A stretch of 32,000 nucleotides of DNA from Geobacter metallireducens GS-15. Lineage in GTDB: Bacteria > Desulfobacterota > Desulfuromonadia > Geobacterales > Geobacteraceae. Made by a program: the position numbers and the translations under genes. This document shows positions 1 to 32,000 of the stretch, in pieces. The notes beneath the pieces are model-generated. The model made no database searches. It saw only the letters and a program-made list of their open reading frames with translations, and was not told the DNA's origin. Each line of letters begins with the position of its first letter. The stretch's first letter is position 1. Location: the NCBI RefSeq assembly GCF_000012925.1, contig NC_007517.1:3480001-3512000 (forward strand), written 5' to 3'.

Positions 1-910
1 TGTCGAACCCCACCTGCTTCTCCCCGGAGCCCGCCGGGTCGAGGGTAATGGTGGAGCCGCCGTAGAAGACCCAGCGCCCCCCCTCGTGGAGTGACTGGTA
101 GAGCTCGTTCAGCTTCAGGTAGTGCTGCTCCTCGGTCTTGGCAAGCCAGCGGAAGATCCGCTTCCCCTCGGGATTGAAGGTTTTCCGCTCGGCCCTGGTG
201 TAAAAGTCAAAGGTCTCCTTTTCGATCTCAATGGCCCGCATGATGGCGTCGAGGGTCTCTTTGGTCTGGTCGTTCATGGGCGCTCCTGACGGTAAAGTGG
301 TTTCAATGGTCAAAAGTTCGTCAACGGTCCTGGAGTGAAATACCCGGCAGCCGAGCTCCCGCGGCAGCCGCAGGTCGATGTCGTAACGGTCCCCCACGAA
401 GAGGCAGTGGGAGGGTTCTTGCCCGATCTCCCGGAAAATCTCTTCGAGAACCTGACGGTCCGGTTTGGGGCGCCAGGAATCCTCGATGGTAAAGATGCGC
501 CGGAAGCACCCGTCAACGCCGAGGGCCGTCATGATCCGCGAAGAGAGGAGGCGGTTGTTGTTGGTGTAGATATGGAGATCGAACCGCTCGCCCAGCCTCT
601 CCAGCAACTCCACCACCCGTTCGTCCCGGGTGAGGAAGGGCTCCGGTTCGATCTCGGCCTCAAAACGGCGATGGAGCTCCCGCAGGTCAATCCCCAGTTC
701 CAGACAGACATGGCTCAGGGAGGCGGTCCGGCCGGTGCGGACGGCTATCTTTTCCCGGGTCTCCCGGATGAGGAGTCTCGCCTCCTCGGGGGAAATCCCC
801 CGTACCGCGGCCACATGCCCCATGGCGGAGGCGTCGATCTGGCGACCGACCCCTTCACTGTCGTAGAGGGTGCCGTCCAGGTCGAAAACCAGGGCGCGAA
901 TCCCGCTCAC
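1..910 (-). CDS. HAD-superfamily hydrolase domain continuing in-frame into a ferritin-like/rubrerythrin-type domain (3' end outside window)
   Basis: The minus frame is open from GTG at 910-908 to the window edge. Upstream of the GTG is an in-frame TAA, then the SD-like GGGGAGGGGG. Translation VSGIRALVFDLDGTLYD...YTNNN...RPKPD...VGDRYDID carries HAD motifs I-IV. After the linker TIETTLPSGAP it reads MNDQTKETLDAIMRAIEIEKETFDFY...LAKTEEQHY (rubrerythrin-like E...ExxH). It is missing from the ORF track, presumably because it has no in-window stop. Confidence 0.7.
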   Translation of the reverse strand, partial: MSGIRALVFDLDGTLYDSEGVGRQIDASAMGHVAAVRGISPEEARLLIRETREKIAVRTGRTASLSHVCLELGIDLRELHRRFEAEIEPEPFLTRDERVVELLERLGERFDLHIYTNNNRLLSSRIMTALGVDGCFRRIFTIEDSWRPKPDRQVLEEIFREIGQEPSHCLFVGDRYDIDLRLPRELGCRVFHSRTVDELLTIETTLPSGAPMNDQTKETLDAIMRAIEIEKETFDFYTRAERKTFNPEGKRIFRWLAKTEEQHYLKLNELYQSLHEGGRWVFYGGSTITLDPAGSGEKQVGFD

Positions 911-959
911 CGTTACCCCCTCCCCTTACGGGTAGAGTCTATCATCGGAAGGCCCCGTG

Positions 960-2117
960 TCAAAAGAGCTTGCCCCAGTCGCGCATGCAGAGGAGCCGGG
1001 GGTTTTCGACCCCTTTCGCCTGGACGAGGACCTTGAAGGTGTCCCCCATCCCCCCCTCGGGGAGGATGAGCTTCTTGAGGGCGAGGCGGATGGCGATCTG
1101 CTCCTTTTCCGATGTGGCGGCGGCCTCCAGGGCCATGAGCTCCTCCATCATGCCGGTGGCCACCAGGAAGCGGTACTGCTCGCCGTACCAGACCTTGCGC
1201 AGCCCCAGTTCCTCCCCCCGCGCGGCAAGGGTGGTGAAGTCCACGTGGGTGGTCATGTCCTGGAGACCGATCCGGATGTAGGGGTTCTCTTCGATGGTAT
1301 GGCGGTAGTAGCAGAGGAGGGTGCCGTTCAGGCGCATGGGGCCGTAGAGCTCGGGGGCCAGGTAGCCGTAGTCGATGGTGAGGACGAAGCCCCGTTCCAA
1401 GGCAGTGGCCACCGATTCAAGCCACCGGACGGCGTTCAGGTTGATCTCGGCCCGCTGTCCCACGGCGAAGGTGATGCCGAGACGGGAGAGGTACGCCTCC
1501 AGCTCCGGCGTTGAGGGGAGGTCGAGGATTTCTGAGAACTGGTCCCCCTCGGCCGCGACAAAGACCTCGCGCAGCCCCTCGGGGCCCATTTCGACCAGGT
1601 GGGGCGGGAAGGAGTCGATCAGTTCGTTGGAGTAGAGGCAGCCGGTGAACCGGAGCCGCCCCTCGGCCAGGTCGGCGGGGGTGCTCCAGGAGACCTTGGG
1701 AAGATGCGGGGCGAGGAGCTCCCCCTGCACTGCGGCAAGGCTCGGCTCGGCCTCGATGAGGGTGAGGCGGATGCCGTCGTAGAGGGTGGGGTTCAGCTCC
1801 TGGATGGCGTCGATGACATCGGTGGCGAGACGGCCGTGGCCTGCCCCGGCCTCCACGATGTCGAAGGAGGCGGGGCGCCCCATCTCCTCCCACATGCGGC
1901 AGATCTCCCGGGCAATGAGGCGTCCGAAAACGGAGTGGACGTTGATGCTGGTGTAGAAATCCCCCTCGGCCCCCACCTTGCGGCCGGGGGAGGTGTAGTA
2001 GCCGAGCCCCGGCTCGTAGAGGCACATCGCCATGAAGTCGGCAAAGGGAATTCGCCCCTGCTCCCGAATCCGGTTGAGAATGATCCCCCTGAGCCTGTTG
2101 TCGTCCGGCTGATCCAC
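960..2117 (-). CDS. class I SAM-dependent methyltransferase, MidA/NDUFAF7 (DUF185/COG1565)-like
   Basis: 385-aa ORF with a GTG start 6 nt after a GGGAGG SD. The N-terminal IPFADFMAMCLYEPGLGYYTS and the VEAGAGHGRLA SAM-binding loop are typical of the family. Confidence 0.85.
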   Translation of the reverse strand: MDQPDDNRLRGIILNRIREQGRIPFADFMAMCLYEPGLGYYTSPGRKVGAEGDFYTSINVHSVFGRLIAREICRMWEEMGRPASFDIVEAGAGHGRLATDVIDAIQELNPTLYDGIRLTLIEAEPSLAAVQGELLAPHLPKVSWSTPADLAEGRLRFTGCLYSNELIDSFPPHLVEMGPEGLREVFVAAEGDQFSEILDLPSTPELEAYLSRLGITFAVGQRAEINLNAVRWLESVATALERGFVLTIDYGYLAPELYGPMRLNGTLLCYYRHTIEENPYIRIGLQDMTTHVDFTTLAARGEELGLRKVWYGEQYRFLVATGMMEELMALEAAATSEKEQIAIRLALKKLILPEGGMGDTFKVLVQAKGVENPRLLCMRDWGKLF

Positions 2118-2141
2118 GCAAAACCTCCCGAAAAAAGCTCA

Positions 2142-2170
2142 GTTATAGAGGATGGGGATGGGTTTGTCAA
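2142..2170 (-). promoter_or_regulatory. sigma70-type promoter for the methyltransferase/HAD operon
   Basis: The minus strand reads TTGACA-17 nt-TATAAC. The -10 element lies about 25 nt upstream of the GTG at 2117. Confidence 0.5.
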
Positions 2171-2223
2171 TGCAGGGGTGGCACAACGGTAACGATGAAA
2201 GTGCAAGAAGGGAAACGGGCGGC

Positions 2224-4941
2224 TTACACCGCCCGGATACGGTCACGGGGATCCACATTGACGGGAGAGAGATCAAGGGTCTTCCCGTCGGCCAGGAGCC
2301 GGCCGAGCTCTTCGGCGGTGATGGGGCGGCTGAAGTAGTACCCCTGCATCTCCTCGCACTGGTGGCGGCAGAGGAAGTCGATCTGCTCCGCCAGCTCGAC
2401 CCCTTCGGCGATGGTCTTCATGCCGAGGCCGTGGGCCATGGTGATGATGGTCTTCACGAGGGTGGCGTCGTCGGGGTCCCGGGTCATGTCGCGGATGAAC
2501 GCCTGGTCGATCTTCAGGTTGGCGATGGGGAAGCGCTTCAGGTAGCTGAGGGATGAATAGCCGGTGCCGAAGTCGTCGATGGCCACCTCGATCCCCCGGT
2601 CCGTCAGTTCGCGGAGGATGGCGGCCGACTTCTCCGCCTCCTGCATGACGAGGCTCTCGGTCAGCTCCAGCTCCAGCCACTGGGGGGCGAGCCCCGTCTC
2701 CATGAGAATCTCCTCCACCATAGCGATGAGGTTTTCCTGCCGGAACTGGCGGGCCGAGAGGTTGACGGCCATGCGGAGCGGCGGCAGACCAGCATCCTGC
2801 CAGGCCTTGTTCTGGGCGCAGGCGGTCCTGAGAACCCACTCGCCCATGGGAACGATGAGCCCCGTCTCCTCGGCTAGGGGGATGAACTTGGCCGGCGACA
2901 CGAGCCCCATCTCCGGGTGGTTCCAGCGCACCAGGGCCTCCACGCCGCAGATCCGGCCGTTCCGCAGGTCGACCCGGGGCTGGTAGTGGAGCAAGAACTC
3001 CTGATTCTTCACGGCCCGGTGGAGGCTCGTCTCCAGGGAGAGCCGCTCGAAGACCCGGATGTTCATCTCCGCCGAGTAGAACTGGTAGTTGTTCTTCCCC
3101 TGCTCCTTGGCGTGGTACATGGCGGCGTCGGCGTTCTTGAGGAGCGCGTCCACGGTCTCGCCGTCGGTGGGGAAGAGGGCGATGCCGATACTGGCCGTGA
3201 CGTAGATCTCGTTCCCCATGAGGAGGAGCGGCGCCGCGAAGACGTTGATCATCTTCTTGGCCACGGTGATGACGTCAGGCACTTCCCGCACGTTGGGGAG
3301 CACGATGATGTATTCGTCGCCGCCGAGCCGCGCCACCGTGTCTCCTCCCCGCAGGCAGTTCTTGAGCCGGTTGGCCACCGCCTTCAGGAGCATGTCCCCC
3401 ACCGTGTGTCCCAGGGTGTCGTTCACCTTCTTGAAGTTGTCCAGGTCCAGGAACATGACGCAGATGGGGTTGCGGCGCCGGAACGCTTCCAGGGCCAGGG
3501 CCTGGCCGAGGCGATCCTGGAGGAGGTTGCGGTTGGGGAGCCCCGTGAGGGGGTCGTGGGTCGCCTGGTAGACCAGCTGCTCCTCGTAGCGGCGGTGCTC
3601 GGTGATGTCGTTCATGACCCCGATGTAGTTGGTCACCACGCCGTCCCGGTCCCGGACGGGAGCGATGAAGAGCTCGTTCCAGAAGGGGGAGCCATCCTTG
3701 CGGTAGTTGCGGAGCACGAAGCACCCTTCCCGCTCCTCCTTGAAGGCCTGCACGAGCTTCTTGAGCTCGGCCTGGTCCCGGTCGTCGCCCCTGAGGAAGC
3801 GGGGGTTCTTGTCGATCACCTCATCGACGCCGTAGCCGGTGATCCGTTCGAAGGCCGGGTTCACGTAGATGATGGGGTTGTCGGGATGGGTGGCGTCGGT
3901 GATGGTTATGCCGTTGATGCTCGACTCCATGGCCCGCTTGAGGAGAACCAGCTCCTGCTCATTGCGTTTTCTGGCCGAGATGTCGGAGATGATGGTGATG
4001 ACCCCGAGCGGTGTGCCCGAGCCGTCGCAGATGGGGGCCGCCGAGAGGCTCACGTCGATGGGGGAGCCATCCTTGCGCCGGCGACGAAGTTCCACGTCGG
4101 TGATCCTCTTCCCCTGGAGGACCAGTTCCCGCAGCTTCCGGTGCTCTGCCGCCCGCTCCGCCGGGGCGACGGGATAGGGTTTTCCCAGCACCTCCTCGGC
4201 GCTCCAGCCGAAGATTTCCACGGCAGCCCGGTTCCAGAGGGTCACCTTCCCACCGCAGTCCACCGCCACGATACCCTGGGGCGAGGCCTGGATCAGGGTG
4301 TCAAGCTTTTCATTGGTTTCGCGGAGCCGCTCACCGGTCTCCCTGCTCTCGGTAACATCGCGAACAATGCCGAGAAAGTGCCAGACACCCTTCATCTGCA
4401 CCCGGCTCAGGGAAAGGGCGGCCGGGAAACGGCTCCCGTCGCTCCGGATCCCCTCCGCCTCGCAGGTCAGGCGGGAATGTTCCTCGCCGCAGCAGACAAG
4501 GGGGGTAAGGAGAGGATTATCCTTCCCCGTCGACCTGATTGCCAGGATATCGCCAAGGGAGCGTCCCGTTGCCTCGGCACTCTGGTAGCCGAAGAGCTGC
4601 TCGGCAGCGGGGTTGAGGGAGAGGAGGCGGCCGGCTCCGTCAAAACTTATGATGCCGTCGGCGATGTGATCGAGGAGGAGATCGGTGTGCAGCGAGGCGG
4701 TGAATGCCACGCTCCGCAGCGGACGGACAATGCTCAACCAGATGATGGGGGCCGAAAGGATGACGAGGAGAAGCGCGTCGAGGAGGGAGATGGCCAGGGG
4801 AGTGCCGCCATCCGCGGTTCGCGGCAGCAGCACCATGAGGAACAACTCGATGACGAAAACAATGAGGAGAAGGGCCAGCAGCTGCTTTTTAGGCGACGGC
4901 AGATATCGCAGAATCTTGTCGGATTTTTCGGCCAAACCCAT
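2224..4941 (-). CDS. membrane-anchored PAS/PAC sensor diguanylate cyclase/phosphodiesterase (GGDEF + EAL)
   Basis: 905 aa with two N-terminal TM helices and about three PAS/PAC repeats. It has a GGDEY active-site motif with RGGD (RxxD I-site) 5 residues upstream. EAL signature residues are present: EALVRW, NLSARQ, ELTES, DDFGTGYSS, KIDQAF, EGVE, QGYYFSRP. Confidence 0.95.
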   Translation of the reverse strand: MGLAEKSDKILRYLPSPKKQLLALLLIVFVIELFLMVLLPRTADGGTPLAISLLDALLLVILSAPIIWLSIVRPLRSVAFTASLHTDLLLDHIADGIISFDGAGRLLSLNPAAEQLFGYQSAEATGRSLGDILAIRSTGKDNPLLTPLVCCGEEHSRLTCEAEGIRSDGSRFPAALSLSRVQMKGVWHFLGIVRDVTESRETGERLRETNEKLDTLIQASPQGIVAVDCGGKVTLWNRAAVEIFGWSAEEVLGKPYPVAPAERAAEHRKLRELVLQGKRITDVELRRRRKDGSPIDVSLSAAPICDGSGTPLGVITIISDISARKRNEQELVLLKRAMESSINGITITDATHPDNPIIYVNPAFERITGYGVDEVIDKNPRFLRGDDRDQAELKKLVQAFKEEREGCFVLRNYRKDGSPFWNELFIAPVRDRDGVVTNYIGVMNDITEHRRYEEQLVYQATHDPLTGLPNRNLLQDRLGQALALEAFRRRNPICVMFLDLDNFKKVNDTLGHTVGDMLLKAVANRLKNCLRGGDTVARLGGDEYIIVLPNVREVPDVITVAKKMINVFAAPLLLMGNEIYVTASIGIALFPTDGETVDALLKNADAAMYHAKEQGKNNYQFYSAEMNIRVFERLSLETSLHRAVKNQEFLLHYQPRVDLRNGRICGVEALVRWNHPEMGLVSPAKFIPLAEETGLIVPMGEWVLRTACAQNKAWQDAGLPPLRMAVNLSARQFRQENLIAMVEEILMETGLAPQWLELELTESLVMQEAEKSAAILRELTDRGIEVAIDDFGTGYSSLSYLKRFPIANLKIDQAFIRDMTRDPDDATLVKTIITMAHGLGMKTIAEGVELAEQIDFLCRHQCEEMQGYYFSRPITAEELGRLLADGKTLDLSPVNVDPRDRIRAV

Positions 4942-5013
4942 ACGGGCACTCCATCGCGGCGCCGGAAGGGGCGAGGGGCCGCGTGCTACGGATTGTTCAC
5001 ACTCTATTTACCC

Positions 5014-5040
5014 GTATCGACCGGCCGGCAAAAAACTTTA
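5014..5040 (-). promoter_or_regulatory. candidate sigma28 (FliA)-type promoter upstream of the GGDEF-EAL gene
   Basis: The minus strand reads TAAAGTTT-11 nt-GTCGATAC, against the enterobacterial consensus TAAAGTTT-N11-GCCGATAA. It lies 73 nt upstream of the ATG at 4941. Confidence 0.45.
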
Positions 5041-5050
5041 GCCGCAGTGG

Positions 5051-6055
5051 TCAGGAAGTCTTTGCCCCGTATTTTTCAGCCATCCGCCGCGCCGCCGCGC
5101 CGACCTCATCCCGCAGGGAGGCAGGCGCCAGCACCTCGGCATGCTCGCCGTAGGAGAGGACCCAGGAGACGATCTCCATTTTCCCTCCGGCAGTGAAGGA
5201 GAGGACGAGGCTTCCGTCGGCTCCGCTCCGCTCCGTCTGACTCGGGTGCCAGACCCGCCCCCGGACCGCGTGGGCGACCCCGGGGGAAAAGCGGATCATC
5301 ACCTCCAGGGGCTCCTCCTCCACGATGCCGAAGGCCCCCCTGAGCCGCTCCTCGGGGCGGTAGTCGGCGGGAATCTCGAAGCGCTCCTTCCGCACCTCCA
5401 CGCCGGTGATCCGCTCGGCGGCAAAGGTCCGCAGGGCCTGGCGGTTATGGGCATACCCCACCAGGTAGAGCCCCCCCTTGTAGAAGACCAGGGTGTAGGG
5501 GTCCACCTCGTAGGTGCTGGCCCTCCCCTTCCCCGCTCCCCGGTAGGAGAGCCGCACCCGGTACTGGTAGATGAGGGCGTCCCGCAGGCTCTCCAGGTGC
5601 CCGGCCACCGGGGCGTAGTCGCGCCGCCCCTGCAAAAGCGGCAGCGACACGTCGGCGATCCGCTCCATGTGGGCCGCGTAGCGGGGGGGAAGCACCGAAT
5701 TGATCTTGCGGAAGACCGCATCGAGATCCTCCCGGAAGGGAGTTCCGTCGAGAAAGGAGAGCTGGGAGCGGAAAAAGGAGAGAGCCATGAGCTCCTGGAG
5801 GGTGAAGGTGATGGGGGGGACATCCTTGAAGCGGGTGAGGAAGCGATAGGCCTTGCGACCGTTCAGCCATTCGGAAATCAGCGGATACCCCGCCTCGTGG
5901 ATGACGTTCAGGTCCCGGTGGACGGTGCGGCGGTCCACTCCGGTCTCCTCGGCCATCTCGTCGAGGGTGACCCCGTGACGCGCCTCGATGAGGCGGATGA
6001 GGTCATGGACCCTCCCTGCCTGGGAGTACTTCTTGGCCGGCTTTCCCTTCTGCAT
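5051..6055 (-). CDS. HTH + WYL domain transcriptional regulator
   Basis: The start is placed at the internal ATG (MQKGKPAKKY...), 6 nt after a GGGAGG SD. There is an N-terminal HTH (VTLDEMAEETGVDRRTVHRDLNVI) and a central WYL-type core (YEVDPYTLVFYKGGLYLVGY), followed by a C-terminal WCX-like extension. Confidence 0.85.
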   Translation of the reverse strand: MQKGKPAKKYSQAGRVHDLIRLIEARHGVTLDEMAEETGVDRRTVHRDLNVIHEAGYPLISEWLNGRKAYRFLTRFKDVPPITFTLQELMALSFFRSQLSFLDGTPFREDLDAVFRKINSVLPPRYAAHMERIADVSLPLLQGRRDYAPVAGHLESLRDALIYQYRVRLSYRGAGKGRASTYEVDPYTLVFYKGGLYLVGYAHNRQALRTFAAERITGVEVRKERFEIPADYRPEERLRGAFGIVEEEPLEVMIRFSPGVAHAVRGRVWHPSQTERSGADGSLVLSFTAGGKMEIVSWVLSYGEHAEVLAPASLRDEVGAAARRMAEKYGAKTS

Positions 6056-6087
6056 GGTTGACCTCCCGGTGACGACTTTGGGGGGGG

Positions 6088-6115
6088 ATGATACCTGAAG
6101 CGCCGGGAGGTGCAA
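6088..6115 (-). promoter_or_regulatory. possible sigma70-type promoter for the WYL regulator gene
   Basis: The minus strand reads TTGCAC-16 nt-TATCAT, directly after the MCP stop codon and about 33 nt upstream of the ATG at 6055. Confidence 0.3.
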
Positions 6116-6131
6116 CGAGAAAAAACGGCTC

Positions 6132-8555
6132 CTACACCCTGAACCACCCCACCATGCCGTTCAACTCACCGGCCAGGCGGGAGAGATCCTCGGAGGAATG
6201 CTTGATGTCACTGAACGAACTGCGCAGTTCACGGGTAATGACGGAAATCTCATCCATGTTCCGGGAAACGTCACCGCTGGTTGACGACTGCTGCTCCGCC
6301 GCCACGGCGATGCGCCGCACCATGTCGGTGACCCGTTCCACATACTCCACGATCCGGTCCGTGGCCTCCATGGTATCGTTAATCCGGTCGAGGATCGTGC
6401 CCACCGACCGCCGCTCGTGATGCATGGAGCCCACCGACTGCTTCACGCTCTCCTGCATGGCTTTCACCGTCTGGGAAATGTCCGCGGTGGCGGTTGCCGT
6501 TCTCTCGGCCAGTTGCCGGACGCTGTCGGCGACCACGGCGAAGCCCCGCCCCTGCTCACCGGCACGGGCAGCCTCGATGGAGGCGTTGAGGGCCAGCAGG
6601 TTGGTCTGGTCCGCAATATCCTCGATCAGGGTGACGATCTCGTTGATCTGGGCCGACTGGTCCCCCAGGAGTTCCACCTTGCCGGCGGTATCCTCAAAGG
6701 TTCCGGCGAAGTGGCGCAACTCCCGGACGGTGAGCGACATGGCCTCCTTTCCCTCAAGCGCGGCCGTTTTCATCATCTCGGCGGTTCCGGCAGCCTCGGA
6801 GGTATTCCTGGCCACATCGAGGGTCGTCTGGGACATTTCCACCATGGCAGCCGCCGACTGCTCCACGCGTAGAGCCTGCTGTTCCGCTCCCTCCTCAAGG
6901 ACAGCGGCAGTGGTTGACATCTCTTCGGAATTACTGGCCAGAGACTCCGTGGCAGCGCCGATTCTGGCCACTATCTGGCGGATACTGTCCACCATCTTCG
7001 CCATTGACGCCTGAACCTTCCCCACCTCGTCGCGGCTGCCGCTTTCCAGGCGCGCGGCAAGGTTTCCTCCGGCCACCTCCTCGGAAGCGGCGATGAGCTG
7101 TCCCATCGGCAGGGCAATGGAGCGATAGATCCAGAAGCCAATCAGAATGCCGAACACGATGGCACCGATGCTGATGCCGACAATGAGGCCCATGCTGAAA
7201 CGGATCGTCGTATTGACCGATGCAATGGCCTTTTCCTGATCACCCTGGGCAGTTGTTACGGTCTCTTTTCCTTTCGCTGCCTGCTTCCGCACGATTTCCC
7301 GAAGCTTTGCCGCATCGTGCTCCGCCCGGGCCTTGAGTTGCATCTTCTGGTGGAGTTTTGCAAGGATCCCGTCCTTGGCCAGAATGGTCTCCCGGATGCT
7401 GGAGAGCGAGCCGAAGGCTGCATTGAGGAGCTTCAGCTCCTGGTTGGCCTTGACCTTCCGCAGCGAGACTTCCACCGCTCTCTCTGCCGCGGCTATCCTC
7501 CCGTACTGCTGGTTGATCTCGGCGGCGATACCGTCCAGTTCCTTTTCCGACCCGGCGAGGAACAGGCGGGAGGAGAGCCCTTCCACGGAGACACCGAGGG
7601 AGACCAGATCGGAGTTGCTCGACAGAACACCAACGGCGATATTCGAATTCGAGAAATTGCCCTTCAGCTTGGCGGCAACAGCCGTGCTCATCTGGTTCGC
7701 CTTGTCCGCCTCATCCTCGATCGTTTCGGAAATCGTTGCCAACGCCTCGCCCACGTGGCCGGCAAGGGCATCGACCCGCCTTTGATCGCTCCCCTCCACC
7801 TGGGCCTTGATGAGTTCTTCCATCCTGGCATTGATGGCAGCGACTTCGCTGCCGATCTGCTTGTTCTGCCGGACGTTACTGTTCTGCATAACCTTCTTCA
7901 TGGCAACGGCGTACTTTTCCTGAATCTGCTTCTTGTTCTGCACCCGCTGCAGGTCGACGACCAGGTACTGGACCTCTTTCAGGGATGCCTTGAGGGTTTC
8001 AATGCTCCTCAACCGCTGGGCAATCTTGTCGGTTTCGTCAGTGGCCGAGGCATAGGCGGCGGAACTGCTCTGCTGGAGGTTCTTGACTTTGCGGTCCAAC
8101 TCCTTGAGCCGCGCGGTTGTCTCCCTGGCCTGCCGGGAAATCATGGCGCTTGCCTCCGCCGATTCCCTTTCGGACGTAAGTTTCGCGGTCATGGTGCTGA
8201 ACAGCTCGGCGGCAATGCCGTTCAACTCATCAGACGCCTGGAGTTTCTCCCCGGAGAGGTTTTCCAGCACCTCCTGCGCCGCCCTGACATCCCTCAGCGA
8301 CTGTTCGGCCTCCGCCTTCGCCGCTGCGAACTCCTGGGTGGTTGCCGACGCCACCACCTTGATCAGATCGGCGGTGGCCCCCTGAAGCGACCGCTGGAAC
8401 TCGACGGTGCGCATCTGGAAGGGGGTGCTCTTTTCCGTGAGATACGAGAGTCGCCCCTTGATGGACCGCATGCCGATGAAGCTGGTGACGGCGACGGCAC
8501 CAACAACGATGATCATGATACAGGCGTTCGCCGTGAGTTTTGTCTTGATGGTCAT
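6132..8555 (-). CDS. methyl-accepting chemotaxis protein with a large helical periplasmic sensor domain
   Basis: 807 aa. TM1 lies at about residues 10-30, followed by an all-helical region of about 420 aa, then TM2 (GLIVGISIGAIVFGILIGFWIY). A HAMP domain follows, then the conserved signalling hairpin (LLALNASIEAARAGEQGRGFAVVADSVRQLAERT). Confidence 0.95.
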   Translation of the reverse strand: MTIKTKLTANACIMIIVVGAVAVTSFIGMRSIKGRLSYLTEKSTPFQMRTVEFQRSLQGATADLIKVVASATTQEFAAAKAEAEQSLRDVRAAQEVLENLSGEKLQASDELNGIAAELFSTMTAKLTSERESAEASAMISRQARETTARLKELDRKVKNLQQSSSAAYASATDETDKIAQRLRSIETLKASLKEVQYLVVDLQRVQNKKQIQEKYAVAMKKVMQNSNVRQNKQIGSEVAAINARMEELIKAQVEGSDQRRVDALAGHVGEALATISETIEDEADKANQMSTAVAAKLKGNFSNSNIAVGVLSSNSDLVSLGVSVEGLSSRLFLAGSEKELDGIAAEINQQYGRIAAAERAVEVSLRKVKANQELKLLNAAFGSLSSIRETILAKDGILAKLHQKMQLKARAEHDAAKLREIVRKQAAKGKETVTTAQGDQEKAIASVNTTIRFSMGLIVGISIGAIVFGILIGFWIYRSIALPMGQLIAASEEVAGGNLAARLESGSRDEVGKVQASMAKMVDSIRQIVARIGAATESLASNSEEMSTTAAVLEEGAEQQALRVEQSAAAMVEMSQTTLDVARNTSEAAGTAEMMKTAALEGKEAMSLTVRELRHFAGTFEDTAGKVELLGDQSAQINEIVTLIEDIADQTNLLALNASIEAARAGEQGRGFAVVADSVRQLAERTATATADISQTVKAMQESVKQSVGSMHHERRSVGTILDRINDTMEATDRIVEYVERVTDMVRRIAVAAEQQSSTSGDVSRNMDEISVITRELRSSFSDIKHSSEDLSRLAGELNGMVGWFRV

Positions 8556-8648
8556 TCGAAAAGTCCTCTGCTTGCCGCCATGTAGCCCAACTAAACTGCA
8601 CCAACAAGGGGAGAAGACGCCAAGCGCCTTCTCCCCCCCTGTTATTGC

Positions 8649-8674
8649 TTATCGGCAAAATCTGCACAACTTGA
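8649..8674 (-). promoter_or_regulatory. candidate sigma28 (FliA)-type promoter upstream of the MCP gene
   Basis: The minus strand reads TCAAGTTG-10 nt-GCCGATAA, with a perfect -10 octamer. It lies about 95 nt upstream of the ATG at 8555. Confidence 0.45.
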
Positions 8675-8746
8675 GCGTGTTTAAAAATAATTTTGGCACA
8701 TTAATCATGCGCAATCAGCCAGATCAAGCAAGTGACTCCGTTGCAT

Positions 8747-10111
8747 CTACCACTCTTCCCGCTGTTTCTCCGCCATCTTCTGGAGATACAACTCCGGACT
8801 GGTCAGCCGCTTCACCTCATCGTCCGAATAGCCCAGCTCCTTGAACCGGAGCACCCCGTTGGGGGCATGGCAGTTGTTGCAGGTCAGGGCATTCTTTTTC
8901 GTCACCAGGTGATTGCTGCCGAACATGATGGTCTGCCAGCCGGGAACCGGGTCGTACTGCTTGATGCCGAGGATCTTTGCCGCCGAGGCCACGCCGGCCA
9001 GGGTGTCGCCGTTTGCCATGGGCGGGGCGAAGTCCATGGAAAGCAGTTTGCCGGTCTTGCGGTCGAAGAACCCTTTCCCCTGGAAGACTTTGAAGGGGTA
9101 AATCCTGCTGGCCTTGTCACTCCGGCTTCCCTTCGGGCCGATGAAGTCTGGCCGGTTGGCAACGGTCTTGTCGTACCACGCATAGACCGGCACCGTTTCG
9201 TTGGCATCCTTGCGGAGGGTGGTCGGCTCGTAGTAGCCGCTGGAGAGCTTCTCCCACTTGGTGAAATCCTTGGCGAAGGCGCCGCCGGTTCTGGTCACGT
9301 GGCAGGTCTGGCAGGCGATGCGGGCAGTATGCCGGTTGTACTCCGCATCCTTGTGGGGGGTTTCCGTGTGGCAGTCGGTGCAGGCAACCCGTACCCCATC
9401 GTGGGCCCAGTTGTTGGGATCAAAGCCAGTGGGGATCTTGTGGTTCTTTGCCTTGTGGCAGTCGACGCAGACCATCCCCTTGGCGGCGTGGACATCGTTC
9501 TCTTTCGTGAAGGCGAACCCGCGCTTCACCAGCACGCCGCCACCGGCCGCCTCGTGACATGTCATGCAGTTCTTGACCGTCGGCTTCGCGATGGCGAGCG
9601 CCGCCTTGACACTGCGGTCCTGCCCGAGCACGACCCGCCCCTGGTCATCCTTGAAGGGTTTGCGCTTGCTGTAGTCGTACTCGCGGGAATGGCAGAGCAG
9701 GCAGTCGATGGCCGCCTCGGCCTCGGGGCCGGTGCTCCCCACGTCGCTCACGTGGTTGCCGGGGTGGCAGGTGTTGCAGCCGGAGAACTTCGGCCCCTTG
9801 GCGTCGGGGATCTTGGGGATCTCCTTGAGGTTATTGACAATATCGTTGCCGTTGCACATGGTGTAGATGCGGTTTTTCATGCCGTATTCCCGGGTCGGAT
9901 CGGTATTCTCCACATTGTCCACCTTCGAGGCGTGGGTCCAGTGGACGGTGGAGAGGAACTCCTTTGCCTTGCCGGGGTGGCAGACCTCGCAGGTTTCCGG
10001 CCCCTTGTAGCCGTTCTTCTCCATATACTCCCTGCCGGGATGATCCTTGGCAAAGGCGGCGGATGCCATCACCGCCCCGGCAACGAGCCCGGTGAAAAGT
10101 ATCTTGATCAT
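8747..10111 (-). CDS. periplasmic octahaem c-type cytochrome
   Basis: 454 aa with a signal peptide (MIKILFTGLVAGAVMASAAFA). Eight CxxCH motifs are present: CEVCH, CNTCH, CLLCH, CMTCH, CVDCH, CTDCH, CQTCH, CNNCH. Confidence 0.9.
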   Translation of the reverse strand: MIKILFTGLVAGAVMASAAFAKDHPGREYMEKNGYKGPETCEVCHPGKAKEFLSTVHWTHASKVDNVENTDPTREYGMKNRIYTMCNGNDIVNNLKEIPKIPDAKGPKFSGCNTCHPGNHVSDVGSTGPEAEAAIDCLLCHSREYDYSKRKPFKDDQGRVVLGQDRSVKAALAIAKPTVKNCMTCHEAAGGGVLVKRGFAFTKENDVHAAKGMVCVDCHKAKNHKIPTGFDPNNWAHDGVRVACTDCHTETPHKDAEYNRHTARIACQTCHVTRTGGAFAKDFTKWEKLSSGYYEPTTLRKDANETVPVYAWYDKTVANRPDFIGPKGSRSDKASRIYPFKVFQGKGFFDRKTGKLLSMDFAPPMANGDTLAGVASAAKILGIKQYDPVPGWQTIMFGSNHLVTKKNALTCNNCHAPNGVLRFKELGYSDDEVKRLTSPELYLQKMAEKQREEW

Positions 10112-10258
10112 ATCTCTATCCTCTCACTCCGGTCCCCCACGAGCTGAGGAACCTGTAATTTTTGTCTATATAGATAAATGAATGAAATATACGTCGGGAA
10201 ACTACAGGAGAAAGAGTGCCCGCTGCGTGTGAAAACGGTCAGCCGGCACCCTGCTCAC

Positions 10259-10555
10259 TCAGCAACCCGCCGTCTTGCGGAAAATGGTGACGACACCGTC
10301 GCCGTCGTCAAACTTGACCCGCACCTCGTCACCTTCGACGATTCGCTTGTCCTTGAACTTATCGAGGGTAAGGTCGTCTTTCACCGTCACCTTGACCTCT
10401 TTGTCGCTCTTGGTGTCCTTGAGAATGACGGTGGCCGTTCCCCCCTGCATCTCAATCTTTTGGACGGTGCCGACCATCTTCACCTCGGCCGCGCCGGCAA
10501 TTGTGCCGATGGACAACATGATGACTGCCGCTGCTGCTGCGATTGCTTTTCTCAT
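10259..10555 (-). CDS. small secreted protein of unknown function (beta-rich, about 73 aa mature, C-terminal Cys)
   Basis: 98-aa ORF preceded by an AAGGAG SD. The signal peptide ends AGA/AE. The mature part is rich in Lys/Asp/Val and ends ...RKTAGC. It lies between the DUF3373 and cytochrome genes on the same strand. Confidence 0.7.
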   Translation of the reverse strand: MRKAIAAAAAVIMLSIGTIAGAAEVKMVGTVQKIEMQGGTATVILKDTKSDKEVKVTVKDDLTLDKFKDKRIVEGDEVRVKFDDGDGVVTIFRKTAGC

Positions 10556-10579
10556 GACTCTGCTCCTTTGTTCGTTCCA

Positions 10580-10625
10580 AGCCCTTCTCAGGGCTGAGTA
10601 ACGGCGGGGAACCGGAGTCCCCCGC
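10580..10625 (-). other. two intercistronic stem-loops between the DUF3373 gene and the small secreted protein gene
   Basis: On the minus strand, GGCGGGGA-7 nt-TCCCCGCC (10603-10625) forms a perfect 8-bp stem. AGCCCT-GAGA-AGGGCT (10580-10595) forms a 6-bp stem with a GNRA-type loop. Neither hairpin is followed by a U-tract. Confidence 0.45.
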
Positions 10626-10636
10626 CCGGATACCGA

Positions 10637-12253
10637 TCAGAAATGGACCTCGAATGTCGCGTAGAGGTCTTGGGCGCTCTTGAGAGGGGTAAGCATCTGG
10701 GGAGTAGTCTGCCCCAATCCGCTGATCTTGACCGGGGCACCCACCCAGTTGTTGCTGCCGGTGTAGTCGAAGTCGTAGTACTGGTAGCCAATCTTGAAGA
10801 ATGTCTTGCTCAGGTAGCTGGAGATGGGTTTCAGCTTCAACTCCTGGATGATATACCCTTCGTAGACGTTGCCGCGAGCTCCGACCTTGCTGGTCCACAT
10901 GTCGTCGGCGGCCGGGGCAAAGGTGATCCAATCCTTGGAACCGTGGTTGTATTCGAAGCCGAGCTTGGTTCCGGTCGCCTCGATGTCATAGCGGCCACCG
11001 AGGTACACGGCCCAGCCGGTCTTACTCTCCTGCTTGCCGGTCCACATGAGGCCCGATTGGGTATCAAGGGTTGAGGTGGAACCGGCGCCGAAGTCGACCG
11101 GCGTTTTAAGCGGCACCTTCACCGTATTGTTGTTCGGATTGGTGTGGCTGACGGCACCCGATGCGAACCAGTGGAAAGTGCCGGGGCCAGCTTTCTTCAC
11201 GCGACCGAGGAAGTTGAGGCCGTACCAGTCGATGTCGCCCAGATCCGTCGCTGGCGAGCTCCCCTCAAAGGGACCGGACAGCATGACCGGGGTGTTGAAG
11301 ATGTTCATGCCACGGTTGTACTGGAACTCGGCCTTGAGGTTGTCGGTATCGTAGGGGACAATGTTGAAGCCGAGCATGTCGGTGTCATGGAGACCGTTAC
11401 CCTGCTTGTCGGTAATGCCGTTCTCGAAGCCGCGGCCGTAACAGAACTTCACATAGGCGCCAGGAAGGGACTCGATGTCCGGCGCATAGCCGAGGGTCAT
11501 GCCATCAAAGGCGTAGTCCACCAGCAGTTGGGGCACACCGGAGTTCCCCGGCTTTTCCTTGTTCTGCTTCAGGTGGGAAGGGATGCCGCCAGTGGAAGGG
11601 CGCCGGCCGATGGAGAACCAGATGGGCTGGTCGGCGATATTTTTCCAGGTGGCATAGACCTGGTCCACGGCAAGGGTACCGTCTCCGGGAACGTGACCGA
11701 CGGTGCCGTCAAAGAGGCCGGCCCGGTCCGAAAAATATGCTTGGCCGTTTTCCCCGCGCAGGGCCGCGTCGTCGCGGGCGCCCGTTACCTTGTACATCAG
11801 GAGACGGGCGTGAACGGTGACATCCTGGGTCGCCTTGGCATCAACATTGAGACCGAAACGGTTGGTATAGAGGGAGTTGTTCTTGACCGTCCCCCCCTGC
11901 ACGGGAAGGAAGAGGTCACCGAGGCCACTGTTTCGAGGATTGAGCTGATAGTACGGTGCGATTTTCCCCCTCAGGTAATCATACCGAAACCGGTAGTCGC
12001 CGCCGATGCTCAGCCAGCGCCCCAGGGATTTCTCTTCCACCTTCTCGACCTTCCTTGCGGCATCATCGGCCTTCTTCTCACTGGTCTGCGCCTTCTGCTC
12101 GGTGCTCTTCATCTGATCCTTCATTTCCTGCAACTGCTTTTCCAGCGCCTCGATCTTCTTAAGGACGTCCTGTTCCGCCGCGCCTGCCGCGAGCGGCTGG
12201 GACAACCCCAATAGCACCGCGCCCGCCAGAACTCTGTTCGCTACCCGTTTCAT
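10637..12253 (-). CDS. DUF3373-family outer-membrane beta-barrel protein with an N-terminal coiled coil
   Basis: The start is placed at the internal ATG (MKRVANRVLAGAVLLGLSQPLAAGAAE...), preceded by an AAGGAGAA SD. After the signal peptide comes a Lys/Glu-rich coiled coil of about 60 aa. This is followed by alternating aromatic/Gly beta-strand sequence ending ...YATFEVHF (C-terminal Phe, typical of OMPs). Confidence 0.8.
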   Translation of the reverse strand: MKRVANRVLAGAVLLGLSQPLAAGAAEQDVLKKIEALEKQLQEMKDQMKSTEQKAQTSEKKADDAARKVEKVEEKSLGRWLSIGGDYRFRYDYLRGKIAPYYQLNPRNSGLGDLFLPVQGGTVKNNSLYTNRFGLNVDAKATQDVTVHARLLMYKVTGARDDAALRGENGQAYFSDRAGLFDGTVGHVPGDGTLAVDQVYATWKNIADQPIWFSIGRRPSTGGIPSHLKQNKEKPGNSGVPQLLVDYAFDGMTLGYAPDIESLPGAYVKFCYGRGFENGITDKQGNGLHDTDMLGFNIVPYDTDNLKAEFQYNRGMNIFNTPVMLSGPFEGSSPATDLGDIDWYGLNFLGRVKKAGPGTFHWFASGAVSHTNPNNNTVKVPLKTPVDFGAGSTSTLDTQSGLMWTGKQESKTGWAVYLGGRYDIEATGTKLGFEYNHGSKDWITFAPAADDMWTSKVGARGNVYEGYIIQELKLKPISSYLSKTFFKIGYQYYDFDYTGSNNWVGAPVKISGLGQTTPQMLTPLKSAQDLYATFEVHF

Positions 12254-12470
12254 GTGTTCTCCTTTCTCGTGGTCATTGCTGCTGACAGAAGGTTTAATAC
12301 TTAAATTGCTCCGGCCTCTCACTCCATCGTTGCGTCACGCCTTAGGGGACGGGGTGTCGTTTGTCCGTCACGGAGGCGTCAAAAATTGTCACCACATCGC
12401 GAAATCCCCAAAATTTACCCGCGGCCTTCCGCCCATTGTCGCCATCTTACGGTTTTCACTCATTATCTCT

Positions 12471-12486
12471 TGCAGTACCAATGCCA
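12471..12486 (-). promoter_or_regulatory. candidate sigma54 (-24/-12) promoter for the DUF3373-cytochrome operon
   Basis: The minus strand reads TGGCAT-TGGTA-CTGCA (GG-N10-GC spacing is correct; 5/6 and 4/5 matches to TGGCAC-N5-TTGCA). An AT-rich block lies immediately upstream. It implies a leader of about 200 nt. Confidence 0.35.
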
Positions 12487-12779
12487 ATAAATGCAGATAT
12501 GCAAATATTAATACCGAATTAATTGTTCGGTTACCCTGGGCAATGAAGCACGTAAATTTAGCGTAAAACCACTGACCGTCAGGGTTATCGACGAGCATGG
12601 GCAAGCTATAATCCCCGAACATCAACGCATAAATCGGCACGCAGCTCCGTGGGGCGGTAAACTGCAATCGTGCAGGATTGGTAAACGGTACATAACGGCA
12701 GGATGAAAAGAGGATCTCTCTCGGGAAGGAACGCAAGCTGGAATGAACGGCAATGGAAACTTGACTCACTATGCCTGTC

Positions 12780-12807
12780 TTGCGATTAAGCCGTCATGAA
12801 CTATACT
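12780..12807 (+). promoter_or_regulatory. candidate sigma70 promoter for the cytochrome c peroxidase gene
   Basis: TTGCGA-16 nt-TATACT, with the -10 about 39 nt upstream of the ATG at 12846. A GGGAGGAGGA SD follows. Confidence 0.4.
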
Positions 12808-12845
12808 GAAAACATTCTCATCAATCACTCGGGAGGAGGAAACGC

Positions 12846-13886
12846 ATGGAGAGAAAGGCTATTGCATGTGCGGCCGTACTCGCCCTGGTTGTCGGAACGG
12901 CCTGGGGCAAGGATGATGTCATGGGACGGGCCAAGGGAATTTTCAAGCCGATTCCCGCCAAGGCCAAGGCATTGAAGGGGAACCCGGCCACGCCGGCAAA
13001 GGTAGAGCTGGGGAAGATGCTCTACTTCGACCCGCGGCTCTCGTCGTCGCAGCTCATCAGCTGCAATACCTGTCACAATGTGGGGCTGGCCGGCGCCGAC
13101 CTCCAGGAGACCGCCATCGGCCACGGCTGGCAGAAGGGTCCCCGAAACTCACCCACGGTCCTGAACGCCGTTTACAACATCGCCCAGTTCTGGGACGGCC
13201 GGGCCGAGGACCTGGCGGCCCAGGCCAAGGGGCCGGTCCAGGCGTCCGTTGAGATGAACAACAAACCCGAGAACCTGGTGGCGACCCTCAAGAGCATCCC
13301 CGGCTACCAACCCCTGTTCAGGAAGGCCTTCCCCGGCGAAAAAGACCCTGTCACCTTCGACAACGTGGCCAAGGCCATCGAGGTTTTCGAGGCGACCCTC
13401 GTCACCCCGGACGCCCCCTTCGACAGGTACCTGAACGGGAACAAGAAAGCCCTGACTGCCGCCGAAGAGCAGGGGCTCGCCCTCTTTCTCGACAAGGGAT
13501 GCGTCGCCTGCCACAGCGGCATCAACGTGGGGGGGACCGGCTACTTCCCCTTCGGCGTCAAGGAAAGCCCGGGCCCCGAAATCCGCCCCGAGGGGGACAC
13601 CGGCCGGTTCAAGGTGACCAACACGGCGGCTGACAAGTACGTCTTCCGGTCGCCGAGCCTGCGCAACGCGGCCATCACCATGCCCTACTTCCACTCGGGC
13701 AAGGTCTGGGCGCTGAAGGATGCCGTCAAGATCATGGGAGGCGCCCAGCTCGGCATCTCCCTCACCGACGACGACGCCGGCAAGATCACCGCGTTCCTGG
13801 GGAGCCTCACCGGCAAGCAACCGAAGGTCATGCACCCGATCCTGCCCCCCAACTCCGACACCACGCCACGCCCCATGACGAACTGA
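12846..13886 (+). CDS. dihaem cytochrome c peroxidase (CcpA/MacA family)
   Basis: 346 aa with a signal peptide and two haem motifs, CNTCH and CVACH. Conserved blocks include GHGWQKGPRNSPTVLNAVYNIAQFWDGRAEDLAAQAKGPVQASVEMNN. From memory it closely resembles Geobacter MacA; this was not verified. Confidence 0.95.
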   Translation: MERKAIACAAVLALVVGTAWGKDDVMGRAKGIFKPIPAKAKALKGNPATPAKVELGKMLYFDPRLSSSQLISCNTCHNVGLAGADLQETAIGHGWQKGPRNSPTVLNAVYNIAQFWDGRAEDLAAQAKGPVQASVEMNNKPENLVATLKSIPGYQPLFRKAFPGEKDPVTFDNVAKAIEVFEATLVTPDAPFDRYLNGNKKALTAAEEQGLALFLDKGCVACHSGINVGGTGYFPFGVKESPGPEIRPEGDTGRFKVTNTAADKYVFRSPSLRNAAITMPYFHSGKVWALKDAVKIMGGAQLGISLTDDDAGKITAFLGSLTGKQPKVMHPILPPNSDTTPRPMTN

Positions 13887-13896
13887 GCCCCAAAAA

Positions 13897-13928
13897 GGAA
13901 AGGCCGGAGAACTTCCTCCGGCCTTTCC
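13897..13928 (+). terminator. stem-loop terminator after the peroxidase gene
   Basis: GGAAAGGCCGGAG-aacttc-CTCCGGCCTTTCC forms a perfect 13-bp stem. It has an A-run on the 5' side and a T/C-rich 3' side. Confidence 0.55.
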
Positions 13929-13963
13929 CTCCGCCCATTGACTTTCCGCCGAAGTCATGCAAT

Positions 13964-14308
13964 ATGGGTCCCATGTCTCCCCAGAAAGAACAAAATGTTA
14001 TCGATATAATCCGCTCGTGCGTCAGTCGCAAGAGCATTTTCTGGACCTATCACGTCAGCATGCGCATGGCCGAGCGTTTTGTTCCCCGGCAAATTATCTT
14101 TGCATCCCTAGATACGTATGAAATAATCGAATCGTACCCCGACGACAAATACCTGCCCAGTTACCTGATCCGGGCTGAACACGAGGAGGTGGTCTTTCAT
14201 ATCCTCTTCGCTCTGGACCGGGACAACGATGCGGTCAGGATCATTACCACGTACACGCCGTCGTCCGAGAAATGGGAAGCTGACGGCAGGACCCGGAGGA
14301 AGTCATGA
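13964..14308 (+). CDS. DUF4258 domain protein (putative type II toxin)
   Basis: 114 aa. YHVSMRMAERFVPRQII...VVFHILFALDRDNDAVRIITTYTPSSEKW matches the DUF4258 pattern. It overlaps the next ORF by 4 nt (ATGA). An alternative start is the ATG at 13973. Confidence 0.85.
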   Translation: MGPMSPQKEQNVIDIIRSCVSRKSIFWTYHVSMRMAERFVPRQIIFASLDTYEIIESYPDDKYLPSYLIRAEHEEVVFHILFALDRDNDAVRIITTYTPSSEKWEADGRTRRKS

Positions 14309-14526
14309 AGTGTCACAATTGTGGCGGTTCTTTCGAGCAGATCACTACGGACCTTCCCTTCAAGACCGGCCCCCATTCCATCATCATCATCAAGGAGCTG
14401 CCGGTCCTGCAGTGCGGAAATTGCAGCGAATTTTTACTGGAAGATGCAGTCATGGAGAAGGTGGACGCGATTATCGCCGGCACCGGGAAGACCGTTGAAG
14501 TGGAAATTCTCCGTTACGCGGCATAA
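14305..14526 (+). CDS. YgiT-type zinc-finger protein (MqsA-N-terminal-like putative antitoxin, no HTH domain)
   Basis: 73 aa with a CxxC...CxxC pattern: MKCHNCGG...ELPVLQCGNCSEFLL. Confidence 0.85.
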   Translation: MKCHNCGGSFEQITTDLPFKTGPHSIIIIKELPVLQCGNCSEFLLEDAVMEKVDAIIAGTGKTVEVEILRYAA

Positions 14527-14556
14527 CGGCACAAAGCCCCCCTAACCGAGACGACG

Positions 14557-14594
14557 AAAGGCCGGAGCAAACATGCTCCGGCCTTTTCCTTTCT
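14557..14594 (+). terminator. rho-independent (probably bidirectional) terminator after the TA pair
   Basis: AAAGGCCGGAGC-aaacat-GCTCCGGCCTTT forms a 12-bp stem, followed by the TCCTTTCT tail. Confidence 0.7.
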
Positions 14595-14600
14595 CGCATA

Positions 14601-14740
14601 CCACTGAAGTGTCATCGCGTTCGTATGTGCGCCAGATTTGGCCGCGACGATTGAGCGCAACCGCAGGCGTAGCCAGAGCTACGTCGAGGATTGCGCGATT
14701 GAGGAGCGGTCGAAGATGGCGTGCAGACGGACGCGAGCCA
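14601..14740. repeat. unit A of a tandem ~140-nt imperfect palindrome (ERIC/MITE-like or structured RNA)
   Basis: The left arm (catcgcgttcgtatgtgcgcca...cgtagc) is an imperfect reverse complement of the right arm (gctacg...tggcgtgcagacggacgcgag). A near-copy follows directly. Confidence 0.75.
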
Positions 14741-14879
14741 CCACTGCCACCATCGCGTTCGCATGTGCGTCAGATTCGTCGTGGCTGATTGAACGGCACC
14801 GCAGGCGTAGCCCAGCTACGTCGAGGATGACGTGATTGAAGCCGCGGCGAAGATGGCGTGCAGACGGACGCGAGCCACC
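14741..14879. repeat. unit B of the tandem ~140-nt imperfect palindrome
   Basis: Same architecture as unit A. The outer and apex segments are near-identical, while the inner stem segments differ with paired changes. The unit ends directly at the flhB stop codon. Confidence 0.75.
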
Positions 14880-15941
14880 CTAGACCTTTCCTTTGAGGCT
14901 GTAGACGTAGGCTAGCACCTCCGCCACCGCCGCATAGAGCGCCTCGGGGATCTCCTCCCCCTCCTTCACCTGGGCGTAGAGTTCCCGGGCCAGGAAGCGG
15001 TTTTCCACGAGCATGACGTTGTTCTCCCGGGCCATGGCCTTGATGGTCTGGGCCATGTGATCGGCACCCTTGGCGAGGACCGTGGGGGCGGCCATGGTAA
15101 GGCGGTCGTACTTGAGGGCCACGGCGAAGTGAGTCGGGTTGGTGATGACCACGTCGGCGGTGGGGATGACGGCCCGCAGCCTCCGCTGGGCCTGCTGGAA
15201 CTGCATCTGGCGGATCTTCCCCTTGACCTTCGGGTCCCCCTCCGACTCCTTGTGCTCGTCCTTCACCTCCTGCTTGGTCATCTTCTGCCGCTCGATGAAG
15301 CGCCACTTCACGAAGACGAGGTCAACGATCCCCAGGATCAGGAGCACCCCGCAGGTGTGGATCACGAGCTTGAAGCAGAGATGCTTGAACAGTTCCAGAA
15401 TGCCGGACAGGTCGGTGTCGGTCAGGTAGATGATCCCGTCCAGCTCGTCACGCATGATCTTGTAGGACATGTAGCCGACGATCAGAATCTTGAGGGTCGC
15501 CTTGGCCATCTCCATGAAGGAGTCTTTGTTGAAGAGCTTGCCGAAATTTTCCGCCGGGTTCAGCTTTTCGGGCTTGAAGGCGATCCGTTCGGCGTTCATG
15601 GAAAAGCCCACCTGGGCCACGGTGGTAAAGAGGCCGACAATGACCACCACGAGCATGAAGGGCCCCACGACCTGCAACATGACAAGAAAAAGCTTCACCA
15701 GCAGCATCTCGACGCTCGACTCGGTGAGCTGGAAGGTACCCATGGAGCCGAAAATCTCGCTGGTGGTGGACTTGAGGGTGGTAAACATGAAGCCGCCGGT
15801 GGTGTAGAGGGCGACCATGGAGGCGATGAGCGTGACGGTGGAGGTGAGGTCGCGGCTGTGGGGGACCCCCTTCTTTTTCGCCTCATCCAGTCTCTTCGGG
15901 GTGGGTTGTTCTGTTTTTGAATGCTTGTCTTCTTCCGACAC
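14880..15941 (-). CDS. flhB: flagellar type III export protein FlhB
   Basis: 353 aa starting MSEEDKHSKTEQPTPKRLDEAKKKG, with the NPTH autocleavage motif (VVITNPTHFAVAL). The GTG start overlaps the fliR TAG by 1 nt. Confidence 0.95.
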   Translation of the reverse strand: MSEEDKHSKTEQPTPKRLDEAKKKGVPHSRDLTSTVTLIASMVALYTTGGFMFTTLKSTTSEIFGSMGTFQLTESSVEMLLVKLFLVMLQVVGPFMLVVVIVGLFTTVAQVGFSMNAERIAFKPEKLNPAENFGKLFNKDSFMEMAKATLKILIVGYMSYKIMRDELDGIIYLTDTDLSGILELFKHLCFKLVIHTCGVLLILGIVDLVFVKWRFIERQKMTKQEVKDEHKESEGDPKVKGKIRQMQFQQAQRRLRAVIPTADVVITNPTHFAVALKYDRLTMAAPTVLAKGADHMAQTIKAMARENNVMLVENRFLARELYAQVKEGEEIPEALYAAVAEVLAYVYSLKGKV

Positions 15942-16735
15942 TATCCCTTACCCATAAGTTTCATGAGAGCAATGATCTGCTCGTCCAACGCCCCGAACGA
16001 TCCCCGGAGGGTATGGAGAAACACCGTCAGTGAGAGTCCGAGGATGATGAAGCCTATGCCGATATTGAGAGGCATACTCACGAAAAAGACGTTCATCTGG
16101 GGGAACGCCCGGGCCATGATGCCGAGCATGACGCTCGTCAGGAGCAGGGTCACCATGATCGGCGCGGACAGCTTGATGGCCAGGATGAATACCTGGCCGA
16201 TGGTGACGACCAGGAAATTCAGAAGCCCTTCGCTCATGGTCCAGGCCCCCACGGGGAGAACGGCATAGCTCTCCACCAGGGCGTTGATGAAAACATGGTG
16301 GACGTTGAGGGAGAGAAACAGGAGGGTGGCGAACATCTCCTGGAAGATGGAGATAATCGACAACTGGCTCCCCCGGGAAGGGTCGATTTCACTGACGATG
16401 GAGAGCCCCATCTGGATGCCGCAGATCTGGCCGCAGAATTCGACGGCGGCAAAGATGATGAGGGAGAGGAGGCCGAGACAGGTCCCCACGAGGGCCTCGC
16501 GGATCATGAGCATGCCGAGGGAGAGCATGTCTGCGGGAAGCTGGGGGATTTTTGCCTTGATGAGAGGGAAGCAGACCACCGTCAGGGCGAAGATCGCCAG
16601 GACCTTAATGTTCATGGGCACCCGCCGGCCGCCGAACAGGGGGATGGCCGCGAAGATGCCGGCCATCCGCCCGAGCACCAGGGCGAAGAAGGCGACGTCA
16701 TTGACCGACGGGAATGGGGTGGTTAGGGGGAACAT
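15941..16735 (-). CDS. fliR: flagellar export apparatus protein FliR
   Basis: 264-aa polytopic membrane protein, positioned between fliQ and flhB. Confidence 0.9.
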   Translation of the reverse strand: MFPLTTPFPSVNDVAFFALVLGRMAGIFAAIPLFGGRRVPMNIKVLAIFALTVVCFPLIKAKIPQLPADMLSLGMLMIREALVGTCLGLLSLIIFAAVEFCGQICGIQMGLSIVSEIDPSRGSQLSIISIFQEMFATLLFLSLNVHHVFINALVESYAVLPVGAWTMSEGLLNFLVVTIGQVFILAIKLSAPIMVTLLLTSVMLGIMARAFPQMNVFFVSMPLNIGIGFIILGLSLTVFLHTLRGSFGALDEQIIALMKLMGKG

Positions 16736-16741
16736 AAGTCA

Positions 16742-16768
16742 GGGACCGGGGACCGGGGACCGGGGACC
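16742..16768 (+). repeat. (G)GGGACC heptad array x4 in the fliQ-fliR spacer
   Basis: The + strand reads gggacc ggggacc ggggacc ggggacc. The array lies 6 nt from the fliR ATG. Confidence 0.85.
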
Positions 16769-16818
16769 AGTAACAACTGTTACCTGAGCACGGGGTCCTG
16801 CTCCCTCATTACGGCCTT

Positions 16819-17088
16819 TCAATGCCTCATATTGGGAATCAGCGCGTAGAGCTCCCGGGTGAAGTCGCTCATGTAGCTCATCATCCACGGGAAGAAGATA
16901 ACCATCGCCACCATGACGATGATGATCTTCGGCGCAAAGGCGAGGGTCGCCTCCTGGATGGAGGTGACCGCCTGGAAAATGCTGATGAGCAGACCCACTA
17001 CGAGCCCCGAGATGAGGAGCGGCGCGGAAAGGAGCAGCGTCACCTCGAAGCTACGGCGTGCCAGCTGAACGACGAGATCGGGACTCAT
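16819..17088 (-). CDS. fliQ: flagellar export apparatus protein FliQ
   Basis: 89-aa protein with two TM helices and typical FliQ sequence (FEVTLLLSAPLLISGLVVGLLISIFQAVTSIQE). Confidence 0.95.
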   Translation of the reverse strand: MSPDLVVQLARRSFEVTLLLSAPLLISGLVVGLLISIFQAVTSIQEATLAFAPKIIIVMVAMVIFFPWMMSYMSDFTRELYALIPNMRH

Positions 17089-17098
17089 GGAAACCTCC

Positions 17099-17164
17099 GG
17101 GATCGGGGACCGGGGATCGGGGACCGGGAAAGGCTTTAATGCTTTTTCCGGTCCCTGGTCCCGG
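17099..17164 (+). repeat. GGGGAYC heptad array (5 G-tracts) plus inverted partner copies in the fliP-fliQ spacer
   Basis: The + strand reads ggg atc gggg acc gggg atc gggg acc ggg (17099-17128). After a 19-nt A/T-rich loop comes ccggtccctggtcccgg (17148-17164). GGGACCGG and CCGGTCCC form a perfect 8-bp stem. Confidence 0.8.
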
Positions 17165-17166
17165 CC

Positions 17167-17919
17167 TTACCCAAAACTCTTGACAAGCGAGCCGATAACC
17201 AGCCCCCACCCGTCCACCAGGACGAAGAGGAGGATCTTGAAGGGGAGCGAGATCATGACCGGCGGCAGCATCATCATGCCCATGGACATGAGGACCGAGG
17301 CCACCACCATGTCGATAACCAGGAACGGGATGAAGATGAGGAAGCCGATCTGGAACGCCGTCCGCAGCTCCGAGATCATGAAGGCCGGGATGAGGGTGAG
17401 GGTCGGGATATCGTCGGCGTTGCGGGGGCGCTGCAGCTTGGAAAGGTTGATGAAGAGCGCCAGGTCCTTCTCCCGGGTCTGGGAGAACATGAACTTGCGC
17501 ACGGGGACCTGGGCCCGCCTGAAAGCCTCCTCCTGGGTGATTTGAGCGGCCCGGTAGGGCTGGATCGCCTGGGTGTTCACCTGCTGCCAGACGGGGCTCA
17601 TGACAAAGAAGGTGAGGAAGAGCGACAGGGCCACGATGATCTGGTTCGGGGGAGATTGCTGGGTGCCGATGGCATTGCGCAGGAACGAGAGGACGATGAC
17701 GATCCGGGTGAAGGAGGTGGTCATCATCATGAGCCCCGGCGCCAGCGACAGCACCGTCATGAGGAAGAAGATCTGAAGGACCGTGGAGACGTCGCCCGGC
17801 TTGGAGGCCTTGCCGACGCCAATGGAGAGGGTCGGGATCACCGGCTCGGCCAGGGCCGCGGCGGCGAATCCGGCAACCACGGCGATGGTTGTGAGGATGA
17901 TGAGAATACGTTTGGTCAT
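17167..17919 (-). CDS. fliP: flagellar export apparatus protein FliP
   Basis: The start is placed at [11 protein letters not shown] (signal-like N-terminus). Conserved FliP blocks are present ([24 protein letters not shown]). The longer track ORF would overlap fliO. Confidence 0.93.
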
Positions 17920-17938
17920 GACAACACCGTCCCTGGTG

Positions 17939-18430
17939 TCAGAATTTTTCGGCGCGCCGACTGGGGGAGTCGGCCCGCCCCTGCTTGATGGCGGCAATCT
18001 TCGCGGCCATGGCATCGAGCTTTCCCTGAAAGAGGGCGGCCATGGTCGACTGCTTTTCCGGATCATCGATCACTTCAATCTCCTCAAGGATGTCGATCTG
18101 CTTGATGAAGGTGAGGTTGTCGTTGCTGGAGCCCAGCAGCAGGAACTCTCCCCCCACCTCCACGAGGACCAGCGACTTCTTCGGCGCCAGGTGGCGCGTC
18201 TCCACCAGGCGGATGTGGCGCTCGCCGCCCCCCATTGGGGCTCCCAGTTTCAGCCAGCGGTTGGAGAGGTGGTAGAAGAGGTAGATGAGCCCCAGCACCA
18301 CCCCCAGCGCAGCCACCATCTGGAGGGTAAGCATGAACAGGCTCGGGCTGCCCTGCCCGTCCGCGGCCAGGGCAGCGGCCGGCACGAGTGTTGCCGCCGT
18401 TGCAGCCCCTGACATGGCGAGGCGTTTCAC
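17939..18430 (-). CDS. fliO: flagellar biosynthesis protein FliO/FliZ
   Basis: 163 aa with a single TM helix ([20 protein letters not shown]). It lies between fliN and fliP and overlaps fliN by 4 nt. Confidence 0.8.
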
Positions 18431-18732
18431 AGCACCTTCTCCACCCGCTCGTTGGGGCTGACGATATCCACAAGCCGGATACCGAACTTCTCGTTCACCA
18501 CCACCGCCTCGCCCCGGGCCACGAGCTTGGAGTTGACAAACACGTCGAGGGGCTCCCCCGCCAGCTTCGTCAGCTCCACGACCGCCCCCTGGTTAAGCTG
18601 GAGAACGTCCTTCACGAGGATCTTGGTGCGCCCCAGCTCCACCGTGAGCTGCAGCGGTATGTCGAGGATGAAGTTCAGGTTCTTGGTATCCAGTTCGCCA
18701 TCCTTCAGGTTTTCATTGTCGAGGTCGCTCAC
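18427..18732 (-). CDS. fliN: flagellar motor switch protein FliN
   Basis: 101 aa with the SpoA/FliN domain (LQLTVELGRTKILVKDVLQLNQGAVVELTKLAGEPLDVFVN). Confidence 0.95.
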   Translation of the reverse strand: MSDLDNENLKDGELDTKNLNFILDIPLQLTVELGRTKILVKDVLQLNQGAVVELTKLAGEPLDVFVNSKLVARGEAVVVNEKFGIRLVDIVSPNERVEKVL

Positions 18733-19712
18733 TGCTCTCTCCCTTTACCGATAATGGTGGTTATCTGCGCCGCCTTGTTGCCGTGCCTCAGCCCCGGTGC
18801 GGACATGAATTTCGATACCCCCCCAACCTTCACCACCAGGTCGCTGTTGCAGGGTGTGTCAAGCATGATGGTGTCGCCAGGGGTGAGATTCAGAAGCTCG
18901 TCCATGCTGATGATGGCTCCTCCCACCTCCACGGAAAGGTCGAGGGGGGCCTCCAGAAGTTCCTTCGACAGGCGGAACGACCACTGGGGATCGATGGCCA
19001 TCATGTCGACCTGGGCGCCGTTCTTGAGCTTTTCCCTGACCGGATCGATGGTCGTGAGGGGTACGGCGAAGATCATCTTGCCGATGATCTCCTCGATCTG
19101 AATCTCCATCTCCATCGTCACCACCTGATACTCGGGGGGAACGATATTGACGAGCCGGGGGTTCATCTCCATCCGCAAAAAGCCCATTTTGGTGGCGTAA
19201 ATGGGGGCCCAGGCCTTTTCGAGATCGGCAAGCACATCCATGACGATCTTCTGCACCAGCCGCAACTCGATGGAGGTGAACATCCGGTTGCCGACGGTCG
19301 GCACGACCGAGGAACCGGTCCCCCCCAGAATGCAGTCGACGATGGTGAAGACCAGGGTGCTGTCAAAGGCGATCAGCGCCGCCCCCTTGAGGGGATCGGC
19401 CTTGTAGACGGCCATGGCCACCGGCGACGGCATGGTATGGAGGAAGTCGTCGAACTTGAAGGAAGCTGCCCCCACCTTCTTGATCTCGACGATGCGCCCC
19501 AGGCGGTTCGACAGGGTGCCCCGCTGGTAGCGGATGAAGCTGTCGTAAATGATGTCGAGGTTGGGAATGTTCCCCTTCGACTCACTACTGAAGAGGTCGT
19601 AGGACTGAACCGTCGCCTCTGCCTTGGCCAGCTCCTTGTCGGGCTCGATCTTCCCCTCGAAGACGGCGGCCAGCAGCGCCTCTATTTCTTGTTTTGTGAG
19701 GATCTTTTCCAT
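18729..19712 (-). CDS. fliM: flagellar motor switch protein FliM
   Basis: 327 aa. The N-terminus MEKILTKQEIEALL carries the CheY-P-binding-type motif. It overlaps fliN by 4 nt. Confidence 0.95.
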   Translation of the reverse strand: MEKILTKQEIEALLAAVFEGKIEPDKELAKAEATVQSYDLFSSESKGNIPNLDIIYDSFIRYQRGTLSNRLGRIVEIKKVGAASFKFDDFLHTMPSPVAMAVYKADPLKGAALIAFDSTLVFTIVDCILGGTGSSVVPTVGNRMFTSIELRLVQKIVMDVLADLEKAWAPIYATKMGFLRMEMNPRLVNIVPPEYQVVTMEMEIQIEEIIGKMIFAVPLTTIDPVREKLKNGAQVDMMAIDPQWSFRLSKELLEAPLDLSVEVGGAIISMDELLNLTPGDTIMLDTPCNSDLVVKVGGVSKFMSAPGLRHGNKAAQITTIIGKGREQ

Positions 19713-19757
19713 GGACGGTTCCTGGTGTTACGGCGAATCACACGGCAAGCGGCGCCC

Positions 19758-20282
19758 CTACTGCACCACGAAGTCGGTGAAATAGACCTTGCTCACCTTG
19801 CCCGGAGGGAGGATCTTGTTGACTGCCACCATGATCTCGTCCCGAAGCTGGTTCTTCCCCTGGAGGTCCTGGACATCCTGAAGGGTCTTCGTGGTCAGGA
19901 GCACGAGGATGGCATCCCGCAGGGGCGCCTGGCGAAGCTCGATCTCTTTCTTGGCGTCGGCGCTGGCGGTTTCGAACTCCACCTTGACCCGTAGGTACCG
20001 CAGTTCCTGTCCGTCGTAGATATTGACGATGAACGGCTCCATGGGGAAGATGTTGGCAGCGGCGCCAGCCGCTCCCTCCTTGCCGCCACTGGAAGCGGCG
20101 CCTCCCCCTTCAGCCTTCTGCTCAACCTTCGCCTCGGCACCTTCTCCCTTTTTCTCCTTTTTGCCCCCCATGAATACGACGGCAAGGGCGATAATCACCA
20201 CGGCGGCCGCGCCGATGATGATGAAGAGCATTTTCTTGTTTTTCGGCGCACCTTCTGCCGAGGCGTTTTCTTCTGCAGCCAT
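19758..20282 (-). CDS. fliL: flagellar basal-body-associated protein FliL
   Basis: The start is placed at MAAEENASAEG, after a GGAGGAGGA SD. It has a single TM helix and the conserved FliL C-terminal block (RYLRVKVEFE...LRDAILVLL...LRDEI). Confidence 0.9.
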   Translation of the reverse strand: MAAEENASAEGAPKNKKMLFIIIGAAAVVIIALAVVFMGGKKEKKGEGAEAKVEQKAEGGGAASSGGKEGAAGAAANIFPMEPFIVNIYDGQELRYLRVKVEFETASADAKKEIELRQAPLRDAILVLLTTKTLQDVQDLQGKNQLRDEIMVAVNKILPPGKVSKVYFTDFVVQ

Positions 20283-20347
20283 TGGGGTCCTCCTCCTCGT
20301 TACTTTGCGGTTGATATCAGTGGGTTTGACGCACCGATGCAGATACT

Positions 20348-20362
20348 GCAACCGAAGTGCCA
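20348..20362 (-). promoter_or_regulatory. sigma54 (-24/-12) promoter of the fliL-flhB operon
   Basis: The minus strand reads TGGCAC-TTCGG-TTGCA, a perfect match to the TGGCAC-N5-TTGCW consensus. The -12 element is about 66 nt upstream of the fliL ATG. Confidence 0.65.
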
Positions 20363-20644
20363 GAATGCTAAAAACAATCCAAAAGAAGGGGAAGAGCAAA
20401 AGAACCGGGAAAAATCCCGAAAAACCGACGAACTCGGATTCTCAGCGAATGGGACTGACGAACGGATGGGGACGGGGCACTACGGGAATGGCTTTGATGG
20501 TCGATGTTTTGACACAGAACAACGGTAGGAGACGATACATGGGCGGCATGAAGGGGCCATGAAACGCTGTCAGCCGGTGGAACGGCGCAGCGGGGTCAAT
20601 TTTCCGGCACGACTTTGTGGCGGATCAATGCCGAGGAGGGTCAA

Positions 20645-20652
20645 AAAAAAAA
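20645..20652. repeat. left 8-bp target-site duplication (AAAAAAAA) of the IS
   Basis: An A-run at 20643-20652 abuts the left inverted repeat. It matches the A8 at 21979-21986. Confidence 0.7.
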
Positions 20653-21978
20653 GGTTCTTCAGGGAATTCCGGGGAAGATTAATAAACAACAACGGCAGCA
20701 CTGCGGTATCTTGATGGTTCCCCAACCAAAAAAGATCGCAGGAGGCTGCCGTTGTCGTATTCCGATGTTATCGCAATTGCGGGAGGGTGGGAAGGATATC
20801 GTGTTGCTGGGACACGCACTATCGTCACAGGTGATGCCAAACGGATCGAGGTAGAACTGATTGCCCTGTCCCAGGATGAGATGGTGTGTGGCTCGTGCGG
20901 CGGGCGTTGCACAAGCGTCCATGAAACGACCAAGCGCGTAATTCGAGATTTGCCGATTCTCGATGCTCAGACTTATCTGATCGTTCACCGCCGCAGGCTG
21001 CTGTGCCCTCAGTGTGGGCCAACGCTGGAGCGTCTGTCATGGCTGGCGAAATACGCCCGCGTGACGCGCAGGCTTGCAGAGAGCGTAGCGCGACTGTGTG
21101 GTGTCGTGTCTGTGAAGCACGTGGCGCAGTATCTGGGGCTTTCTTGGGACCAGGTGAAGGAAATCGACAAGCGCTCACTCACAGAGCGGGTCGGCACCGT
21201 CGACCTCTCAAACATCGAAGTTCTCGGGATGGATGAGTTCGCCCTTCACAAGGGGCACCGCTATGCGACGGTTATCATCGAGCCATACCGTAAGGAAGTC
21301 TTATGGATCGGCAAAGGCAGGAGTCGCGAGAGTATCCGTCCTTTCTTCACGCAGCTTGGCCCACATGGCTGTAAACGGCTCAAAGCGGTCGTGATGGATA
21401 TGAACGCATCATATGAGGAGGAAATCAAGCAGCACTCGCCCCAGGCAGACATAGTCTACGACCTGTTCCATGTGGTGGCGAAGTATGGCAGGGAAGTGAT
21501 CGACAGGGTGCGAGTCGATGAGGCAAACCGCCTGAAGGAAGACAAGAAGGCACGGAAGGTAGTCAAAACATCGCGGTGGTTGCTGCTACGAAACAGCGAG
21601 AACGTCAAGGGCGACGACATGCTTCGCCTCCAGGAACTGTTGGAGGCAAACCGCAGCCTCCTTACGGTCTACCTGCTCAAAGACGATCTGAAGCAACTGT
21701 GGAAGTTTACCTGCATTGAAGAGGCGGGACTATTCTGGGAGCAGTGGCACCAAAGGGCGATGGAGAGTGGAATACCGCCACTCATCCTGTTTGCCCGCCG
21801 GCTAAAGGGCTATCTCCAAGGAATCCTCAACCACTGCCTCTGGCCCCTTCACACCGGAATCCTCGAAGGCATCAATAACAAGATCAAGGTGATCAAAAGA
21901 ATGGCCTACGGCTTCCGGGATCACGAATACTTCTTTCTCAAGATCAGAGCCGCTTTCCCCGGAATTCCCGGATGAACC
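20653..21978 (+). mobile_element. intact ISL3-family insertion sequence (1326 bp)
   Basis: The terminal inverted repeats are GGTTCTTCAGGGAATTCCGGGGAAG (left) and the reverse complement GGTTCATCCGGGAATTCCGGGGAAA (right), 22/25 identical. There is a single transposase ORF whose stop lies inside the right repeat. The element is flanked by an 8-bp A8 duplication, the size typical of ISL3. Confidence 0.9.
20752..21975 (+). CDS. ISL3 family transposase
   Basis: 407 aa with a TTG start 6 nt after GGAGG. It has the N-terminal zf-ISL3 pattern (CGSCGG...LLCPQCG) and a DDE_Tnp_ISL3-type body (GMDEFALHKGHRYATVI...VMDMNASY...INNKIKVIKRMAYGFRD). Confidence 0.95.
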   Translation: MSYSDVIAIAGGWEGYRVAGTRTIVTGDAKRIEVELIALSQDEMVCGSCGGRCTSVHETTKRVIRDLPILDAQTYLIVHRRRLLCPQCGPTLERLSWLAKYARVTRRLAESVARLCGVVSVKHVAQYLGLSWDQVKEIDKRSLTERVGTVDLSNIEVLGMDEFALHKGHRYATVIIEPYRKEVLWIGKGRSRESIRPFFTQLGPHGCKRLKAVVMDMNASYEEEIKQHSPQADIVYDLFHVVAKYGREVIDRVRVDEANRLKEDKKARKVVKTSRWLLLRNSENVKGDDMLRLQELLEANRSLLTVYLLKDDLKQLWKFTCIEEAGLFWEQWHQRAMESGIPPLILFARRLKGYLQGILNHCLWPLHTGILEGINNKIKVIKRMAYGFRDHEYFFLKIRAAFPGIPG

Positions 21979-21986
21979 AAAAAAAA
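21979..21986. repeat. right 8-bp target-site duplication (AAAAAAAA) of the IS
   Basis: An A8 run lies directly after the right inverted repeat. Confidence 0.7.
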
Positions 21987-22009
21987 GGGGGAGCCGCGTG
22001 GCTCCCCCC
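21979..22009 (-). terminator. rho-independent terminator of flgE, with its T-tract split by the IS
   Basis: The minus strand reads GGGGGAGCC-acgc-GGCTCCCCC followed by T8, then the IS. It begins 13 nt after the flgE TAA. Confidence 0.75.
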
Positions 22010-22022
22010 GGGGAATGTCAGG

Positions 22023-23282
22023 TTACCGCTTGAGATTGAGGACTTCCTGGAGCATCTCGTCGGCGGTGGTGATGGTCTTGGAGTTGGCGGAGTAGCCCCG
22101 CTGGGTGGTGATCATCTTGACGAACTGGGCCGCCATGTCCACGTTGGACTGCTCCAGGGAGTTGGCAAGGACCTTCCCGACGCCCGGAGTGCTGGCGTTG
22201 GAGAAGAGAGGCTGACCCGAGTCCAGGGTCTCCTCGAAGAGGGTGCCCCCCGCCTTGGAGAGGCCGGTGGTGGAGGCGAACTTGGCCAGGGCCACCTGGT
22301 AGAGCTTCTTGAGCTCGCCGTTGGAGTAAACCCCGTTCACGTACCCCTTGTCGTCGATGGTGACCTTGGTCAGGGTACCCTGGTAGTAGCCGTCCTGGGT
22401 CTGGGAAGAGACAATGGAGGGGCTGGCGTACTGGGTGGTGGCGCCGACGCCCATGCCGAAGAGGATCGGCTGCGGAGCGGTTACCCCGCCCGTGAAGGTG
22501 ATGTTCTGGGCCGCGCTGGCCAAGGGGGTCTGGCCGGTGAGGGCACCGGTGGCGTCAAAGGTAAGGGTCCCGTCCAAGGGGGTGGTGCTGCTGCCGGGGG
22601 TACCGGCCTGGGCGTCGGGGAGAATGGCGTGCCAGTCCCACGCGTTGGCGGCGGTCTTGCGGAAGTAGACCGTTGCCGTGTGGGCGTTCCCCTGGGAGTC
22701 GTAAACCGACAGGCTCGTGGAGAAGTTGGAGGTGGCCACCGGGTTGGCCGGATTCCAGGGAAGGGCCGGCGTGCTCTGGGTGGAATCCAGGTTCAGCACC
22801 ATGTCGACGGCAGAGGTCTGCTTCGGCGGGGTAGTGGCGAACGTGGTCAGATCGATGGGCTTCATGACGCCATCGGCAAGGCCCGACGAGGGGATGATCC
22901 CATACCCCTGCACCTGGTACCCTTCCGGGTTCACGAGAGTCTTGTCCTTGTCGAAGGTGAAGGCGCCGGCACGGGTGTAATAGCGGCCGTTGTCGTTCTG
23001 GACCACGAAGAAGGAATCGCCCTGGACGGCCAGGTCGGTGCCGCTCTCGGTGCTCTCGAAGGAGCCCTGGGTGAACTGGTTCTCAACGGTCTGGATCTGG
23101 ACGCCGCGGCCGATCTGGGAGCCGCCGCTGATGGTGCTGGAGAGGACGTCGGAGAAGAGCATCCGTCCCTGCTTGAAACCGATGGTGTTAACGTTGGAGA
23201 TGTTGTTGCCGATGACGGACATGGCTTCGCCGTTGGCGTTGAGGCCGCTGATGCCGGTATACAGTGCAGATGTAACGCTCAT
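22023..23282 (-). CDS. flgE: flagellar hook protein FlgE
   Basis: 419 aa. It has the conserved N-terminus MSVTSALYTGISGLNANGEAMSVIGNNISNVNTIGFK and the C-terminus ...YSANSKTITTADEMLQEVLNLKR. Confidence 0.95.
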   Translation of the reverse strand: MSVTSALYTGISGLNANGEAMSVIGNNISNVNTIGFKQGRMLFSDVLSSTISGGSQIGRGVQIQTVENQFTQGSFESTESGTDLAVQGDSFFVVQNDNGRYYTRAGAFTFDKDKTLVNPEGYQVQGYGIIPSSGLADGVMKPIDLTTFATTPPKQTSAVDMVLNLDSTQSTPALPWNPANPVATSNFSTSLSVYDSQGNAHTATVYFRKTAANAWDWHAILPDAQAGTPGSSTTPLDGTLTFDATGALTGQTPLASAAQNITFTGGVTAPQPILFGMGVGATTQYASPSIVSSQTQDGYYQGTLTKVTIDDKGYVNGVYSNGELKKLYQVALAKFASTTGLSKAGGTLFEETLDSGQPLFSNASTPGVGKVLANSLEQSNVDMAAQFVKMITTQRGYSANSKTITTADEMLQEVLNLKR

Positions 23283-23414
23283 GTGTGTTGCCTCCGAGGG
23301 GTCGGCAGTAGTCGACTGCCGCCTGGTTCAAACGGGACGCCTCTGTCGGTCGGCGTCCCCGGGCCCCCGTGAAGGTCCGGCCCGTTGTGGATCATTTTCT
23401 TCCCTGCTGCTTCA

Positions 23415-23436
23415 GGTCCCCGATCCCTGGTCCCCG
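23415..23436 (-). repeat. GGGGAYC-type heptads in the opposite orientation, in the flgE leader
   Basis: The + strand reads ggtccccgatccctggtccccg, so the minus strand (mRNA) reads CGGGGACCAGGGATCGGGGACC. It lies directly after the stop of the upstream gene. Confidence 0.75.
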
Positions 23437-23440
23437 TATC

Positions 23441-23830
23441 CTAGAAAACTACTGCCGAATCGATGTTCGTGAACACATTCCCTTGCATGCTCCCCCGGTC
23501 CATGGCGGTGATGACTGTCCGGTTTTTGACACTCACCACAAGTGCCGCGTCGCCGAGCATGATGAGCGATTCGCGCCCACCCTTCTGGGCCACGCTGTCC
23601 ACCGCTCCCTCCAGCCTCTTCATATCAGCTTCGTTGAGGCTGATCCCCCGTGCCCTCAGCCGTTCCTGGGCATGCTGGGAGAATTTGACCCCCTGGGCCG
23701 GCATCTTGCCGTCGAGGATCTTCGCGAAGGCGGGTGGCTGTGCGCCCCCCTGCTTCGCCGGTTGCGGTTGCGCCGGTTTCTGTCCCGGGTTGATGGGGAG
23801 TGGTTCGGGAAAATAGATCTTGTCGATCAT
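23441..23830 (-). CDS. flagellar operon protein (TIGR02530-like, unknown function)
   Basis: 129 aa, positioned between flgD and flgE as in other fla operons. It contains FSQHAQERLRARGISL...ALVVSVKNRTVITAM. Confidence 0.75.
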   Translation of the reverse strand: MIDKIYFPEPLPINPGQKPAQPQPAKQGGAQPPAFAKILDGKMPAQGVKFSQHAQERLRARGISLNEADMKRLEGAVDSVAQKGGRESLIMLGDAALVVSVKNRTVITAMDRGSMQGNVFTNIDSAVVF

Positions 23831-23837
23831 CCCTTCC

Positions 23838-24494
23838 TCACGCTCCTTTCACCGAGAGTACGTTGCTGAGCGGCACGCTGATGCCGCCGATGGTTACGTT
23901 GGGTTCCTTTCCTTCCAGCGTTATCCCTTCCACCGTGCCGACGAGAAGCGGGTTCCCCTGGAACTTCTCCCCCTTGGCATTGTAGCCGGTCACGCTGAAG
24001 CTGTACTGCCCTGCCGGCAGCGTACTTCCGTTGCCGTTTCTCCCGTCCCAGAGGATCGTGCCGTCGCCGGCCCGGGTATTTCCCAGGTTCAGGGTCCGGA
24101 CCACGGTGCCGCTGATATCAGAGATGTTGATGGCCACCTGTTGCGCATCGGCCGGGAGCCGGTAGCCGAGGGCCGGTTTGGAGCCGGCGGTGAGGTTGAT
24201 CTGATCGCCGTTGGCCGTTACCGACTTGCCGATGTACGAGACCGACGAGAGGCTCGTGGCGCCGTTGAACAGGTCGATGATTTTGGTCAGGTTGGAGTTG
24301 GTGTTGTAGGCTTGCTCCACCTGGGTCAGCTGCGCCAGCTGGCCGATGAACTCCGAACTGTCCGCGGGGTTCAGGGGGTCCTGATGCTGGAGCTGGGTGA
24401 CGAACAGCTTGAGGAAGTCGTCCTTGTTCATGCCGGTGGACTTCTTCATGGCCGCTGCCGCCGCTGTCGTGTCAGTGGTGATTCCGTTTACCAC
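23838..24494 (-). CDS. flgD: flagellar hook capping/assembly protein FlgD
   Basis: 218 aa with a GTG start after an AAGGAGGTG SD. It carries the conserved block FLKLFVTQLQHQDPLNP. Confidence 0.95.
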   Translation of the reverse strand: MVNGITTDTTAAAAAMKKSTGMNKDDFLKLFVTQLQHQDPLNPADSSEFIGQLAQLTQVEQAYNTNSNLTKIIDLFNGATSLSSVSYIGKSVTANGDQINLTAGSKPALGYRLPADAQQVAINISDISGTVVRTLNLGNTRAGDGTILWDGRNGNGSTLPAGQYSFSVTGYNAKGEKFQGNPLLVGTVEGITLEGKEPNVTIGGISVPLSNVLSVKGA

Positions 24495-24556
24495 AATTGT
24501 GCACCTCCTTTTCTAAGGGGCTTGGAATGAACTGATAATTTGTTTGTTCCGAGTCC

Positions 24557-25996
24557 CTATAGTCTTACGTCGAGGATCGAGTCGCGCCGGTCGGTGTAGT
24601 AGTAGTCGGCTGCCTGGGTCGCCGGTGCCTCGGTCTCTGCCGTTCCCCGCTGGTACGCGGTCCGGAAGCCCCCTTGTTGGCCGGCCTCCTTCCCCTGGTG
24701 GAAGAGCTGCTCGTACCCCTGGCCCGTGCCGGTGGATACGTCGAAACCGGTCATGGTCAGGTTCTGCCGCGAGAAGTTCTCCTTGAGGGAATCCAGGTTG
24801 CTGAGAAGAATCTCCCGCACCTGGCTGTTGGCCGCCAGCACTTCCACCTTCACGTGCTGATCCACCACCTGGACGTTGATCCGGAGTTCCCCCAGTTCCG
24901 CCGGGGCAAGCCGGATCGCGATCTCGCCGTTGCCGGCCGGCTGCCGGGTTGCGATCCCCTCCTTCACCTGGGCCATGATGCTGTCGCGCAAGCCGTGGTT
25001 CGGCTGGTGCTCTGACTTCGTGGTGCCAGTGAGGGTCGGCTCGAAGGGTTTCGCCGCGTCGGTCTGGACGGGTGCGACGTGGGCCTTCAGGTCAGCGGAG
25101 TTGCTCCCGCCTTTTCCCTGCTCGCCGGTGGACTGCTCCTTGCCGCCTTCATCCCCGATGGTCACCTCCACCTTCTGGAGCTTTGCATCAGTGAGTGGTG
25201 CGGTTTCCGTCCCCGAAGCCTGTTTGGTCTCGGCCGAGGGATTCCCCTCCTTCGGGATGACCGGTATCCGGTCGGGATAGGCTGCCGCCGGTCCCATGGT
25301 GCGGGGTGCCGGTTTGCTGGCTGCCGCCTCCGGTGCCGGTGCCGTTTCGGGCAAGGGCTCGGACGCCTGTGTCCGGAGTTCTACCTCGGTGGTTTTGGTG
25401 GGTTCGAGGTTGACCTTAAGGACCTCCACCGCATTCTTTTCCTCGGCCTTGGGTGCCGGGGTGGCCTGGGGCGCCGGTGCGGCGGGGGCTGCTTCCGTTA
25501 TCGGAGTTTTCGCCTGCGTCGTCTCCCGGGGAAGTTCGGGTTGATGGATGACGGCGTCGGCAAGGGGGGGTTGGGACGGAAGCGCGGCAGGTGCCGTGGC
25601 GGTTGCAGCGGCCATGACCTGCGTCGCCGCAACGGCGGCGCTCGCCTCGATGGTCGTGCCGGTCGGGACAGGGGTTTCGGTGACCGGAGCGGCCTGCGGA
25701 ACGATCGTCCGGGGTGCCACAAGGGATGCGAGCGACATCATGGCTGCTTCGGCGGTGGTGATATCGTCCGGTTTTGCGGCGGTGGCGTTTTGATCGTCCG
25801 GCTCTGCGGTTTCCGCGGGAAGGGATGGCAGTTCCGCGGTCGCCGTCGTGGCGGGGGGCTCAACGAGAAGCCCGGCCATGAGCGAGGCGAAGAGGTCGGG
25901 GGTGGCGGCAGACCCGGCAGGGACTTCAGGTGCGGTTCCGGCGGTGGGGACGGCTTGAGGAATCACCTGGAGCATCTGCATGATCTCCATGCTCAT
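24557..25996 (-). CDS. fliK: flagellar hook-length control protein FliK
   Basis: 479 aa with an Ala/Pro/Thr-rich low-complexity centre and a C-terminal Flg_hook-type domain (IAIRLAPAELGELRINVQVVDQHVKVEVLAANSQVREILLSNLDSLKENF). Confidence 0.85.
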   Translation of the reverse strand: MSMEIMQMLQVIPQAVPTAGTAPEVPAGSAATPDLFASLMAGLLVEPPATTATAELPSLPAETAEPDDQNATAAKPDDITTAEAAMMSLASLVAPRTIVPQAAPVTETPVPTGTTIEASAAVAATQVMAAATATAPAALPSQPPLADAVIHQPELPRETTQAKTPITEAAPAAPAPQATPAPKAEEKNAVEVLKVNLEPTKTTEVELRTQASEPLPETAPAPEAAASKPAPRTMGPAAAYPDRIPVIPKEGNPSAETKQASGTETAPLTDAKLQKVEVTIGDEGGKEQSTGEQGKGGSNSADLKAHVAPVQTDAAKPFEPTLTGTTKSEHQPNHGLRDSIMAQVKEGIATRQPAGNGEIAIRLAPAELGELRINVQVVDQHVKVEVLAANSQVREILLSNLDSLKENFSRQNLTMTGFDVSTGTGQGYEQLFHQGKEAGQQGGFRTAYQRGTAETEAPATQAADYYYTDRRDSILDVRL

Positions 25997-26210
25997 ACTT
26001 TTTCACCTCCTTTCTTTGTGGTATGAAACGCGGCTTTTCCGCGTTTTGCACTGCTATTCAGTTGTCAGAGAACAGAAAAGACATCTTCCAGGAACGTCAA
26101 TTTTTCGCAAGATCAAGGCTGTCGAGGAATTGCGCGGAGGCGTACCTGTTGGTACGCCGCACAAGCGATACCGAAGACTTACGCAGATATTGCGGAAAAG
26201 TGGCGTTCCA

Positions 26211-26759
26211 TCATCTCGCCGCCAGGTTCTGCCGGGTCCACTTGAGCGCCCGCTCCTTCTTGATGAGGGGGAGGAGCTTGGTGGCCCGCTTCTGGTCCAT
26301 CTCGCTCAGGAGCTCCAGGGCCTCGTTCTCGGAGAGGCCGTCCAGGAGCTTCACCGCTTCCTGGGGCTTCAACCCTTTGTAGACCTTGAGGAGCTTCTGG
26401 TAGTTGGCGCTCTGCACCTTCTTACGGGCGTCCAGGGAACGGTCCAGCCCCGCCTTGGCAGCCTCCAGCTCCTTCACCCGCGCTTCAAGGGTAGCTGCCA
26501 GGGCTTTCAGCTCCTGCTCCTTAACGGCGAGGGCCGCCTCCTTGGCGGCGAGCTGCTGCTTTTTCAGCTCCAGGGACGCGGCTTCGCTGACGCCATTTTT
26601 GGTGCCCGCCGTCGGATAGACGGGCGCGGCCACGGCGGGACGCGTGCTGCCCCCTCCGGAGGGCTGGGCCTCGACGGAGGGAGGAGAACAAATCGGCGGC
26701 GCGAGGAGAAGGAAGAACCCCGCCACCGCCACAATCGGTATGAAAGCCTTTTTCCGCAT
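26211..26759 (-). CDS. MotE/MgtE_N-domain flagellar-associated protein
   Basis: 182 aa with an N-terminal signal/TM segment and a coiled coil. The C-terminal block YQKLLKVYKGLKPQEAVKLLDGLSENEALELLSEMDQKRATKLL is MgtE_N-like. Confidence 0.7.
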   Translation of the reverse strand: MRKKAFIPIVAVAGFFLLLAPPICSPPSVEAQPSGGGSTRPAVAAPVYPTAGTKNGVSEAASLELKKQQLAAKEAALAVKEQELKALAATLEARVKELEAAKAGLDRSLDARKKVQSANYQKLLKVYKGLKPQEAVKLLDGLSENEALELLSEMDQKRATKLLPLIKKERALKWTRQNLAAR

Positions 26760-26762
26760 GGG

Positions 26763-27209
26763 TTACCGGTGGGCCTTCTGGATGGCCAGTTCTTCGAGAA
26801 AGGCCCGTTCCTTCTCGGCCCGCTCCCGCCGCAGGGCGGCCATCTGTCTCTCCTTGAGGAGCTCCAGGGCCTTCTTGTCCTTGGCGGCGTCCATGAGCTC
26901 CTCGCGGCGCTCGGTCATCTCCCGGCCAAGGGAGTCCACCTGCACGCGCTGGGACTGGATGTCGCCGGTCTTGCGCCGAAAGAAGTCGGCATACATCTGG
27001 AGCTCGGCGGCATTGACCACGGAGGCCTGCTTGTTGTTGTACTCGACCCGGGCCTGGTCCGCCTCGGCCTTGTGGCGCTCCAGCACCTCGGTGGCGCTCT
27101 CGAACTCGCGCTTGGCAGTGGCGAATTCGACCTTGCGCACCTTCTCGATCTCTTTGCGGTAATTGAGGACCTGCTGCAGTTGGAACCCGTTGTTATGGTT
27201 TTGCATCAT
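26763..27209 (-). CDS. fliJ: flagellar export chaperone FliJ
   Basis: 148-aa all-helical coiled-coil protein, located directly downstream of fliI. Confidence 0.85.
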   Translation of the reverse strand: MMQNHNNGFQLQQVLNYRKEIEKVRKVEFATAKREFESATEVLERHKAEADQARVEYNNKQASVVNAAELQMYADFFRRKTGDIQSQRVQVDSLGREMTERREELMDAAKDKKALELLKERQMAALRRERAEKERAFLEELAIQKAHR

Positions 27210-27268
27210 GGCATGCTCCCGAATCGCTCGGAATCAGAAAGACTTTTCTCTTACCAGGGAATGTGCAA

Positions 27269-28615
27269 TCAGAGTGCCATTCCTTCATCAAAAATGTCTC
27301 CGAGTGCCGTAACCGATTGCTCCATGGTGACCCCGTCATGGATACCCTGGCGGATGTACCCGACCATCCCCTCCATCTTGGAGATGGCATAGTCGATGGT
27401 CGGGTTGGACCCCGGCTTGTAGGCGCCGATATTGATGAGATCCTCCGCCTGCTTGTGGGCCGCCAGAAGCTCCTTGAAGCGGGAGGCGAACTGCTGCTGG
27501 CCCCGCTCGGTCACGTCCATCATGACCCGCGAGGCGCTGGCCAGGACGTCGATGGGGGGGTAGATGGCCCGCGCCGCCAGCTCGCGGTTCAGGACGATGT
27601 GGCCGTCCAGGATGCTCCGCATGGCGTCTGAGACCGGCTCGTTGAAGTCATCCCCCTCAACCAGAACTGTGTAGAGGCCGGTGATGCTCCCGTCCATGAA
27701 GTTGCCGGTCCGCTCCAGGAGCTTGGGAAGCGCGGCGAAGACGGACGGGGTGTACCCCTTGGTAGTGGGAGGCTCGCCGATGGCCAGCCCCACCTCGCGC
27801 ATGGCCATGGCGAAGCGGGTGGCCGAGTCCATCATGAGGAGGACCTTTTTCCCCTGGGCCTGAAAATACTCGGCAATGGTGGTGGCGATGTAGGCCCCCC
27901 GCATCCGCACCAGGGGTGGCTGATCGCTGGTGGCCACCACGACCACCGATTTTTTCAGCCCCTCCTCTTGGAGGTCCTTCTCGATGAATTCCCGTAGCTC
28001 ACGCCCCCGCTCGCCGATCAGGGCGATGACGTTCACGTCCGCCTCGGTGTAGCGGGCTATCATCCCGAGCAGTGTCGACTTTCCGACACCGGAGCCGGCC
28101 ATGATTCCGACACGCTGCCCCTTGCCGCAGGTGAGGAGCCCGTTGATGGCCCGGATCCCCAGATCGAGGGGCTCCCTGATGGGGCGGCGCTTCATGGGGT
28201 TCACGGGATTGGCGTAGATGGGATACTCTTCGCGGGTCGCGAGGGGACCTTTATCGTCAATGGGCTCACCGAGACCGTCGATGACCCGTCCCAGAAGGCC
28301 CGGGCCGACGCCGAGGGATGACTTTTTCCGCTTGACGGAGATGAGGCTCCCGAGCCCGACACCCCGCAACTCACCAAGGGGCATGAGAAGCGTCTTGTTG
28401 TCGCGGAACCCCACCACCTCGGCCGGGATCGGATCGCCGTCGTGGGGATGGACGTGGCAGAGGGTTCCCACGGCCGCATCGGGGCAATACCCCTCGATGA
28501 CGAGCCCCACCACCTGGGTCACCTTGCCGTGAAAGCGGATCGGCGTCATGGTCTCCACGGCGGTGAGATAGCGGGAGAGGTCGATCCTATCCATCGACAC
28601 TGGTTGTCTCCCCAT
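27269..28615 (-). CDS. fliI: flagellum-specific ATPase FliI
   Basis: 448 aa with Walker A GSGVGKST and Walker B VLLMMDS. An alternative start is the ATG at 28594. Confidence 0.95.
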   Translation of the reverse strand: MGRQPVSMDRIDLSRYLTAVETMTPIRFHGKVTQVVGLVIEGYCPDAAVGTLCHVHPHDGDPIPAEVVGFRDNKTLLMPLGELRGVGLGSLISVKRKKSSLGVGPGLLGRVIDGLGEPIDDKGPLATREEYPIYANPVNPMKRRPIREPLDLGIRAINGLLTCGKGQRVGIMAGSGVGKSTLLGMIARYTEADVNVIALIGERGRELREFIEKDLQEEGLKKSVVVVATSDQPPLVRMRGAYIATTIAEYFQAQGKKVLLMMDSATRFAMAMREVGLAIGEPPTTKGYTPSVFAALPKLLERTGNFMDGSITGLYTVLVEGDDFNEPVSDAMRSILDGHIVLNRELAARAIYPPIDVLASASRVMMDVTERGQQQFASRFKELLAAHKQAEDLINIGAYKPGSNPTIDYAISKMEGMVGYIRQGIHDGVTMEQSVTALGDIFDEGMAL

Positions 28616-29501
28616 CGGCCTTGAGCCACGCCCCCTGCCCCGAGAAGGAGGGGATCACGTCGTCGGCGCCGGGAAGGGGAAGCTCGCCCCGGGGCTCCGG
28701 CTCCGCGGGTGCCGGCAATGCCGTTTCCACAGGCGCGCTCCGCTCTTCGAGAAGCGTGCGGTAGATCTCGTCCAGCTGGGACTCGATGCGGGCATCCACC
28801 GTCCCCGTGGCGGTCTCCACGAGGCAGCCCCCCGGCCCCACCCCGTCGTCGGGGGTGAGGGTGATGGGAACGTCGTCGCCAAGGCCTGCCAGAAACGCCT
28901 GCCGGTTTGCCGCCACCACCGTGTAATCGTTGGGATTGAGGCGCACCACCACCCGGTCCCGCTCGGTACACCCCCCCACTGCCGCGGCGATGATGGAGGT
29001 GAGGATCGCCGGATCCTGGGTAATCTCCTGCTGGACGATCTTGCGGGCCACCATGACGGCGAGCTTGAGGACATCCTCCTCGCTCTCCTTGAGGAGCCGG
29101 CTCCGCAACCCCGTCACGGCCGACACGCCGTCGCGCAGAGACTTGAAGACGTTGGCCAGTCCCCGTTCCGCCTGGCGACGCCCCTCGTCCATGCCGTTGC
29201 GGTAGATTTCGTCCACCTTGGCCTGAAAATCCTCCTCGGAGAGTACGATCATCCCCTCCAGGCTCGGCATGGGCGGATCCGGATCCTCGGCAATGGACGC
29301 GACAGGATCGGGAAGCTCCTCCCCGCCGGACACGAAACCGAGGGAGAGGGGAACGAATCCCGACGCGCCTGGCGGCAGTTCCTCGGGTGGCTCCTGGGAT
29401 GGGGCCTCGGCCAGGATGCGGCCGAACGTGAACCCCTGGGGGGTGTGGAGAGAGGGTTCCCCCGCCTTGATGATCCTCGACCGTCCCTTAGACGAGAACA
29501 T
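28587..29501 (-). CDS. fliH: flagellar assembly protein FliH
   Basis: 304 aa with a FliH-type C-terminal region (KLAVMVARKIVQQEI...VVRLNPNDY). It overlaps the fliG 3' end by 14 nt. Confidence 0.85.
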   Translation of the reverse strand: MFSSKGRSRIIKAGEPSLHTPQGFTFGRILAEAPSQEPPEELPPGASGFVPLSLGFVSGGEELPDPVASIAEDPDPPMPSLEGMIVLSEEDFQAKVDEIYRNGMDEGRRQAERGLANVFKSLRDGVSAVTGLRSRLLKESEEDVLKLAVMVARKIVQQEITQDPAILTSIIAAAVGGCTERDRVVVRLNPNDYTVVAANRQAFLAGLGDDVPITLTPDDGVGPGGCLVETATGTVDARIESQLDEIYRTLLEERSAPVETALPAPAEPEPRGELPLPGADDVIPSFSGQGAWLKADGETTSVDG

Positions 29502-30480
29502 CGTCGCCTCCGCGGCCCGCCAGCACCACTTTCCCCTCTTCCTCCAGACGGCGGACGATCTTGATGATCTCCCCCTGGGCCTTTTCCACGTCGGAGAGGC
29601 GGACGGGGCCCATGACCTCCAGGTCCTCCTTGATCATCTCGGCGGCGCGGCTGGAGATGTTGCGGAAGATCTTCTCCTTGATCTGGTCGGGGGCGGTCTT
29701 CATGGCAAGGGTCAGGGTGTCGTTGGAGAGCTCGCGCATGATTCCCTGGATGGAGCGGTCGTCCAGCTTGAAGATATCGTCGAAGGTGAAGAGATGCTTG
29801 CGGATGACCTCGGCCAACGGCGGATTGAGAACGTCGAGCTTGTCGAGGATCTGCTTCTCCTTGCTCCGGTCCAGGTAGTTGAACATGTCGACCACCTTTT
29901 CCACACCGCCGACCTTGTAGCGCTGGATGCCCCCCATGGCGGTCAGCTCCCGCTTGATGACCTCGTCGATGTCCTCGAGGATCTCCGGTGACACCTGGTC
30001 GACGTCGGCGATCCGCATCACCACCTCGGCCTGGAGCTCCTGGGGAAGCATGGCGATGATCTCGCCGGTCTGCTTGGCCCGCAGCTTCGCCAGGATGACG
30101 GCGATGGTCTGGGGATGCTCCTGGGAGAGGAAGTTGGCGATGGTCTTGCCATCCAGGTTGGCCAGGATGTCAACCATGTCGCCGAAGCTGGAAGAACTGA
30201 TCTCCTTGAGGAGCATCTCGGCCTTCTGGGGCCCCAGAGTCTGCTCCAGGATCTTGCGGACGAATTCCTCCCCCTGGGAGAAGATGCCGGTCTCCGGGTT
30301 GGTCATCTCGGTGAACTCGTTGACCACGTCCTGGATGACGGAATGGGGGACATGGCCCAGCTTCGCCATGCTCTTGGATATCTGCTTTATCTCGGAATCG
30401 TCCAAATGCTCGAATACGCTGGCAGTCGCGTCGGGACCCAGGTAGAGGAGCAGAATGGCAGCCTTGTCGGTACCGTCCAT
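29488..30480 (-). CDS. fliG: flagellar motor switch protein FliG
   Basis: 330 aa starting MDGTDKAAILLLYLGPDATASVFEHL. The C-terminal torque-helix region is VRLSDVEKAQGEIIKIVRRLEEEG. Confidence 0.95.
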   Translation of the reverse strand: MDGTDKAAILLLYLGPDATASVFEHLDDSEIKQISKSMAKLGHVPHSVIQDVVNEFTEMTNPETGIFSQGEEFVRKILEQTLGPQKAEMLLKEISSSSFGDMVDILANLDGKTIANFLSQEHPQTIAVILAKLRAKQTGEIIAMLPQELQAEVVMRIADVDQVSPEILEDIDEVIKRELTAMGGIQRYKVGGVEKVVDMFNYLDRSKEKQILDKLDVLNPPLAEVIRKHLFTFDDIFKLDDRSIQGIMRELSNDTLTLAMKTAPDQIKEKIFRNISSRAAEMIKEDLEVMGPVRLSDVEKAQGEIIKIVRRLEEEGKVVLAGRGGDDVLV

Positions 30481-30530
30481 GGTCAGAGCCTCGGAAAACG
30501 TGGGATGGGATGGTGGTTCATGCTAACGGA

Positions 30531-32000
30531 TCACTGTTCCTTGGCGCGGAGCCAGTTCTGGAGGATCTGGGCGGCCTGGTAGGGCTCTTCCTTCACTTTG
30601 TTCATGAGTTCCACCTGCCGGATGGTCTGGTTCTGGATCTGGGCGCGGTGGACCTCGGCGATCTGGTTGATGGTTTCCTCGGCAGTGGAAATCGGCTCGA
30701 AGGAGGTCTTCTTCTCGGGCTTCAGCATCTTCATGAGGGGGCGTACCACAAAGAGGAGGAGTGCCAGGAAGCCGAAGCCGATGAGGCCGTTCTTGAGGAG
30801 CGAGAGGAAGATCGGCGCGTTCCACCACTGGCTCCCCTCGTCGGTGCCCGCCTCGGCGGTATCCTGGAACGGGATGTTCGCCACCGTCACCTGATCACCC
30901 CTGACGGCGTTGAAGCCGACGGCGCCTTTGACCAGAGCCTCAATCTGTTGGAGTTCGGCGGGGGAGCGGGGGGTGTACTTGGGCTTGGCGTTCTTGCCGT
31001 CCTTGCCGACGGCCGGGGCGTCGTACTTGCCGTCCACGAGGATCGCCACCGACACCTTGGAAAGGGCTCCCACCGGCTCGATGGTCCGGGCCGTGGAGCG
31101 GCTCACCTCGTAGTTGAGGGTTTCATCGTTCTTGCTTCCGTTAGGGCCGGTGGCGCCGCCGGCGCCGGCCGGGGTGCGGCCCAGGTTCGTCTGTGCCCCC
31201 GGGACTCCCGCCGTGGCGTTGGCGCCTCCCATGCTCTCCTCGCTGCGCTGCTCGCTGCGGACCACGGTTTCGGGGTCGTACTTCTCCTCGTAGCGCTCCA
31301 CCTGCCGGAAATCGAAGACCGCCGACACGCGGGCCACCGACTTGCCAGAACCGACCGCCTTGTCCAGGAGCGACTGGAGCCGCTCCTCGGTGCCCCGCTC
31401 GTAGGTCCGCTGCACCTCCTGCATGGAGGCGGTCATCTTGCCGGCGGCGTCAGTGGGTCCATTCTTGGAAAGGAGCTTCCCCTTCTGGTCGAGGACGGTC
31501 ACGTGCTCCGGGTTCATCCCCTCGATGGAGGAAGCCACGAGATGGACGACCCCCTGAACATCACTGTCATTGAGTTGGCGATTCCCCTTCACCTTGAGCA
31601 CCACCGATGCGGTGGCGGGCTTCTCGTCCTCCTTGAAGAGGGCCTTTTCAGGAATTGCCAGGTGGACCCGAGCCTGCTCCACCCCGGCGATCTGGCCGAT
31701 GGTCCGGGAGAGTTCCCCCTGGAGGGCCCGCTGGTAGTTGAGCTTCTGGACGAACTCGGTCATGCCAAAGTTTTTTCGGTCAAAGATCTCGAAGCCGACC
31801 CCGCCCCCCTGGGGAAGCCCTGCGGAGGCCATGGTCAGGCGCAGATCGTAGACCTTGTCGGAGGGGACCAGGATTGCCTTGCCGTCGGCGGCGATCCGGT
31901 AGGGAACCTTCTGCTCCTTGAGCTTGGTGACGATCTCGCCGGCATCCTCGGTGGTGAGGTTGGTGAAGAGGGGCCGGTAGTCGGTCCGGTTGGCGACCAT
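30531..32000 (-). CDS. fliF: flagellar MS-ring protein FliF (5' end outside window)
   Basis: At least 489 aa lie in the window, with the conserved block DYRPLFTNLTTEDAGEIVTKLKEQKVPY. The ATG at the window edge is probably internal, because about 40 N-terminal residues including TM1 are missing. Confidence 0.93.
   Translation of the reverse strand: MVANRTDYRPLFTNLTTEDAGEIVTKLKEQKVPYRIAADGKAILVPSDKVYDLRLTMASAGLPQGGGVGFEIFDRKNFGMTEFVQKLNYQRALQGELSRTIGQIAGVEQARVHLAIPEKALFKEDEKPATASVVLKVKGNRQLNDSDVQGVVHLVASSIEGMNPEHVTVLDQKGKLLSKNGPTDAAGKMTASMQEVQRTYERGTEERLQSLLDKAVGSGKSVARVSAVFDFRQVERYEEKYDPETVVRSEQRSEESMGGANATAGVPGAQTNLGRTPAGAGGATGPNGSKNDETLNYEVSRSTARTIEPVGALSKVSVAILVDGKYDAPAVGKDGKNAKPKYTPRSPAELQQIEALVKGAVGFNAVRGDQVTVANIPFQDTAEAGTDEGSQWWNAPIFLSLLKNGLIGFGFLALLLFVVRPLMKMLKPEKKTSFEPISTAEETINQIAEVHRAQIQNQTIRQVELMNKVKEEPYQAAQILQNWLRAKEQ

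Follow-up and report, generated by a model that had tools for sequence, protein, structure and literature searches.

Short intergenic hairpin repeats of the kind studied here have been described before in the same organism. Aklujkar et al. 2009 (PMC2700814, Additional files 4 and 5) listed 24 copies of a Geobacter metallireducens family, Gmet_R1001-R1024, as 'predicted short RNAs, group 1'. That account comprises a BLAST alignment only, printed as the complement of the well-folding strand, and gives no structure, strand, mobility or function. A literature search for the Gmet_R10xx tags returned no paper besides PMC2700814, and papers searched for the literal apex strings contained unrelated primers only. 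Searches against Rfam 15 gave no match over the two units described below at E <= 10, none at gathering thresholds in the window (the whole 32-kb stretch of G. metallireducens GS-15, NC_007517.1, analysed here) and none in seven loci with other subtypes.

The family resembles several other classes of repeat. ERIC/IRU and Correia (NEMIS/CREE) elements are likewise imperfect intergenic palindromes of ~100-160 bp, often located within operons and present in many copies, and they form long RNA hairpins once transcribed (Delihas 2011, PMC3184786). They are unrelated to the Gmet_R10xx family in sequence and occur in a different host phylum. Here, the apex rather than the ends is most conserved, pairing is constrained on one strand, tandem G.A mismatches recur with a period of ~11 nt, and the copies in the window have neither terminal inverted repeats (TIRs) nor target-site duplications (TSDs). 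MITEs of the IS5-family/PIF-Harbinger type share G(G/A)G TIRs and TAA/TTA/TCA duplications (3-bp TNA/TWA type) with long relatives of the family. The window units differ in being core-only, and no cognate transposase was found for the relatives. REP/BIME/REPIN elements, mobilised by RAYT, are also intergenic hairpins by gene 3' ends that form tandem or inverted clusters, carry a GTAG/CTAC motif and persist for long at orthologous sites, with proposed roles in protecting mRNA 3' ends. REPs measure 20-40 nt; REPINs reach ~100 nt and have their conserved 25-mers at the base of the hairpin, whereas the unit studied here is a single 122-nt hairpin; REPIN identity is ruled out by this size and by the location of GTAG in the apical stem above a variable base.

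Two further comparisons can be drawn. Chunjie, a MITE of Geobacter uraniireducens (Chen et al. 2008, as summarised in PMC3184786), comes from the same bacterial family, forms a very stable hairpin and inserts into operons. As summarised there, it is A+T-rich and 178-235 bp long, with 21-bp TIRs and 9-bp direct repeats, whereas the Gmet_R10xx family is G+C-rich with 3-bp duplications or none. The MRSC-type candidates, such as MRSC-65-2 (Narunsky et al. 2024, PMC11109978), are similar in having a single long covarying stem, dozens of copies per genome and inconsistent gene orientation, and in raising the question of RNA versus DNA. MRSC-65-2 is defined by a UYCCGG repeat, absent from the Gmet_R10xx family, and neither that paper nor the supplementary material examined names the family.

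Two tandem units between a terminator and flhB

The covariance model CM R1, built for this analysis, identified three family copies in the window: units A and B, located next to flhB, and Gmet_R1022. The features of the locus are as follows.

12846-13886, + strand: di-haem cytochrome c peroxidase gene (Pfam CCP_MauG)
13897-13928, no strand assigned: terminator hairpin after the cytochrome c peroxidase gene (sequence; Rfam ar35 match to the terminator part)
13964-14526, + strand: toxin-antitoxin (TA) cassette (Pfam, NCBIfam, locus comparison)
14557-14586, no strand assigned: perfect 13-bp G+C-rich hairpin with T-runs, terminator of the TA operon (inverted repeat, 100% complementary)
14613-14750, + strand: unit A (Tandem Repeats Finder; fold; CM R1 141 bits; published Gmet_R1021 string)
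14615-14736, + strand: hairpin of unit A (linker ACCACTGCCAC)
14751-14879, + strand: unit B (Tandem Repeats Finder; fold; CM R1 130 bits)
14753-14873, + strand: hairpin of unit B, its 3' base 6 nt off the flhB stop codon
14880-15941, - strand: flhB (Pfam Bac_export_2, E 2e-121), stop codon 14880-14882
26086-26209, + strand: Gmet_R1022, third family member (CM R1 24.7 bits, E 3e-4; sequence; fold; published string)

The TA cassette encodes a DUF4258 protein (13964-14308) and a YgiT-type zinc-finger antitoxin (14305-14526). The terminator that follows it (14557-14586) possibly acts in both directions, and matches Rfam sRNA models by its terminator part only. The hairpin at 13897-13928 is a near-duplicate of this one, and the TA cassette is bracketed by both. 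Unit A begins 26 nt downstream of the 14557-14586 terminator on the same strand, and the array fills the gap between this hairpin and the flhB stop codon, as had been noted. flhB is convergent with the well-folding strand of both units. A synteny comparison shows that the conserved neighbour across the units from flhB in relatives is the cytochrome c peroxidase gene.

Tandem Repeats Finder reported one array (14613-14879, period 137, 1.9 copies, 84% matches), in agreement with the two head-to-tail units of the original prediction. The 29-nt block GAAGATGGCGTGCAGACGGACGCGAGCCA, which the prediction had described as identical in both, occurs exactly twice in the window (14712 and 14849), where shuffled sequences are expected to contain 0. 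The + strand of unit A folds at -79.0 kcal/mol, compared with -50.2 +/- 3.7 for shuffles (z -7.8, 0/200 as good), and that of unit B at -72.9 kcal/mol (z -6.2, 0/200). A comparison with shuffled controls had been proposed as a check, and it places both units far below the shuffles on this strand; each unit folds into the predicted hairpin, although its length is ~122 nt and not 130 nt. The - strand folds at -51.4 (z -2.4) in unit A and -47.7 (z +0.7) in unit B, and the asymmetry between strands was reproduced with DNA energy parameters.

Of the 41 pairs in the family consensus structure, 10 differ between units A and B. Among these, seven are altered on both sides and still paired, consistent with the earlier estimate of at least six compensatory changes, and two more are altered on one side and still paired. 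The same structure contains 6 G-U pairs in unit A and 7 in unit B on the + strand, as counted previously, and 0 A.C cells; the minimum-free-energy folds of the - strand contain just 1-2 G-U pairs. The apex of both units reads GGCGTAGC-(3-4 nt)-GCTACGTC, where a single G-U replaces G-C, and the hairpin base reads CATCGCGTTCG...CGGACGCGAG.

ORFs across the units are short and overlap in all frames, and the absence of a credible ORF is confirmed. A small ORF in the 3' arm (ATGGCGTGCAGACGG...) was discarded, as it is not conserved in single-unit genomes and would there enter flhB antisense. The terminator scan found no intrinsic terminator at the units and there is no U-tract after the hairpin; the sequence downstream, CCACCCTAGACCTTTCC, is flhB coding sequence. 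A scan with a sigma-70 model only detected no sigma-70-like promoter adjoining the units, and inspection by eye of the conserved spacer CTCGCATACCAC for sigma-28 and sigma-54 motifs revealed nothing convincing. The flanks of the window units are unrelated (...GAAGTGT/CATCGCG versus GCGAGCC/ACCCTAG, the slash marking the boundary), with no target-site duplication and no terminal inverted repeat apart from the hairpin itself.

Identity with the Gmet_R1001-R1024 family

Comparison with the published list shows that this element is already annotated (2009). Gmet_R1021 (3494616-3494731) corresponds to window positions 14616-14731, within unit A, and Gmet_R1022 (3506092-3506204) to 26092-26204. The two pairs of coordinates differ by exactly 3,480,000, in accord with a window at GS-15 positions 3,480,001-3,512,000. 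The published strings show 0 substitutions relative to the window, the differences being letters dropped in the machine-read PDF. Gmet_R1021 is annotated as 3' of Gmet_3093 and 3' of Gmet_3094 flhB, and Gmet_R1022 as 5' of fliK (PMC2700814). Unit B has no entry among the 24 listed copies, a number that we take from PMC2700814 and not from a census of our own.

Units A and B both conform to the family's central palindrome, GRCGTAGC-GCT-GCTACGCC, within an intergenic imperfect palindrome of ~110-115 nt. The apical stem is kept among the 24 published copies via compensated variants (GCGTACC/GGTACGC and ACGTGGC/GCCACGC). The variants provide independent support for this stem. Most G. metallireducens copies are located within operons, for example between nifH and nifD, between the ETF subunits and between dapB and dapL. 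A replichore bias was considered and set aside (15/24 published copies concordant, not significant).

Gmet_R1022 belongs to a different subfamily, with the compensated apex GCGTACC..GGTACGC. The CM R1 match spans 26087-26213, between fliK (24557-25996, - strand) and a gene at 26211-26759 (- strand), and the well-folding strand is antisense to both, that is, to the flagellar operon. As RNA, this strand folds at -58.2 (z -6.9) and the opposite one at -43.7. The 3' base of the hairpin and the TGA of the 26211-26759 gene are 1 nt apart.

Spread and shared structure of the family

We searched for related sequences with a 19-mer of the 3' arm and with the apex pattern CAGGCGTAGC-N2-5-GCTACGTCGAG. 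Among species-representative genomes, the 19-mer has real copies in four Geobacter-type genomes only, all after flhB. The apex pattern recovered at least 120 stretches from metagenome contigs, and nearly all of the matches listed are hairpins of 120-210 nt. The arms of these copies are wholly different from one copy to another, yet still complementary; the invariance of their apex follows by construction, because they were selected by the exact pattern. CM searches also found copies without that pattern, among them four within L071, a contig of 11.4 kb, a tandem triplet in L075, and pairs in other loci. Viral contigs contain just three apex matches, and a long relative gave no BLAST match among 72,556 plasmids. 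All-against-all BLASTP of flanking ORFs from ~125 loci revealed no recurring neighbour protein, only spurious ORFs through the hairpin.

The shared structure is evident in a MAFFT alignment of 33 copies of the Geobacter-like subtype, made from sequence only and fitted to no structure. It supports 41 consensus pairs, 23 of them with changes on both sides. Overall, 95.2% of cells pair, compared with 84.5% in column shuffles (0/500 reach the observed value), and pairing falls to 34-43% when partners are slid by 1-3 columns. The apex, GCGUAGC-loop-GCUACG, is flanked by purine-rich internal loops. Below it, the stem is built of ~11-nt modules in which 5'-YRGAUUUGG faces 5'-CMAAGAYGG, with tandem G.A in each, and it also holds a symmetric GAUUGA/GAUUGA internal loop and a GCA/GA loop below the apex.

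These findings agree with the original suggestion of an ERIC- or MITE-like structured repeat, given a dispersed multi-copy family with 24 listed copies in the genome and three in the window, and with long relatives that have TIRs and TNA duplications. Also in keeping with MITEs are the number of copies (at least 24 in this genome), the presence of short overlapping ORFs only and the occurrence of 0, half, 1 or 2 units at flhB among ten genomes.

Constraint on the pairing of one strand

The strand with CAGGCGUAGC folds better than its complement in 109/110 copies (mean -74.7 vs -56.4 kcal/mol), and the strand opposite to the printed one folds better in 22/24 published copies. The counts of non-Watson-Crick oppositions are strongly skewed. 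Across 103 elements, the core holds 444 G-U pairs against 22 A.C single mismatches and the outer arms hold 197 against 16, and in the family as a whole G-U exceeds A.C by ~20:1. In the same 103 elements tandem GA/GA occurs 125 times, and mismatches of two purines are far more frequent than those of two pyrimidines. Under strand-symmetric mutation, G-U and A.C would be expected in equal numbers, so the imbalance indicates that the pairing of one strand is selected. Deamination of the exposed sense strand would bias the counts in the opposite way, which we take as a further point for selected pairing. Thus, the pairing of one strand, here the + strand, is under continuing constraint, whether in RNA or in single-stranded DNA. 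Of the two, RNA is the more likely form, since G-U is accepted just as readily as Watson-Crick pairs.

Transposon-type ends of longer relatives

Several relatives extend beyond the core. Four L071 copies and one L116 copy are alike exactly from GGGAGTCAGAATAAAC to GTTCTGACTCCC, with TAA immediately outside each end, and are unrelated beyond; all L071 copies have TAA on both sides. Among nine end types, the outer three bases are almost always TAA, and a TTA on the left is matched by a TTA on the right. In a census of 100 distinct elements, 22 have identical trinucleotides outside a complementary end pair. These candidates include TAA (9), TTA (2) and TCA (3), all ~78 nt from the apex, and a shifted control shows no such preference. 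The long relatives have sharply bounded TIRs beginning G(G/A)G and 3-bp TNA (mostly TAA) duplications, a combination characteristic of cut-and-paste MITEs that IS5-family transposases mobilise. For example, the IS5-family element IS1237 has the inverted repeat GAGGTGG... and duplicates TTA(TAA) (PMC2516522).

The original prediction had held that arms matching the ends of a known IS would make the element an ordinary MITE. The ends of the relatives do have IS5-type features, but no transposase or autonomous IS with these TIRs was found in the loci examined, where every TIR match was a hairpin element. The window units and several metagenome copies consist of the core only, with neither outer arms nor duplication. 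Given this lack of a distinct TIR or target duplication, we infer the MITE descent of the window units from core homology only. Conversely, MITEs may have captured a pre-existing hairpin module.

Orientation and position relative to genes

Genes were called by a simple amino-acid-composition classifier, for which the annotated genes of L154-L158 served as training set and the window as a check. Neighbouring genes are antisense to the well-folding strand in 100 cases and sense in 61 (p 0.003, with two non-independent neighbours per element); for elements flanked by co-directional genes, 24 are antisense and 12 sense (p 0.065). This bias suggests that a strong hairpin within an mRNA is selected against. 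Position is also uneven. In 29/42 cases a convergent gene has its stop codon no more than 10 nt from the 3' base of the hairpin (median -1), whereas a co-directional upstream gene has its stop codon this close to the 5' base in 9/27 only, and start codons are seldom adjacent (4/29 and 4/21). Both loci in the window fit the stop-codon rule, with distances of 6 nt from unit B to the flhB stop codon and 1 nt from Gmet_R1022 to a TGA. Adjacency of this kind is also expected because a TNA/TA target in G+C-rich DNA favours stop codons.

Conservation and history at the flhB site

We compared loci around FlhB homologues in ten genomes, aided by the 19-mer scan.

G. metallireducens (window): units A and B; cargo DUF4258/YgiT TA
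SKS4.bin16, L018: two units; no cargo
L005: two near-identical A-type units bracketing the cassette; cargo the DUF4258/YgiT TA cassette as in the window
G. grbiciae (FlhB 96%): one A-type unit; cargo the DUF4258/YgiT TA cassette as in the window
L015 (locus starts inside flhB): one A-type unit
G. hydrogenophilus: one B-type unit; no cargo
L155 (FlhB 87%): one unit; no cargo
Geotalea uraniireducens (FlhB 76%): one unit, 105 bits; LysR gene
Desulfuromonadales MAG, L156 (FlhB 80%): 5' half only, 3' arm lost; HEPN/MNT pair
G. daltonii (FlhB 65%): no unit; synteny broken

Eight genomes, out to G. uraniireducens, thus have one or two units after flhB, always in the same orientation and with the 3' base of the hairpin 0-8 nt from the flhB stop codon. 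The TA cassette is missing in G. hydrogenophilus and L155 and occupies a different position in L005. Identity of the unit exceeds that of flhB fourfold sites in 5/5 comparisons (0.96/0.92, 0.88/0.74, 0.95/0.70, 0.88/0.71 and 0.77/0.50), and among 11 orthologous units 9/43 pairs are compensatory, with only three A.C cells. This slower evolution than at fourfold sites indicates that the copies at flhB are not decaying neutrally. Alternatively, gene conversion from other family members, instead of direct selection, may be behind their conservation. The occurrence of single A-type and single B-type copies in different lineages points to an ancestral tandem pair that was cut down by unequal recombination. 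The element is dispensable, as its 3' arm is lost in L156 and G. daltonii has no unit.

Origin and possible function

We consider it probable that units A and B are immobilised, tandem, core-only copies of a MITE-related dispersed rod-hairpin repeat, the Gmet_R1001-R1024 family. An ancestor of Geobacter and Geotalea would have gained one copy at the TAG stop codon of flhB, and this copy would have lost, or never had, the outer transposase-binding arms. It would then have duplicated in tandem to give types A and B, of which later lineages kept one or both. The active form is probably a hairpin of single-stranded nucleic acid, most likely an RNA transcribed from the ccpA/TA side, and the orientation bias of the family may serve to keep the strong hairpin out of host mRNAs. 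The most plausible local effect would be incidental or protective, in that the units could block or absorb transcription escaping the upstream terminator before it enters flhB antisense. Such a role as barrier or sink for ccpA/TA read-through is left tentative by the lack of a U-tract and of a promoter. The + strand RNA presumed to be under selection may be rare, as there is no recognisable promoter and a strong terminator lies just upstream. A dedicated flagellar regulator is unlikely. As the repeat is spread across the genome and the units represent a single locus of it, they should not be taken for a regulator specific to flhB.

The orderly position of the copies also invites a cis-acting reading, which we think has perhaps a minor chance of being correct. 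The hairpins would have been co-opted after stop codons, either as a barrier to antisense or convergent transcription (the strong strand) or as a REP-like protector of 3' ends (the weaker complement); at this site they would either shield flhB from the neighbouring ccpA/TA unit or lend stability to the fliPQR-flhB mRNA. In favour are the strong position rule (29/42 convergent stop codons within 10 nt, with flhB in eight genomes and Gmet_R1022 conforming), the conservation of the unit beyond the synonymous rate, the location of most G. metallireducens copies within operons, like that of REP/BIME elements, and a complement that still folds at ~-45 to -51 kcal/mol. Yet there is no U-tract, the terminator scan finds nothing there, the mRNA strand is not the strand under selection, the target preference for TNA/TA in G+C-rich genomes also predicts adjacency to stop codons, and the element is halved in L156 and absent in G. 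daltonii. The more specific proposal of a 3'-UTR stabiliser of the flhB operon, part of the original prediction, is not supported by the evolutionary signal: the strand under pairing constraint is the + strand, antisense to flhB, the flhB-sense strand of unit B folds no better than shuffles, and the family is also found in unrelated gene contexts. A weaker hairpin may nonetheless form within the flhB 3' UTR. We regard as possible, though doubtful, a broader idea, that the ~120-nt core rod is a functional single-stranded module. Its apex is invariant by pairing, its tandem G.A mismatches recur every ~11 nt along a single face of the helix, and G-U exceeds A.C by 20:1. Such a module would represent a widespread class of structured RNA outside Rfam that rides on at least one kind of MITE and is kept by purifying selection in post-stop, antisense positions, as a portable antisense insulator or a scaffold for RNA-binding proteins.

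Two paralogous, independent trans-acting sRNA genes of ~130 nt on the + strand, as implied by the 2009 label of predicted regulatory short RNA, seem very improbable to us. Strand-specific structure with covariation, conserved purine-rich internal loops and an apex that could bind protein, and an orientation independent of any one fixed neighbour would all suit such genes, but not the strong terminator 26 nt upstream on the same strand, the lack of a sigma-70-like promoter and of a terminator after the units, the dozens of divergent operon-internal copies per genome, the relatives with TIRs and TSDs or the absence of an Rfam match. Nor can unit A be the undescribed structured sRNA once envisaged for this array, as it was published in 2009 as Gmet_R1021 (PMC2700814), and no promoter-like site lies beside the units. 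We give hardly any credence to a single-stranded DNA hairpin used for recombination, an attC-like entry site for small cassettes that would explain the varied TA modules nearby. Folds with DNA parameters are equally asymmetric between strands, G.T and tandem G.A mismatches are tolerated in DNA too, the L005 cassette is bracketed by two near-identical units, and three different cargoes occur at the site (DUF4258/YgiT, HEPN/MNT and LysR). The units are nevertheless not attC sites: the core sites RYYYAAC/GTTRRRY are absent at the base (GTT occurs on the 5' arm with no AAC on the partner arm), conservation is reversed, with a conserved apex and a variable base, and there is no integrase among the called neighbours. 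What brackets the TA cassette in the window is a pair of terminator hairpins, not units, and the well-folding strand mostly serves as the template for transcription and for the leading strand and is least often single-stranded.

The MITE-related origin that we favour leaves a mildly interesting remainder, namely why a transposon-associated hairpin family shows strong strand-specific structural selection. A cut-and-paste DNA transposon needs no strand-specific folding, so the asymmetry of G-U and G.A and the purifying selection at the flhB site go beyond selfish mobility alone. The finding matters little for the flagellar cluster itself. Its interest lies in the family, which is abundant in environmental bacteria, absent from Rfam and structurally constrained on one strand, with relatives that have transposon-type ends. 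If an RNA function underlies the constraint, Geobacter and its relatives would possess an unrecognised layer of transcript control made up of thousands of stop-codon hairpins. If a need of transposition underlies it, this would be a DNA transposon whose strand-specific structural requirement is not foreseen by standard cut-and-paste models.

The ends of a second group of relatives are GTGTCC..GGRCAC, with TA on the stop-codon side, and this group may follow another target rule.

Small cargo on the peroxidase side of the hairpin unit

A hot spot for small cargo occupies the interval from the di-haem cytochrome c peroxidase gene to the hairpin unit, a ~122-nt member of the dispersed repeat family Gmet_R1001-R1024 lying beside flhB. 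This interval was delimited in the window and at four comparison loci (L005, L154, L156 and L157):

Window 13937-14600, peroxidase-unit interval
L005 1050-1735, the same interval
L154 5190-5900, the same interval
L156 5130-6100, the same interval
L157 5200-6350, the same interval

A shared DUF4258/YgiT TA cassette, with the left edge ATTGACTTTCCGCC, is present in G. metallireducens, G. grbiciae and L005, and the hairpin that flanks it is duplicated in every case. In G. metallireducens and G. grbiciae the element preceding the cassette is a terminator hairpin; in L005 it is a hairpin unit. The cargo in L156 is a HEPN/MNT pair in place of DUF4258/YgiT, and that of G. uraniireducens is a LysR gene. 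No cargo occupies the interval in G. hydrogenophilus or in L155, another comparison locus.

The L156 locus also carries a truncated unit:

L156 5057-5140, - strand, remnant unit

All that survives is the 5' arm with one half of the apex; the 3' arm has been lost and the flhB stop codon directly follows the remnant. This natural half-deletion shows that the element is dispensable in the L156 lineage.

Ends of the related elements

For the long (MITE-type) relatives, a single metagenome contig, L071 (1-11427), defines the ends most clearly; it holds four copies in 11.4 kb, each bounded by TAA:

L071 30-157, 6918-7045, 7669-7796 and 8735-8862, family copies, in both orientations

A second group of relatives (for example, loci L101 3195-3345, L050 and L042) has the ends GTGTCC...GGRCAC. 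Its 3' side is TA; the junction often reads C|TA, which supplies the TAG of the convergent gene, and the bases on the 5' side are variable. This TA could represent a decayed TA duplication or another insertion rule. Such a group would mean that two kinds of ends carry one and the same core, the hairpin without its outer arms.

Other repeats in the flagellar cluster

The window contains a third family member:

Window 26086-26209, Gmet_R1022, flanked by fliK and the upstream flagellar gene, antisense to each

Gmet_R1022 belongs to a different subfamily with a compensated apex (GCGTACC..GGTACGC), and its 3' base lies 1 nt from the TGA of the upstream gene. The published coordinates of two elements, Gmet_R1021 and Gmet_R1022, locate the window at G. 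metallireducens GS-15 3,480,001-3,512,000.

Four tandem GGGACCG heptamers were also observed in the fliR-fliQ and fliQ-fliP gaps (window 16742-16768 and 17099-17128). They match the 'four heptanucleotide repeat (GGACCGG)' family, of which 49 elements are listed (Aklujkar et al. 2009, PMC2700814, Additional file 6), and which is separate from the hairpin-unit family.
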